64,000 nt of DNA, from contig CAVQGX010000026.1 in assembly GCA_963712115.1 (NCBI GenBank), positions 76,055 to 140,054 of the forward strand, in the 5' to 3' direction. The position numbers were made by a program, and so were the translations under genes. Shown in pieces: positions 1 through 64,000 of this stretch. Every line of letters begins with the position of its first letter. The first letter of the stretch is position 1. Below the pieces are notes generated by a model. It searched no databases. It was not told where the DNA came from and saw only the letters and a program-made list of their open reading frames with translations. Origin of the DNA: an uncultured delta proteobacterium (GTDB taxonomy: Bacteria > Desulfobacterota > Syntrophobacteria > BM002).

Positions 1-205
1 TTGTTTCAACGCCACAATGACATTTAACTATGAATGACAGCGTAGCGAAACTGGGAACCCGCTTGCGGGACTGAGCGGAGCGCAGCGAGCGCGAATAATT
101 GACCTAATGACCATAAATGACGCCGCAGGCATAATGACGGCGAAGCCATATGACGCGTAGTAAATGACCTGTTGAATGCCAGCCGTCAGCTTCCAGCTGA
201 CAAAT

Positions 206-250
206 AAAAAAGCCCAGGCAACCCGAGATCTAGAGCCCGGGCGCCTGGGC
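206..250 (-). terminator. Intrinsic terminator after groEL
   Basis: Minus-strand stem GCCCAGGC...GCCTGGGC followed by a U-tract. Confidence 0.8.
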
Positions 251-274
251 CGCATTTGTAACTCCTTTGGTGAA

Positions 275-1948
<1,674 letters not shown>

Positions 1949-2236
1949 CTATTTAATTATGGCAAGAATATCGTCCTCACGCATGATTAGATGTTCCTCG
2001 CCATCAATCTTGATGTCCGTTCCCGCATACTTACCAAAAAGCACTCGGTCTCCCTTTTTGACGCTAACCGGACTAACCTTGCCATTTTCCAATATCTTTC
2101 CTTTGCCAGCAGCAACAACTTTACCCTGCTGGGGCTTTTCTTTAGCAGTATCAGGAATAATAATACCGCCGGTGGTCTTTTCCTCCTCCTTGATCCGTTT
2201 GACAATGACTCGATCTTGCAAAGGTCTCAGCTTCAT
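1949..2236 (-). CDS. groS: Co-chaperonin GroES
   Basis: [10 protein letters not shown]...[13 protein letters not shown]; start placed at the ATG following AGGAG. Confidence 0.98.
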
Positions 2237-2323
2237 GCCATCACTCTCCTTTTCTAATAGCACTCCCCTAGAGTGCAAAATTGATTTAGATATTGTGGGA
2301 GTCTGTACTTCCTCAGAGAATTG

Positions 2324-2350
2324 TTAGCACTCGTCTAGGATGAGTGCTAA
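2324..2350. promoter_or_regulatory. CIRCE element (HrcA operator)
   Basis: Perfect TTAGCACTC-N9-GAGTGCTAA upstream of groES. Confidence 0.97.
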
Positions 2351-2432
2351 CACAGAGAAATTTACCGATTCGTAGAAAAAATTCAAGTGCTAAAATAGGT
2401 TTTCTCCCTCTAAATAACATAGGATGCTTAGG

Positions 2433-2460
2433 AAAATAAGGCGTAATCTTCAAATGTCAA
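2433..2460 (-). promoter_or_regulatory. Putative sigma70 promoter of groESL
   Basis: TTGACA-N16-TATTTT upstream of CIRCE. Confidence 0.45.
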
Positions 2461-2785
2461 GACTTTCCTCTTTTGTTCGCCTCAATACTTCATTTTGATC
2501 CCTAAAAAAAGAAAGAAGAGAGAACTCAATGGGGATTATCATAGCATTAACCCGCGGCTAGATTTGCCTTGACAAACTAAATGGCCTTGGGCATTGTTAG
2601 CGCCAATATATGTGTTCCCAGCTTCCCCTCTTTGCCGCAGGCGGTCAAATTGGGGTTTTCGTTTTGCCGTTGTATTTGCCTGGCAGAAAACAACCTGCCT
2701 CTCGGTTATAATTTTAGCGAAGGCCGGTTGTCCGCCTTGCCGGTTGGGAAGATACCTGCAAATTTCACTCATTTAGGATGAGCAG

Positions 2786-3265
2786 TTGAATTCCAATAAT
2801 AACAACAGCTCGATCACCGTTAGAAAAAATGGCAATGGAATAGTGGCGGAAATAACCGTCGCTGCCGGGACAGAACGTGTTTGGCGTATTCTGACTTCCT
2901 TTGATGAAATGGGCGCACATCTGAGCGGACTAAAAACAAGCAAAGTATTAAGAAAAGAAGGCAATTACCTTCTGGTAGAACAAAGGGCGAAAGTGGGAAT
3001 TTCGCTCTTATCATTTTCTTTTCGAGTGGTTATGGACGTTGTCGAAGATAGACCCTTCCTCTATTTCAGCCAGCGCCAGGGATCCTTTGCAACCTTCCGC
3101 GGCCATTGGAGGGTCGAACCTAAATCGGACGGCAAGGGAACCCGGATTAGCTATTATCTCGAAGCTAGTCCGGCTCAGAGTCTGGGAGGTCGACAGTTTG
3201 GCAATCTGATGATCAAACAAAACTTGCAGCAATTAGCTTGCTGGATCGATAATGGGGGAATTTAG
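2786..3265 (+). CDS. SRPBCC/polyketide cyclase (START-like) protein
   Basis: VWRILTSFD...GSFATFRGHWRVEP...TRISY pattern. Confidence 0.75.
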   Translation: MNSNNNNSSITVRKNGNGIVAEITVAAGTERVWRILTSFDEMGAHLSGLKTSKVLRKEGNYLLVEQRAKVGISLLSFSFRVVMDVVEDRPFLYFSQRQGSFATFRGHWRVEPKSDGKGTRISYYLEASPAQSLGGRQFGNLMIKQNLQQLACWIDNGGI

Positions 3266-3281
3266 GAATTGAGGAGTCCCT

Positions 3282-3527
3282 ATGCGCCGGCACCGTCATG
3301 ACTTTGTGGAAAAATACCAGGGGATAATGGCCTTCGGCTATTCCCGCGAGGAAGATGAACGCTCCCTGATAGTTTTTCTGCAAAAGTTCTCCGACGATGA
3401 CCTCATGGAACTGCTAAGGGGTCGAGTTAGCGACTCAGAGATTGACAATCTGGTTGATCTCCTTACGGGCCTAATGAAAAAACATCTGAGCGAAGAAGAG
3501 TATCATCGTTATTTCCTCAAAGACTAA
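3282..3527 (+). CDS. Small cytoplasmic hypothetical protein
   Basis: GAGGAG RBS; 81 aa ending EEEYHRYFLKD. Confidence 0.8.
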   Translation: MRRHRHDFVEKYQGIMAFGYSREEDERSLIVFLQKFSDDDLMELLRGRVSDSEIDNLVDLLTGLMKKHLSEEEYHRYFLKD

Positions 3528-3589
3528 AAGGCATAGGGCATGGGGCATGGCGCAGAGGGCGAGACTTAAGGACTAAGGAGGAGCAACAG

Positions 3590-4675
3590 ATGGGGAAGCG
3601 CATTTATAACTTCAACCCAGGTCCAGCTGCGCTGCCATTGCCTGTTCTTGAAGAGATTCAAGCGGAGTTCTTGGATTACAGGGGATCTGGCATGTCCATA
3701 ACCGAAGTGAGCCATCGCTCTGCCTTGTTCGATGAGGTGATAAACGATGCCAAGCTGCGGGTCAGACGGCTGCTTGAATGTGGGGAAGACTATGAGGTGC
3801 TATTTCTCCAAGGAGGAGCGAGTCTGCAATTTTCCATGGTGCCAATGAATTTGCTACCGGATGATCAGTTCGCTGACTACGTGAACACCGGCTCTTGGTC
3901 TACAAAGGCCATAAAAGAGGCTCAGATTCTGAATAAAGAGGTGCGGGTGGTTGCCTCTTCGGAGGACCGTGACTTCACCTATATTCCAAGGAATATCAGC
4001 TTAAATGAGGATGCGGCCTATGTACACATAACTTCTAATAATACCATTCGCGGTACCCAATGGAGCAGTTTCCCCGATACGGGAACCGTACCCCTGGTAA
4101 GTGACGTTTCCTCTGACATCATGGGCCGCGCTATGGACCTAGCCCCCTTTGGACTCATTTATGCGGGGGCCCAGAAAAATCTGGGACCGGCAGGTGTCAC
4201 CCTGGTGGTAATCCGAAGAGACATGCTTGAGCGCGTACCGGACAATCTGCCCATTATGTTGAAGTACACCACTTTCGCCGCCAAGAACTCAATGTTCAAT
4301 ACCCCGCCTTGTTTCGCCATCTACGTGGTTCAACTGGTGCTCAAATGGCTGGAAGAAAACGTAGGTGGTCTGGCCAAGATGGAACAGATAAACAAGGAAA
4401 AGGCAGCACTTGTTTACAACTACCTGGATAAGAGTGATTTTTACTGGGGCACTGCGGAAAAAGAAGACCGGTCGATGATGAATGTCACTTTCCGCTTAAC
4501 AGATCAATCTCTTGAGCAAATATTCATCGACCAAGCCTTGGCAAGTGGTCTAGGGGGCCTCAAAGGACATCGCTCGGTTGGCGGCTGCCGCGCCTCCCTC
4601 TATAATGCCACAGACCTTGAGGCAGTGGAGGCCCTGGTCTCGTTCATGGCAGATTTCGAACGTAGTTATGGTTAA
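3590..4675 (+). CDS. serC: Phosphoserine aminotransferase
   Basis: NFNPGPA, GAQKNLGPAG (PLP Lys), KGHRSVGG. Confidence 0.97.
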   Translation: MGKRIYNFNPGPAALPLPVLEEIQAEFLDYRGSGMSITEVSHRSALFDEVINDAKLRVRRLLECGEDYEVLFLQGGASLQFSMVPMNLLPDDQFADYVNTGSWSTKAIKEAQILNKEVRVVASSEDRDFTYIPRNISLNEDAAYVHITSNNTIRGTQWSSFPDTGTVPLVSDVSSDIMGRAMDLAPFGLIYAGAQKNLGPAGVTLVVIRRDMLERVPDNLPIMLKYTTFAAKNSMFNTPPCFAIYVVQLVLKWLEENVGGLAKMEQINKEKAALVYNYLDKSDFYWGTAEKEDRSMMNVTFRLTDQSLEQIFIDQALASGLGGLKGHRSVGGCRASLYNATDLEAVEALVSFMADFERSYG

Positions 4676-4734
4676 ACGCCTAGCGCTTTAACCAGCAGGC
4701 AGCGGACAGCTCGCAGCAGGCAGTCGTTTTAACT

Positions 4735-4945
4735 AGGCACTAGGAACTAAGCACTAGACACTAGGCACAGCAGGGCGACGCGGTGAAACGGCGAGACGGA
4801 GACGCGGCGAAAATACCAGAAATTGAGAGGAATTCTGTTTTGATAGCTTTTCTCCTGAATTCTGGATTCTGGCTCCTTGCTCTATGCCCCATGCTCAATG
4901 CCCTATGCCTTTTTGAATCCGCAATCCGCAATCCGCAATCCCAAA
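4735..4945. repeat. Intergenic repeat family A (GGGCATA/CAGAATC/GCCTAGT heptamer modules plus CGCCGT-rich block)
   Basis: Near-identical reverse complement at ~27135-27310; relatives at ~20578, 33220, 35750, 39447, 44833, 47388. Confidence 0.85.
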
Positions 4946-5011
4946 TTGACAAAGTGCCTAGCTCTCTCCGCCTTGCCCCTCGCGCAATGAGGTCTGGGAG
5001 GACTTGACGCC

Positions 5012-5638
5012 GTGCTCTTCTACTACCGCGTCGATCGTGCCCTGGCTGTCGGTTCCCCCTGGTGTCGTTGGCTGATTTCTCGGGCTCCCACTTCTGTTGT
5101 CCTTAAATACAACAGGACCTTTCCCCCCTATCATCCCACCACGAGAATGTGCCTGAGTCTAATGCTCCAGATTCTGAAGGAACGATCCTATCAAGACCTT
5201 GTGGATGTGGGGTGCGGAAGCGGTGTTCTCGCGCTAGCAGGCTTAAAACTGGGTATCGAGAGGGCAGTAGCACTGGATATCGACCCCCAAGCGCTTAACC
5301 TTAGTAGAATAAATGGACAATTAAATGGGTTGGCAAGCAGACTTATGCTGGTCAAGGGTTCAGCCGAAGCAGTAGCTGGCTGCTTTGATCTGGTACTAGC
5401 AAACTTGCCTATGCAGGTGCTCACTGAAAAACTCCCGGAGCTGTGTCGCCTAAGTAGGGCCGGAGGCGGGCTGGTGCTCTCAGGCTTTCAGGATCTAGAC
5501 AAGCCTTTGCTGCAAGAAAAACTAGGACATCAGGGACTGAAAGAAAAAACGTGGTTGAGTGCGGATCTCACTTTTTTTGGCGAGTCACCAACCGGGAGTT
5601 TTACCTGGATGGCGGTGCATGCCACTAGAGACCACTAG
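5012..5638 (+). CDS. PrmA-like class I SAM-dependent methyltransferase (short)
   Basis: HPTTRMCL, DVGCGSGVL, FDLVLAN, LVLSG; start uncertain. Confidence 0.75.
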   Translation: MLFYYRVDRALAVGSPWCRWLISRAPTSVVLKYNRTFPPYHPTTRMCLSLMLQILKERSYQDLVDVGCGSGVLALAGLKLGIERAVALDIDPQALNLSRINGQLNGLASRLMLVKGSAEAVAGCFDLVLANLPMQVLTEKLPELCRLSRAGGGLVLSGFQDLDKPLLQEKLGHQGLKEKTWLSADLTFFGESPTGSFTWMAVHATRDH

Positions 5639-5639
5639 G

Positions 5640-5810
5640 CACTACGCACTGAGTAACATGAAGTCAGTTGCTTCGCGTCACTTGGCTGCGCCGTCATTAG
5701 GCCTTGCGGCCGTCATTAAGTTGTTACAACAAATTATCTATGAATGACAGCGTAGCGTTAATGACCATAAATGACGCCGAAGGCAACTGACCACCCATGA
5801 CGGGAGCAGC
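5640..5810. repeat. Intergenic repeat family B (AATGAC-spaced mini-hairpins)
   Basis: GTCATT/AATGAC units separating short hairpins; also at 10-190, 19060-19240, 34665-34860, 37856-38030, 42684-42845, 59715-59835. Confidence 0.8.
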
Positions 5811-5840
5811 CCGCAGTGGGCAGCAGGCAGAAATTTTCAG

Positions 5841-6935
5841 CTAAATTTTGAATTCCAAGCGTATATGCTCAGATACCTGGCGAGTAAGGGAGATTACTCT
5901 CTCGGCCAGGGCTTCAGTCAGGGTGCCACAACCGCAGCTGGGAGTAATAAGCGCTTGGCGAAAGATGGTTTCCAGCGAAAGATCATTGCCGACCAGCTCC
6001 TCGACCTGGCTGCGCCAGCGACTCACTAAGGAATCAGAGCTTTCTTGATTGATATGATCCGCTTCCATAGTCGGAACGATACCCCAGGCTACCAGGCCGC
6101 CGCGGTCGAGGTACGGAACCAGATCCGGACGATAGAGAGCAAAACGGTCAAAGTAGTTATAGGCGTCGAAATTGATCAGGTCCAAAGAACTTCCGAAGAA
6201 AAGAGACCAGTCAGTGTTTGCGCAAACGTGAGTACCTGCGAGACCGCCAGCTTTATGAATATGGCTGGCCACCTCATTGTGCAGAGTGATGATCTCTTCT
6301 GCCGAAACGCTGATAAAGGCAGATGAGCCAAACCCGGCTAGGGCGGGCTCGTCGATGAATACAATAACAGGCAGTCCAGAGCGGGCCAATCGTTCGACCT
6401 GCCACTGCGCCTTGAGGGCGAGAGTCTTAACCACCACATCACGGAGTCGAGGGTCGTAGAGGGCAAGTTGATCATTCTCGTTTTTCAGACCCGCCAGCAA
6501 AGTAAAAGGTCCGGTGATTTGGCCCTTTACCGCAGCAGGGCGCGGCTGCTGCCGTTCCAGCCTGTCCAGAAAGGCAAAGAAAGTCCTGCCCGTGTCGTCT
6601 CCGAAACGAAAGCGGGACTTTTCCAAAGGAAGCTCGCCATCTGAGGCTGCCAGGTATTCCTCATAAAATTTGAGCAATTCCTCCTCGAAGTTTGGGGCAG
6701 AGGTGACAAACAGGGTACGGTTGTCTCTGCGCACCAATCCAGGCAGGCCTTCGTTGAACTGCACCATCATCTGTTCGGGGTTATAGGGCGAAAGTTGCGG
6801 CCAGACAGGAATTTCCACCATCTGTTCAAACACCAGGTCTAAAGCCCTCCGGCGATCATCATGGGGCAAGCTTCCCACCAGAGTGGCGGCTGCGTTAGGG
6901 TGCCATTTTTCAACAGTATCAGACAAGACTCTCAC
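5841..6935 (-). CDS. Core (single-barrel) MetE-like methionine synthase, MesB-like
   Basis: GSLPH..IPVWPQL, KGQITGPFT, DEP, HVC and TPSCG zinc-ligand motifs; 364 aa. Confidence 0.8.
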   Translation of the reverse strand: MRVLSDTVEKWHPNAAATLVGSLPHDDRRRALDLVFEQMVEIPVWPQLSPYNPEQMMVQFNEGLPGLVRRDNRTLFVTSAPNFEEELLKFYEEYLAASDGELPLEKSRFRFGDDTGRTFFAFLDRLERQQPRPAAVKGQITGPFTLLAGLKNENDQLALYDPRLRDVVVKTLALKAQWQVERLARSGLPVIVFIDEPALAGFGSSAFISVSAEEIITLHNEVASHIHKAGGLAGTHVCANTDWSLFFGSSLDLINFDAYNYFDRFALYRPDLVPYLDRGGLVAWGIVPTMEADHINQESSDSLVSRWRSQVEELVGNDLSLETIFRQALITPSCGCGTLTEALAERVISLTRQVSEHIRLEFKI

Positions 6936-7237
6936 TCCTAATTTCTCAGGAATTAAATAGCTCTGTTCTCTTAAAAAATAACAGAGCCGAGGATCTCGAG
7001 TCTGGGTATCACACAGTCAAGGTTGTGTCAATGTAAGAAGGGAAACAGGAGTTTCCCCAGAAATATTTTTGTGACATAGGCCACGGGAAAGCTACTCCAC
7101 AACGATCATATTCGCACCATCTATTGGCAGAGTTCCTGCTTAGGAAGCACCACATCTTCATGCAGGCCCTTTCGAGGCTGAGATTGGTAAAGATAGGTTG
7201 CTCAGATGCTCGTTGTTTCGCAGCTTCCCCTTTTGGC

Positions 7238-7460
7238 TTTGGCTGATGTCTCTTCTGAGTGACTGCTGAAGGTCTGTGTCACTTCCCCGGCTGTGGATGG
7301 GGGAGCCCCTGGCCCGCCGAAGCATTGCGAAGGCGGGAACAGGGAGGGGGGCCGCCTCCCCGGCCACAGCTGGGCTAGAAGTGACCAGACCGTGAGCCCT
7401 GGCCTCCGGCCCATAGGGGCCTACGCCCCGGTGGGAACGACAGAAGAGACATCAGCCAAA
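7238..7460. other. Long nested hairpin element (candidate ncRNA or MITE-like)
   Basis: 20-bp perfect inverted repeat 7238-7257/7441-7460 enclosing further nested stems. Confidence 0.6.
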
Positions 7461-7529
7461 CCACTTCGTGTAACATCCGGGCTAAGTAAACAGCGCAAAT
7501 CAGGGGGGATTATACCGCTGGAATAAAGG

Positions 7530-7558
7530 TTGACAAAAATTGGGCAATTGATTAGACT
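7530..7558 (+). promoter_or_regulatory. sigma70 promoter of tRNA-Gly
   Basis: TTGACA-N17-TAGACT, 12 nt before the tRNA. Confidence 0.8.
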
Positions 7559-7570
7559 TCCTACGCCTGA

Positions 7571-7646
7571 GCGGGCATAGCTCAGTTGGTAGAGTACGAG
7601 CTTCCCAAGCTCGGTGTCGCGGGTTCGAATCCCGTTGCCCGCTCCA
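7571..7646 (+). tRNA. tRNA-Gly (CCC)
   Basis: Cloverleaf; anticodon arm CGAGC-TTCCCAA-GCTCG; GGTTCGAATC; encoded CCA. Confidence 0.97.
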
Positions 7647-7853
7647 TCAGCTCTTCCAGTTGAGCTGGTGAGCTTGGCGGAGGGAACACGGCTGAAAGCC
7701 GATGTTCATGTCCCTTTTTGAGGTAGCTGCCAGGTGGACAGGGAGCCACCGGCGGTGCGCTTACTTCGATTAGTGGATTTTTAGGTTATAGACTTGCTTG
7801 CTTCAAAAGCCAGCTTTTGTTGTCGATTTAGTTATAATCTAGTCTGCTAGGAG

Positions 7854-7878
7854 AAGTGGGCGTCAGCCCACTTTTTTT
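7854..7878 (+). promoter_or_regulatory. rimP leader hairpin
   Basis: AAGTGGGC-gtca-GCCCACTT plus T-tract directly before rimP; TATAAT at 7833. Confidence 0.7.
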
Positions 7879-8354
7879 TGTATATGAAGGAAGATCAACA
7901 AGCACAGATCCACAGGCAGGTGGAAGAAATCTGCGAGTCTCTTGTCGTTTCAGAGGGAATGGAGTTGGTGGACCTTGAGTATCGCAGGGAGGGTCCCCGA
8001 TGGATGCTCCGACTTTTCATAGACAAAGAGGGGGGAGTTAATATTGATGACTGCGCCCGCATTAGTCGGGAGTTAGGCGATCTTTTGGAGGTGAAGGACG
8101 TTATTCCCCAAGCCTATGTGCTTGAAGTCTCTTCGCCAGGATTGAATCGGCGGATTAGGAAAAAGGAGGATTTTTCTCGGTTTGTCGGTCAAAAGGTTCA
8201 GCTCTGGCTAGTTTCGCCCAAGGATGGTCGGAGAAAGATTGTGGGGGACCTAGTTGGAGTTGAAGGAGAAGAGGTAGTTGTGACAGCTACCGAGGGCCGC
8301 TTCTCGGTGGCACTGAAGGATATAGCCAGGGCCAATTTGATCTATGAATTCTAA
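7878..8354 (+). CDS. rimP: Ribosome maturation factor RimP
   Basis: LRLFIDK, DDCARIS, YVLEVSSPG. Confidence 0.96.
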   Translation: MYMKEDQQAQIHRQVEEICESLVVSEGMELVDLEYRREGPRWMLRLFIDKEGGVNIDDCARISRELGDLLEVKDVIPQAYVLEVSSPGLNRRIRKKEDFSRFVGQKVQLWLVSPKDGRRKIVGDLVGVEGEEVVVTATEGRFSVALKDIARANLIYEF

Positions 8355-8599
8355 AGCCTGAGGCAATGAGCTTTCGGACGTGGATGAACGGCCCGACAAA
8401 CTCCTGAAACGTTCTCAACTCGAAGGGGTTTTTGTAGCTCTTGAACTTTGCCTCGCTTATGGAATATTGGAATATTGGAATGCTGGAAACTGGGAAACCG
8501 CTTACATTTTTCTCCCCATTATTCCATTATTCCAAAATTCCATCATTCCAGTTGGCGAGCAAAGCTAAGCCAAGTTAGTGGATAAGGAGAACAACGGAA

Positions 8600-10063
8600 A
8601 TGATCCAGGATCTGAAAAGGTTAATAGAACAGGTCAGCAGAGATAAAGGCATTGAGCGGGACATACTTATCGCCACTCTGGAAGAGGCCATGCGGTCTGC
8701 TGCCAGGAAAAAATTCGGCCACGATCTCGATTTGGAAGTAGCCTACAACGATGAATTCGGAGAGATTGAAGCGTTTCAATTTAAAGAGGTAGTGGCAAAG
8801 GTAAAGGACCCAGTGTTGGAGATATCGCTCGCTGAGGGCCGCAAATTGGACCCCGAATGTGAGATCGGAGATAGCCTGGGTATAAAATTGGACACCGACA
8901 CCTTTGGCCGCATTGCTGCCCAATCAGCCAAGCAAGTCATCATCCAGAAAATGAAAGACGCCGAACGAGAGATGATCTACGAAGATTACAAGGACCGGCG
9001 CGGCGAGATCATCAACGGTATAGTTCAACGCTTGGACAAAGGGGGAATTACAGTAAACCTGGGTCGGGCCGAGGCCATTATCCCCTACCGGGAGCAGGTG
9101 CCCCGAGAGACTTACAGAAGGGGCGATCGCATTCGGGCTTTAGTACTGGAGGTGAACCGGGAAGCGCGCGGGCCTCAGATCATCCTCAGTCGAACCCACC
9201 CGGAGTTTATCATCAAGCTCTTCACTCTCGAGGTGCCCGAGATAGCCGAAGGCATTGTCACCATTATGGGAGCAACTCGGGAACCAGGTAGCAGGGCTAA
9301 GATAGCTGTGACCTCTAAAGATCCGGACATTGACCCCGTAGGCGCCTGTGTGGGGATGAAAGGCTCCAGGGTGCAAAGTGTGGTCCAAGAGTTGCGAGGT
9401 GAAAAAATAGACATTATTGAATACAACCCGGATCCTGCCAAATTCGTATGCAATGGGTTAGCGCCCGCAGTTATTTCCAAGGTCGTCATAGACCAGGCTA
9501 ATCGTCTTATGGAGGTTATAGTTCCCGATGATCAGCTTTCTCTTGCCATAGGTAAACGGGGCCAGAATGTGCGCTTAGCCTCAAAACTTACCGAGTGGCG
9601 CATAGACGTCAAGAGTGAGAGCAAGTATCAGAAATCACTCAAAGAGGGTTATGACTCACTCCTAGCACTGCCAGGGGTCGGGGATGCTACCGCCGACACT
9701 CTCTATGAGGCTGGGTTTGCCTCGGCAGAGGAGTTGGCTGGCGGCCTAGTGGAGGAACTGGTGGCGATTCCTGGTATAAGCCAGCAGAAAGCGGTGAAGT
9801 TTCTGGACGCAGCAAAAGAATATTTGGCCGAGCAAGAGGAAACTCAGGCCGAAAAGGAGAAGGCTCAGGCCGAGCAAGAGAAAGCTCAGGCCGAACAGGA
9901 GAAAGCTCAGGCCGAGCAAGAGAAAGCTCAGGCCGAACAGGAGAAGGCTCAGGCCGAGCAAGAAGAAGCTCAGGCCGAGCAAGAGGAAGCTCAGGCCGAG
10001 CAAGAGGAAGCTCAGGCCGATGAAAAGGAAAAACCTGAGGTTGAAGAGGGTGACAAAGCATAG
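8600..10063 (+). CDS. nusA: Transcription factor NusA with C-terminal heptad repeat
   Basis: FGRIAAQSAKQ, S1/KH domains, AIGKRGQNVRLA. Confidence 0.98.
   Translation: MIQDLKRLIEQVSRDKGIERDILIATLEEAMRSAARKKFGHDLDLEVAYNDEFGEIEAFQFKEVVAKVKDPVLEISLAEGRKLDPECEIGDSLGIKLDTDTFGRIAAQSAKQVIIQKMKDAEREMIYEDYKDRRGEIINGIVQRLDKGGITVNLGRAEAIIPYREQVPRETYRRGDRIRALVLEVNREARGPQIILSRTHPEFIIKLFTLEVPEIAEGIVTIMGATREPGSRAKIAVTSKDPDIDPVGACVGMKGSRVQSVVQELRGEKIDIIEYNPDPAKFVCNGLAPAVISKVVIDQANRLMEVIVPDDQLSLAIGKRGQNVRLASKLTEWRIDVKSESKYQKSLKEGYDSLLALPGVGDATADTLYEAGFASAEELAGGLVEELVAIPGISQQKAVKFLDAAKEYLAEQEETQAEKEKAQAEQEKAQAEQEKAQAEQEKAQAEQEKAQAEQEEAQAEQEEAQAEQEEAQADEKEKPEVEEGDKA
9827..10015 (+). repeat. Coding 21-bp tandem repeat, 9 copies (AEQEKAQ)
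   Basis: GCCGAGCAAGAG(A/G)AAGCTCAG-type units inside nusA. Confidence 0.95.
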
Positions 10064-10179
10064 TTAGCCGTTTCAGCTTTATGCAAGCCAGCGTGGATCC
10101 ATAATATTCAGGGCTCTGGTTTGTTGCGCCACTCATGGAATGGTGGAATATTGGAAAGTTGGGCTAGATAGGAAACGAA

Positions 10180-10473
10180 GTGGAGCTAATGGGGAAGAAA
10201 GGAAGGCAGCCGCAACGAACCTGCATTGTCTGTCGTAGCAAGAGAGCCAAGGCAGAACTTTTGAGGTTGGCCTTGGATAATAGGGAGAGAGTTTACTTAG
10301 ATCACCGGCAACACCACCATGGTCGTGGGGGTTATGTGTGCTCCAGACCAGAGTGCCTGACGCGAGTAAAACTGGTACACCTCAACAGGGCCTTTCGCCG
10401 AACACTATCTGAAGATGCATGGAATCCTGGCATGGCAATGGCTGAGGCTCTCAAGGGTTGTGAGGCTCAGTAA
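10180..10473 (+). CDS. ylxR: YlxR/DUF448 family RNA-binding protein
   Basis: PQRTCIVCR, GRGGYVC; lies between nusA and infB. Confidence 0.9.
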   Translation: MELMGKKGRQPQRTCIVCRSKRAKAELLRLALDNRERVYLDHRQHHHGRGGYVCSRPECLTRVKLVHLNRAFRRTLSEDAWNPGMAMAEALKGCEAQ

Positions 10474-10557
10474 AAAAGGGGTTGAATTTAGCCAGACACT
10501 CAAGAGCGGGGTTATGAATTTTAGCAAGTAGTACATTAATAGAAGTCGGGGGATTGC

Positions 10558-13206
10558 ATGGCGAAGCTGAGGGTGTACGAATTGGCAAAAGAATTGGACA
10601 TGCCCAACAAGGACTTGGTGGAAAAAATCGACAGCTTGGGCATTCAAATCACTGGGCACATGAGTTCTTTGGATGAAGAAGAGGCTCAGCTAGTGCGAGA
10701 CACGGTAACGGGTAGGTCGCAACAACTGATTGTGGAAAAGCGGGTTCGGCGAGGAGTTATCCGCAGACGTCGAAAGGTCGTCAAGGCCGAGCCACAGTCT
10801 GAACCGGTAGAAGCAGAAATCAAACCAGAGGGAGTACCCCCCGTGGAGATTCATGCCGAAACACAGCTTGAGGGCACCGCTCCAACGGAAGCACAGTTGG
10901 AGGAAGAGTTAGCAACCGTTGTGGATGAGGAACTAACACCCGAAGCTGAAGCAGAAGCAAAAGTCGCTGAAGAAGCTGAGCCCGAGAAGAAAGTAAAAAA
11001 GAAAGTTGCAGAAAAGGAAAGAAAAATAAAGAAGCCTCGGCGACGGGTCAAGAAAGAGGCTGCGGCCAAGATAATTAAGCTTCCAGAAAGGGTCGTGGAG
11101 GTGGTTCCTGAGGAAGAGGTCAAACCCGAGGAAAAGACTGAGCCTCTGGCAGTTGAGCCCGTGCCCCCCGCGGTTGCACCCGAACCTGAGCCAGAAAAGA
11201 AGACGGCCAAAGCAAAAAAGAAGAAAGGTAGACGTGCACGTATTGAGGAGGAGGAAGAGGAACGGCTTGCCAGAAAGAAACTGCCCAGTCGTCGCAAAGA
11301 GGTGGTTAGCGGGGCAGATCTTTATGAAAGGCGTACCATTCCAGGCCGGGCTATGAAAGGTCGGAGGGTAGCTCGAGCGGTTGCCAAAGACCTCAAAAAG
11401 ACTGAGATCACAGTTCCGAAGGCTGTCAAGCGTCGGCTAAGAGTTGACGAGGCCATAACCGTAGGGAATCTCGCCAAGCGCATGGGAATCAAGGCTACTG
11501 AGGTCATCAGAAAACTAATGGAATTGGGCCTCATGGCAACTCTTAATCAGGCGATCGATTTTGACACAGCGGCCCTGGTGGCAGCGGAATTTAGCTACGA
11601 GACGGAGAAGACTAGTTTTGAGGAAACAGAAATCATCCAGGCCACACCCGATCGGGAGGAAGACCTAAAACCTCGACCTCCGGTCGTAACCATTATGGGA
11701 CACGTCGACCACGGCAAAACCTCCCTGCTTGACGCCATCAGGGAGACCAAGGTTACAGAGAGAGAGGCGGGGGGTATCACTCAGCATATTGGTGCCTACA
11801 ACGTGAGCCTAGACGCCGGGCAAGTTGTTTTCTTGGACACGCCGGGGCATGAAGCCTTCACCGCCATGCGGGCCCGCGGTGCCCGGGTGACAGATCTGGT
11901 TGTTCTAGTAGTGGCGGCGGACGATGGGGTCATGCAGCAAACGGTTGAGGCAATCAACCATGCCCAGGCGGCAGATGTTCCCATATTGGTGGCCATTAAC
12001 AAGATAGACAAGGAAAACGCTAACCCCGATAAGGTAAAAAGGGAGTTGGCCGAAAGAGGACTCTCTCCAGAGGAATGGGGCGGCGAGACCACAATGGTGG
12101 AAGTCTCTGCCAAGAAGAAGATAGGGCTGGATGAGCTGCTCGAGCTAATTCTGCTCCAGGCAGAGCTTATGGAACTCAAGGCCAATCCTAACAAGAAGTC
12201 CAGAGGCAGGGTGATCGAGGCTAGATTGGACACAGGAAAAGGGCCGCTGGCTACCGTTTTGGTGCAGGAGGGAACCCTGCGAGCCGGAGATCCTTTCGTC
12301 TGTGGGACCTTCCACGGAAGAGTTCGAGCAATGCTAGATGATCTGGGGCGCAAAGTAGAACAAGCGGAGCCCTCAATGCCGGTGGAGGTCCATGGTATAT
12401 CAGGGGTGCCACAGGCAGGCGACGAGTTTGTGGTTGTGGAGGATGAGAGGCAGGCAAGACAGGTAGCAGCCCACAGGCAGCTAAAACTCCGCGAAGCTGA
12501 GCTTTCCCGAGCTACCAAGGTGACCTTGGATAACCTTTTCGCCCGAATCAAAGAAGGGGAAACCAAAGAGCTCAGGATGGTGCTCAAAGCTGACGTGCAG
12601 GGCTCCTTGGGCGCAATTATTGACTCTTTGAACAACCTCAGTACCGAGGAAATCAAAGTTAACGTCATTCACAGCGCCGCAGGGGCGGTTACTGAGACTG
12701 ACATAATGCTGGCCTCAGCTTCTGACGCCATAGTTATTGGTTTTAGCGTTAGGGCCCCTCAGAAAGTTCAAGAGCTGGCCGAAGCTGAGAAGGTGGATCT
12801 GCGCTTCTACGACGTCATCTACCAACTGGTTGCTGATGTAAAAGACGCAATGGAGGGAATGCTGGAGCCCATCTACAAAGAGCACTTTATGGGTCGCGCC
12901 GAGGTACTCAAGACCTTCACTGTTTCCCGACTTGGAACAGTGGCTGGCTCGATGATCAACGAAGGCCGGGTGGAAAAGGGAGCCAAGATCCGGGTCCTAC
13001 GTGACAATGTGGTGATCAATGACAGCAAGATCGCTTCACTCAGAAGATATAAAGATGAGGTTAAGGAGGTAAAGGCAGGTCAAGACTGCGGCATAATGAT
13101 TGAGAAGTTTAACGATGTCAAGATTGGGGACATCCTGGAGACTTATACAGTCGAAGAGATTAAAGCTGTCCTGGAGCCCGGCAAAGGCAATAAAAAGTCG
13201 GAATAG
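10558..13206 (+). CDS. infB: Translation initiation factor IF-2
   Basis: GHVDHGKT, DTPGH, NKID. Confidence 0.99.
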   Translation: MAKLRVYELAKELDMPNKDLVEKIDSLGIQITGHMSSLDEEEAQLVRDTVTGRSQQLIVEKRVRRGVIRRRRKVVKAEPQSEPVEAEIKPEGVPPVEIHAETQLEGTAPTEAQLEEELATVVDEELTPEAEAEAKVAEEAEPEKKVKKKVAEKERKIKKPRRRVKKEAAAKIIKLPERVVEVVPEEEVKPEEKTEPLAVEPVPPAVAPEPEPEKKTAKAKKKKGRRARIEEEEEERLARKKLPSRRKEVVSGADLYERRTIPGRAMKGRRVARAVAKDLKKTEITVPKAVKRRLRVDEAITVGNLAKRMGIKATEVIRKLMELGLMATLNQAIDFDTAALVAAEFSYETEKTSFEETEIIQATPDREEDLKPRPPVVTIMGHVDHGKTSLLDAIRETKVTEREAGGITQHIGAYNVSLDAGQVVFLDTPGHEAFTAMRARGARVTDLVVLVVAADDGVMQQTVEAINHAQAADVPILVAINKIDKENANPDKVKRELAERGLSPEEWGGETTMVEVSAKKKIGLDELLELILLQAELMELKANPNKKSRGRVIEARLDTGKGPLATVLVQEGTLRAGDPFVCGTFHGRVRAMLDDLGRKVEQAEPSMPVEVHGISGVPQAGDEFVVVEDERQARQVAAHRQLKLREAELSRATKVTLDNLFARIKEGETKELRMVLKADVQGSLGAIIDSLNNLSTEEIKVNVIHSAAGAVTETDIMLASASDAIVIGFSVRAPQKVQELAEAEKVDLRFYDVIYQLVADVKDAMEGMLEPIYKEHFMGRAEVLKTFTVSRLGTVAGSMINEGRVEKGAKIRVLRDNVVINDSKIASLRRYKDEVKEVKAGQDCGIMIEKFNDVKIGDILETYTVEEIKAVLEPGKGNKKSE

Positions 13207-13279
13207 GGAGGCTGGTGAAACTCTCTCCTCAGTGCTTGGTGTTGAGGAGGGGTACCGCTAAGGTCGAAAGGGCACGGCG

Positions 13280-13567
13280 ATGGTTGTTGGGGTTGCAAAG
13301 CTAAGCCTGCGTTTGCCAGGAAACAAATCGCTCAAGGGGAAACGTAAGGTGATTAAGAGCATTTCCGAAAGGTTGCGCCAGCGTTTCAATCTGGCAGTGG
13401 CCGAGACCGACGCCCAGGATTTATGGCAGACTGGAGAGTTAGGGCTTGTGGCAGTCGGCAACCAGACTGGATACATCGACTCAAAATTGGACAAAGCAAT
13501 CAATTTTGTCGAAAATATGCAAGTGGCTGAAATTATTAGGATCCAAAGGGAATTAATTCACTTCTAG
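13280..13567 (+). CDS. DUF503 (YlxP-like) protein
   Basis: SLKGKRKVIKS...RFNLAVAE; position after infB. Confidence 0.9.
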   Translation: MVVGVAKLSLRLPGNKSLKGKRKVIKSISERLRQRFNLAVAETDAQDLWQTGELGLVAVGNQTGYIDSKLDKAINFVENMQVAEIIRIQRELIHF

Positions 13568-13642
13568 ATTCTGGATTCTGGATACTAGATACTTGATAGT
13601 GGATCGAGTCTAGAGAATTTAGCATCGAGCATCGAGAAACTC

Positions 13643-13993
13643 ATGGAAAACAAAAGAGCAGATCGGATTGCGGATCTCATTTTGAAAGAGCTCGCCGAGG
13701 TACTTTTGCGCAGGGTGAAAGACCCCCGTCTGGCTGACATCACCTTGACCAATGTTGAGGTGTCACCGGACCTTCGTCATGCAAAGGTATATTACAGTCT
13801 ATTGGGGGATGATGAGAAAAGAAATAAAGCAACTGTGGGTCTAGAAAGTGCTAGAGGATTTGTCAAGCGTGAGTTGGGCAAGAGGTTGCAGCTGAGGCGA
13901 ATGCCGGATATCTCATTTTACTTTGATGCTTCCCTGGAACACGGATCCCAAATTGACCGGCTACTTGCTGAACTCAAGGAATCTGACCATTGA
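13643..13993 (+). CDS. rbfA: Ribosome-binding factor A
   Basis: KDPRL, VSPDLRHAKVY, LRRMPDISF. Confidence 0.97.
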   Translation: MENKRADRIADLILKELAEVLLRRVKDPRLADITLTNVEVSPDLRHAKVYYSLLGDDEKRNKATVGLESARGFVKRELGKRLQLRRMPDISFYFDASLEHGSQIDRLLAELKESDH

Positions 13994-14958
13994 TAGAGGC
14001 TATCGCAAAAGAGCTTAGAGATAACAAACGTTTTCTCCTGACTACCCACGTAAATCCAGACGGAGACGCCATCGGTTCCCTTGGGGCTCTTGCCTTGGTA
14101 CTCGAGGATCTGGGCAAAGAGGTGGTGGCCTACTGTCAGGATGAGATACCTGGGTTTCTGCGATTTCTCCCCTATTCAGAGCGGATAGTAAGGGAGATCC
14201 CGGGTCCCAATGGGTTTGATGTGGCGGTGGTGCTGGATTGTGGAGAACTTGACCGGATTGGCAACGCTGCCGAGGCTTTACAACAAGTCGAGAAAATCAT
14301 CCATATCGACCACCATAGCTCCAGCGATGATTTCGGCCAGCTGAATCTGGTCCGACCGGAGTGTAGTAGCACAGCCGAAATTCTCTACGAGATTTTTCAG
14401 GCTATCCCGGCGTCTTTGAGCTCGGAAGCAGCAGAGAACATCTACACCGCTATCCTGACCGACACAGGCTCTTTTCGTTTTGCCAACACCACGGCAAGAG
14501 CCCTGGACATAGCGGCAGAAATGGTGGCCCTCGGAGTGGCGCCGGACAAGATTGCCAGTGAGGTCTACGACAGCATGAGCCCCGAGCGCTTGCAATTGTT
14601 GGCTCTCAGCCTCAACACTCTAACTTTGTGGGCAAATGGCCGTCTGGCCACCATGCAGGTGAGTCGGCGGATGCTGGAAGAGACTAAGACTTCTGTCATG
14701 GACACCGACGGGTTCGTCAATTATCCGCGAGGGATAAACACCGCTGAGATGGCCATTTTTTTCAGAGAAATGGATTCGGGCAAGGTAAACGTCAGCTTGA
14801 GGTCTCGGGGTGGGCTGAATGTAGCCGAATTTGCTCGCAATTATGACGGCGGTGGCCATCATAATGCGGCGGCATTTCGTGCCGAAGGATCTCTAACTGA
14901 AGTGGTTGAGGAAGTCTTAGCAGCAGCAGAGGAATTCATTGCTGGAGGATCGCAGTGA
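13990..14958 (+). CDS. nrnA: DHH/DHHA1 oligoribonuclease/PAP phosphatase NrnA
   Basis: HVNPDGDAIGS, IDHH, DTGSF, GGGH. Confidence 0.92.
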   Translation: MIEAIAKELRDNKRFLLTTHVNPDGDAIGSLGALALVLEDLGKEVVAYCQDEIPGFLRFLPYSERIVREIPGPNGFDVAVVLDCGELDRIGNAAEALQQVEKIIHIDHHSSSDDFGQLNLVRPECSSTAEILYEIFQAIPASLSSEAAENIYTAILTDTGSFRFANTTARALDIAAEMVALGVAPDKIASEVYDSMSPERLQLLALSLNTLTLWANGRLATMQVSRRMLEETKTSVMDTDGFVNYPRGINTAEMAIFFREMDSGKVNVSLRSRGGLNVAEFARNYDGGGHHNAAAFRAEGSLTEVVEEVLAAAEEFIAGGSQ

Positions 14959-15941
14959 ATTTGAGCCCAAGTTTGAAGCCAAAAGAACGAGCCTACGGTC
15001 AGGCCAAATTCACCGCTAATGGTGTTCTGGTTTTAGATAAACCAACAGGCTTGACCTCCCATGATGTGGTCAAGGAGGTGAAAATAAGGCTGGGAGCGCT
15101 CAAGGTGGGACACAGTGGCACTTTGGATCCCTTTGCTACGGGGGTTCTCATTCTGCTGATTAACCGCGCCACAAAGCTCGCTCCCTTTCTCTTGGACCAG
15201 GACAAGAGATATCGTTTTACTGTTAAATTTGGAGTTGAGACTGATACCCAGGACAGCACCGGCAGGGTGGTTGCTACCTATCCGTGTGGACCCTTACCTG
15301 AGGGCGAAATAAGAGAGGCCTGTGCTGCCTTTTTAGGCGACATAGAGCAGAGGGTCCCCCGCTTTTCAGCCGTTCGTGTAGGGGGACAAAGACTTTATCG
15401 GCTGGCGCGCCAAGGTGTCGATGTGACTCCACCCTGTCGCACAGTGAAGATCAAGAATTTTGACCTCTGCGACCTAAGCTGGCCAGAGGTTACATTTGAG
15501 GTCACCTGCTCTAAAGGAACTTACGTGAGAAGTCTTGGAGCAGATCTGGCCTGTCACTTGAACTGCAGTGGACATGTGAGCAAGTTACGACGGCTTGCCA
15601 GTGGGGGATTTGACCTGAGACAGGCCCTGACCCTGGAAAAATTTAAACAAATTGTCGACAAGGGAGAACTTGGCCAGAACCTTATCTCGCCAGCACAGGC
15701 ATTGTCTAACTATCCTGAACTAAGAGTTTCTTATGTGGCTGCCAACACTATCCGCCGGGGAGGTAGGCTAAACTCGAGAGAGTTTCTTGAATCTGAACTC
15801 AGCCTCGAAGGTCCCTATAGGGTTCTGGACCCCGGTAATAACCTGGTGGCGATGGTTGCCAAATCGGGTCAAAGACCCAGTGATGGGCACGAAGGGGAGA
15901 TCACATTCAAGACTTTACGCGTTTTTGGGCCAATTTCTTAG
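14955..15941 (+). CDS. truB: tRNA pseudouridine(55) synthase
   Basis: KVGHSGTLDPFATG, CSKGTYVRSL. Confidence 0.97.
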   Translation: MNLSPSLKPKERAYGQAKFTANGVLVLDKPTGLTSHDVVKEVKIRLGALKVGHSGTLDPFATGVLILLINRATKLAPFLLDQDKRYRFTVKFGVETDTQDSTGRVVATYPCGPLPEGEIREACAAFLGDIEQRVPRFSAVRVGGQRLYRLARQGVDVTPPCRTVKIKNFDLCDLSWPEVTFEVTCSKGTYVRSLGADLACHLNCSGHVSKLRRLASGGFDLRQALTLEKFKQIVDKGELGQNLISPAQALSNYPELRVSYVAANTIRRGGRLNSREFLESELSLEGPYRVLDPGNNLVAMVAKSGQRPSDGHEGEITFKTLRVFGPIS

Positions 15942-16122
15942 CCCGGATATTTCATGAATTGTCTTCGGGAGACTGTGAAGATGGGCGTGCCACCGGGCAA
16001 CCGCAGGGGGTTGGATCCGAGGCGTACTTGAATAGTACGTCGCAGGGTCGAACACCCGAGGACGCCCGGAAGGACGGCCATATCCACGGTCGCAGCAGGC
16101 GATTCATGAAATATCCGGGTTA
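15939..16122. mobile_element. ~184-bp MITE-like element, copy 1
   Basis: Terminal inverted repeats TAGCCCGGATATTTCATGAAT / ATTCATGAAATATCCGGGTTA; second full copy at 31366-31549. Confidence 0.8.
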
Positions 16123-16174
16123 TAGGGTAAATCTAAGGTTCTGGGACGAAGAGCCTCTATTTTAGGCAAATTTA

Positions 16175-16428
16175 TTAGGGTCCGGGAAACCTGGTCCTTC
16201 CGCCGGGTCAAAGTTAAATGGCTTTGCCAATAAAGATGGCGAGCTGTTCTGGAGTACTGGAGTACTGGAGTATTGGAAAAAGCTAAAACCCGAATGTCAA
16301 ATTGAATAAGTTTTTATCATTACTCCATCGCTCCACCACTCCATTACTCCAGCAGAATCCCGCATCGAGGAAAGACCAGCTCTGGGGTCCGCTCAAGGCC
16401 AGGTCCTCAGGGCCTGGATTCCTTACTA
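16175..16428. repeat. Composite repeat with nested GAGTACTG/TACTCCA module
   Basis: Same ends (TTAGGGTCC.GGAAACCTGG ... GGGCCTGGATTC) as the shorter copy at 57320-57386. Confidence 0.65.
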
Positions 16429-16474
16429 GGAATGGTGAATAAGCTAAAGGTCGAAACACGAGGAGGTATTAACT

Positions 16475-16744
16475 GTGGCACTAACGGTTGAAAGGAAAAA
16501 AGAAGTAATAGAGATCTTCAAAACACATGAGACCGATACTGGATCTCCTGAAGTGCAGATAGCTTTGCTCAGCGAGCGCATCAACTATCTCACTGAGCAT
16601 TTCAAAACTCACAAAAAAGACCATCATTCAAGGAGGGGATTGCTAAAACTGGTAGGGCAGCGTCGCCGTCTCCTAGATTATCTCAAACGCAAGGACATTG
16701 ATCGCTATCGAGTCGTTATTGAGCGACTAGGTCTTCGTCGTTAA
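16475..16744 (+). CDS. rpsO: 30S ribosomal protein S15
   Basis: [23 protein letters not shown]. Confidence 0.99.
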
Positions 16745-16938
16745 TCGAGGCAGGAGTCCATTTATGGTATTTCCGGGAATCTCTTGGCAATTTATCCCAA
16801 GAAAGATCCATGTATCTACAAAAAGAATTTTTATTATATGCGGCCTTGCCGAGAAAGTGAGATCCGCAGAACTCGGCATTGCTTTATTGCTAGTTGGCTG
16901 TTGCCAGATAAAGCTGCTGAAGTAAAGGAAACAAAATT

Positions 16939-19041
16939 ATGAAGGAAATAGTTGAAATTGAAGTAGGTGGCCGAAGATTCAGGCTTGAAACTGGGGAGAT
17001 GGCAAAACAGGCTAGTGGTGCTGTACTCGTCAGCTACGGAGAAACGGTGGTTCTGGTTACCGCGGTTGGTGAGGAAAGGATCCGTGAGGGCATCGATTTC
17101 CTGCCGCTAAGCGTGGACTATATGGAAAAAGGCTTTGCTGTGGGTAGGATCCCTGGCGGTTTTTTCCGCCGCGAAATTGGTCGACCCAGCGAGAGAGAAA
17201 CACTGACATCCCGCCTAATTGATCGACCAATCCGGCCCCTTTTTCCGAAAAAATATCGAAAGGAAATCCAGGTGATTGCCACCGTGCTCTCTGCCGATCC
17301 TGATAACGACCCGGGTATGGTAGCAATGGTGGGGGCATCCGCGGCACTGGAAATTTCCGACATACCCTTTCAAGGACCAATAGGTGCTGTAAAGGTAGGA
17401 CGGTGCAATGGTGAGTTGATAATCAATCCAACTGCAGTCCAGTTGGAAATGAGCGATCTTGATGTGGCTGTGGCCGGCAACCGTCAGGGCATCGTCATGG
17501 TGGAGGGTAATGCCCAATTTGTCAGTGAAGATGATTTATTGGAGGCGCTCTATTTCGCCCACGATGCAATACAGCCCATCTTGGATATGCAGGAGACACT
17601 GAAATCCCGCTGCGGCAAGAGTAAGAAAACATTTGAGCCTCCCGAGGAAGATCAAGCTCTAGCGGCTAGGGTGGCAGAGCTTTCCCAACAGAGAATTGCG
17701 GAAGCCAACACCACCGCCGAAAAAGAAGCCCGCTATCTCCTGCGGAGTTCCGTGATCCAGGAGATCATGGAAAAACTCGGTCCGGACTTTGCGCAACGTG
17801 AGTCAGAAGTGCGAGAGATTGTCCATAACATCGAGAAGAAGTTCGTGCGTGAGATGGCACTCGCCCGCAAGACTAGGATCGACAACAGAGGGCTCAAAGA
17901 CATTCGGCACATTGATTGTCAGGTTGGTCGCTTGCCCCGAACCCACGGTTCCGGACTTTTCACCCGCGGTGAGACCCAGGTACTCTCTGTGGTGACTTTG
18001 GGATCCTCCTCTGACGAACAGAAGATAGAGGCTTTGGAGGGTGATGAGTTTAAGAGTTTCATGCTCCACTATAATTTTCCTCCCTATTGTGTGGGGGAGG
18101 CCAGATTCCTTAGAGGACCTAGCCGACGGGAAATTGGTCATGGGGCTCTGGCTGAGAGAACCCTGAAAAAAGTACTTCCCTCCCATGAAGATTTCCCTTA
18201 CACAGTTCGGGTGGTGGCGGAGGTGTTGGAATCCAATGGTTCCTCTTCCATGGCCTCGGTGTGTGCCAGTTCCCTTGCTCTTATGGATGCGGGGGTGCCG
18301 CTGAAAAAAGCCGTGGCCGGAATCGCCATGGGTCTGATCAAGGAAGATGACCGGGTCGCCATTCTCAGCGATATCCTCGGTGATGAGGACCACCTGGGAG
18401 ACATGGACTTCAAGGTGACCGGTAGCTCTGAAGGAGTTGTAGCCCTGCAGATGGACATCAAGGTGGCAGGTGTACCACGTGAGGTCATGCGTCAGGCTCT
18501 ATTTCAAGCCAAAGAGGGTCGGCTCCACATTCTGGAGGAGATGAGCAAGACCATATCGGCGCCTCGTGAGGAACTCTCACCTTACGCACCCAGAGTTCTG
18601 AGCATTCAAATACATCCGGATAAAATCCGCGACGTCATCGGTCCTGGCGGCAAAATAATTCGTAATATAATTGCCGAAACCAACACCAAGATTGATGTTG
18701 AAGATGATGGCAAGGTGACCATTATGAGCCCTGATCTCGCCGGCTGTCAAAAGGCGGTGGAGATGATCGAAAAGCTTACGGCTGAAGCAGAGGTTGGTGG
18801 TCTTTATCTGGGTAAAGTGCGTAAAATTACTGACTTTGGGGCATTTGTGGAGATACTTCCCGGGACTGATGGGTTGGTACATATTTCACAGCTGGATCAT
18901 GAACGAGTTCAGAAGGTGAGAGACGTACTGAATGAAGGAGACGAGGTATTGGTCAAGGTGCTGGAAATCGACAGAGACGGGCGTATTCGTCTCAGTCGAA
19001 AAGCCGCCCTGGGAGAATCTCTCAGCAAAGTACGAAATTAG
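16939..19041 (+). CDS. pnp: Polynucleotide phosphorylase
   Basis: [26 protein letters not shown] and S1 domains. Confidence 0.99.
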
Positions 19042-19303
19042 AGGCTCACAGCATTCACGGCAGAGCACCCTGCCGCTCATGGTCATTGGGCCACTGAACG
19101 TGGCCGTCACTACGCTTCGCTGTCATTTATAGTCATTTATTGTTAGGACATAATGACCACAAATGACGGCCGTAAGGCCTCATGACGGGCGCCAGCCCGA
19201 ATGACGCCGAAGGCAAATGACCATAAGTGACGAACGCTAGCCCTGTTGCCGGCGAAGCCAACTGAGGCGCAGCATATGGCATCATCAATGAGGGAGCTGA
19301 AGG

Positions 19304-20560
19304 TTGTATCAGAAAACGGTTTTAGATAATGGTATGCGGGTGGTGACTGAGCGGATCCCCCATCTGCATTCAGTGTCCATGGGTATCTGGCTGAATGTAG
19401 GCTCACGTGATGAGACAGAGAATGAAAGCGGCCTGACCCATTTCATTGAGCACATGCTCTTTAAAGGGACAGACAAGAGAAGTGCTCAGGAGATTGCCAA
19501 ACAGCTTGATGCTGTGGGGGGCATGTCCAACGCCTTCACCAGTAAAGAGAATACCTGCTTCCATGCAAAAGTGCTAGACACTCACCTACCCCTGGTCGTG
19601 GACATACTATCCGACATCTTCCTCCATTCCGTATTCGATCGCGCCGAAGTGGAACGGGAGCGAGAGGTGATCCTCCAAGAAATTAATATGGTGGAGGACA
19701 CTCCCGACGAATATGTGCATATACTTTTCAATCGGAACTTCTGGGATGGTAACCCAATGGCTCGCCCGATTTTTGGTAGCATCAAGACCGTGCAAAGCTT
19801 TACCCAGGAGATGATTCTTGGCTACCTGAATCGCGGCTACCATCCTGATCGAATTGTTTTGAGCGCTGCCGGCAACTTGAACCATGAGAAATTTCTCGAA
19901 CTGGTGGAACCTGCCTTTAACAATATAAAGAGACATTCACACACTCTCAATCGGAAAATTCCTAGCATCAACTCCAGGGTTGAGCTTTATCCAAGGGATC
20001 TCGAACAGATCCACCTTTGCCTTGGCGCCAGGGGGACCTCGTTGGTTGAAAAGGAGCGATACAGCTGCAGTATATTGAATGTAATCCTTGGCGGGAGTAT
20101 GAGTTCACGTCTGTTTCAGGAGGTGAGAGAACGGAGGGGTCTGGCCTATTCGATCTACTCTTTCCTCTCCTCACACACCGATGCTGGGATGGTGGGAATT
20201 TATGGGGCGGTGAGGCCTCACAATATCAAGGAAACTCTTGATTTGGTGCGCCATGAACTCCGCCGCTTCAAAGAGGAGCCCATTAGTGACGCCGAACTGC
20301 GAGCCGCAAAAGAACACATCAAGGGAGGAATCTACCTGGCCGCAGAAAATACAGACAATCGGATGAGCCGTCTTGCAAAGAATGAAATTATTTTCGAACG
20401 TTTCGTTCCTTATGAAGAAATAGAGGCGGGTCTTGAAAGGGTTACGGTTGAAGAGGTTCAGACCCTAGCTCAACAACTCTTCCGACCGGAATACATGTCC
20501 TTGGTACTGCTGGGGCAGGTGGATGGGCTCAATGTAGACCAATCGTATTTGGACATTTGA
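19304..20560 (+). CDS. M16 family zinc peptidase
   Basis: HFIEH inverted zinc motif; SSRLFQEVRE.RGLAY. Confidence 0.95.
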   Translation: MYQKTVLDNGMRVVTERIPHLHSVSMGIWLNVGSRDETENESGLTHFIEHMLFKGTDKRSAQEIAKQLDAVGGMSNAFTSKENTCFHAKVLDTHLPLVVDILSDIFLHSVFDRAEVEREREVILQEINMVEDTPDEYVHILFNRNFWDGNPMARPIFGSIKTVQSFTQEMILGYLNRGYHPDRIVLSAAGNLNHEKFLELVEPAFNNIKRHSHTLNRKIPSINSRVELYPRDLEQIHLCLGARGTSLVEKERYSCSILNVILGGSMSSRLFQEVRERRGLAYSIYSFLSSHTDAGMVGIYGAVRPHNIKETLDLVRHELRRFKEEPISDAELRAAKEHIKGGIYLAAENTDNRMSRLAKNEIIFERFVPYEEIEAGLERVTVEEVQTLAQQLFRPEYMSLVLLGQVDGLNVDQSYLDI

Positions 20561-20763
20561 GCTAAGCAGCTTTGGCAGGGCATAGAGCATAGGGCATGGG
20601 GCATGGAGTCAAAGTCCAGGATTCAGGAGAAAAGCAATCAAAATTAAGTTCTTCTCAGCTACTTGTTGCTCACTGCTGGCTACTTCTTTACGGTGCCTAG
20701 TGTTTAGTGCTTAGTGCCTGGTGGTTTTTGTGCAATCTACAATCTGCAATCAATAGACCTGCC

Positions 20764-21255
20764 ATGACCAAAACAGCAAATCCGAGGACAGAAACCCGTA
20801 ACCAAACACTCTCCATCCCTATCAGTCGTCTGAGGGGAGATGCTGACCAAGACCTGCCATTACCCCAATACATGAGCGATGGGGCAGCAGGAATGGATCT
20901 TTTCGCTGCCGTGGATGAAGATCTGACCATCCAACCCCATGAGGCTGTATTGGTACCAACCGGTTTAGCGGTGGCCATACCCGAGGGGTTCGAAGGACAG
21001 GTAAGAGCACGGAGTGGCCTGGCTGTTGCCCATGGCCTTGCAGTGATCAACGCACCTGGAACCATAGACAGCGATTACCGCGGGGAAATCAAGGTGGCCC
21101 TGATCAATTTAGGGAAAAAGCCTTTCACCATTCACCGGGGCGACCGTATTGCCCAGATGATCATTAACCGAGTTTACCGGGTACAATGGGATCTCAAGGA
21201 GAGTCTGGAGGCAACCGAACGAAATGAGGGGGGCTTCGGGCACACGGGCCGCTAG
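20764..21255 (+). CDS. dut: dUTP diphosphatase
   Basis: AAGMDL, RSGLA, GTIDSDYRGE, GGFGHTG. Confidence 0.97.
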   Translation: MTKTANPRTETRNQTLSIPISRLRGDADQDLPLPQYMSDGAAGMDLFAAVDEDLTIQPHEAVLVPTGLAVAIPEGFEGQVRARSGLAVAHGLAVINAPGTIDSDYRGEIKVALINLGKKPFTIHRGDRIAQMIINRVYRVQWDLKESLEATERNEGGFGHTGR

Positions 21256-21274
21256 CAGCTCGGCAAAGAGCCGA

Positions 21275-21500
21275 GCTGAAATTCCAAATCCTAAGCACGA
21301 AGCACGAAACAAATCCGAATGACCAAAGCACAAAATTCAAAATCATAAGGTTAGGGGATTAGGGTGTTTGAATTCAGGCTCCCAGGCCGCAGCCCAGATG
21401 TTTTGGTCATTTGAATTTAGGATTTTGAATTTGTTTAGGATTTAGACCCGCCTGCCTCGCCTTGCTCGCATGGCGGGCAGGTATTAGATATTCGGATTTG
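21275..21500. repeat. Intergenic repeat family C (AAATCC/GGATTT imperfect palindrome)
   Basis: Similar blocks at ~39000-39142 and 43565-43730. Confidence 0.75.
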
Positions 21501-21551
21501 AATTGAGCCAGATGTTGTGATCTAGTTGTTAGGGAACTACCTGAGGGCGAA

Positions 21552-22334
21552 ATGGGGATCAAACTTTCTGTGCTGGCTAGTGGCTCGAAGGGCAATAGCA
21601 TCTACCTTGCAACTGAGCGGGTGCGTCTGCTGATAGATGCCGGCCTAAGTGGGCGGGAGACCAAGCGGCGACTGGCCACTATGGGTGTCGACCCCAAAGA
21701 TCTTGCTGGGATCATCGTCACTCATGAACACCTGGACCACGTCCGGGGCCTGGGTAGTCTTGCCAGGAGATATAAGCTGCCGGTTTATCTAAACCAGTTG
21801 ACCCATGCTCATCTACCGGAGACGGTGGGGCAACTGGGGGAGAAAGTGGAGTTTGGCACTGGTAGGAGTTTCTCCGTTGGAGACATCACCATTCATCCTT
21901 TTGCCATTTCGCACGATGCCGCAGACCCAGTAGGGTTTGCTTTGGTCAATGGCTCAGTCAAGGTTGGAGTTTGTACAGACCTGGGAGCGGCTACCAACCT
22001 GGTCCATCGCCATCTTGAACACTGCTCCATCCTGGTTCTGGAGGCAAACCACGATGTTGAGATGCTGAAAAATGGCCCCTATCCCTGGCCGGTGAAACAG
22101 CGAATCAGAAGTAGATTTGGCCATCTTTCCAATGAGCAGTCGGTAAAAGTTATCTCTCAAGTCTTTAGCGAAGATCTACAGGAGGTGATCTTTGCTCATG
22201 TGAGCGAGACCAACAATTCCTCAGAAATGATTTTGAAGACCTTTGCTAGTAGGCTTCCCCGCCACATGCGGGACCGGTTGAGGATCAACCTGGCCTGCCA
22301 GCACCATCCGGTTGAGCCCAAAGTTCTTCTCTGA
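21552..22334 (+). CDS. MBL-fold hydrolase, YycJ/WalJ-like
   Basis: LASGSKGN, THEHLDH, HDA, EANHD, GHLSN. Confidence 0.9.
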   Translation: MGIKLSVLASGSKGNSIYLATERVRLLIDAGLSGRETKRRLATMGVDPKDLAGIIVTHEHLDHVRGLGSLARRYKLPVYLNQLTHAHLPETVGQLGEKVEFGTGRSFSVGDITIHPFAISHDAADPVGFALVNGSVKVGVCTDLGAATNLVHRHLEHCSILVLEANHDVEMLKNGPYPWPVKQRIRSRFGHLSNEQSVKVISQVFSEDLQEVIFAHVSETNNSSEMILKTFASRLPRHMRDRLRINLACQHHPVEPKVLL

Positions 22335-22364
22335 CTAGCTTCTTCGATCCCAGCAATACTGTAA

Positions 22365-22655
22365 TCAATCCTCTGCTAGTCCGCGATAGGTGCCGGCCGC
22401 TTTCAGGGCCGACACCATCTCAGCCGTGGTAATTATGCTCGGGTCGTAAATAACGGTGTTAATTTCCCGGAACCCGCGAAAACCTCTCTTTACCTCTTTG
22501 ATGCCTTTCAACCCCTCCAGGGCTGACTTGCCCACATCGTATCAGCTAACGTAAAAGACGATTTTAGCAAGGGGCTGGTCCTTTGACTGAACCGCCCCTG
22601 CCCAAATAGATCCGACGAGTAGAAAAGTCATAATTATTGCAGCAATGACTCTCAT
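22365..22655 (-). CDS. Putative exported selenoprotein, 96 aa, Sec at codon 38 (HMA/MsrA-like fold inferred)
   Basis: GGAG RBS, signal-peptide-like N-terminus, in-frame TGA at 22544-22542, hairpin GGGC-AAGTCA-GCCC 8 nt downstream, open frame for 58 further codons. Confidence 0.75.
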
Positions 22656-22675
22656 GATGAACTCTCCGTTTCTAA

Positions 22676-23875
22676 TCACTCGAACAGCTTCCGGTATTTC
22701 CCGTAGCTTTCCTTTTCCAAGTCCGGTTTGGGGACGAATCGTAGGGCGGCTGAGTTGATGCAGTAGCGCAGACCCGTGGGCTTGGGCCCGTCGTTGAATA
22801 CATGGCCAAGGTGCGAGTCGCCGTGCTTGCTCCGTATCTCGGTACGAGTCGTCAAAAAACTCCGGTCTGTCTTCTCTACTATATTATCTGGCTCCAAAGG
22901 CTGGGTGAAGCTGGGCCAGCCCGTTCCAGAGTCGAACTTATCCTTTGAGCTGAAGAGAGGCTCCCCCGAGACAATGTCCACGTAGATGCCCATCTCGTGG
23001 TTATTCCAGTATGCGTTGTTGAAGGGGGGTTCAGTACCGTTTTCCTGGGTGACCTGGTATTGCATAGGCGTCAATTGCCGGCGCAATTCCTCCTTGTCAG
23101 GACGGTTGTACATCCGGCCGGCCTCCATGTCCGATGCCATACCGCCGCCCATCTTTTCTTTCATTTTGTCCGGGGTCATTGGGGTCTCTTTCATCTCATC
23201 TTTCATCCCGGAATTCATCTCGGCTTTGGCCTCCGGCTTCATGTCTGACTCCATGTCTCCCCATACTTGCTTCAGGAATTGGTCCCGACCGGAGCCGTGA
23301 CGGTACCAGCGGTAGCGGATCGGGTTCCTTTTGTAGTAATCCTGGTGATAGTCCTCTGCCGGGTAAAAGGGCCCGAGGGGAAGGATATCGGTTACTATGG
23401 GCTTGTCGAAGCGGCCCGATGCCGCCAATCTTTTCTTGGAGGCTTCAGCCAAACTGCGCTCTTGCTCGTTACTGTAGAAGATAACACTGCGGTATTGGGA
23501 GCCGCGGTCCACGAACTGGCCGTCTCCATCGGTGGGGTCCACATGCATCCAGAACACCTCGAGGAGCTCCTCGTAGGTGACCTTGGCCGGGTGGTAAACT
23601 ACCTTCACGGTCTCTACGTGCCCGGTCCCTCCTTTGGAGACCTGTTTGTAGGTGGGATTGGCAACGTTGCCGCCGGTGTAACCCGAGATAGCTTCGATCA
23701 CTCCGTCGACTTTCTCAAAATCGGATTCCGTGCACCAGAAACAGCCACCGGCAAAATAGGCCGCCCGGGTGCTCTGGGGTTTATCCTGCATCTTTTTCTC
23801 CATTTTTCCAGTTACCTGATGGTAGCCTAAGAGGACCATTACCAGGATGATAACCGTTATATTTAAAGTTTTCAT
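22676..23875 (-). CDS. msrAB: Fused peptide-methionine sulfoxide reductase MsrA/MsrB, probably exported
   Basis: [30 protein letters not shown]; hydrophobic N-terminus; AAGGAG RBS. Confidence 0.96.
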
Positions 23876-23968
23876 AAGACATCTCCTTAGTTTCTGCCCA
23901 TCTAATATGGTTCCGGTCCAAAGAGACCGGAGTTTATTTTTTCTCTGGATCAATAATAAGACTGAATA

Positions 23969-24012
23969 TTAAAGATGGTGTAAAGAAACTGTAAAGATTG
24001 GGTAAAGATTTA
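23969..24012. promoter_or_regulatory. Four direct repeats at 11-bp period, putative OmpR-family operator
   Basis: TTAAAGATGGT GTAAAGAAACT GTAAAGATTGG GTAAAGATTTA upstream of msrAB. Confidence 0.7.
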
Positions 24013-24043
24013 GGGTGGGACTCCGCTGGGAGGAATAAATGGG

Positions 24044-25129
24044 TCAATCGACCCGTGGGGGTGGGTTCATGGGAAGCTCGAACCAGATTTGCATGCTACC
24101 CTTGAGCAGTTCAGCGCCCACCGAGCCGCTGTGGGCCTCGACCAGTTCCTTGACGATGGCCAAACCGATGCCTGCCCCGCCGTGCTCACGTGAGCGGGAC
24201 TTTTCCCCTCGGTAAAACCGCTCAAATATAAAGGGAAGATCTTCTTCGGCTATTTCCCCACCGGTGTTGGTAAAAACAACCTTGATAGCTCGTGGCTTTA
24301 GTTCAGTTGAGACCGTGACCGCTCCACCAGACGGGGTATACTGCCAGGAGTTTTGCAGGAGATTATTTAGTATCTGCGACAAATGATGGGGATCAGCCCA
24401 AAGGTTTTTTTCGCCATCGGCAAAATGAGTCTCCACCCTGAGCTCTTTTTCTTCAAGCTGGGAACGAAAGGATTCGAGCATTTGAGTAATCAGATCGACA
24501 ATATTGATCTCCACTTTACGGAGGCTTGCCTTGGCGGCGTCGGCCTTGGCCAGCCGAAGGATGTCTTCCACTAATTGCACCAGGCGGAATGTCTCCTCCT
24601 GAAGCAACTCGAAGGTCTCCTCAGAGGGGCTGACCACCCCGTCAGTCAGGGCCTCGAGATATCCTTTTATGTTGGTCAGGGGAGTCCTGAGCTCATGGGC
24701 CACGTCGATCATCATCGTCTTCCGCAGTTGCTCGATCTTTTGAAGGCTTTCAGCCATGCGGTTAAAGGCCAGAGCCAGCTGAGCAACTTCATCTTGAGAT
24801 TTCACTGGAACGCTGGCTGAGTAGTCGCCAGAAGCGATCTTGCTTGTGATCTCAGTCATCTGAGTGAGGGGGTGCAAAATTCTTCTCATAAGCAAGAAGC
24901 TGAAACCAACAGCCAGCACAAGAGCCCCAAGACTGGCCCAGACCAGATAGCGATGAACCGCGCTCAAGAACATTTGATGACTCGATGTTGGAGAGATATT
25001 GTATTTCTCCATCAGAGTCATGAAGTAGCCGGCGGCGAGGTAGTCAACCGCCAGCCATACCATAATGATAACGAATCCAATGACGAGGACATTAATCCCG
25101 AGGAGTTTCCACAGGAGTCGATTTTTCAC
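24044..25129 (-). CDS. HAMP sensor histidine kinase (BaeS-like)
   Basis: Two TM segments, HAMP, AHELRTPL, FERFYR, GAGIGL. Confidence 0.95.
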   Translation of the reverse strand: MKNRLLWKLLGINVLVIGFVIIMVWLAVDYLAAGYFMTLMEKYNISPTSSHQMFLSAVHRYLVWASLGALVLAVGFSFLLMRRILHPLTQMTEITSKIASGDYSASVPVKSQDEVAQLALAFNRMAESLQKIEQLRKTMMIDVAHELRTPLTNIKGYLEALTDGVVSPSEETFELLQEETFRLVQLVEDILRLAKADAAKASLRKVEINIVDLITQMLESFRSQLEEKELRVETHFADGEKNLWADPHHLSQILNNLLQNSWQYTPSGGAVTVSTELKPRAIKVVFTNTGGEIAEEDLPFIFERFYRGEKSRSREHGGAGIGLAIVKELVEAHSGSVGAELLKGSMQIWFELPMNPPPRVD

Positions 25130-25145
25130 GGCCTAATCCCCCCCT

Positions 25146-25844
25146 TCATGAGTCACTCTCCTCGGCGAACTGATATCCTATACCTCTCACGGTGAGAATG
25201 TGGCGAGGCCGCGACGAGTCCTCTTCGATCTTCTGCCTGAGTTTCCCGATATGGACGTCGATGACGCGGTCTATTACTGCTTCACCGTCTGGATAGAGCC
25301 GGTCCAGAAGTTCTGCGCGAGTAAACACCCTCCCGGGCCTGGTTATCAAAGCTTTGAGGAGGTTGTACTCATGAACTGTGAGAGAAATAGCCCGCCCTTT
25401 TAGGCTCACCTTACGCTTATCCAGATCCAGAACGAGATCTTTATGTGACCAGACAGTTTTTTTGGCAGTGGTGTCCGAACGTGCTCTCCTGAGAATGGCT
25501 TTAACCCTTGCCACCAGTTCCCGAGGACTGAAGGGTTTCACCACATAGTCATCAGCCCCCAATGTCAGCCCCGAAATGCGGTCAACCTCTTCCCCTCTGG
25601 CGGTGAGCATGAGGATAGGAACATCCGACCAACTCCTGAGCTCCCGGCAGACTTCCCAGCCATCAACAAGAGGAAGCATGAGATCGAGAACCACCAGCAT
25701 GGGGTTGTGATGACGAGCCAGTTTTAGGGCTTCCCGGCCATCAGAAGCGACAACAGTCTGGAACCCTTCCCGCTGTAAGTAGAGTTCTACTAGGGAAGCG
25801 GTCTTTTTATCGTCTTCCACAATTAGAATTGGTTGCTGAATCAT
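25146..25844 (-). CDS. OmpR-family response regulator
   Basis: VEDD, LDLMLP, KPFS, IDVHIGKLR, TVRGIGY. Confidence 0.96.
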   Translation of the reverse strand: MIQQPILIVEDDKKTASLVELYLQREGFQTVVASDGREALKLARHHNPMLVVLDLMLPLVDGWEVCRELRSWSDVPILMLTARGEEVDRISGLTLGADDYVVKPFSPRELVARVKAILRRARSDTTAKKTVWSHKDLVLDLDKRKVSLKGRAISLTVHEYNLLKALITRPGRVFTRAELLDRLYPDGEAVIDRVIDVHIGKLRQKIEEDSSRPRHILTVRGIGYQFAEESDS

Positions 25845-25866
25845 CGAGGAGCCCCTATTGGGCAAA

Positions 25867-26256
25867 CTAGCCTTCTTCGGCGCCGGCCACGAACAGGTCG
25901 TAGTCAGGTTTGCTCATCAGTTCGTCGAGTTCGGTGACTTCTTTGATGGCCAGGGTTGCGATCCAGCCCTTACCATAGGTGTCTTGATTTATCAGGTCAG
26001 GAGCGTCTTCGAGTTCCTCATTCACTTTCAGAACTTTGCCTGATATGGGGGCGGGGAGCTCAACACTGGCTTTTCCTGATTCCACCGCGGCAAAAGGTTC
26101 GTTCTTAATGACTTCATCGCCAACCTCTGGAAGCTCCACATAAATGATGGTGCCAAGGGCTTCGGCAGCAAAGTCGGAAATGCCCACCTGTGCACCATCA
26201 TCGTTAGGTTGCACATAGACGTGATCTTGACTGATTTTCAAAACTCCCTTTGCCAT
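25867..26256 (-). CDS. gcvH: Glycine cleavage H-like lipoyl carrier
   Basis: VGISDFA, VESGKA lipoyl-Lys, IN.D.YGKGWI. Confidence 0.92.
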   Translation of the reverse strand: MAKGVLKISQDHVYVQPNDDGAQVGISDFAAEALGTIIYVELPEVGDEVIKNEPFAAVESGKASVELPAPISGKVLKVNEELEDAPDLINQDTYGKGWIATLAIKEVTELDELMSKPDYDLFVAGAEEG

Positions 26257-26357
26257 GTCGCCTCCTTTTGCTGTCCGTTGTTCCGCCTGAGGCGGATCCG
26301 TAGTCCGTTGCCAGGAGGGCATAGCGCAGAGCGCATGGCGCATAGCGTTTTGCCCAT

Positions 26358-27104
26358 TTATTTAGAAAGGATGGCAGGGCCGGGACTCATCCCCGCCCGA
26401 GCATTCGCATCTTCGATCTGAACTCGTGCAAAGACTTCAGTTGGTGAAATTTCACGCCATTTTCCAGGAAAAAGCTCAACAAATCTGCCCACAACCTTCT
26501 GGACCACCTCTTCCATGCTGGGATTTTCTCCCAGCAACTTAGCCATTGAAGTCACCTGCTCGCTTTTGAGTTCGCAGGGGTTAATGTGGCAAAAATGGTC
26601 CATATTGGGGGAGACGTTCAGGGCGAAGCCATGAAAGCTGACCCATCGCCTGATGGCAACGCCGAGGGCGGCCACCTTTAGGTGTGAGACCCAGACGCCT
26701 CGGTGTAACGGGTCACGGCCAGCTTGAATGCCAAAATCGGCCAGAACCTGGATTATGGTTTCCTCGAGCAAATCGACATACCTGCGGATGGAGAGATCCC
26801 GTTGACTTAGATCAACTATGGGATAGACTACCAACTGCCCTGGGCCGTGGTAGGTGACATCTCCTCCTCGTTCAACTGGATGAACCTGAATTCCCTCAGA
26901 GGCGAGCTCTGCCGAAGTTGACAAAATGTTGGTTCTGTTCCCCCGCCGGCCTAAGGTGATAACCGGCTCGTGCTCCACCAGCAGCAGAGTGTCAACCACT
27001 AGGTTCCCCTGACGCAGTTCAACCAGTCGTCTCTGCAGGTCGAGTACGTCGAGGTATCTGGCGCGACCTAGGTTTACAATCCAACCATCACTGTTTGTCA
27101 TCAA
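26358..27104 (-). CDS. lipB: Lipoyl(octanoyl) transferase
   Basis: EHEPVITLG, RGGDVTYHGPGQLV, HGFALN. Confidence 0.95.
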   Translation of the reverse strand: MMTNSDGWIVNLGRARYLDVLDLQRRLVELRQGNLVVDTLLLVEHEPVITLGRRGNRTNILSTSAELASEGIQVHPVERGGDVTYHGPGQLVVYPIVDLSQRDLSIRRYVDLLEETIIQVLADFGIQAGRDPLHRGVWVSHLKVAALGVAIRRWVSFHGFALNVSPNMDHFCHINPCELKSEQVTSMAKLLGENPSMEEVVQKVVGRFVELFPGKWREISPTEVFARVQIEDANARAGMSPGPAILSK

Positions 27105-27134
27105 TTTATTTCGCTTCTCTTTCGATCGTCATGG

Positions 27135-27312
27135 GCATAGGGCATGGAGCATGGGGCATAGAGTAAGAAGCCAGGAGTCAGAATCCAGAATTCGGGAGAA
27201 AAGCTATCAAAACAGAATTCCTCTCAATTTCTGGTATTTTCGCCGCGTCTCCGTCTCGCCGTTTCACCGCGTCGCCCTGCGGTGCCTAGTGTATAGTGCT
27301 TAGTGCCTAGTG
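27135..27312. repeat. Family A repeat (inverted twin of ~4740-4910)
   Basis: Direct sequence comparison. Confidence 0.85.
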
Positions 27313-27314
27313 GG

Positions 27315-28712
27315 CTAAAGCCCAAGATCCAACTTATGAATCGAAAGACCCCTCGCATCCTCCACCGCCTCCCACAACGCTTCCGCAACAGTGGGGTGGG
27401 CATGTATAGTCCGAGCCATCTCGCTGAGGGTCACACCTTGGTTCACGGCCACGGTACATTCAGCAATCAAAGTGCTGGCATCCGGGCCTATTATGTGTAT
27501 GCCTATTACCCTTTCGTCCTTCTCCCGGGCGATTACTTTGACAAAACCGTCTATTTCGCCGATGGCGTGTGATTTTCCCAGGGCGCGAAAAGGGAAAGAT
27601 CCCTCGAGGTAGCCAATACCCTGTTCTTCGCACTGTTGGCTGGTAAGTCCAACGAAGGCAACCTCGGGACTGGTAAATATGGCCACAGGTACAGCGTATT
27701 CGTCCACTTTTGCTTCCTGATTTCCCAATCCATGCTCCACCGCGACTATCCCTTGGTGAGAGGCAAAGTGAGCTAGCTCTCTTTTGCCGGTAACGTCGCC
27801 GATGGCATAAACTCCAGGCAAATTGGTCTGACAGTGCTGATCAACCTGGACATAGCTGTTCTGCAAATTGACGCCAGTGCCATGCAACCCTATCCCTCGA
27901 GAAACAGGAGTTCTTCCCACAGTAACGAGGACCGCTTCTGTCTCGATACGTTTGCCAGAGTCAAGGGTGATTTCCACGCCAGATGAGGTGTGGGAAGCAG
28001 CGACAGGAGGGTCTCCAAGATGCAGTCTTATTTTTCGTTTTTTTAGGGCTCGAATGAGTGCTTTGTTGATGTCCCGATCCAGGTCCTTAATAGGTTCCTT
28101 GCTGCGCTTGGTCATATGGATGGTGGAGCCAAGAGCACTGAAGAGCAGGGCGAATTCACACCCAGATACACCACCGCCCACAATAAAGAGGCTTTCGGGA
28201 ATCTTTGTCAATTCCAGCATGCTGCGGGTGTTAAACACTTTCTTATGGTCCCAGGGCAAGAGATCTAGGGGTAGGGGTTCTGATCCGGTAGCTATGATGA
28301 GCTGTTTGCCGCGAACCCTCTGGATTTGCCCATCCTTCGTCTCAACCTCAACCTCTCCTGGGCCTCGCACCTCTCCTCTGCCCAGGATCAGGTTAACTTT
28401 GTGTTTCTTGAACAATCGTTCGACTCCTTCACGGAGCTCTGCCACAATCCGCTGGTTTCTACCAACAATCTTGTCCAAATGAGCAACAGGGTGCTGGCAA
28501 CTCAGGCCAAATGCTTCCGCCTGGCGCATTTGTTCAAATAGGACGGCGGATTTGTACATGGCCTTGGTAGGAATGCAACCCCAGTTGAGACAGGTCCCGC
28601 CCACCAGTTCCTTTTCGATAATGCAGACTTTGGCTCCTAGTTGGGCGGCCCGAATAGCTGCTACGTAACCACCTGGTCCGGCTCCTAAGATGATCGTATC
28701 GTAATGAGACAT
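27315..28712 (-). CDS. lpdA: Dihydrolipoyl dehydrogenase
   Basis: GAGPGG, GGTCLNWGCIP, HAHPT. Confidence 0.96.
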   Translation of the reverse strand: MSHYDTIILGAGPGGYVAAIRAAQLGAKVCIIEKELVGGTCLNWGCIPTKAMYKSAVLFEQMRQAEAFGLSCQHPVAHLDKIVGRNQRIVAELREGVERLFKKHKVNLILGRGEVRGPGEVEVETKDGQIQRVRGKQLIIATGSEPLPLDLLPWDHKKVFNTRSMLELTKIPESLFIVGGGVSGCEFALLFSALGSTIHMTKRSKEPIKDLDRDINKALIRALKKRKIRLHLGDPPVAASHTSSGVEITLDSGKRIETEAVLVTVGRTPVSRGIGLHGTGVNLQNSYVQVDQHCQTNLPGVYAIGDVTGKRELAHFASHQGIVAVEHGLGNQEAKVDEYAVPVAIFTSPEVAFVGLTSQQCEEQGIGYLEGSFPFRALGKSHAIGEIDGFVKVIAREKDERVIGIHIIGPDASTLIAECTVAVNQGVTLSEMARTIHAHPTVAEALWEAVEDARGLSIHKLDLGL

Positions 28713-28731
28713 TAAACCTGGTCTCCTGCAC

Positions 28732-29838
28732 CTACACATATTTTAGTTCGTAATCTCTGCTTCCAAGTCCCAACTCTTCTGCATAACCTAATTGGATGGA
28801 CCAATCAATGTGAGGGTAGACGCCCCGAAACTTGTCTTCACCAGGCCCTCTATTGCTTTCAAGGCAGCAGTCAGGTAGGGCTGGCTGCGCATTGACTAGA
28901 TCCACTGAAGCCTGGTCGATGGCCACCGGATCCCTGCTTGCCAGAATGCCCAAATCCCTCACTAAAGGAACGTCGCTAAAGCCATAACAGTCGCACTGCG
29001 GAGTTACCCGGCTGACGAAACTGAGGTAGAAGGCACGGTCTTCCTTGTTTTTGAGGACTCCCACCGTGTATTCCACCATTTTCTTCTGAAAACGGGCCGT
29101 GTCGCTATCCCAGGGGATGGAGACAGCCGCTTCCGGGCACACTGCTATGCACTCGCCGCAGCCAATACATTTTTCGGCATCCTTCTTGGCCTTTTTCTTG
29201 AGCAGTTCAATGGCCTCAACAGGACAGTGGGCTACGCACTCGCCACAGCCGATGCACTTTTTGGCGTCGAACTCGGGCGAGATCTCACAATGCTGGGCAA
29301 GTTTTCCTTTTCTGGAGGCACAGCCCATGCCCAGATTCTTAATAGTGCCGCCAAACCCTGCAAGTTCGTGTCCCTTGAAGTGGGCGGCGCTAATGAGAGC
29401 GTCCGCCTGTACCACGTCCCCACCAAGGTAAACTTCATCATAGATGGGAAGGTTCACTGGTACAGCCACCTCAGCGTTACCTCTGAGGCCGTCAGCTATG
29501 GTGAGGGGCGCACCAGCCACAGCATAAGCAAACCCATTCTGAATGGCTGTGGTGAGATGATCCACGCTGTTGGTTCTGGTACCCACATAGAGCGTGTTAG
29601 TATCGGTTAAAAAGGGCTTGCCCCCCAGTTTCTGAACTCGATTGACCAAATGACGCAAGTGCGTGGGCGGAATGTAAGCCGTGTTCCCCTTCTCTCCGAA
29701 GTGCAGCTTGATGGCAATCAGATGCCTTGCCTTGATGATGTCATCGAAACCAGCAGCATCGAGCAAACGATCCAGCTTGACGTAAAGGTTTTCTTGCAAG
29801 CTAGCCCTCAAATCCATGGCAAATACTTCAATCGGCAT
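28732..29838 (-). CDS. DUF362 protein with 2x[4Fe-4S] ferredoxin domain
   Basis: KLHFGE.GN, HFKGH, KNLGMGC, two CxxCxxCxxxCP motifs. Confidence 0.88.
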   Translation of the reverse strand: MPIEVFAMDLRASLQENLYVKLDRLLDAAGFDDIIKARHLIAIKLHFGEKGNTAYIPPTHLRHLVNRVQKLGGKPFLTDTNTLYVGTRTNSVDHLTTAIQNGFAYAVAGAPLTIADGLRGNAEVAVPVNLPIYDEVYLGGDVVQADALISAAHFKGHELAGFGGTIKNLGMGCASRKGKLAQHCEISPEFDAKKCIGCGECVAHCPVEAIELLKKKAKKDAEKCIGCGECIAVCPEAAVSIPWDSDTARFQKKMVEYTVGVLKNKEDRAFYLSFVSRVTPQCDCYGFSDVPLVRDLGILASRDPVAIDQASVDLVNAQPALPDCCLESNRGPGEDKFRGVYPHIDWSIQLGYAEELGLGSRDYELKYV

Positions 29839-29965
29839 GGGTTCCTCCCTTAAGTCTACAATCCAAAAGATAAGGGCGCCCAACCAACAAAAGACAGGGA
29901 GGGCGCCCTTTGATCCGAACCTCTCATCTTCCCCGCCAAGAGAGAAGAAATTGCGGTCGGCCCAC

Positions 29966-31162
29966 CTAATAAACCAGATTCCAACCGCCCTTCCAAATCA
30001 TTACCATAACCATAGAATTAGTGCCCAATCCGTTGTGATCTTTTGGGCTGATGTTGTAGATGCCGCTGATTCCCACATAATTTTTGGTCTGTTCAATGGC
30101 ATCACGTAACATAACGTTATTGGTTCCCACCTTTTTCATGGCATTGGCTACGATGTAAATAGCGTCCCAGGCGTAGCCCGAGTGGGTGTTGATGGGAAAC
30201 TGTTTGTCGAAGTCGTACACATCGTTGTAGAGACGGACGAATTCACTAATAACTGCTTTCTGAGGATCTGAATCCGAGAGTTGATTGTATGCCATCAACT
30301 TAGTGGATGGCATGACATTCCCTTCTGAGGCGCTCCCCGCCAGTTCTACGTATTTGGGATCCGGCAAGCCGTGACACTGGATCAGGGGTAGTTTAATCGC
30401 CAGCTGTTTGACATTTTTGGCAACTATCGATCCAGCCGGGCCAATGGTCCAACAGATGATTACCTGGGCGTTGGTGTTCTTGATTTTGGTAAGCTGAGTG
30501 GTCATGTCAGCATCCCTGACCCCAAAGGACTCATCAGCTACAACCTCTAGACCGTAGTCGGGAGCTAATTTGGCAAGCCAGCCCTTCCCGTCACGGCCGA
30601 AGCCGTCAGATGCAGTAATAAGGGCAATATTCTTGACTTTCTTGGCCCTCAGGTACTGGTAGACTTTCTTTACCGCTACGGAACTTCGCTGGGGCGACTT
30701 AAAGATCCACTTGGCAGTGCCGAAATTCTTGCCGCCGTGCATACCCTCCATAATAACCGGATCACCACCCACTGTCATTACGGTAGGGATCTGCTGTTCT
30801 TCGAGGTATTTTTTTACCGCCATGCCCGTGCCCGTTCGGGTGGGGCCGATTAGGGCCACGACCTTTTCTTGCTCAACTAAACGTTTGGCGACCATGAGTG
30901 CCCTGGTAGGGTCGCCCTCGGTGTCCCCAACAACCAGTGCTAGGGGGCGGCCGTTTATACCACCTTCTTTGTTTATTTTCTCAACCACCATCTCAGCCAC
31001 GAGCTTGGTGGGAGTGCCAATAAAAGCCGCAGGACCGGAGAGATCGAAAAAGGCGCCTATCTTGATCGGTTCTTCAGCGGTGGCCTCATTCACAGAATAT
31101 CCAAATGAAAAGGCAACCGTGATGGCAAAGAGCAAAACCATAATCTTTCTCGTCATGTTCAT
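29966..31162 (-). CDS. LivK-family ABC substrate-binding protein
   Basis: Signal peptide, IKIG..DLSG, IN..GGINGR. Confidence 0.93.
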   Translation of the reverse strand: MNMTRKIMVLLFAITVAFSFGYSVNEATAEEPIKIGAFFDLSGPAAFIGTPTKLVAEMVVEKINKEGGINGRPLALVVGDTEGDPTRALMVAKRLVEQEKVVALIGPTRTGTGMAVKKYLEEQQIPTVMTVGGDPVIMEGMHGGKNFGTAKWIFKSPQRSSVAVKKVYQYLRAKKVKNIALITASDGFGRDGKGWLAKLAPDYGLEVVADESFGVRDADMTTQLTKIKNTNAQVIICWTIGPAGSIVAKNVKQLAIKLPLIQCHGLPDPKYVELAGSASEGNVMPSTKLMAYNQLSDSDPQKAVISEFVRLYNDVYDFDKQFPINTHSGYAWDAIYIVANAMKKVGTNNVMLRDAIEQTKNYVGISGIYNISPKDHNGLGTNSMVMVMIWKGGWNLVY

Positions 31163-31365
31163 TCTAAAATCCCCCTTATGTCAAATTGTTGTGCTAAGAG
31201 CTGAAATTCCTATCCCTGGTCAGTTCAGTATCACCTCCTTCTGTTATTTCTCATTTGTAAATTTATGCAAATACGGAAAGTAACAACAATCGTCATATTG
31301 GACCTGCGGTTATCCGGTATGGATGGAATAGTCTGTGGTTCTAGATTTCCCGCCGCAAGCGGGTC

Positions 31366-31549
31366 AAGCCCGGATGTTTCATGAATTGCAGTCACGAGAC
31401 CACGAAGATGGGCGTGCCACCGGGCAACCGCAGGGTGTTGGTTCCGAGGCGTACCTGAATGGTACGTCGCAGGGGTCGACACCCGAGGACGCACGGAGGG
31501 ACGGGCATATCCGTAGTCGCAGTAAGCGATTCATGAAACATCCGGGCTA
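31366..31549. mobile_element. ~184-bp MITE-like element, copy 2
   Basis: Collinear with 15939-16122; terminal repeats GCCCGGATGTTTCATGAAT / ATTCATGAAACATCCGGGC. Confidence 0.8.
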
Positions 31550-31664
31550 AGACGGATTCCGCAATGTCGGAGTCTTTAATTCCAGTCTCAGTGAGCAAAG
31601 TTGTGAGTGAAAGATAGAAATATCCGCAATGATAAATGATAAATGCGAAATGTGAAATCAGAAA

Positions 31665-32954
31665 TTAACCGCGATGATCAAATACCCTCATGCTTTTGCG
31701 CTCAGTTCGTGGCAGACTGCCGTGGTCAATGACTTCCACTTCAGCACTCACCAAAATATGCTTGCGAATGTCCTGGGAAATACGACTGGCTATTGCTTCG
31801 TTATCTTGAGGTTTATAGCGTGGCCGCCGCTCTACTTTGAGGATCATGTAATCGCGGCCGTCTTCTCTTCGTTCGAGATGTACCTGGTACTCGCTGCCTA
31901 TTTCCGCAATCTGTGACAAGAGGTGATCAATTTGTCCGGGGTAAATATTCACCGCCCTGACAATGAACATGTCGTCCGAGCGCCCAAGGATACGGTCGTG
32001 CATGGGCAACGGATTACCGCAAGAGCATGGTTGGGGGATAATCCGCGTCAGGTCTCGAGTTCTATAACGGATTAGTGGAGCTCCTTCTTTGCGCAGGGTG
32101 GTGACTACCATTTCGCCCAATTCTCCCGGTTCAGCCGGCTCGAGGGTTTCAGGATCTATGACTTCCAATATGTAGTAGTCAGCCCAGTAATGGATGCCTT
32201 GGTGTTTACCGCAGTCCAGACCGGTTCCAGGACCGTATAATTCAGTAAGGCCGGGTATATCAAACACGTGTTCAACTCCGAGGAGTTCCTTGATGCGTCG
32301 GTCCATAGATTCGCTGTGCCGCTCTGCACCCAGAATGACTTTCCTCAGGGTTATTTGCTCCCGAAGGTTCCTCTTTTGCACCTCTTCTCCCATTAGAAGT
32401 GCCATGGAAGCGGTGGCGCAGAAGACTGTACTTTGCATGTCCACCAACATCTCACAATGCATCTCCGTATTTCCAGGGCCTACAGGCACCGCCATGGCAC
32501 CTAGTCTCTCGCAGCCCAATTGAAATCCGACACCAGCAGTCCACAGGCCATAGCCCACGGCTATTTGGACCCGGTCCTCTGCCGAAAGGCCCGCCATCTC
32601 ATAGCAGCGGGCGAACATGTTGGCCCAGTCGTCAATGTCTTTCTGGGTATAGCAAAGGACTTTGCGTTTTCCTGTGGTGCCCGATGAGGCGTGAATGCGG
32701 ACAATTCGGTCGAAGGGCACGGCCCTTAAGGGAAAAGGATAGCCCTCCCGTAAGTCATCGGCCGTGGTAAAGGGCAGTCTAATCAAATCATCCAGCGAGT
32801 TGATCTCCTCTGGAGTGATTCCAGCCTTCTGCAACCGCTGGCGATAAAAGGGTGAGTTCTCATATGCATGGCGTACTGTCCATTTCAGCCCCTCTAGTTG
32901 TAAACTCTTCAATTCCTCTAAGGTCGCAATGTTCGGCATGAACGTACGAGTCAT
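31665..32954 (-). CDS. Phenylacetate-CoA ligase family protein (intact motifs)
   Basis: RIHASSGTTGK, GLTELYGPG, RYRTRD, GRSDDM. Confidence 0.92.
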   Translation of the reverse strand: MTRTFMPNIATLEELKSLQLEGLKWTVRHAYENSPFYRQRLQKAGITPEEINSLDDLIRLPFTTADDLREGYPFPLRAVPFDRIVRIHASSGTTGKRKVLCYTQKDIDDWANMFARCYEMAGLSAEDRVQIAVGYGLWTAGVGFQLGCERLGAMAVPVGPGNTEMHCEMLVDMQSTVFCATASMALLMGEEVQKRNLREQITLRKVILGAERHSESMDRRIKELLGVEHVFDIPGLTELYGPGTGLDCGKHQGIHYWADYYILEVIDPETLEPAEPGELGEMVVTTLRKEGAPLIRYRTRDLTRIIPQPCSCGNPLPMHDRILGRSDDMFIVRAVNIYPGQIDHLLSQIAEIGSEYQVHLERREDGRDYMILKVERRPRYKPQDNEAIASRISQDIRKHILVSAEVEVIDHGSLPRTERKSMRVFDHRG

Positions 32955-33343
32955 AGCAACTTCTCCAAGTCGAACAAGATACCAGTTTTGATATGAGATG
33001 TGGGATGTGCGATAAGATTGATCTTTCTGGAGAGCCAAGATCCTAAATTTCACATCTCAGATCCCATATCTTACATACAGTAGTCAGTAGTCAGTAGTCA
33101 GAATTCAGTAGTCATTTGTTGATTCGAGAATTCGTTAATTAGTCAATTAGCAAATTCGTCGATTCGTTAAAACATAGAAATCGTTTTGAGCTTTTAACGT
33201 TAAACTTCTTATTTCTCGCCGCGTCTCCATGTCGCCGTATCTCCCCGTCGCGCTGAATTTGCCAACTGTTCGCTACTGGCTGTATTTCCCTATGCCCCAT
33301 ACCCTATGCTCTATGCCCCCCAATCCGAAATCTGCAATCTCAT

Positions 33344-34633
33344 CTACTCCTCAAACACGATTTGCCCTTTCTCGCTGGATAACGTACTCTCCTCAACCAG
33401 CTTAACCTTAATGCCCAGGCCGATAGCCCTTCTTAGGTGAGCTCTAATACTGTCTGCCAGAGCGTGAGTCCGGTACCAGTCCGAGACAAAGTTGGTGGGA
33501 TAGGCGACCTGCACTTCCAACTGGTCATTCAGACCGTCACGCTGGCGAATAATTAGTCGATAGTTTTCTACTTCGGGTGCTGCCTCCCCAAGCAAACGTG
33601 CCACCTGTTCTGGATAAATAGCTATACCGCGTATCATGAGCAAATCGTCTGAGCGACTCAAGGGCGCTGCCATCCGCATACTGGTGCGACCGCACGGACA
33701 AGGGTTGCAATCCAAAGTGGTAATATCACCTGTTCTGAAACGGATAAAAGGATAGCCTTCGTTGGTGAGAGTGGTGATGACCAGTTCACCTTTTTGTCCT
33801 AGAGTCAAAGGCTGGCACGAATGGGGATCAACGACCTCTGGATAAAAGTGGTCCTCCGCCAGGTGGAGTCCTGATTTTTCCTGACATTCCGCTGAAACTC
33901 CCGGTTCAACCATTTCGTTGACACCGTAGACTGAATAGGCCTGAATTCGAAGACGGTCTTCCAGAGTCCGACGGACGTGGGGCGACATGGCTTCGGGACC
34001 TAATAGTCCAATTTTGAGGTGTATCTGATTGATATCAATGTTTTGACGTTCTCTGGTCTCGGCAATGTGCATGGCAAAAGAAGGCGAGGTAGCGAGCACC
34101 GTACTACGGAAATCCTGCATGATTTGCAGTTGAATCGTGGCGGAAGCTATTGAGGTGGGGGCTACGGTGGCGCCCACAAGTTCCGCGGCCTGGTTAAAGG
34201 TGAAGGCACCGGTGAAAAGCCCATAGTTGAAAGCAACCTGAATAATATCTTTAATAGAGATTCCCATACCGGTCATATGTCGCGCCATCAGTTCCAACCA
34301 ATTTTGGACATCTTTCTGGGTATAGCCGATCACAATGGGTTGCCCCTTTGGGGCTGCAGAAAACTTGAGGCGGACAATGGATTTCAACGGCACAGAAAAC
34401 AACCCATAAGGGTAATGATCTGCCAGGTCTGCCGCTGTGGTACAAGGAATTCTCCTGAGATCTTCTAAGGAACTGATGTCTTCGGGCAGTAGACCTAGTT
34501 CCTCGAACCGACGTCGATAGAAATCTACTTTTGCATAGGCACGGTTGAGGGTCACCTGTAAACGTTCAAGCTGCAGCTCGGCCAGCTCTTCCCGCGGGAG
34601 AGTTTCAATGTTTTCGTTCCAGAAGGCTACCAT
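33344..34633 (-). CDS. Phenylacetate-CoA ligase-like paralog with degenerate ATP loop
   Basis: Collinear with its neighbour, but RLKFSAAPKGQP replaces RIHASSGTTGK. Confidence 0.85.
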   Translation of the reverse strand: MVAFWNENIETLPREELAELQLERLQVTLNRAYAKVDFYRRRFEELGLLPEDISSLEDLRRIPCTTAADLADHYPYGLFSVPLKSIVRLKFSAAPKGQPIVIGYTQKDVQNWLELMARHMTGMGISIKDIIQVAFNYGLFTGAFTFNQAAELVGATVAPTSIASATIQLQIMQDFRSTVLATSPSFAMHIAETRERQNIDINQIHLKIGLLGPEAMSPHVRRTLEDRLRIQAYSVYGVNEMVEPGVSAECQEKSGLHLAEDHFYPEVVDPHSCQPLTLGQKGELVITTLTNEGYPFIRFRTGDITTLDCNPCPCGRTSMRMAAPLSRSDDLLMIRGIAIYPEQVARLLGEAAPEVENYRLIIRQRDGLNDQLEVQVAYPTNFVSDWYRTHALADSIRAHLRRAIGLGIKVKLVEESTLSSEKGQIVFEE

Positions 34634-34861
34634 TCCTCTTTCGCCCTCCTCTCGTCTCAAAATGTCACAATGTCATTTGGGATTGGGCTTCGCCCGTCAT
34701 TAGGCCTTAAGGCCGTCATTTTTGGTCATGTGCCTGCGGCGTCATTCGGGCTAGCGCCCGTCATTTATGGTCACTTGTAGTTATTTGTCCTATTCATTAT
34801 CATCAATCATGACGACTTAATGACAACAAATGACAGCGAAGCGTAATGACCAAATGACAAT

Positions 34862-35599
34862 CTACCTTTCCCACTTCTCCTTGTAATCCTTGCCCAAAAA
34901 GGCACGGCGCACCTCATCATTTGCCAGAAGCTCGTCAGGTGTTCCTTCGAGAACAATGCGGCCAGCCTCCAATACGTAGGCCCGATCGCAGATTTCCAAG
35001 GCAGCCTGAGCGTTCTGTTCAACTAAAAGTATGGTAGTGCCGTTGTCCCGAAGCTTGCGGGTTACCTGCAGAATCTCCTGTGCCACGAGAGGTGCCAGTC
35101 CTAACGATGGTTCGTCGAGGAGAAGCATTCTGGGCCTGGCCATGAGAGCCCGTCCAATGGACAGCATCTGTTGCTCACCACCACTCAAAGTGCCAGCCCT
35201 CTGCTGGGTTCGCTCTTCCAGGATAGGGAAGAGAGTGTAAATTTCCTGACGCTGAGATTTGGCCATCCTTTTTTGCTCTTTTTTAGGGAGACTGTAGGAT
35301 CCCAATTCCAGATTCTCAGTGACTGTCATTGAGTTAAAGATCTGCCTCTGTTCCGGTACTTGCAGGAGACCAAGGCGAACCATCTTATCCGGTGCCAGTT
35401 TGTGAATCTCCTGACGCTCAAAGAAAATACTGCCAGAACTGGCTGGGTGCAGCCCGCTAATCACGTTGAGCAGGGTGCTCTTTCCCGCACCGTTGCCCCC
35501 AATAAGAGAGACTATCTCTCCTTTGTTGACATGGAAGGTCACCCTGCGGAGCACCTGAATATTTCCGTAATATGCCGAGACGTTCTTTACGAGAAGCAT
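34862..35599 (-). CDS. LivF-like ABC ATPase
   Basis: GGNGAGKST, LSGGEQQM, LLDEPSLGLAP. Confidence 0.95.
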   Translation of the reverse strand: MLLVKNVSAYYGNIQVLRRVTFHVNKGEIVSLIGGNGAGKSTLLNVISGLHPASSGSIFFERQEIHKLAPDKMVRLGLLQVPEQRQIFNSMTVTENLELGSYSLPKKEQKRMAKSQRQEIYTLFPILEERTQQRAGTLSGGEQQMLSIGRALMARPRMLLLDEPSLGLAPLVAQEILQVTRKLRDNGTTILLVEQNAQAALEICDRAYVLEAGRIVLEGTPDELLANDEVRRAFLGKDYKEKWER

Positions 35600-35844
35600 G
35601 GCTGTATTCTTGTCTGTTGTCCGCGGTCCGTAGTCCGTTGCTCGAATCGTTCAAGCCGTTCAAGTCGTCCATCACAGAGGTCATCGGAGATCAGAGATCA
35701 GCTTTTCCCTTTGACCTCCGACATCTGATGTCTGACCTCTGGTTTCTGCCAGTTGCTAGCTGCCAGCTTTATTTTCCCTATGCTCCATGCCCTATGCTCT
35801 ATGCTTTTGACAAAACGAACAACTCGACAGTGCGCATGAACCAA

Positions 35845-36627
35845 CTACGTGGAGCCGCCACCTAAATACGCCCGGATTACCTCCGGATCCCTTTGGATCT
35901 CCTCGGGTGAACCTTCAGCGATCTTCAACCCGTGATGTAGGACAATGACCCTATGGGCTATGCTCATAACCAAATTCATGTCATGTTCAACCAGTAGAAT
36001 GGTTAGGCCGTTTTGCCGCAATCCCTTGATAATGTCACCCATCTCCTCCGTTTCCCGGATGTTGAGACCCGCAGCAGGTTCGTCCAAAAGCAGTAAACAG
36101 GGGTCAGACACGACGGAACGGGCAATTTCCAAACATCTTTGTTCTTTCAGGCTAATGCTGTCCGCCTTTCGGTAAGCTAAATGGCCGATGCCGAACTTCT
36201 CCAGTGTATCTCCGGCCTGACCTATTGCCTTTTTCTCCTCTTGCCGTTCTGCGGGCAAGTGTACCATACCTTTGAGAAAACCGCTGCGCAACCGGTGGTG
36301 CAGCCCCAGTAAGACGTTCTCCATTACGGTCATATGCTGAAAGATCTGGACTGACTGAAAAGTTCTTGCCACTCTTTTTTTGGCAATCTGGTAAGGCTTT
36401 AGCCCTGAAATGCTTTCTCCATCGAGCAAAATCTCACCACTGGTTGGAGGATAGACCCCAGAGATAAGGTTGAGTATTGTAGTTTTCCCCGCGCCGTTTG
36501 GGCCAATAAGAGATACGATTTCACCTGAGTCCAGACGGAAGGAAACGTCCGCAATCGCCAGCAACCCATCGAACTGCTTTTTAACTTCTTCGAGGTGTAA
36601 TAGGGTGCCGTTAGTTTTCATTGCCAT
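35845..36627 (-). CDS. LivG-like ABC ATPase
   Basis: GPNGAGKTT, LLLDEPAAG, VEHDM. Confidence 0.95.
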   Translation of the reverse strand: MAMKTNGTLLHLEEVKKQFDGLLAIADVSFRLDSGEIVSLIGPNGAGKTTILNLISGVYPPTSGEILLDGESISGLKPYQIAKKRVARTFQSVQIFQHMTVMENVLLGLHHRLRSGFLKGMVHLPAERQEEKKAIGQAGDTLEKFGIGHLAYRKADSISLKEQRCLEIARSVVSDPCLLLLDEPAAGLNIRETEEMGDIIKGLRQNGLTILLVEHDMNLVMSIAHRVIVLHHGLKIAEGSPEEIQRDPEVIRAYLGGGST

Positions 36628-36649
36628 TGGCGAAGCGCCCTCTCCCTTC

Positions 36650-36830
36650 AGACGACTGTGTCACAATTCGCCGAAGCCGTCATTCCGGATGAGTCCGCCG
36701 AAGTATAGGCGGGCGAGGTCCGGAATCCAGCGAGGTTTCAATATAGTCTGATTCTTCCTGGATCCCGGCTCGCGTCCCGCTTTGCGAGACTTGGCCGGGA
36801 TGACTTATGGTGCAACAGCCTCCAGGGTTA
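36650..36830. repeat. REP-like palindrome (GTCATTCCGG...CCGGAATCCAG / CTGGATCCCGG...CCGGGATGAC)
   Basis: Two inverted arms, each containing an internal hairpin. Confidence 0.7.
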
Positions 36831-36851
36831 TGGAGGTTTTTTTGTAAGATT

Positions 36852-37817
36852 CTATTCTGATAACAAAATTTTCTTTGACCGCTTCTGAGACCATAGCTTT
36901 ACCAGTCCCGGCAGCAAGCCTTCCGGAAAGAACACCAGAACTCCCATCAGGATTACCCCATAAAGCAGGAGGGCGTAATCACGCATGGCATGGAGCACTT
37001 CAGGCAAAGCCGTGAGCAATGCAGCGCCCAGTAAACCTCCCCAGAGATTACCTATACCCCCCACCACCACCATAGTGACAACCTGAATGGAATAAAAGAT
37101 GTCAAAAGTCTTGGGACTGATAAATGAGAGGTAGTGGGCATAAAGGCTCCCCGCCAGAGAGGCATAGGCTGCGCTGATAGCAAAGATGACAATCTTGTAG
37201 CGTTCGGTGTTGACTCCCAGGGCATTGGCTACAAGTTCATTTTCATGAATAGCTCGAAGTGCCCGGCCCACGCGGGAATCCACCAGGTTAAGAGAAACAA
37301 AGAAAACTAGCAGGAAAAAGGACCATAGTAGCCAGTAATAGTGGAGGTCACCCTGGATGGTAAAAGACCCCAGGTGGAGAGGAGGGATTCCAGAGAAACC
37401 AGATGGCCCACCAGTCCAATATTCCATCTGGACCATAAGAATGTAGAGGATGATGTTAAAGCCCAAGGTTGCCATGACCAGGTAGTGGCCCGCAAGCCTA
37501 AGAGTTGGTATACCCAACACATACGCGACCGCAGCAGTAAAGACCATTACCGCCACTAAAGTCGGCCAGGGCGGTGTATTATACATGGCGGTAAAGATGG
37601 CCGAGAAGTACGCCCCCATCCCGAAAAAGGCCGCATGGCCCAGTGAGATTTGACCAGCAAACCCGATCAGCAGGTTCAAGCCAAGGACCACCAGGCCGTT
37701 TATCGCAATAATATTCAGGACCAGCAGGTAGTAGCCTCCTTTGACTACGAGGGGAAGCAGGGCCACTAGCCCTGTCAGTCCAAAGAAGTAAATCCATTTT
37801 TTGTGGGTCTTAGACAT
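36852..37817 (-). CDS. LivM-like ABC permease
   Basis: GQISLGHAAFFG, SRVGRALRAI, multiple TM segments. Confidence 0.95.
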   Translation of the reverse strand: MSKTHKKWIYFFGLTGLVALLPLVVKGGYYLLVLNIIAINGLVVLGLNLLIGFAGQISLGHAAFFGMGAYFSAIFTAMYNTPPWPTLVAVMVFTAAVAYVLGIPTLRLAGHYLVMATLGFNIILYILMVQMEYWTGGPSGFSGIPPLHLGSFTIQGDLHYYWLLWSFFLLVFFVSLNLVDSRVGRALRAIHENELVANALGVNTERYKIVIFAISAAYASLAGSLYAHYLSFISPKTFDIFYSIQVVTMVVVGGIGNLWGGLLGAALLTALPEVLHAMRDYALLLYGVILMGVLVFFPEGLLPGLVKLWSQKRSKKILLSE

Positions 37818-38068
37818 AACAAAAGAGTCCGTGGCAATTAAGGCTAACTAGATGGCACAAGGCGCAGGGCGCAAGGCAGCATTAGGTCATTATGCTCCGC
37901 GCTGTCGCGCTTCGCTGTCACTAGGCTCCGCCGTCATTAGGCCTTACGGCCGTCATTATGTTGTTACAATAAATGACCATGAATGACAGCGTAGCGTATT
38001 GACGCGAAAGCAAATGACTCTCCGCTGGCCGCTGATTTAACCGCTATGCCCTATGCTCTTTGCTCTTT

Positions 38069-38956
38069 CTATACTCGCTTGATCTCTTCCTTGCCAAACA
38101 GCCCTGTGGGTTTGATAAAGAGCACCAGCAACAGGATAAGAAAAGCAAAGGCGTCCTTGTAAGCAGATGAGACAAAGCCAGCACCAAAGGTTTCCATGGC
38201 CCCGAGAAGAAGTCCACCCAGTACTGCGCCCTTCATGCTGCCGTAACCACCCAATATTGCAGCAGCAAAGCCTTTTAGTGCCAGCATGACCCCAGCGCTG
38301 TATGACATAGTGGTAATTGGGGTAATAATGATACCGGCCACCGCTCCGATCCCGCCACTGAGAACGAAAGAAAGCAATGTCATGCGGTATACGCCTATAC
38401 CAATAAGGGCAGCCCCTCGCCGATTCTCAGCCACTGCTCTCATGGCTTTGCCTACCATGGTGCGACTGAAAAAAAAGCCGAGCAAAACAACTACCAGCAG
38501 GGTGATTCCCAGGATCCAAAGAGTTTGGGGTAGGATAGCAGCACTGCCTAGGATCAATGGTTCATCACCAGAAAAAGGCGGCAAAGTCCGCGGGGTTTTA
38601 CCCCATATATGCATGGCCGTTTCCCGCATGGTGATAGAAGCGCCCACGGTGATCATCACCAGAATCAGAATGCTGTCCGAGCGAGCCCTACGAATAGGTC
38701 CAATCTCCATTAACCAACCCACTACCATTACAGCTAGCACCGCCAGAGGAAAGGCTATGAGCAGCGGAAGTCCAGCAACCTGGGTGAGGCTGATCATGGT
38801 CATGGCGCCGAGCATGACAAACTCTCCCTGGGCGAAGTTGACAATGCCTGTGGCGTTATGAATGATCCCGAAACCCAGGGCAATGAGGGCATAAATACTG
38901 CCACTAGTGAGTCCTGATACAAAGAATTGAGGGAGCTGAGACCAGATCATAAGCAC
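38069..38956 (-). CDS. LivH-like ABC permease
   Basis: GSIYALIALG, VNFAQGE, KGFAAAILGG, KPTGLFG. Confidence 0.95.
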   Translation of the reverse strand: MLMIWSQLPQFFVSGLTSGSIYALIALGFGIIHNATGIVNFAQGEFVMLGAMTMISLTQVAGLPLLIAFPLAVLAVMVVGWLMEIGPIRRARSDSILILVMITVGASITMRETAMHIWGKTPRTLPPFSGDEPLILGSAAILPQTLWILGITLLVVVLLGFFFSRTMVGKAMRAVAENRRGAALIGIGVYRMTLLSFVLSGGIGAVAGIIITPITTMSYSAGVMLALKGFAAAILGGYGSMKGAVLGGLLLGAMETFGAGFVSSAYKDAFAFLILLLVLFIKPTGLFGKEEIKRV

Positions 38957-39227
38957 AAAGCTGCTAGTTTGGTTGTTTTTTGATCAGTCTATTTTTTCTC
39001 AACTTCGAATCACCAAAATTCAAAACAGAACGTTTTTGCCACTGGCAAAAGGGAATGATTTTTGATGTGAAATCAAGTTTCGGTCATTTGAACTTAGGAT
39101 TTTGGATTTGTTTGGATATTCGAATTTCGATATTCGGATTTGATGAGTTTACTCATCGCTGGCCTCAATGGGGGCCAGAATAGAGATTTTGTAATAGGTC
39201 AGCAAATCTCTATGAACAATCCGGCCC

Positions 39228-39266
39228 AAAAACAGAAAAGCCGTGAGCTTTAAAGCCGCCCACGGC
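39228..39266 (-). terminator. Attenuator terminator
   Basis: GCCGTGGGC-ggctttaaa-GCTCACGGC followed by TTTTCTGTTTTT. Confidence 0.8.
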
Positions 39267-39290
39267 GATAATCTTGTGACCGGAATCAGT

Positions 39291-39359
39291 TCATGTGGGC
39301 CTGTGGGCGGACCTATCCTTGGAACTCCACCACCAAGGCCATGAACGATTCAGGTGCAT
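39291..39359 (-). CDS. Trp-rich attenuator leader peptide MHLNRSWPWWWSSKDRSAHRPT
   Basis: GAGG RBS; 4 Trp in 5 codons; CCGCCCAC(A)GGC within the ORF is complementary to the terminator 5' arm. Confidence 0.8.
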   Translation of the reverse strand: MHLNRSWPWWWSSKDRSAHRPT

Positions 39360-39645
39360 CCGCTAACCTCTTGGAAACAGGAACCTAAGTCAATTTCGCT
39401 ACATAGCAGACCCGCGGTTGGAGTGTCAAGGGAAATTCAGCGGAACGAAGCATAGGGCATAGGGCATAGGGCATAGAGCATAGAGTAAGTAGCCAGAAGT
39501 CAGAATCCAGGATTCAGGAGAAAAGCAATCAAGATGGAATTCCCTGCAACTTCTGGCATTTTCGCCGTGTCTCCGTCTCGCCGTTTCACCGTGTCGCCCT
39601 GCAGTGCCTAGTTGAAATGGATGCCTACTCCAAAGTGCCCAGCAG

Positions 39646-41511
39646 TTACTTCTCCGCGCCACATAACACCTTGTGCGGTTCCTCATTAACCGCCAAGCTC
39701 AGAACCTGCTCACCCTCTCGAAACATGAGCCGTTTGGCAACCATATGAGAAATAAAATTCTGCAGCTTATCGAAAGACAAGCTGGGAAATTCATGGAGGA
39801 TCTGGCCCTGAGTTCGACGTGTTTCACAAAAGCGATAAATACCCCGCGAGGATCCCTTGAGTCGAAAGGTCTCCATCTCGTAATCTTTGGTTCGCCGACG
39901 GATTAAGAGAAAATCTCCTCCGTCACGGTAGCCAAGCAAAGGGGCAGGGAAATGGTCTTTTCGAAGTGAGTGGTATCGCTCTTGCCAGCTGGCAAGCTCC
40001 CTAGCTACCGGCCGCCAGAGTTTCTTTTGTTTGGTGCGATCGCCTCTGTATGTTTTTATCATTAGGCAGAGGGACTCTGCGAGTGAGTGCGGGAGCAACT
40101 TCTTATAGTGTGGGTGATTGGCCACACTGCGGATGCCAAATTGTTCCGGGTGAAGGTGCACCGGGCTATTTTGCCCCAGCCAGAAAAGGACTTTGCGAAG
40201 AGGTTGATAGGGTAGGACAAACTTGAGATTGTTGAGGGTTTCCTCAACATCATTGCCATCGCTTGTTGGAAAGCCCAGGATCAGGTTGGATGAATGCTGG
40301 ATGCCCAGTTCCTCGCAGTGTTTCATCATCTCGATGTTTTGGATGGCCGTGGTCCCTTTGTTTATTTTATCAAGGAGTCTGGTGCTCAGGGCCTCAACTC
40401 CAATCTGGACCTGATTGACCCCGGCTTTCCGCATCTGAATGAGATCGCCACGTGAGACAGATGACCTTAATTCAGCAAAGATCTCGAAGCTCCGATCTAT
40501 ATCAGTGATAGATTTGAAGAGTCCTTTGAGCTTGCGGCTGTCCAGAATGTTGTCAGTAAAGGAGAATTTCAGACTAGAGTGTTTGCTGGCCAACTCTTCC
40601 ATTTCCCGCGCTACTTGAATGGGTTCTTTGCTCCTGTACCCTCGCCACTGCAAATTAAGATTGCAGAATTTGCAGGCACGATCGACCGAGCCAGACCTTA
40701 CTCTTTGCCACCAGCATCCTCGAGAGGTTTCCACCGGTAGATTGGGTATTAGGTTGGACAAACGAGATTGACGACTTAATTGCTCAAAATAGTCACTGTA
40801 GTCTGGCACAGGAAGTTCTTTCAGGTTCAATAGCTGTTTCAGCCCTCCCCCATTGATATTACCCTGGTTATCCCGCCAAAGCAGGCCGGCAGGGTCATCA
40901 CCTTTGAAGTCGCCATTCTTGATTCGGTTAATCAAAGTTAACAGCGGCAGTTCACCCTCTCCGCTCGCCACGAAGTCGATCTCAGGTGAGTTGGCAAGGA
41001 GGGAGTAACCCAGTTCGCCTGCGCAACTTGATCCGCCAACCACTATGGGGCAAGGGGGATGATGCCTGCGGATCTCCCTGATCATATAGAGAGATGAGGT
41101 CAATTGGGAAAGACAGATTGAAAAACCGATGAGATCATAAGAAGACCAAGCCAGAGTGAGATGTTTCCTTTGGTGCAAGCGGTGAATCTGTCTGGAGATA
41201 TTTTCAAGATCTGGAGAATCCCCTTTTGCCTTGGCACTATACTCCTTGGTAACTAGATCAGTTATTTCACGTCTTCCTGTCGGGTTGAACAGATAAGCGT
41301 AAACGGATTCTGCTACCCAGGTTCGCTCGGCAATATCATTGTAGGCTTTGAGCCCCAATAAATTGCCCACCTCGAGGTAAGGATGGTAACAGTCAATCTT
41401 TACGTCTGCCGCTTTGTTTTCGATGAAACTCTTTAGGGTGCCTAGTTGTATGGAAGGTCGGTTGGCCAAGGGCCAAGGCATGGATATGAGAGCGAGGCGG
41501 AATGCCGCCAT
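39646..41511 (-). CDS. B12-binding radical SAM enzyme, RiPP C-methyltransferase-like (TIGR03975-like)
   Basis: LISMPW..PSIQLGTLK, GGSSC, GEGE, ETSRGCWW...CKFC, QIGVEALS. Confidence 0.85.
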   Translation of the reverse strand: MAAFRLALISMPWPLANRPSIQLGTLKSFIENKAADVKIDCYHPYLEVGNLLGLKAYNDIAERTWVAESVYAYLFNPTGRREITDLVTKEYSAKAKGDSPDLENISRQIHRLHQRKHLTLAWSSYDLIGFSICLSQLTSSLYMIREIRRHHPPCPIVVGGSSCAGELGYSLLANSPEIDFVASGEGELPLLTLINRIKNGDFKGDDPAGLLWRDNQGNINGGGLKQLLNLKELPVPDYSDYFEQLSRQSRLSNLIPNLPVETSRGCWWQRVRSGSVDRACKFCNLNLQWRGYRSKEPIQVAREMEELASKHSSLKFSFTDNILDSRKLKGLFKSITDIDRSFEIFAELRSSVSRGDLIQMRKAGVNQVQIGVEALSTRLLDKINKGTTAIQNIEMMKHCEELGIQHSSNLILGFPTSDGNDVEETLNNLKFVLPYQPLRKVLFWLGQNSPVHLHPEQFGIRSVANHPHYKKLLPHSLAESLCLMIKTYRGDRTKQKKLWRPVARELASWQERYHSLRKDHFPAPLLGYRDGGDFLLIRRRTKDYEMETFRLKGSSRGIYRFCETRRTQGQILHEFPSLSFDKLQNFISHMVAKRLMFREGEQVLSLAVNEEPHKVLCGAEK

Positions 41512-41849
41512 CAGTGAGGTCTCTTCATCCAAACAAGAGCTAACTCCGCAGAGGGATTGTATTTACAAAAACGCATTTCGGAGGTCTTATCCACTGATTG
41601 CTTCAGGGATATAATCCGGTCGAACTCACGGTTGACCACGACCTGACAAAATCCCATTTCCTCCTCTGCAGAGAGAAACAAAAGATCGCTGGGCAAGACG
41701 GACCTTGCCATTAAAGCCATATCGTCATCGAGGAGATCACTGCTGCAGATCCTGTAGCAGGCTCCACAAGCGCAACTATAGACATCGTCGAAGTCAAGGG
41801 GAACAGGGTGTTTTCTCTCACAAAAGGGGCAAACGATATTGAGGTGCAT
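41511..41849 (-). CDS. Small Cys-rich (zinc-ribbon-like) hypothetical protein
   Basis: CPFC...CACGAC..C; stop overlaps the rSAM start (TGATG). Confidence 0.75.
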   Translation of the reverse strand: MHLNIVCPFCERKHPVPLDFDDVYSCACGACYRICSSDLLDDDMALMARSVLPSDLLFLSAEEEMGFCQVVVNREFDRIISLKQSVDKTSEMRFCKYNPSAELALVWMKRPH

Positions 41850-42030
41850 GGGGAAATCTCCGTTCTAGTTTGTCGCTGACACCAGTCTGGCCAGGGTGCA
41901 AGCCTAGTTCAATCGAGACAAGGAAAGAAACCACAGTAAACTCAGAGGGGTATCTATATCATAGATGCTAGAAATGTGGCACCATTTATTTTGCTCACTC
42001 TCTGACATTTGTGTTCTCCGTGCTATGAGT

Positions 42031-42519
42031 TTATCCTGCTGAGCCTTGCCGGCCTCGGACTGCTGATAGCACGCGGATTGTATCTCCAGGTTTGACTTTG
42101 CCGCCACGGAGGACTCGCGCAAAGATTCCTTCTCTGGGCATTACACAGTCACCTACCTGATGGTAGATGGCGCACCGGTCATGGCACTCTTTGCCAATCT
42201 GGGTGATTTCAAGCTCTGCTTCACTCCCCACTGCTAGCCGGGTGCCCAACGCCAGTTGCCAAATCTCGAGTCCACTGGTGGTGATGTTTTCGGCAAAATC
42301 ACCGGGGGCTACATCTATACCTTTGTCGCGAATCTTGGTGATGCTCTCCATAGCAAGGAGGCTTACCTGCCGATGCCAGTCACCTGCATGAGCATCGCCC
42401 TCAAACCCTTTGTCTTTTATTAGCTCGCACTCCGAAAGATTACTTTTTTTCTGTCCCTTGCGACGACTTGTAGAGACTGCTACGATTCGGCCTTGCAGGG
42501 CAGGAGATAAGTCTTTCAT
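42031..42519 (-). CDS. MOSC domain protein
   Basis: GDAHAG.WHRQVSLL, GDFAENI, QIGKECH.RC, CVMPREG. Confidence 0.92.
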   Translation of the reverse strand: MKDLSPALQGRIVAVSTSRRKGQKKSNLSECELIKDKGFEGDAHAGDWHRQVSLLAMESITKIRDKGIDVAPGDFAENITTSGLEIWQLALGTRLAVGSEAELEITQIGKECHDRCAIYHQVGDCVMPREGIFARVLRGGKVKPGDTIRVLSAVRGRQGSAG

Positions 42520-42872
42520 GTCTTAGAAACTCCACTGGGATAAACTTCGAGGTTGAGATGCTAACTGAACTGGCATGTCGGGTCAAGTAAAATGGGGTGG
42601 TCAAATTGGTGGGTGGGTATGTAGGCAAAACTTTTTATGTTATAGAAGGCATGGAGTATTAATCAGCTGGCAGCCGACAGCGAAGAGTCATTTGCTTTCG
42701 CGTCAATACGCTACGCTGTCATTCATGGTCATTTATTGTAACAACATAATGACGGCCTTAGGCCTAATGACGGCGGAGCCTAGTGACAGCGAAGCGCGAT
42801 AGCGCGGAGCGTAATGACCTAATGGTGCCCTGTGCCTTGTGCCATATAGTTAGTTGAGAAAGGATCGATCGA

Positions 42873-43505
42873 ATGAAGGATATACCAACAATACTAAACA
42901 TTTTGGACCAGACGTACCCCAAAGCAAAATGCAGCCTGGATTTCAACAATCCTTTGGAACTTTTAGTGGCTACAGTACTTTCAGCCCAGTGCACGGATGA
43001 GCGGGTAAACCAGGTTACCAAGAGTTTGTTCAAGAAATATCGAATTGCAGCGGATTATGCCAATGCTCCCCTGGAGGAGATGGAAGATGACATACGGTCC
43101 ACTGGTTTTTTCAGGAATAAAGCGAAAAGCCTGAAGAATTGTGGCGCCGCACTGGTAGAAAAACATCAGGGGGAGGTGCCGGGCAGCCTAGAAAAGCTAG
43201 TGAAACTTCCTGGCATTGGTAGGAAAACTGCCAATGTGATCCTGGGTACGGCTTTCAAAATCCCGGGGATTGTGGTTGATACCCACGTGGGGCGAATAAC
43301 CCAAAGGATGGGACTGACCCGTGAGCAAGACCCGGTGAAAATTGAATTTGATTTGATGGAAGTTATTCCCAAAGATAAGTGGACGGCTTTTTCCCACCAA
43401 TTAATTCAGCACGGCAGGAAAATATGCAATGCCAGAAAGCCCAAATGTGCCAAGTGTCCCTTGCTGAAACACTGCGATTACGGTCAGCAGGCAGAAGGCC
43501 GCTAG
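42873..43505 (+). CDS. nth: Endonuclease III
   Basis: LSAQCTD, LPGIGRKTA, VDTHV, C-terminal 4Fe-4S Cys motif. Confidence 0.97.
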   Translation: MKDIPTILNILDQTYPKAKCSLDFNNPLELLVATVLSAQCTDERVNQVTKSLFKKYRIAADYANAPLEEMEDDIRSTGFFRNKAKSLKNCGAALVEKHQGEVPGSLEKLVKLPGIGRKTANVILGTAFKIPGIVVDTHVGRITQRMGLTREQDPVKIEFDLMEVIPKDKWTAFSHQLIQHGRKICNARKPKCAKCPLLKHCDYGQQAEGR

Positions 43506-43842
43506 GCACCATGCACTAGGGACTATGCACCATAACTCGGAAGGGGAAACGTAAAAAGCTTGATATCAAATTCGAAATCCTAAGCACGAAGCACTAAACA
43601 AATCCAAAATCCAAATTCTCCAATGTTCGAAACAGAACCAGCCCAAAAAACTAATCTATAGTTTCGTAAATTTGGATTTGGAAAATTTTAATTTGTTTAG
43701 GATTTAGATATTCGGATTTCGGATTTATGTGCTAGTTTCGCGATCAAAATTCCGCGTTCTTGGGCTTGGTGCCTAGTGCCTAGTTGAGCTAAAGGTCGGA
43801 GTTAACAGCAGCGCACTAGGAATCGAAGCTTTGAGGTGGCCA

Positions 43843-44817
43843 ATGAATGTGCGTGCACTCGGTTTAATGTCCGGAGGTCTCGACAGCATGCTGGCTGTCA
43901 GGGTGCTTCTCGATCAGGGAATCGAGGTAAGGGGGATTACCTTCCAGACCCCGTTTTTTGGGCCTGAAGGGGCACAAAAGGCAGCCGATCAGTTAGGAAT
44001 AGTCCTGCTGGTGGTGGATATAGGAGAGGCCCACTTGGAGATGCTCAAAAACCCTAAGTATGGTTACGGTAGCCAGATGAACCCCTGCATCGATTGCCAT
44101 GCCCTCATGCTCAAGACGGCCGGCAGAATCATGGACGAAGAAGGCTTTGATTTACTTGCCACGGGTGAGGTGTTGGGCCAGCGCCCCATGTCCCAGAGGA
44201 AGGATGCTCTTCGGGCCGTGGAAAAGCTCTCTGGTTACGGAGGGTACATTCTCCGCCCACTGAGCGCCAGGTTGCTTCCTGAAACCATACCGGAAAGAGA
44301 AGGGAAGGTCGATCGTCAGCGACTTCTGGACATCCGAGGACGCTCTCGCAAGCGTCAGATGGCCCTCGCCGCCCACTACTCCATTGAAGAATATGCCAGC
44401 CCCGGTGGGGGATGCATCCTTACCAAGGCTGGCTTTGCTGACAGGTTGAGAGATCTTTTGGCCACCCAGGAAAATGTGGGGCTCCACGAGGTGGAGCTGC
44501 TGAAATGGGGTCGTCATTTTAGGCTTGCCGGAGGCAAACGTCTCGTGGTTGGGCGAGTGCATGGGGACAACGTTAAGCTACAGGAGTTGGCCCGTGCGGA
44601 AGATCTTGTTTTGAGGGTCAAGGAAGTGCCGGGCCCAACAGGCATAATCGCTGCCATGGCTGCCGAGCAAGAAGTGGAATTGGCGGCGCACATTGTGGCA
44701 GCCTACAGCGATGTCCACACTGGCAAAGAAGCCATAGTCGAGGTGTCAGGAAAGGAAGAACGCGAGATTACAGTCAACACACCTGCGAAAGAGGAATTTC
44801 GCGAACTGCTAATCTAG
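43843..44817 (+). CDS. ThiI/MnmA-like PP-loop tRNA sulfurtransferase
   Basis: SGGLDS, NPCIDCH, TGEVLGQRPMSQ, GGGC. Confidence 0.85.
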   Translation: MNVRALGLMSGGLDSMLAVRVLLDQGIEVRGITFQTPFFGPEGAQKAADQLGIVLLVVDIGEAHLEMLKNPKYGYGSQMNPCIDCHALMLKTAGRIMDEEGFDLLATGEVLGQRPMSQRKDALRAVEKLSGYGGYILRPLSARLLPETIPEREGKVDRQRLLDIRGRSRKRQMALAAHYSIEEYASPGGGCILTKAGFADRLRDLLATQENVGLHEVELLKWGRHFRLAGGKRLVVGRVHGDNVKLQELARAEDLVLRVKEVPGPTGIIAAMAAEQEVELAAHIVAAYSDVHTGKEAIVEVSGKEEREITVNTPAKEEFRELLI

Positions 44818-44832
44818 AGTGCGTTGAAAAAA

Positions 44833-45115
44833 GCATAGAGCATGGGGCATAGAGTAGGGAGCCAGAAGTCAGAATCCAGAATTCAGGAGATAAGCAATCA
44901 AAATTGACTTCATCTGAGCTACCGCCTCTCTGAACCGCAGAATGTCGAACAAGGAATTTCGAATATCGAAGTGATCACTTCATCATTCTGCGGTTCCTTG
45001 TTCTGCTGTTCGATATTCAGTAATTTGAACCACCTGTCATCTGTCCTCTGATCTCCGACCTCTGACCTCCGACTTCTTTGTATTTTGGTGCCTAGTCCTT
45101 AGTCCCTAGTGCCTA
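44833..45115. repeat. Composite repeat (direct twin of 47388-47690)
   Basis: Shared core with internal palindrome AACCGCAGAAT...ATTCTGCGGTT. Confidence 0.85.
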
Positions 45116-45150
45116 GTTGAAAGGCTGCCCGCTGGTAAATGCTCTATGCC

Positions 45151-46008
45151 TTACTTGACCAGCTTCTCGCCTGTCTCTTGCTGCCAGAGCTCGCCTAGTC
45201 TGCCAGTCCGATAACCTTCCAAATCCAGGGTCACGGCCAAATAGCCCAAAGACCTGAAACGGGCCACCAACCGGTCACGTAAACCCTTGTCGCTGAGCCT
45301 GGCAATCTCTTCGGCTGACAGTTCAATGCGAGCCGTGCCATGGTGATCTCTCACTCTGACCAAATAAAAGCCTTGGTCAAAAAGAAATTGTTCAGCAGAT
45401 TCCACCCTTGCTAGAGACTCGAGATCAAGAGGTATTCCGTAGGGAATTCTCGAGGCCAGGCAGGCCATGGGCGGGAGATTCCAGGAGGAGAGACCTAATT
45501 TTTTGCTGAGCATACGGACCTGATCCTTGCTGAGACCTGCCTCGGACAAAGGGCTCCTTATGTCCAACTCAACAAGGGCCCGGTGTCCAGGCCGATGGTC
45601 ACTGGCATCAGACAGCTGAGTGCCTTCAACAAGGTGAGGAATGGACATTTTCTGCGCTTCAGCGAGTCCTTGAGAGAAAACCCGTTTTTTGCAGTGGTAG
45701 CAGCGATCAGGTTGATTTACCCGGATTTCCTCAATGGCAAGGGGATCGATCTGGAGAAGGATGTGTTTTATGCCCCTTTCCTCGCAGAAGCGAGCAGCAC
45801 GATCCAGTTCTTGGCGTGAGAGGAACGGTGATACAAAGGTTATGGCTTTCGCCCTATCTCCCAAGACCTCATGGGCAAGGTGAAGGAGAAAACTGCTGTC
45901 GACGCCACCGGAAAAGGCAACGAGCACCGAGCCAAGGTCACGGAGTATGTTCTTAAGACTATCAAGGTGTTTGTCCAAAGGTCTTTCTCCGTGGCTACCG
46001 AGTGCCAC
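45151..46008 (-). CDS. LarE-like ATP-dependent sulfur transferase
   Basis: AFSGGVDS, RCYHCK, RPG, ACLASRIPYG. Confidence 0.9.
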   Translation of the reverse strand: MALGSHGERPLDKHLDSLKNILRDLGSVLVAFSGGVDSSFLLHLAHEVLGDRAKAITFVSPFLSRQELDRAARFCEERGIKHILLQIDPLAIEEIRVNQPDRCYHCKKRVFSQGLAEAQKMSIPHLVEGTQLSDASDHRPGHRALVELDIRSPLSEAGLSKDQVRMLSKKLGLSSWNLPPMACLASRIPYGIPLDLESLARVESAEQFLFDQGFYLVRVRDHHGTARIELSAEEIARLSDKGLRDRLVARFRSLGYLAVTLDLEGYRTGRLGELWQQETGEKLVK

Positions 46009-46130
46009 TGAAGTGGCGACACGGCGAAGGGGTGACGCGGCGATAATTTAATCGTTATTAGAACAAATCTATTAGGGCTGATCAAATCTTTCTCCGTCTC
46101 CCCGTGTCTCCCCGTCACCCTAATCTTCAT

Positions 46131-47300
46131 TTAGGCAGTAGGTAGGAAATGCTGCGGTTCTCCCAGCAGAAACTTTCCTTGTCTGATCCACCTCTTCAGA
46201 ATATCGGCAATCTCCCTGGCTCGTGGCATGCTGGAAAGTGGCACGGATTGAACCTCTCTACCGTTGAAGCGGAAGGAGCCGCTTTTCAGTTCGGCATAAC
46301 TCACCTGGCCTACGGTTTTGCCCGTTCCTTTTGGGTAATCTTCGCTATAGTCCACAAGGGGGGCAAAAAGTTCTTCATCCGCAACAGCGGTGTAGCGGGC
46401 CATCTCTTCATCGAGTATGGGGATGGGAATTCCCAGACCAACCGCCAGGGAGCAACCGTAGCCGAGTATGCTCACTCCGAGCAACCAGCGCGGCTGCATC
46501 TGTTTGAGATCTCCGATAACCATGAGAGTGCCGGCGGGCCTCAGCGGTGTGTTATTGGGGGCTCGCTCCACCTGGGGCAGGTGCTGTGTGCCCGGCCAAG
46601 CAACGTAACCTTGAGCGCCACCCAGAAAAATGCGCGTTCCCAGCCCAACGGTGCGATAAAGAGGATCGTTGAAAAGGGGACTCAACTGGCCGGAAGTGGA
46701 ATAGTTGGCGTTGGCTCCACTTGGTTTGAGAACACCCATATAGGTAAAGATCGTCTTCTTTGAGAGGTTAATACCGCAGTTGTAGTTCTGGTAACCATTT
46801 CTGGGATTGCACAACAGGGCATAGTTCAGTTTTTTGAGGCTGACTTTCTTTTCGTACTGCCGCCGAGGATAACAATCAGTACCGTAACCCTCTGCTCTCA
46901 GTTTGACCGATTTTCCAGCCACCAAATCGCTTATTACGTGGCCACCGCCATATTCAAAACCACCTGGATGAATCTTGTTCAAAGGATCGTCTTCGTTTGG
47001 CTCAGTAGCACCTATATATATATCTACCGCAGCAATTCCGGCGTAAGCGGGCACATCGTTGAGCCAGACCTTGGCCGCTTTTATAGGGGGGCTCACCGGA
47101 CCAAAATTGATAAAAGCACCGGAGGAACACATGGGCGAAAAGGTGCCGGTGGTCACCACGTCCACCTCTCTTGCAGCCTTTACCTCACCCTTCTTCCTGA
47201 CGATATCAATCATCTCCTCGGCAGTAACCACCACTGCCTTCCCCTTTTTTATCTTCTCATTAATCTCCTGGATTGTTTTATTAACCTGAAACCTCGCCAT
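46131..47300 (-). CDS. DUF39 homocysteine biosynthesis protein (aspartate-semialdehyde sulfurtransferase-like)
   Basis: VDVVTTGTFSPMCSSG, YGGGHVI, GTDCYPR, NPRN.YQNY. Confidence 0.88.
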   Translation of the reverse strand: MARFQVNKTIQEINEKIKKGKAVVVTAEEMIDIVRKKGEVKAAREVDVVTTGTFSPMCSSGAFINFGPVSPPIKAAKVWLNDVPAYAGIAAVDIYIGATEPNEDDPLNKIHPGGFEYGGGHVISDLVAGKSVKLRAEGYGTDCYPRRQYEKKVSLKKLNYALLCNPRNGYQNYNCGINLSKKTIFTYMGVLKPSGANANYSTSGQLSPLFNDPLYRTVGLGTRIFLGGAQGYVAWPGTQHLPQVERAPNNTPLRPAGTLMVIGDLKQMQPRWLLGVSILGYGCSLAVGLGIPIPILDEEMARYTAVADEELFAPLVDYSEDYPKGTGKTVGQVSYAELKSGSFRFNGREVQSVPLSSMPRAREIADILKRWIRQGKFLLGEPQHFLPTA

Positions 47301-47387
47301 GGTTACTCCTAAATTTCATAATAGCTATAATTTTTTATTCTGTGGGAGCGGCTTTTAGCCGCGATGCAATCTGTCATTTAAGGCAAA

Positions 47388-47690
47388 GAGCATAGGGCAT
47401 GGAGCATGGGGCATAGAGTAAGGAGCCAGAATCCAGAACTCAGGAGAAAAGCAATCAAAATTGACTTCATCTGAGCTACCGCCTCTTTGAACCGCAGAAT
47501 GTCGAACAAGGAATTTCGAATATCGAAGTGATCACTTCATTATTCTGCGGTTCCTTATTCTGCTGTTCGATATTTAGCACTTTGAACCATCTGTAGTCTG
47601 TCGTCCTCTGACCTCTCATCGCCGTCTCGCCGTTTCTCCCCATCGCCGTGTCGTCCCGCTGTGCCTAGTGCCTAGTTCTTAGTGCCTAGT
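47388..47690. repeat. Composite repeat (direct twin of 44833-45115)
   Basis: Direct sequence comparison. Confidence 0.85.
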
Positions 47691-48106
47691 CATTCTTGCG
47701 CTATGCGTATTTTCTCAGCTAAAACCTCCGGCAGGGCTCTCGCCTTCCAAGTATGATCAATGGCTACGCAGGTGGCCGTACCCTCAGCCAGAAGACCGGC
47801 GTCAGGGGGGCGATAAAAGCTAAAGTGGAAGACGATGGCCTTTTCCTTGAGTTCCTTGATTGAAGTCTCCATTTCAAGCATCTCACCATAGCGGGCGGGT
47901 TTCAGAAAACGGCAGTCAGCGGCAACAATGGGTAAGCCAAATTTTTCTTCCCGGTTACGAAAAATAGTCTCGGGAGCCAGGCCAAGGTGGCGAAGGAACT
48001 CTTCTATGCCCCGGTGGCAGTAGCGAAAATAACTCACAAAATATACCACCCCGTAAGGGTCTGTATCACCGAAACGTACAAATACCTTGGTTTTGTGGCT
48101 AAGCAT
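47690..48106 (-). CDS. YbgC/4HBT-family acyl-CoA thioesterase
   Basis: VRFGDTDPYGVVY, CRFLKPARYG. Confidence 0.9.
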   Translation of the reverse strand: MLSHKTKVFVRFGDTDPYGVVYFVSYFRYCHRGIEEFLRHLGLAPETIFRNREEKFGLPIVAADCRFLKPARYGEMLEMETSIKELKEKAIVFHFSFYRPPDAGLLAEGTATCVAIDHTWKARALPEVLAEKIRIAQE

Positions 48107-48293
48107 GCTTTGCCTCCTAGCGGTTTATGGCTAATTTAACCAAAGTTCTCCTCTGTATTCCTCTCAAATTATTCACCCTTATTTTGAAGGGGCTGCATAC
48201 TCTCGATTAGGGCTTAATTAAGGTTGAGGAGGTCTCTTCCTATATCCTTTCTTATAAGGGAATTAAAGAAAAAAATCACGAACTATTTTTTAC

Positions 48294-48321
48294 TTGACAA
48301 AATCCGGCTTCAATATATTAT
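48294..48321 (+). promoter_or_regulatory. Putative sigma70 promoter for the CoA-transferase operon
   Basis: TTGACA-N16-TATTAT preceded by an A/T-rich UP-like tract. Confidence 0.55.
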
Positions 48322-49050
48322 TGAAACAAATTCAGTTGTTTAATACTACTTTCTACGCGTTTTCTACAATCACAAGCTTCTCACTCCTTCGCAGAAGCGT
48401 ACCTGTTACACCAGAACAACAGAAGGGTCTAACTCGAGCAGATAACTCGCTTTTCATGTTTCTCGTTGCAGCTGTTTTCTAGTTCTAGCGGAACCAGCGA
48501 CACGGTCAAGATTCACAAACTATCCTGAGAGTAATCTGTTTGTCCAGAGCAACTAAGTTCTGGCAGCAAACAGTTTCTATACCTGGCAAGCAGGCCAGCA
48601 CATATTTCTACCAACACATCTGAATCTTCTATGATCGTATCTGCCTCATGAGGTAGAGAATACTGCCCCTCATGACCTCAGCCCAAGAGCTGTTCGGCGA
48701 GGTCAGCGGAGGGATACACTTGCACTCTATGTTTTGATCGTAGAGTTTTTGGCTTTCACTAATCAATTAAAAGGGGGTGATCAAAAAGCAGTCCATTACC
48801 GCCGATGAGGGTGGTAAAAACGATTCACCGACTGTTAGAGCAGACAGCCTTCAAAGGACAACCCAACCATTGAGCCCCGCGACTTTCCTGCCTACTTGGG
48901 GCTGAGGTTCTCATTAAAAGCTCTAACCAGATCGCAGTGAGAAAGGAGGTGGTGATAAACAGCGACGAGGGAATATGAGACTAACCTCTAACGCTAAAAG
49001 AGAGTGTACAGCAAGTTTGGAGATAATACTGCTGAATCGGAGGTTAAAAC

Positions 49051-50535
49051 ATGCCAGAAAAAAAGGACATTGAAATAAAAAGCAGGGTCGACACCATAGG
49101 TCTGATGGATATGGATGTTAGGCCCTACCCGGTCACACCGCCGCCTTCCTACGAGCAAGTTAAGCCGGTGTACGAAAAAAGGAAGGCGCTGGAATTCTGT
49201 GACTGGGCCGAGGACAACCTCAAATTCGAAAAAAGATACGGCAAAGATCAGTCCCTGGGACACCTCAGGGTTCTGGATATCGGCCTCTGGCGGCTGGGCC
49301 ACAAGTTCTGCGCCTCACTGTTCGGCGAAGCTGGGGCCGAGGTGGTCTCTATCGAGCCGCCCGGCGGCGACCCCTTGCGGAAGCTGACTCCCTTTGGCCG
49401 CGAAGAGTACCTGCTGGAAAATCAGGAAACCGGTGAAAAGTGCGGCATGGAGTTCGTCTGCGAGACGGTGAACACCCACTGCGTCACCCTGGATGTCGAG
49501 ACCGAGGAGGGCCGGGAAATTTTCAAGCAAATGGCCCAGAACGTCGACGTGTTGATCGACGGCATGCCTCCCGGCTACATGGATAGTCTGGGTATCGGCT
49601 ACCGGCAGCTCAAGAGAGCCAACCCCAAGATGGTCTACGTCTGGGTTGGCATGCTCGGCCAGTGGGGCCCCTGGAAGGACAAACAGTCCAAGTTCGGCCA
49701 GTGGGAGCTCGAGCCCTTTGCCAGTTGTGCCAACTCCTGGGTGCACAACACTGGTTTGGCTCAGGACCTGCTCCCTAGGGGCAAGGGCGGCGACCCGACC
49801 CGCTCGGGTATCTGGCTTGCCGACTATGTTGCCGGGGCGCAGGGATTCCTTAACGCCAATGCGGCCCTTTACTGGCGGGACGAACTGGGGAACACCGGCC
49901 AGATGATTGAGGTCACCGGTGCCGAAACGCTGATGGACATCATCGACTTTGATATCACCTGGTATGGTTTCAATGCCAGTATCAAAGGAAGATCCGGCGG
50001 CTGGGACCCCAACCTGAACCAGTATGCCTGGAACCCCTGCAAGGACGGCTACATGATGATCGGCGGCCAGACCGACAAGCTCTGGTACAACATCGGCTTC
50101 TGCATCGAGCGCGATGACGACCAGTTCGGCCGGCTGATCCACGAAGATCCCTTCCTCAAGGAGATGGGAGCCAGGAACGCCCTGCACGCCCTGATCAAGA
50201 CCTACTCTCTGACCACTCGCTGGCTCAGGGACACCAACAGGGTCGAAGCTGAAACCAAGCTGCTCGAGTACCAGCTTGCGGCCGGGCCGATTCTCTACAT
50301 CGACGAGGTCGCTGAGTTCCCCCACTTCAAGTACCGTCCATGGCAGTACGTCCATGAGACCGACTACGGCCCGCTGCTGATTGCTTCGAGCCCGGCGTCC
50401 TATCAGGTGCGAGCGCCCTTCAGATGCAAGTGGATGGGCAGAGACGTAGGGTTTGACAACTACGAAATCTACCTGAAATGGACTGGAATGACTCAGACCA
50501 AGGTTAATGAACTCAAGGCAAAGGGGGTAATCTAA
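49051..50535 (+). CDS. Family III (CaiB/BaiF) CoA-transferase-like subunit A
   Basis: [41 protein letters not shown] (catalytic-Asp position). Confidence 0.88.
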
Positions 50536-51950
50536 TGGCAAAAGATCCAAGAGTAACACGTATAGAAGACCTGCCAGGCCCCAAGAGCAAGGGTGAAATG
50601 GATGAGATGAAGATGCCCTACGAGGAGTACTGTAGGAAAATCTTCGATGTGGGCAATGAACACACCAAGCCCATCGCGCTTAAAGGGATTCGGTGGCTCA
50701 GCTGCACCATGTATATCTTCACGCCCCACTCTGTGGCCAACCTGGCCGAACTGGGGGCCGAGGTCATCAAGATTGAGATGCCGAGGATGGGTGACGCCAT
50801 GCGGCACACATCCCCGTTTAACGAGTGCTACCTCTATCCACTCCACGACACCCGTCCCATGACCGGAACCGGCCTAGGTTTCACCAACGCCAACCCCAAC
50901 AAGTATTTTCTCACCATGGATTACCACATCCCCGAGATGGTGGAAGTCTTTTACGGGTTGGTGAAGAAGTCCGACGGCCTAACCGAGCTTTACCGGCCGG
51001 GAACCCTGGACAAGTGGAAGATGAGCTACAGGTACCTGAGTGAAATCAACCCCCGGTTTATCTATGTCTGGGGCGGCGGTTTCGGCTACGGCCCCAAGAT
51101 CTTCGGCGGTTCCTACGACATCCTGGGCCAGGCCCACGCCGGACTCGCCTCCATAACCGGTATGCATGAGTTCATGGGGGGCCATGCAACCAAGCAGACT
51201 AACTGGGTCATTGACTGGCAATCGGGCAACCTGATCACCTGCTCAATCCTGGCGGCCATCCACCATCGGAGAAAGACCGGGCTGGGCACCATGATCGAAT
51301 TTTCCCAGGTACAGGTCCCGACCCGGATGCTCGGACATACCTTACCCATGTACGGCAAGTTCGGTATTGTCCGCCAGCGCTGGGGCAACTGGGACACCCA
51401 GCTGGCAGTGCACGGCATCATCCTCTGCGGCAAGTCCGATTTTCCGGATTACGACAATCCGCAGGACAAGTTCTGTGCGCGCTATGTCATGGTCAGTGCC
51501 TTCCAGGATGAGGACTTCAAGGAGCTCTGCAACATTACCGGCATGAAGGATCTCTACGGCAAATACAAGGCTCACAAGGACCGGGCGGAAGGCGAGGCTC
51601 AGGTGGAGATCTATGCTGCTCTGGAGCAGTGGGCGTCCGACAAGTCCAGGTCCCAGGTTGCCAAGATCCTGCAAGATGCAGGCCTCCTGGCCGAGCCTGT
51701 TCGCAACGACCGTGAGGCTTACGAGAGCCCACACTACCGGGAGAGAGGCACGGTCCGCTGGCTGGACGATCCCCTCTTCGGAGATATGCTGCTCCATGCC
51801 GGCTACAGCTGCGGGTTGATGGAAAAAACTCCGAGAAGGATCAACTGGCACTGGCGCCCGGTTGGTGCGGACAACAAGAAGATCTACCGTGACCTGCTCG
51901 GCGTTCCGCTCACTAAAATCAAAGAGTGGTATGACAAGGCCTGGATCTAA
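50535..51950 (+). CDS. Family III (CaiB/BaiF) CoA-transferase-like subunit B
   Basis: [37 protein letters not shown]; TAATG coupling to subunit A. Confidence 0.88.
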
Positions 51951-51964
51951 AAGGAGGGACCACT

Positions 51965-52450
51965 GTGTGTGATATAATCTGGTGCAAAAAAGAAGTTGGT
52001 GGAAAAGACTGTGACACTATCAACTACCTGGACCCCTACTGTTTCTGGAACTGGGAAGGCACGATTAACTGTGCCGAGTGCGGTACGGTGTACTACATCC
52101 ACATGATCCAGGGATTCATGTACAAGGGGCCGGAGGAGAGACCCGGCGAGAAGCCTGACACCAGCCCGCTCTATGCGGACAAGCCCTTCGAGGGCTACGC
52201 CAACTACAGACCAGGTGTCGAGGGCAGGACCAGGCCTTACGAGTGCAAGCCAAGGTCCTGGTTGACGGGCGTTGCGGATATGGTCAAGTTCAGCATCCGG
52301 GGCCGGCCGGTGCGCGGCTGGCGTCCGCAACCGCCTTCTGCAGGTTTGGCCGGAAGCTTCGGTTTCAGCTGGGATATTCAGAAACTGTCGCCCGAGATCT
52401 GGGAAGAGTATCAGCAGAAGATGGCGAAAGGCGAAGTCAAGGAGTGGTAA
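51965..52450 (+). CDS. Hypothetical Cys/Trp-rich protein (zinc-ribbon-like N-terminus)
   Basis: AGGAGG RBS, GTG start; C..C and CAECG motifs. Confidence 0.85.
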   Translation: MCDIIWCKKEVGGKDCDTINYLDPYCFWNWEGTINCAECGTVYYIHMIQGFMYKGPEERPGEKPDTSPLYADKPFEGYANYRPGVEGRTRPYECKPRSWLTGVADMVKFSIRGRPVRGWRPQPPSAGLAGSFGFSWDIQKLSPEIWEEYQQKMAKGEVKEW

Positions 52451-52469
52451 CTGGAGAAAGGAGTGTCAC

Positions 52470-52703
52470 ATGGCAGAGTTAACCCCAGAAGAATTTCTGG
52501 ATACCGTATTGGTGCCGGAAAAACAAAGTGACCATATATGCTGGAATTGCCGGGGCTTGAAGCCTGTTCTCAAGGGTTCCAAGTTTCCGCCCGCAGACAT
52601 TATCGGTTGGTGCATGAAGATCCACTGGCCCCATTACTGGTGCATAGCGGATTTCAACGTGGTCAAGAAGTGCTATGCCTTTGAGCAGAGAAAAAAAGGC
52701 TAG
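52470..52703 (+). CDS. Hypothetical 77-aa Cys-rich protein
   Basis: AAGGAG RBS; CWNC...GWC...WC...C. Confidence 0.8.
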   Translation: MAELTPEEFLDTVLVPEKQSDHICWNCRGLKPVLKGSKFPPADIIGWCMKIHWPHYWCIADFNVVKKCYAFEQRKKG

Positions 52704-52704
52704 C

Positions 52705-52986
52705 ATGGAAGAAAACGTCCGCCAAGAACTCGATGTCCTCAAGCAGATGATTAACAACTGGAAAAGGGGTTTTATGAGCTGGGCATCCCCTGACGGGGAT
52801 GACCAACACGTGCTTCTGGAATTCACCGAAGAGATCCAGGAGCAAATTTACCCCTATGTCACCAGATTGCGTGAGGCGGAACACCTCAGCGATGCTGAGG
52901 CCAGAGAGTTCATGGATTATTGTTACAGCCAGGTTGAAGATCTTCGCAACCAGTTGCAGGAAGTGGAAACCGATAAAAGTGAATAA
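52705..52986 (+). CDS. Hypothetical 93-aa acidic helical protein
   Basis: ATG 1 nt after the previous stop; amphipathic helical composition. Confidence 0.8.
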   Translation: MEENVRQELDVLKQMINNWKRGFMSWASPDGDDQHVLLEFTEEIQEQIYPYVTRLREAEHLSDAEAREFMDYCYSQVEDLRNQLQEVETDKSE

Positions 52987-52997
52987 GGAGGTTTAAC

Positions 52998-53420
52998 ATG
53001 CCTGAAAAATGTCGAGTGGTGGTCTGCGGCTTCGATCCCATGCTCGTAAAAGCCTATGCGGCTGCCAACATGAGAGCCTGTTGGTGGCATATACCCGACG
53101 CGCTTTACGAGGAATTTGGCATGAAGCCGGGAATGAAGGTTTCCGGCAAGCTGCTCAAAATCTACTCCGGCAAGACCGGTAAGGAAGAAGCAGCTCCCAA
53201 TGAAGCCTTTGAGTGGGAGACCGCCAAGGAGACCGGCCGGGTCGTCTTGCTGCCGTCTGACGTGATCAAGAAGTACAAGGTCACGGAATTTCATTTCTTC
53301 GAGATGAACATTGAGAAGATTGATGGCAAAGACGTCGCCGCCGGTAAAGAAGTGAAGAGCAAGAACTGGTGGCCGGATGACAAGATGAAGCTGGACTATA
53401 GTCTGGACTACATCGAGTAG
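52998..53420 (+). CDS. Hypothetical 140-aa protein
   Basis: TAAGGAGG RBS; same codon bias as the operon. Confidence 0.85.
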   Translation: MPEKCRVVVCGFDPMLVKAYAAANMRACWWHIPDALYEEFGMKPGMKVSGKLLKIYSGKTGKEEAAPNEAFEWETAKETGRVVLLPSDVIKKYKVTEFHFFEMNIEKIDGKDVAAGKEVKSKNWWPDDKMKLDYSLDYIE

Positions 53421-53519
53421 CCACCGCAGACCCATAACATCAATACCTTGTCCCCCGTGCCAGCGGGGGAGAGGGTAGCAGGGCAGGCGTCTCTGCCTGC
53501 CACCAAGACAGCTGTGTCA

Positions 53520-53562
53520 TCCCCCTCTCCTGTTTGTCCACTAGGGGAGGGGGATTTTTTAT
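53520..53562 (+). terminator. Terminator closing the CoA-transferase operon
   Basis: CCCCCTCTCCT...AGGGGAGGGGG followed by ATTTTTTT. Confidence 0.7.
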
Positions 53563-53604
53563 TGGCTTGAGAAACCCCAGGGATTAGTCTATTATTGGCG
53601 GTCT

Positions 53605-53717
53605 AATTAGTGTCCATCCAGAAATACCCTTTTTTTTCCTCCCCCTTGACGGGGGAGGATGCAGGAGGGGGTGAAAAATAAGGGAGGGGACATGGAGTTT
53701 CCGGATGGACACTAATT
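53605..53717. repeat. Palindromic element with CCCC/GGGG core
   Basis: Inverted ends AATTAGTGTCCATCC / GGATGGACACTAATT; related element at ~55017-55200. Confidence 0.7.
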
Positions 53718-53751
53718 CCAAAAAAATAAAGACATACAATAGGGAGTGAAA

Positions 53752-55011
53752 ATGACAAAGGAAAAGAATGACCATGAAAAGTTTGAGTTTCCAGAGGAGT
53801 TCGATCCCATTGAAGAAGGGGTTGTCCTCCCAGCCGAATATGAACCGGACCACCCGGGCTGGCTGTCTATCGCAGAGATTATGAAGATATCAGATCCGGT
53901 CTTTGAAAAGAGCATGTTTCTTATCGGCTATCAGGAATCCAGTAATGTCTATGTGCTTGCGGGTGATTACCTGACCATTGTCGATCCGGGAAATGATTAT
54001 ACTGTTTTTACTGAGCTTGAAAGACTCGGGTTCAATCCTCTGGACATCAAAAAAATTGTGCTCACCCACGGGCACCGTGACCACTGCATGGGCGTATTCG
54101 AGCTGTTGAGATACCCGCCTATCTATGAAAGTAAAGAGATCGAGATTATCAACCATGAAGGAGGCCCCCAGGAGTTTAAAAAAATACTCGAAAATGAAGG
54201 ATTCTCCCTGACCCAGGTAAAGGGCGGGGAAACTTTGGATCTGAGCGGCTTTGAATGGGAAGTAATACACACGCCCGGTCATACCATTGACTCCATCTGC
54301 CTCTATCACCAGCCGAGCAAGACGGCTATTACCGGCGACACCGTTTTGCCCCACGCCATGGCAGATGCTGACAAGACTGCCGGAGGAAGTCTGGACCATT
54401 ACTTTTACGGACTCAAGCAGTTGCTGAAAAAAGACATTGAAAATATACTCCCCGGCCACGGTGTGCCCGTAGCGGGCGCCGGCAAACTCGCCGTCGAGCA
54501 AACCTACGAGGGCGTGATGATGAAGGTCGTAGAGGTCGAGCCGGGATCCCAAGCAACCTGGATGGATGGAGCCATGTTACTGGCTGAAAAGGGGCTTCTG
54601 GAGGAAGTTGTTTATTGCTGCGACAAGGAACTTGCCCTAAGACCGGAAAAATTGTCAACCTTGCAGTTGAAGGCCTTCTCCCTGAACGATATGGGTCGCT
54701 GCGAAGAGGCTATTGAGATTTTAGATCAGATCCTGGCACAGCAAGGCGAAAACGTTCACGCCCTTGCAGCCAAAGGCCATGCCTTACTCGGACTGCAAAA
54801 ATTCAATGAGAGTTTGAAATACTTCGATGAGGCCCTGGCCATAGACCCGGAGATCAAGGAAGCGCAGGTGTTCAAAGGTATGGCCCTGTACTTTATGGGC
54901 AAATATGATGAGGCTATGGACATCGAACCTTTCAAGACGGAGTTTATGGATAGGTTCAAAGATGAAATTAACAAACGGCAGGAACAAGAAAAGCAAGATG
55001 ATTCAAGCTAG
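53752..55011 (+). CDS. MBL-fold metallo-hydrolase fused to C-terminal TPRs
   Basis: THGHRDH, HTPGHT, TGD, PGHG; A..KG..L TPR-like pattern. Confidence 0.88.
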   Translation: MTKEKNDHEKFEFPEEFDPIEEGVVLPAEYEPDHPGWLSIAEIMKISDPVFEKSMFLIGYQESSNVYVLAGDYLTIVDPGNDYTVFTELERLGFNPLDIKKIVLTHGHRDHCMGVFELLRYPPIYESKEIEIINHEGGPQEFKKILENEGFSLTQVKGGETLDLSGFEWEVIHTPGHTIDSICLYHQPSKTAITGDTVLPHAMADADKTAGGSLDHYFYGLKQLLKKDIENILPGHGVPVAGAGKLAVEQTYEGVMMKVVEVEPGSQATWMDGAMLLAEKGLLEEVVYCCDKELALRPEKLSTLQLKAFSLNDMGRCEEAIEILDQILAQQGENVHALAAKGHALLGLQKFNESLKYFDEALAIDPEIKEAQVFKGMALYFMGKYDEAMDIEPFKTEFMDRFKDEINKRQEQEKQDDSS

Positions 55012-55226
55012 GGCCCATAGTGTTTAGTCAAGGGTTGACGGGCTAAGAAATCCCCGTATAGCTTTACAATTCCCTCCCCCTTGTCGAAGATCCCGCTCTC
55101 CTTTAGCGGGGACGGGGGAGGGTTAGGGTGGGGGTGATCCCCCCCTCCCCTTAATCCCCTCCCGCCAGGGGAGGGGAAAAGAAGTTTCCGGATTGACACT
55201 CGCTGGAGTGAAAGGGAGAGAGACAA

Positions 55227-55427
55227 ATGAAGGATGAGTATTTGACCCTCTTTGAGGCTGCAAAGGATCTGGTAACCTATATTGACAAAGAGCATGTTTT
55301 TGACAAAGCCGCTGACATGGGATGTGGTGGTTTTGATACCTTTCAATCTGACGCCTTTTACGATTTGATTGCCGAGGCCAGAAAAGCCATAACTGAAGTT
55401 GAAAGCGGATTGAAAGCTTCTGAATGA
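55227..55427 (+). CDS. Small hypothetical protein
   Basis: GGAGAG RBS; 66 aa. Confidence 0.65.
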   Translation: MKDEYLTLFEAAKDLVTYIDKEHVFDKAADMGCGGFDTFQSDAFYDLIAEARKAITEVESGLKASE

Positions 55428-55453
55428 GAAGTCCGGAAGGCAGAGGAGCATAT

Positions 55454-55693
55454 ATGGCTATAGAGGAAATCACTTATGAAGAGTTCATGAACAAGCTCGA
55501 TGAGATCGAGAAGCGGTATTTGTCAGATGAGGAAGGTTTTCCCGAAGGCGCTAAGGAGAAAGGATTGGAAATTTGCAGGAAATTCCGGCGAGAGGTTGCA
55601 GAGTTAGGTCCTGAGAACTTTGAATATTATATTGATACAATTTATGGGTTGCCCATGCACAAACCTAAGGAACGTGAAGAAAGTGAAGAATGA
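55454..55693 (+). CDS. Small acidic hypothetical protein
   Basis: GAGGAG RBS; 79 aa. Confidence 0.65.
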   Translation: MAIEEITYEEFMNKLDEIEKRYLSDEEGFPEGAKEKGLEICRKFRREVAELGPENFEYYIDTIYGLPMHKPKEREESEE

Positions 55694-55724
55694 GCCAGAT
55701 CTCAACCCCCATGCTCACTGCGTA

Positions 55725-55904
55725 ATGAAAAAAGAGAACATTCAATACGTTAACTGCGCTCACTGTGGAGTCCGGGTACGTCTGGACGAGGCAGTTGACT
55801 ACAAACACAGGCTTTTATACGGTGAGCACTACCACTGCCAAGACTGTGATCCCAAGGGTAATTGGGATTGCATGAGTCACGACACAGACCTTGAGGTGCA
55901 TTGA
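55725..55904 (+). CDS. Small zinc-finger-like protein
   Basis: CAHC...CQDC; start uncertain. Confidence 0.55.
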   Translation: MKKENIQYVNCAHCGVRVRLDEAVDYKHRLLYGEHYHCQDCDPKGNWDCMSHDTDLEVH

Positions 55905-55966
55905 CCACACTCGTTACATGGACAACTCCTTACACCGGCAAAACCCTTCCATTTTCTTTATTCTGC

Positions 55967-56404
55967 TTAATTGGTAATTATTTGAACAAGTTTAATCTCG
56001 AATTGAAGTGTTTTCCCTGCAAGTGGGTCATTTGCGTCTAGTATCACGCTGTCCTCGGTAATAGCCAGTACAGTTACTACCCTTGTTGTCCCATCGTTTA
56101 AACGAATTTGCAGCCTCTTACCTACTTCAAGTTCAAGATCGGGCGGGGCCTGAGCCCTCTCCATTTTTAAAACAAATTCTGTTTTGTGCTCACCGTAACC
56201 ATCCTCTGGGGGAACTGAAATAGTCTTTGTCTCTCCTTCATTCATGCCGATTACTGCGTTTTGAAAGCTCGGAAGTACGTTTGCCTCTCCAATGGTAAAT
56301 TCAAATGGTTCATCTTCCTCAAAAGTAGAGCTGAAAATCGTACCATCCTCCAGGCTTCCGCTGTAGTGAACCATCACTCTATCACCTGATTTCGCTTGTG
56401 CCAC
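55967..56404 (-). CDS. FKBP-type (SlyD-like) peptidyl-prolyl isomerase
   Basis: GDRVMVHY.G.LEDG, PEDGYG, DANDPLAGKTL.F; AAGGAGG RBS before GTG; frame stays open to 56830. Confidence 0.9.
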   Translation of the reverse strand: MAQAKSGDRVMVHYSGSLEDGTIFSSTFEEDEPFEFTIGEANVLPSFQNAVIGMNEGETKTISVPPEDGYGEHKTEFVLKMERAQAPPDLELEVGKRLQIRLNDGTTRVVTVLAITEDSVILDANDPLAGKTLQFEIKLVQIITN

Positions 56405-56887
56405 TTTTTCCTCCTTAGTTTCCTGGTCCCGGTCTTCTATCAGCTTTAACCAATACTTATTAGGAGCTCTGGGTTCTCCCCTTTCTCTAGAAAGTTCATA
56501 AACCTTCTCTCCAGCAGTAATCTTCTTTCCGACTTTATCTTTCAACCACAATTCAAGCTTTTGAGCTTTCCACCGTTCAAGTTCTTCAAGCTTTTCTTCA
56601 TATTCAGCAACACAACCGTGGACTGATGAATAAGGTCTGAGATACTCAGGTATCGGGCCGAGGGGTGGTTGATGAAACAAGGGCTCAAATGCTTCTCTGC
56701 CGATTCCCAGCAAATCGTCTGCCGCAAGTGGTTTGTTCCACTTGCCGCTCCCATCAACCATCAATAGCTTTAGGATATTTTCAAATTCTTTGGGGGAGAT
56801 GGTATCCCCAGGGCGTAAGATATAAGGCATAAGAAAAAAATCTATCTAACACTGAAAAGGGTAGGGGATAAATGCGGGCCAACCCAG

Positions 56888-57157
56888 CTATCCGTGGGGG
56901 GGTGCAAAAAGGGAGATTTCCAGCGGATGGTCAGCCGCAAGCCGGGCTGCTTGGCTCTCCAAATGCTTCAGCCTTTTTTGGAGATATTTCACCTTTGCTT
57001 TAAGATACTCGCTGTCAGGATCTGCTCTATAATCCGCCTCCGCATCACGAAGAAGGACCCGGATTTCAAGGTACTCTCTCTCGAGGCGCCGGACTTCCTT
57101 CTGATAGTTCTGGAACTCTTCCAACTCCCTTGCATCATCATAAAGCCACATGGACAT
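56888..57157 (-). CDS. Small coiled-coil hypothetical protein
   Basis: GGGAG RBS; 89 aa. Confidence 0.7.
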   Translation of the reverse strand: MSMWLYDDARELEEFQNYQKEVRRLEREYLEIRVLLRDAEADYRADPDSEYLKAKVKYLQKRLKHLESQAARLAADHPLEISLFAPPHG

Positions 57158-57501
57158 GGCACACTCCCCATGATAGCGTCACTGTCGATAGCAATATTGG
57201 CGACCTAGTAACTTCTAAGAGTTACTGCCACGCATTATAGCACCAGGCAGTCTAAATGGCGAGTCGACAACCTTTATTCTTCGATTTTATTTAGTAAAAC
57301 TTTTCTGCACCTATATTCATTAGGGTCCCGGAAACCTGGTCATTTCCCTCATAGTGGGATCTTCGACGGGCCTGGATTCTTTACCATGAGCTCTATTCCT
57401 CTAAAACTAACCTTTTCAAACTGAAAAAACTTCCATCAACGCTAACATCTCTGCTATCCTCTACAGGGTGTTAAAGAAACAATCACTTGAGGTAGGACAA
57501 G

Positions 57502-58320
57502 GTGAAACCGAAGACCAAAAAACTTAAACTAGCGGTGCTGATCTCCGGAAGCGGCAGCAATCTCCAGGCAATGGTTGACCGAATTGAGGCTGGCAAACTA
57601 GATGCTGAGATCAGCCTGGTGGTGAGCAACAACCCGGAGGCATACGGTTTGACACGTGCTCAAAAACACGGAATTTCCACTGCGGTTGTGGATTACAGGA
57701 ATTACAGCAAGAGATTGCTCCCAAAGATCGCCAAAAACACTCTTCCCAAAGAATTTGATGAGCTGGTCAAGGGGCAGCGGATCTATTCGGGTCTTCCTAA
57801 TGAGGAAGTAAGGGATCGGTTGGCCGGATTAGTACTGGCGGAACAGGAAATCATCAGAATATTAAAGCCACAGAATCCTGATCTCATCTGTCTGGCGGGT
57901 TTTATGCGCTTGATCTCCCCCTATTTTATTGGACACTACAACAGGGAAGACCGCTACGGGATCATGAACATTCACCCGGCCCTCCTGCCAGCTTTTCCTG
58001 GAACCGATGGGTATGGAAATACTTTCGCTTATGGCTGCCGTTTCGGTGGCATCACCGTCCATTTTGTCGATGAGGGAGAAGACACCGGTCCAATAATCGC
58101 CCAGGCAACATTTCCCATCTGGCCGGGAGATACTCTGGATATGATACGGAAACGAGGACTCGAACTTGAATATGTTCTTTACTCCCAATGCATTCAATGG
58201 ATGGCCCAGGGGGACTTGCAGGTTGAGGCTGGCAAAGATGGACGGCCCCGGGTGCGCATCTTAGATCCTCAGTATCCGCAGTTCATCGAGCAGCTTACGA
58301 AAAAGGCGTTTGCGAGATAG
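57502..58320 (+). CDS. purN: Phosphoribosylglycinamide formyltransferase
   Basis: SGSGSNLQA, LAGFMR, NIHPALLP, DTGPII. Confidence 0.92.
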   Translation: MKPKTKKLKLAVLISGSGSNLQAMVDRIEAGKLDAEISLVVSNNPEAYGLTRAQKHGISTAVVDYRNYSKRLLPKIAKNTLPKEFDELVKGQRIYSGLPNEEVRDRLAGLVLAEQEIIRILKPQNPDLICLAGFMRLISPYFIGHYNREDRYGIMNIHPALLPAFPGTDGYGNTFAYGCRFGGITVHFVDEGEDTGPIIAQATFPIWPGDTLDMIRKRGLELEYVLYSQCIQWMAQGDLQVEAGKDGRPRVRILDPQYPQFIEQLTKKAFAR

Positions 58321-58514
58321 GGGATGTGAGATGTGAGTGGGATGCTGTAGAGGAGTTGCTGCCCAGGTTCGATGGACTGGGCGGTAAACTCAATCGATTC
58401 ATTGGTTCGGTCGAGAAATATCATAGATCATAAGACCAAAGTAATCCTAAGAGTAATCTCACATCTCACATCCCACATCTCAAATCTCACATCGCCTTAA
58501 GAAAGGAGAGAGTC

Positions 58515-59249
58515 GTGGCACGCTACAAAGAAGGGTTAGCCTTCACCTACGTGCAAAAGACCAAGTACTCGCGAGAGCGAGGTCACAGAGACCACCTTGG
58601 TGGCATTCCGTCACCAGGGCGGTTCAAAACATACCCTGATGCTGAACTTTTGCGCTTGTCACAACCAGATTTGAGTGAACCCGCTGACCTCTGGCAGTGT
58701 CTGGCCAGGAGAAGATCCGAACGAGATACCACCCAGGAGCCACTCAGTGGGGAGGAACTATCAAAAATACTGTGGGCAGCTCAAGGGATAACAGCAAGGG
58801 CCGGCATTTATTTGCTCAGAACTGCGCCTTCAGCAGGCGCACTTTATCCTTTCGAGACTTATCTGTACGTCCATAAGGTAGAGGGTGTGTCTCAGGGAAT
58901 TTATCATTTCAATGTTGCGGACTTCGCCTTGGCAAGGCTGAAGGAGGGTGATTTCAATCAGATAATCACCGCTGCCGGCCTGGGTCAGCCCGTGGTTCGG
59001 AAAGCAGCAGTTGTGCTCATCTGGACCGCCATGATGCTCAGGTGCATGGAAAAGTATCGTGAACGAGCAGTAAGGTATATTCCCATGGATCTAGGCCATG
59101 TGTGCCAGAATGTGCAGTTGGCAGCCACCGCTCTAGGCCTTGGTTCCTGCCCCATAGGTGCTTTTTACGACGATGAGATGAACGAACTTATCGATGTGGA
59201 CGGTGAGGAGGAAACCGTACTCTACATGGTTACGGTGGGGAAGCTGTAA
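58515..59249 (+). CDS. SagB/ThcOx-family nitroreductase-like dehydrogenase
   Basis: RRRS.R, RTAPSAGALYP, QNVQL.ATALGLG.C.IGAF.D. Confidence 0.9.
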   Translation: MARYKEGLAFTYVQKTKYSRERGHRDHLGGIPSPGRFKTYPDAELLRLSQPDLSEPADLWQCLARRRSERDTTQEPLSGEELSKILWAAQGITARAGIYLLRTAPSAGALYPFETYLYVHKVEGVSQGIYHFNVADFALARLKEGDFNQIITAAGLGQPVVRKAAVVLIWTAMMLRCMEKYRERAVRYIPMDLGHVCQNVQLAATALGLGSCPIGAFYDDEMNELIDVDGEEETVLYMVTVGKL

Positions 59250-59445
59250 ATAAAAAGTAAGCAGTAAGAAGTGAGCAGTAAGCAGTGTAGCTCGGAACGA
59301 GAAACCTGAAAACAAATCCGAAATCCAGGTTCTTGCTTTCGGTGCCTGATGCCTACTTGCCCTGAGCGTGTCGAAGGGGTTCCTAGTTATCCCTGCCGGG
59401 TCAATCCACTGAGTTTCGCTGGAAAATGGAGACAGTAGGGAGGTC

Positions 59446-59607
59446 TCAACCAAAAATGGAATCAGTCTGATACCGTTTGGACATGCGGTACTTGACGCAC
59501 ACGAGTTTGCCGTTGACGTAGCGAACACGCATTTTCTTCCGGCAGCGGATTCCGTGGGCAAGAACAGTAACGTATTTACATGTCTTGCACAATTCCGGAA
59601 CCTTCAT
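59446..59607 (-). CDS. Small basic Cys-rich protein
   Basis: GGAGG RBS; CKTC...C...C; 53 aa. Confidence 0.6.
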   Translation of the reverse strand: MKVPELCKTCKYVTVLAHGIRCRKKMRVRYVNGKLVCVKYRMSKRYQTDSIFG

Positions 59608-59879
59608 TGTTAACCTCCACTCTTGTTTACATCTCCCTCTCAATCGCAATACATGGACAGCGACAGCAATTCATGAAATATCCGGGCTAGATACAGTGCA
59701 AGAATCGTGCAGGATTATGCTTCGCGTCACTCATAGTCACTAGGTCATTACGCTCCGCTGTCATTCATTGTGATCTGGCTACCTAATGACGGGCGCAAGC
59801 CCAAATGACTTAATGACGGCGCAGCCTAATGACACCAAAATGGCGAGAGATAGAAAAAAAATGAGATCGTTCTACCGAG

Positions 59880-60749
59880 CTATTCGGCCAGGACTTCAAT
59901 AATGGGTGGGATAAGTGCTGTTGCAAGGTCAGTGCGGGAGCCGCCACCCAGTACCACCTCGAGGCGGCCGTCGGTGATCTCGTCTGCCGTCTTTTTCATA
60001 AAGAGGGCAATGTCCACATAACAACTCTTACTAAGACCCAAGCTACCATAATCACCTTTGTGAGTATCGAAGCCGAAATACCAGAAGATGAGATCCGGTT
60101 TGAAATCAGCCACACGAGGGCCGAACTCCTCCGCCACCTTATTGGCATAGAGTTGGTCCACATCCTTATCGCTTTTGCCCCAAGATCCCCAGTAGCCGCC
60201 AGGCGATACAACGTCCACCTTGGTGCCATCGGCTGAGGAGGATTCCATGCTGCAAAAGCAGACGTGAAGCACGTCGGGGTCATTTTTGAGTAGGTCCCGA
60301 GTGCCATCGCCGTGATGGGCATCTGTATCCAGAATGGCAAAGCGTTGAACCTTGTGAATTTCTCGTAAATAGGTGATGGTGATCACCACATCATTAAAGC
60401 AACAAAAGCCGCCAAAGTAATTTCTGCCAGAATGATGGCCGCCGGCACCTATGAGGGCAAAAGCGTTATAGAGTTCCCCGGTGCAGATTTTTTCTCCCGC
60501 CAAGACCACACCACCTACGGAGTGCCAGGCAGTAGAGCACAGTGGATCGCTCTCTACACCGCGTATGAGATCGGGTGTGTGCACCCTGAGAATCCACTCT
60601 TCCTCGATGGGCGGGGATTCATAGAGAATCACATTTTCCCGGGCTAGTAGATGGTCGATTGCTTCAGGAAAATCCTCCAGTCTGGCTCCACGGGTGAGAT
60701 AACTTCTGCGGCTGAAGCTGGGATGGTAAAAGACGCCGGTTTTCTTCAT
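59880..60749 (-). CDS. Histone deacetylase-family amidohydrolase
   Basis: GGHH, GGFC, DTDAHHGDG, GFD, GG. Confidence 0.9.
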   Translation of the reverse strand: MKKTGVFYHPSFSRRSYLTRGARLEDFPEAIDHLLARENVILYESPPIEEEWILRVHTPDLIRGVESDPLCSTAWHSVGGVVLAGEKICTGELYNAFALIGAGGHHSGRNYFGGFCCFNDVVITITYLREIHKVQRFAILDTDAHHGDGTRDLLKNDPDVLHVCFCSMESSSADGTKVDVVSPGGYWGSWGKSDKDVDQLYANKVAEEFGPRVADFKPDLIFWYFGFDTHKGDYGSLGLSKSCYVDIALFMKKTADEITDGRLEVVLGGGSRTDLATALIPPIIEVLAE

Positions 60750-62011
60750 ACGATCCTCTTTGATCTTGCGACATGGGTTTTAGTTCTCCGCTTTTGCCTC
60801 TGAACTGGGGGAATTTGCCAGTGACGCAAAACAGACCAATGTTGATTTGTGGCCAAACAGTGGATTTCCAGAAGCTTTAGAGCATCAGCAAAAATCGGAC
60901 TGCGCCGCAAGCTCCTTCGCCTTTTTCTTCGTTGCTCGGCCAACATGTGACGGAGAGCCAGGTGCAAGAGATGCACTTTGGACCGGACGATTCTGGGAAA
61001 GGCCAAGGGTTTAAAATTTTCCTCCAAATACTCATGCAAAGACTTCCCCACATCGTGATCAGGAGGAAGGGTTTCCAATAATTCTTTAACTGGGCCTGCT
61101 GTCAGCGTGGCCAATAGCACAGAGTCTGAAAACTCAGTACCCTTGGCGCGGAGATCTTCGAGGACGCCAAGGTGCGCGAGAATGGGACCCTCCGATATGG
61201 TCTTACTCTCAATATGTGCTAATCTGAATTCCTCCAATTTAGGAAACAGAACCTCTAAAATACCTGCACGGACCAGGAGATGGAAACCATTGTGGCTGGC
61301 CTGACGACGAAGCATTTTCATTATTTCCTCGCGAATTCGCGAGACCGAACACTCCAAAATATGATGGCGCTGGCGTTTCATTGCTTCCCAAGTGGATTCC
61401 TCCACCTTGAAACCTAAAGTTGCCGCTAACCTTATGCCGCGAAGAATACGGATGGGATCTTCTTGAAAGCGTATGTCTGGGTCGCCGATGGAGCGAATTA
61501 AGCGGGCCTGTAAATCCGCTCTACCTCCCACGTAATCGATGATCGAGAAATCAGCCACATTGTAGTAGAGAGCGTTTATGGTGAAGTCGCGGCGAAAAGC
61601 ATCGTCCGCAGGCGAGCCAAAGGTGTTGTCGCGCTTGATAAGAAGACTGTTGCTGTCGTCTTCTTCTGAATTGTCCTCCTCGCCCTGCTTGCGGAAGGTA
61701 GAGACTTCTATGATCTTCCCACCTCTAAACATGATATGAGCAATACGAAAGCGGCGCCCCACAAGTCTGCAGTTTCCAAAGACCTCTTTCAGTCGTTTAG
61801 GCTCAGCATCAGTGGCAACGTCATAATCGTCGATTTCCCGTCCCAGCAGAAGATCGCGCACTCCACCGCCACAAAGGTAGGCGAGATGTCCGGTGCCATG
61901 AAGGCGGTAGAGGACCTTGAGAACCTCTTGGCTCATCTGCGTCCTAGAGACTGGGTGCTGGTCACGGTTGATAATATTCGGTTCCATAGGCTTCAACTCG
62001 CTGCTTTGCAA
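60746..62011 (-). CDS. pcnB: Poly(A) polymerase I
   Basis: GG.VRDLLLG, D.DVAT, LVGRRF..H signature, RRDFTINAL, EDP.R. Confidence 0.93.
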   Translation of the reverse strand: MQSSELKPMEPNIINRDQHPVSRTQMSQEVLKVLYRLHGTGHLAYLCGGGVRDLLLGREIDDYDVATDAEPKRLKEVFGNCRLVGRRFRIAHIMFRGGKIIEVSTFRKQGEEDNSEEDDSNSLLIKRDNTFGSPADDAFRRDFTINALYYNVADFSIIDYVGGRADLQARLIRSIGDPDIRFQEDPIRILRGIRLAATLGFKVEESTWEAMKRQRHHILECSVSRIREEIMKMLRRQASHNGFHLLVRAGILEVLFPKLEEFRLAHIESKTISEGPILAHLGVLEDLRAKGTEFSDSVLLATLTAGPVKELLETLPPDHDVGKSLHEYLEENFKPLAFPRIVRSKVHLLHLALRHMLAEQRRKRRRSLRRSPIFADALKLLEIHCLATNQHWSVLRHWQIPPVQRQKRRTKTHVARSKRIV

Positions 62012-62091
62012 CCTATTCCATCTATAATGAGTTTTTCAGGTAAAATCAAGGTAATAGCTGAGAACCATGAGGATCTGAGAGGTCACCAAAT

Positions 62092-62119
62092 AAAAAACCC
62101 GTCTCGAAGGACGGGTTTT
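62092..62119. terminator. Bidirectional intrinsic terminator
   Basis: AAAAAACCCGTC-tcgaag-GACGGGTTTT. Confidence 0.85.
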
Positions 62120-62125
62120 GCATTC

Positions 62126-62165
62126 TGGCGGGGACGACGAGACTCGAACTCACGACCTACGGCGT
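62126..62165 (-). pseudogene. tRNA-Asp-like 3' half (T-arm, acceptor strand, CCA)
   Basis: ACGCCGTAGGTCGTGAGTTCGAGTCTCGTCGTCCCCGCCA; no matching 5' half or anticodon stem. Confidence 0.7.
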
Positions 62166-62239
62166 TAAAGATGAACCGAGTGAGGCTAAACTACACGGAC
62201 CTCGGAGGGCGAGACCAGCCACAACCGCAGCCAATCTCC

Positions 62240-62599
62240 CTACCAGCGATCACGGCCGCCGCGCGACCCGCCGCCACGCGACCCGCCACCACCACGGCCA
62301 CCTCGGAAGCCCCCACCACGACCACTACCACGGTCGCTGCGCTTCTTTTCATGAGCCTCATTGACCTTAATGGTGTTGCCGTCCAAGGTGGTGCCATCTA
62401 ACTCGGTGATTGCGGTTGTGGCATCCTGGTCTTGGGCGAAGGTCACAAACCCAAAGCCGCGCGAACGGCCAGTCTCGCGGTCTGTTATAACTTTGGCTTC
62501 GATGACCTCACCGACCGCCTCGAAAGCCTGGCGCAGACCATCATCCGTTGTGTTCCAGCTCAGACCTCCCACATACAGTTTTTTCTCCATCTTTTCCAA
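62240..62599 (-). CDS. RRM RNA-binding protein with Gly/Arg-rich tail
   Basis: KLYVGGLSW (RNP2), RGFGFV (RNP1), RGG tail. Confidence 0.95.
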
Positions 62600-62939
62600 A
62601 CCTCTTGCTTTAAAGTGTGTCTTCAGTTTGCGGCACCATCTAGTCCTCGTGAACCAGTGGCGCCCGCAGCACCAGTTAGCATATAGTGGCTAAATCTTCC
62701 AACTCATCATTAGTCACAGAGTAGCTAAGATTTCCCATATAAAGTTTGCTACCTTGCATTCTGCTCCCCTTCGATCTCTACTTCTCTCGGTAGAGTTTAG
62801 TACTTTTTTTTAAAAAAACAAGCTGTAGTTGGAACGCTTTCTCTCGAGCACATTCTACCTTCAGCACTTCCAAAAGGGCGGATCGGGGGACATTGACTTG
62901 CCTTTGTCGCTCAGGCGAAAGTGACGACCAGTCTGCCTA

Positions 62940-63101
62940 TTATTCGTCTTGCTCTTCTCGGCGCTCTGTAAGCTCTTCCTCGTCAACGTCAGTAGCTTGC
63001 TTTTTCTTGCCCTGCCGCCGCGCCATCTTTTCCAGGGCCTTTTCCTTGCGCTCGACCTCTTTTTGGCGTTTCATAAAGCTGTGTTGACCACGTCTTGCCA
63101 T
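62940..63101 (-). CDS. Small charged protein, 53 aa (below the ORF-track length)
   Basis: GGAGAG RBS; MARRGQHSFMKRQKEVERKEKALEKMARRQ...; basic then acidic. Confidence 0.7.
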   Translation of the reverse strand: MARRGQHSFMKRQKEVERKEKALEKMARRQGKKKQATDVDEEELTERREEQDE

Positions 63102-63607
63102 TGCACTCTCCCATCTCTAAACTCTTTAGTTGATCCCGCTGAGTCCGGGGGTTCGGTGGTAGAGCTTATTTAGCTTCACCTTGCACTAGAGATCGACAAA
63201 GTGCTTACTATCGGCCATAAAGGCCGGCTTACCCACCTCCTTGAATCCAGCAATAAAAAACCCCAGAAGTCCCTACAGGCTCTGGGGTTGCGCACCAAAA
63301 CCAACGAAAAAGGATAATCAACTATGACACTTATTGACAAAGTAGTCAAGAGGCCCGGAAGAGCTAGCTCATACCCAGCATCGTGTAAACAGACCACGTC
63401 TGGGTGAGGCCTGCGAAAATAAAAAAGGCATCTTGTCCTACTTATCCTCGGAGGCTTCCAATCTTGCCTCAATCAGGGGGCAAGCAGGAAAGCATCGCTC
63501 AAGCCGTTGATTAATCATCAAGCATTCTCAAGAGGCTGTGGTATTATGTAACATAGACATATCATCTGAAGTTCACTTCTAGTACTATTAGAACGGAGGT
63601 TACAGCG

Positions 63608-63841
63608 ATGAGACAGTTGGTTGAAATCATGGCGAAGGCACTGGTAGACAATCCAGATCAGTTGGAAGTAAGCGAGATCGCTGGAAGTGACACTTTAGTG
63701 ATTGAATTGAGACCAGCAAGGGAGGACATCGGCAAGATAATTGGCAAGAAAGGGCGTAATGTGCAGGCCATGCGGACCCTTTTAAACGCTGCCGCTGGCA
63801 AGCTGAGGAAGCGTGTGGTTCTTGAGATTATTGACAAGTGA
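63608..63841 (+). CDS. khpA: KH-domain RNA-binding protein KhpA
   Basis: KALVDNP, DIGKIIGKKG. Confidence 0.9.
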   Translation: MRQLVEIMAKALVDNPDQLEVSEIAGSDTLVIELRPAREDIGKIIGKKGRNVQAMRTLLNAAAGKLRKRVVLEIIDK

Positions 63842-64000
63842 TGGCTGCTATACTCGTTCAACATTTGATAAATTATGTAAACTTCTAGCCAATCACTCCG
63901 AAAGTTTATATTATATCCCTTGATCTGCACTATCGGCTTCTGGGACCTCGGTACAAAATGTTGGATGAGCTCTGAGTTAGCCAGAGTTTAGATTAAAGTA

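Follow-up and report, generated by a model that had tools for sequence, protein, structure and literature searches.

The operon described here lies, with its leader, on the minus strand of a 64,000-nucleotide stretch of DNA (the window, to which positions without a contig label refer) from an uncultured sediment deltaproteobacterium. Pfam and NCBIfam matches bear out the gene order that an earlier note had claimed: after a terminator come livH, livM, livG, livF, two PaaK-like ligases and a Peripla_BP_6 binding protein, which the note had called livK-like. The two permeases, livH-type (38069..38956) and livM-type (36852..37817), match BPD_transp_2 with E values of 1.3e-37 and 2.1e-45, respectively, and livH probably starts at the ATG at 38950, which gives the N-terminus MIWSQLPQFF common to its orthologues. 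The livG-type ATPase (35845..36627; ABC_tran and BCA_ABC_TP_C) and the livF-type ATPase (34862..35599; ABC_tran) score 290.9 and 276.4 bits against the LivG and LivF models, below the cut-offs of 362 and 441. They are followed by PaaK-like aryl-CoA ligase 1 (33344..34660, likely start 34633; AMP-binding and AMP-binding_C_2), ligase 2 (31665..33053, likely start 32954; TIGR02155) and a periplasmic substrate-binding protein of the HAAT family with an N-terminal signal sequence (29966..31162; Peripla_BP_6, E 8.5e-54).

Multicopy repeats are present in all the intergenic gaps of the operon, which are 200-500 nt long. In the one that separates the genes of ligase 2 and the binding protein (500 nt) lies an interspersed repeat of ~185 nt (31367..31550, unstranded) with 189 BLAST hits in its own genome, including a reverse self-match; RNA-library contigs cover it at 5 to 30 times the depth of adjacent bins, and loose ends are numerous there. 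The spacer between the terminator and livH (38957..39227) carries a short interspersed repeat copy with 20 BLAST hits in the same genome, and relatives skip 38960-39158 and have 74 other letters instead. With a repeat-bearing stretch of ~270 nt between the terminator and livH, and repeats in all the gaps, control of the distal genes is not assured. As weak evidence for the operon, one RNA-library contig links the leader to livH; all seven genes would be read from the leader promoter.

This promoter consists of a -35 element TTGACA (39429-39424) and, with an 18-nt spacer, an extended -10 element TGcTATGTA (39408-39400). It is kept (39400..39429) in all five aligned congeneric leaders but is not among the matches listed by a consensus promoter scan, because its -10 hexamer agrees at only three of six positions. 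A Shine-Dalgarno sequence, GAGG (39370-39367), precedes a leader ORF of 22 codons, MHLNRSWPWWWSSKDRSAHRPT, which runs from the ATG at 39359 to the TGA at 39293-39291 and includes four Trp codons within five (WPWWW, 39341-39327), a Trp run that orthologous leaders keep. Small Trp-rich ORFs number about 230 in a six-frame scan of the 4.9-Mb genome; when an intergenic site and a terminator are required as well, the only ones are the Trp ORF before livH and one before trpE.

The leader can form alternative hairpins. Region 2, CCGCCCACAGGC (39310-39299), codes for RSAH, the conserved C-terminus of the leader peptide, and provides the 5' arm of an antiterminator, and it also pairs with region 1, which contains the Trp codons. 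Region 3, GCCGTGGGCGG (39266-39256), pairs either with region 2 or with region 4, GCTCACGGC (39248-39240), the 3' arm of an intrinsic terminator with a stem of 9 bp, a loop of 9 nt and the U tract TTTTCTGTTTTT (39239-39228). Predicted folding energies are -17.7 kcal/mol for the terminator (z -4.0, 0/200 shuffles as good), -22.6 kcal/mol for the antiterminator (z -2.4, 4/200) and -20.2 kcal/mol for the 1:2 hairpin (z -1.65, 15/200). The equilibrium fold of the entire leader is the terminator form, which counts against the reading; the antitermination switch is a kinetic argument. Across 14 diverse leaders, 98.2% of cells in the antiterminator (2:3) helix are paired, against 34-54% in a control with the partner slid, and three pairs are altered on both sides; the terminator (3:4) helix is 96.8% paired, with one compensatory pair. 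The two Desulfosoma leaders have the same G-to-A substitution in region 3, for which regions 2 and 4 both compensate. No Rfam family matches at E<=1 within 28000-42000. The TTGACA, WPWWW leader, antiterminator and U-tailed terminator that had been claimed from the letters are thus all present at these minus-strand positions, and the retention of both alternative helices through compensatory changes strengthens the proposal of ribosome-mediated Trp attenuation.

At least 19 genomes, from Syntrophobacteria and other Desulfobacterota-type MAGs, have the same leader in front of their orthologous operon, and a cultured species, Desulfacinum infernum, is among the carriers of this leader. Of the 11 congeneric genomes that could be assessed, four have it, promoter included, with DNA identities of 78-95% across ~220 nt; the other seven lack it in the interval from the radical-SAM gene to livH. 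The earlier note had named unconserved Trp codons in orthologous leaders as evidence against attenuation; in the congeneric peptides the Trp run instead persists, as WPWWW(W) or WFWWWW, and the start, Shine-Dalgarno sequence, four Trp codons, stop and three pairing regions are intact in five species. The leader switch is therefore not a chance arrangement, since orthologous sites carry it again and its pairing is preserved, and it is very probably a genuine Trp attenuator of the livH operon.

Outside the genus, the operon has the order leader-iorA-iorB-livH and so encodes an indolepyruvate:ferredoxin oxidoreductase. In all 12 orthologous loci of other genera, iorA precedes livH and shares its strand; five of these have a leader with at least three Trp in six residues ending in RSAH or a close variant, and one further locus has a two-Trp form. 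A wider search with the binding protein yielded 80 loci; 40 of their operon starts could be assessed, and 13 of these have such a leader, with two more in the two-Trp form. In several lineages outside the genus the leader is missing or has only two Trp codons; among them, none of nine Desulfuromonadales-type operons, in which the order is livH-iorAB-livM, has a convincing one. No iorAB is present in the operon of this genus, from which it has been lost. The genome's only IorA match above the cut-off lies in a Tyr/Phe-controlled operon on another contig, so the proposed pathway would need an enzyme under different control.

A covariance model derived from the Trp leaders finds eight matches at E<=1 in the organism's own genome, one of them the livH leader itself. 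Others are the leader of the trp operon (NWYWWWY, before trpEGDCFBA; C7:30177-30271), a Leu-rich leader before leuA and a reverse-strand duplicate of that site, a Tyr-rich leader before DAHP synthase, a Phe/Tyr-rich leader before ADH synthase and DHQ synthase II, and a Tyr/Phe leader before a paralogous operon of binding protein, livHMGF, ligase and iorAB (C43:40911-41000). This last leader is Tyr-rich in all 12 loci fetched, and its DNA is present in 19 of 21 other family genomes searched. A partial match at C7:8491-8531 was rejected as a terminator common to two TPR genes. The sister attenuators share with the livH leader a CCAC / GTGG / CCAC-GGC core and a region 2 coded by the leader end; they differ in their regulatory codons (Trp, Tyr/Phe or Leu) and in the genes controlled, and some have two tandem hairpins. 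As they stand before amino-acid biosynthesis genes, the operon belongs to a biosynthetic attenuation regulon that starvation would induce. Of the iorAB and trp genes for which a search had been proposed, the trp operon carries a homologous Trp leader and iorAB is found in the paralogous operon, not in this one. Together with iorA in the loci of other genera, the leaders on the trp and paralogous iorAB operons support the earlier suggestion of indole-3-acetate salvage.

The binding protein also points to aromatic acids. Its best PDB matches are 7YLT, 3SG0, 3UK0, 4DQD, 3TX6 and 4JB0; aromatic-acid binders match at E 1e-31 to 1e-29, LIV-binding proteins at 1e-15 and weaker, and the matches to 7YLT, 3UK0 and 4JB0 (E 3.7e-31 to 4e-29) span nearly its full length. 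By sequence, the protein falls in the aromatic-acid-binding subgroup, in agreement with the earlier argument against branched-chain amino acid transport. Its best solved relatives include RPD1889 (3UK0) and CouP/RPA1789 (4JB0) of R. palustris and 7YLT, which is probably Variovorax IadK2, the code being found by text search in the IadK2 paper. In published work, IadK2, RPD1889 and CouP/RPA1789 are grouped in subcluster B-III with aromatic carboxylic acids as ligands, IadK2 is specific for indole-3-acetate, and such binders serve aerobic degradation or lignin-monomer uptake. IadK2-type proteins are distant from the operon's binding protein, and three indole-acetate-binding residues of IadK2, Phe168, Trp172 and Arg199, are not kept, corresponding to Ala184, Phe188 and Val215 by a hand count on the alignment.

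No model names a substrate for the ligases, which score 387 (ligase 1) and 411 bits (ligase 2) against TIGR02155, well under its PaaK equivalog cut-off of 646; the low scores are in line with the salvage reading, but with no substrate named by a model they also count against it. Ligase 2, whose best solved relative is the phenylacetate-CoA ligase 4R1L, is 71-78% identical across the class and 33-39% identical to this genome's other ligases. Ligase 1 is less conserved (~50% identity to other-genus orthologues) and is not present in some orthologous operons (family f3).

Taken together, we propose that the locus is a ribosome-mediated, trpL-type Trp attenuator joined to an operon for aromatic-acid uptake and CoA activation, a reading that we consider probable, with indole-3-acetate as the most likely acid; that the cargo is indole-3-acetate used for Trp synthesis is about evenly balanced. 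The attenuator could instead serve a transporter that imports Trp or another amino acid, with the ligases co-located for some other function. Amino acids are common cargo of HAAT-family transporters, LivH/M/G/F are the best NCBIfam matches, and the earlier note itself admitted Trp as cargo. Moreover, 16 operons of the wider set contain only livHMGF and the binding protein, and in five of these a Trp leader precedes a transporter with no ligase nearby; the other 11 have no convincing leader. We regard this alternative as unlikely given the aromatic-acid binders among the closest solved relatives, the far lower scores of LIV-binding proteins, the presence of iorAB within all 12 other-genus operons and the fact that ligase 2 accompanies the binding protein in most loci (59-78% identity).

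A catabolic operon for aromatic acids, by phenylacetate-type degradation or fermentation via IOR, with the leader as a decaying relic, is quite improbable. PaaK-family ligases do initiate anaerobic phenylacetate degradation in other bacteria, and the operon has been invaded by repeats; the loss of its own iorAB and of the leader in seven of 11 assessable congeners also counts against salvage here. Yet the leader is intact from Shine-Dalgarno sequence to pairing regions in five species, induction by starvation fits supply and not breakdown, the sister attenuators stand only before biosynthetic genes (trp, leuA, DAHP synthase, ADH synthase and DHQ synthase II) and AMP-forming ligases conserve no energy in the oxidative direction. 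It is more improbable still that the leader is a TnaC-like sensor, in which a nascent Trp peptide stalls the ribosome at high free Trp and thereby induces the operon. A short Trp-containing leader before a non-trp operon would fit, but the run of three to five Trp codons varies in number and flanks, RNA pairing and not a peptide arrest motif is conserved, the terminator is intrinsic with a competing antiterminator and is not a Rho site, and in homologous leaders the run consists of Tyr, Phe or Leu codons in keeping with the biosynthetic genes that follow. Scarcely credible is a chance ORF beside the ordinary terminator of the radical-SAM gene, which lies ~400 nt upstream of the hairpin on the same strand in a genome where W-rich small ORFs are frequent; the comparative data already contradict it, with covariation in two competing helices, a promoter between that gene and the leader, and the same leader and hairpins before iorA or livH where no radical-SAM neighbour exists.

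For the Trp attenuator with aromatic-acid salvage, we infer the Trp response, ligand, ligase substrate and direction of flux as follows. Transcription would begin ~35 nt upstream of the ATG of the leader. When charged tRNA-Trp is ample, the ribosome would reach the UGA (39293-39291) and cover region 2, leaving regions 3 and 4 to form the terminator and stop transcription at the U tract. With scarce tRNA-Trp, it would stall at the WPWWW codons (39341-39327), and region 2, which starts 16 nt downstream, would be free to pair with region 3, so that no terminator forms and the polymerase enters livH. LivHMGF and the periplasmic binding protein would then take up the acid, and the two PaaK-like ligases would activate it with CoA. 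Indolepyruvate:ferredoxin oxidoreductase would convert the aryl-acetyl-CoA to the aryl-pyruvate by reductive carboxylation, and transamination would yield the amino acid.

The closest known switch is the trpL attenuator of the enterobacterial trp operon, which we take to be Rfam Trp_leader. Both have a short leader ORF with clustered Trp codons, alternative 1:2, 2:3 and 3:4 pairings, a stop codon at which a finishing ribosome covers region 2, and an intrinsic terminator ahead of the structural genes. Unlike trpL, which has two adjacent Trp codons, the livH leader has four in five, belongs to a different phylum and controls a transporter and ligase operon instead of trp genes. The metabolic route would be that of methanogens and rumen anaerobes, in which aryl acetates are converted to CoA esters, to aryl pyruvates by IOR and to amino acids by an aminotransferase; we know of no dedicated ABC importer or amino-acid-specific attenuation described for it. 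Ligase and IorAB are encoded together in the orthologous operons, whereas this operon is without iorAB. The same gene families were already filed under tryptophan biosynthesis in Geobacter, where Table 2 of Aklujkar et al. 2009 (PMC2700814) lists a 'tryptophan (iorAB-paaK)' operon and a conserved sequence 5' of it; the paper regards such elements as possible riboswitches or promoters and makes no mention of a leader peptide. No aromatic-rich leader precedes iorA at seven copies in three Desulfuromonadales genomes. A literature search found no published description of a Trp attenuator before this type of operon, so that the mechanism is classical and its target new. If our reading is correct, these findings suggest that Trp shortage turns on the scavenging of indole-acetate-like acids for Trp synthesis.

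Upstream of livH on the minus strand, the DNA carries the features that define a trpL-type attenuator, namely a ribosome-binding site and open reading frame behind a promoter, a cluster of Trp codons, alternative 2:3 and 3:4 helices, a U-tract terminator and the corresponding geometry. A -35 element, TTGACA (39429-39424), is followed by an 18-nt spacer and the extended -10 element TGcTATGTA (39408-39400), and the Shine-Dalgarno sequence GAGG (39370-39367) lies 7 nt ahead of the leader ATG at 39359. The leader, read through to a TGA at 39293-39291, encodes MHLNRSWPWWWSSKDRSAHRPT and contains four Trp codons within WPWWW (39341-39327). Region 2 (CCGCCCACAGGC, 39310-39299) is the 5' arm of the antiterminator, region 3 (GCCGTGGGCGG, 39266-39256) is common to both helices, and region 4 (GCTCACGGC, 39248-39240) leads into the U tract TTTTCTGTTTTT (39239-39228), completing an intrinsic terminator with a 9-bp stem and a 9-nt loop. 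Promoter, ribosome-binding site and start codon are conserved in five genomes in an alignment of congeneric leaders. The TTGACA box, WPWWW leader, alternative hairpins, U-tailed terminator and liv/ligase gene order described in the earlier note were recovered at the same minus-strand coordinates by sequence reading, folding and Pfam searches. Beside the promoter, a CTATGCC heptanucleotide is repeated four to five times in tandem (39449-39484, minus strand), and similar 7-nt repeats, translating as HFRHFRHF, occur just before livH at twelve loci of relatives; such repeats fill spacers both beside the promoter and ahead of livH.

Folded alone, the terminator reaches -17.7 kcal/mol (z -4.0; 0/200 shuffles as good), the 2:3 antiterminator -22.6 kcal/mol (z -2.4; 4/200) and the 1:2 hairpin containing the Trp codons -20.2 kcal/mol (z -1.65; 15/200). 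At equilibrium the whole leader forms 1:2 and 3:4, as a classical attenuator does when 'off'. Folding only the RNA that a ribosome stalled at the Trp codons would leave exposed again gives the terminator, an outcome due to the inclusion of sequence behind the terminator, and this calculation says nothing on co-transcriptional choice. The end of the last Trp codon (39327) and the start of region 2 (39310) have 16 nt between them, and the stop codon lies 6 nt behind region 2. Given the generally known size of a ribosome footprint, this geometry fits the classical model, in which region 2 is free during a stall on the Trp codons but hidden once the ribosome has reached the stop codon. An Rfam search of 28000-42000 (E<=1) returned no leader, riboswitch or T-box, including no match of the Trp_leader covariance model to this leader, and a single chance snoRNA match. 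A consensus scan for promoters and terminators gave counts equal to those of shuffled sequence and is uninformative on internal promoters; it listed neither the leader's promoter nor its terminator, the latter because the scan's loop limit is 8 nt and the loop here has 9 nt.

The genes behind the leader are livH (38956-38069, likely start 38950), livM (37817-36852), livG (36627-35845), livF (35599-34862), two PaaK-like ligases (34660-33344, likely start 34633; and 33053-31665, likely start 32954) and a Peripla_BP_6 binding protein with a signal peptide (31162-29966), all on the minus strand. Two BPD_transp_2 permeases, two ABC ATPases with the BCA C-terminal motif and the Peripla_BP_6 protein (Pfam) mark the transporter as a HAAT-family importer of the LivHMGF-K type. 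All scores fall below the NCBIfam equivalog cut-offs for LivHMGF/LivJK (LivH 129 vs 379, LivG 291 vs 362, LivF 276 vs 441, binding protein 57.6 vs 477), and both ligases (387.2 and 411.3 bits) fall below the 646.3-bit cut-off of the PaaK equivalog TIGR02155. The ligases have the AMP-binding plus AMP-binding_C_2 architecture (Pfam) and are therefore called PaaK-like. The operon products belong to the LivHMGF/LivJ and PaaK families, an assignment that extends to the family and not to a substrate. Gene calls and Pfam searches found no iorAB (indolepyruvate:ferredoxin oxidoreductase, IOR) between leader and livH in the window.

Directly upstream lies a gene for a B12-binding radical-SAM RiPP C-methyltransferase (41532-39646, minus strand; TIGR03975, 391.7 bits, above cut-off), whose start is overlapped by a 112-aa reading frame with no Pfam match (41511-41849, minus strand); in the relative G020 the same radical-SAM gene precedes a leader-less iorAB-livH. 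Downstream of the binding-protein gene are a DUF362 protein with two 4Fe-4S motifs and a dihydrolipoyl dehydrogenase (27315-29883, minus strand). This pair also follows the binding-protein gene in several congeners (three loci), and at three further loci it does so behind an insertion of 4-6 kb.

In this genome (4.9 Mb, 70 contigs, 48.9% G+C), copies of short interspersed repeats occupy every gap of and around the operon (31163-31664, 33054-33343, 34661-34861, 35600-35844, 36628-36851, 37818-38068, 38957-39225 and 39430-39645), with 14 to 189 BLAST matches per gap in the same genome. The intergenic gaps of the operon measure 200-500 nt, and the multicopy repeats in them may carry signals of their own. 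One element of ~185 nt (31367-31550) also matches itself in reverse, and in four RNA libraries it occurs next to many different flanks and at 5 to 30 times the contig depth of neighbouring sequence. The leader and every operon gene are covered by RNA-library contigs from two studies, although such contigs show no starts, ends or levels and the libraries may include DNA. One of them (X15 record 7) joins leader to livH (39396-39158 to 38960-38805), and two others extend upstream beyond the predicted promoter, to 39437 and 39464; the contigs support neither a start site nor termination at the leader.

The closest orthologues of the operon come from records labelled as metagenome-assembled genomes of Deltaproteobacteria, Syntrophobacterales or Desulfobacterota, and more distant ones from Desulfacinum, Desulfosoma, Desulforhabdus and Syntrophobacter. 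Within the genus, the DNA upstream of the livH orthologue was compared in 12 genomes, one of which ends at 124 nt at a contig end, leaving 11 assessable. Four of these (G016, G006, G002 and G010) have the leader, with 78-95% identity over ~220 nt, promoter included, and the peptides MRLNRSWPWWWWSY, MRLNRSWPWWWGNS, MHLNRSWPWWWSSKDRSAHTPT and MTSNHAWFWWWWILRERSAHSPT, respectively. The other seven have short repeats and no leader between the end of the radical-SAM gene and livH. At all 12 loci mapped in other genera of the class, livH is preceded by iorA and a POR-family iorB in the same orientation. Ahead of iorA, five of the 12 have at least three Trp within six residues together with the conserved end (...RWFWWWSSPQVKPVHR, ...FWWCWWWQFARGVRSAHR, ...GRFWWWRIIRGVRSAHQ, ...NWWRWWWSGPGVRSAHR and ...LRWFMWWQISPEEFAHSL are examples); G030 has the same leader with WFGW, G024 a doubtful FWKPW reading frame, and at five loci no leader was found before iorA.

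Scanning more widely with an alignment of the binding protein yielded 80 loci, of which 40 had assessable operon starts, the others being cut by contig ends or starting with the ligase or binding protein. With a leader counted at three or more Trp in six residues, leaders precede 7 of 10 operons that begin with iorAB (plus two with a 2-Trp form), 1 of 4 operons of the window type and 5 of 16 that consist of livHMGF and binding protein alone, the last from records labelled Aquificota, Aquificales, Thermodesulfobacteriota or 'bacterium'. None was found before the nine Desulfuromonadales-type livH-iorAB-livM operons or the single livHMGF-ligase 2-binding protein operon. Cultured carriers include Desulfacinum infernum DSM 9756 (locus L070), with the leader ahead of iorAB-livHMGF-ligase-ligase-binding protein, and D. 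hydrothermale (L071), whose leader has only 2 Trp codons. In the records labelled Desulfuromonadales or Geobacteraceae (nine loci), iorA-iorB stands between livH and livM and there is no aromatic-rich leader. In the metagenome-assembled records labelled Aquificota, Aquificales, Thermodesulfobacteriota or 'bacterium' (five loci), a Trp leader (...QAWWW(W)...) and two tandem hairpins precede livHMGF/binding protein, with neither ligase nor iorAB nearby. In three metagenome-assembled genomes, a 40-codon reading frame with PSWW is conserved ~200-350 nt before ligase-2/binding-protein pairs; this may represent a degenerate leader, or else a frame that is open by chance where the DNA is rich in G+C.

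After removal of duplicates, a Trp-rich leader precedes the orthologous operon in 19 genomes including this one. The pairing is conserved along with the peptide. In an alignment of 14 diverse leaders that spans region 2 through the U tract, 98.2% of 112 cells in the antiterminator helix are standard pairs, a figure that drops to 34-54% once the partner strand is shifted by 1-3 columns, and three of the eight pairs have changes on both sides. In the terminator helix, 96.8% of 126 cells are paired and one pair has changed on both sides. In the two Desulfosoma leaders, region 3 has changed from G to A, and both region 2 and region 4 have the matching C-to-U change, a pattern that would be expected if a single strand has to pair with each of two others in turn. 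Because the leaders are related and most pairs invariant, these figures document conservation and a few compensatory changes and are not strong statistics. The earlier note's reading of the leader as a Trp attenuator gains support from the Trp runs kept in 19 genomes and from compensatory changes in both helices; loss of the Trp codons from orthologous leaders, which it had named as counter-evidence, is not what we see: 18 other genomes have 3-5 Trp within six residues, and another two have 2 Trp. The observation is confirmed and its interpretation supported.

A covariance model built from the 14 Trp leaders places this switch in a larger family. Searched against the organism's own genome (E<=1), it returned eight matches, among them the window leader (E 2.7e-15) and sites before trpE-G-D-C-F-B-A (C7:30177-30271; leader MKKNLNRQKNLVNWYWWWYVCVGVYPLPGE), the 2-isopropylmalate synthase gene leuA (C42:67151-67253; leader with LLLLL, plus a reverse-strand duplicate match), DAHP synthase (C33:109735-109820; YYFYY) and ADH synthase with DHQ synthase II (C7:22135-22226; FFCYYYY). 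Another stands before a paralogous binding protein-livHMGF-ligase-iorA-iorB operon (C43:40911-41000), where the leader MAFSARQTVLQRYYYFFYYFSGETSVH is followed by two terminators; this leader is Tyr-rich in all 12 loci fetched, and a search of 21 other genomes of the family matched its DNA in 19. The remaining match, a partial one at C7:8491-8531, was rejected; the site, also hit by a terminator pattern (C7:8486), has a small FFF-containing reading frame, lies on both strands between two TPR genes and is taken for a bidirectional terminator. In this genome the switch family thus stands before amino-acid supply genes, with leader codons that match the pathway, and the two transporter-ligase operons are members of this set with differing codons. 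The archaeal-type aromatic entry of ADH synthase and 3-dehydroquinate synthase II (C7:20194-22019; 194-2019 of the fetched locus L034) adjoins the trp operon, a classical AroFGH-type DAHP synthase is encoded as well on C33 (1191-2348 of locus L148), and each entry has a separate Tyr/Phe-rich leader ahead of it.

Pointers to the cargo come from the binding protein and from ligase 2, its constant companion, which is 59-78% identical across loci and only 33-39% identical to the other four ligases of its own genome. The best solved relative of ligase 2 is a phenylacetate-CoA ligase; that of the binding protein is 7YLT (E 3.7e-31). This code occurs in a paper on Variovorax IadK2, described there as a binding protein specific for indole-3-acetate, and we infer that 7YLT is IadK2. 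Further best solved relatives (3SG0, 3UK0, 4DQD, 3TX6/4FB4 and 4JB0) are described as aromatic-acid binders of R. palustris and relatives, and solved LIV-type binders match at E 1e-15 or weaker. By our own count on the alignment, the window protein differs from IadK2 at three residues that matter for binding of indole-acetate, and its specificity is therefore unreadable from sequence. Given the leader-controlled operons made up of livHMGF and the binding protein alone, the cargo may instead be Trp itself. The partner genes that the earlier note proposed to look for were found in part: a trpEGDCFBA operon with a Trp leader is present, and iorAB is in the operon in 12/12 loci of other genera but not in the window operon, so that aryl-CoA ligase and IorAB are encoded together in those orthologues and not here.

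In the mechanism that explains these findings best, classical Trp attenuation would govern an operon for uptake of an aromatic acid and its conversion to the CoA ester, which would serve as the IOR substrate on the way to indolepyruvate and then Trp. In the class as a whole the form with iorAB is the usual one, and G018, a member of the same family with iorAB, has the AGGTTAGCGG-ATG leader context in common with the window; we therefore read the window arrangement as the result of an iorAB deletion that spared the leader. Elsewhere in the genus, the leader would have been lost too. With iorAB lost, the pathway would depend on the Tyr/Phe-controlled enzyme or another oxidoreductase; the only IorA above cut-off in this genome is in the Tyr/Phe operon on C43.

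Leader-peptide attenuation is a textbook mechanism, and what is described here is a known kind of switch on a type of operon whose function the switch helps to assign. We found no published account of a Trp attenuator before iorAB, liv or paaK genes, in a search of openly accessible literature, and the text of Rodionov et al. 2004 (PMC545781) mentions neither tryptophan, attenuator, indolepyruvate nor leader peptide. The nearest published case, in Aklujkar et al. 2009 (PMC2700814, Table 2), is a conserved 5' sequence of the Geobacter 'tryptophan (iorAB-paaK)' operon, placed under 'possible promoters and riboswitches'. At seven iorA copies in three Desulfuromonadales genomes, no aromatic-rich leader was found before iorA.

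Anaerobes very commonly have operons that combine a Liv-type transporter, a 'phenylacetate-CoA ligase' and indolepyruvate oxidoreductase, and the routine annotation is transport of branched-chain amino acids together with catabolism of phenylacetate. An attenuator reports which amino acid a cell is short of when it expresses the genes, and so points, before any experiment, to the direction (supply rather than breakdown) as well as to the specificity (Trp for one paralogue, Tyr/Phe for the other). We tentatively propose, as a possibility that falls somewhat short of an even chance, that homologous attenuators with swapped codons act as a built-in substrate label for paralogous importer/aryl-CoA ligase/IOR modules, with which sulfate-reducing and syntrophic Desulfobacterota may scavenge environmental indole-3-acetate and other aryl acetates and convert them by reductive carboxylation to the matching aromatic amino acid when that one is short. 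If this is true, such scavenging would run parallel to the de novo pathways and be wired alike. The extent to which anaerobes make aromatic amino acids from scavenged aryl acids is an old question that now becomes testable in cultured carriers such as Desulfacinum. The predicted attenuators also present classical attenuation as a regulon-wide device in Desulfobacterota, extending over trp, leuA, the early aromatic-pathway genes and salvage operons.
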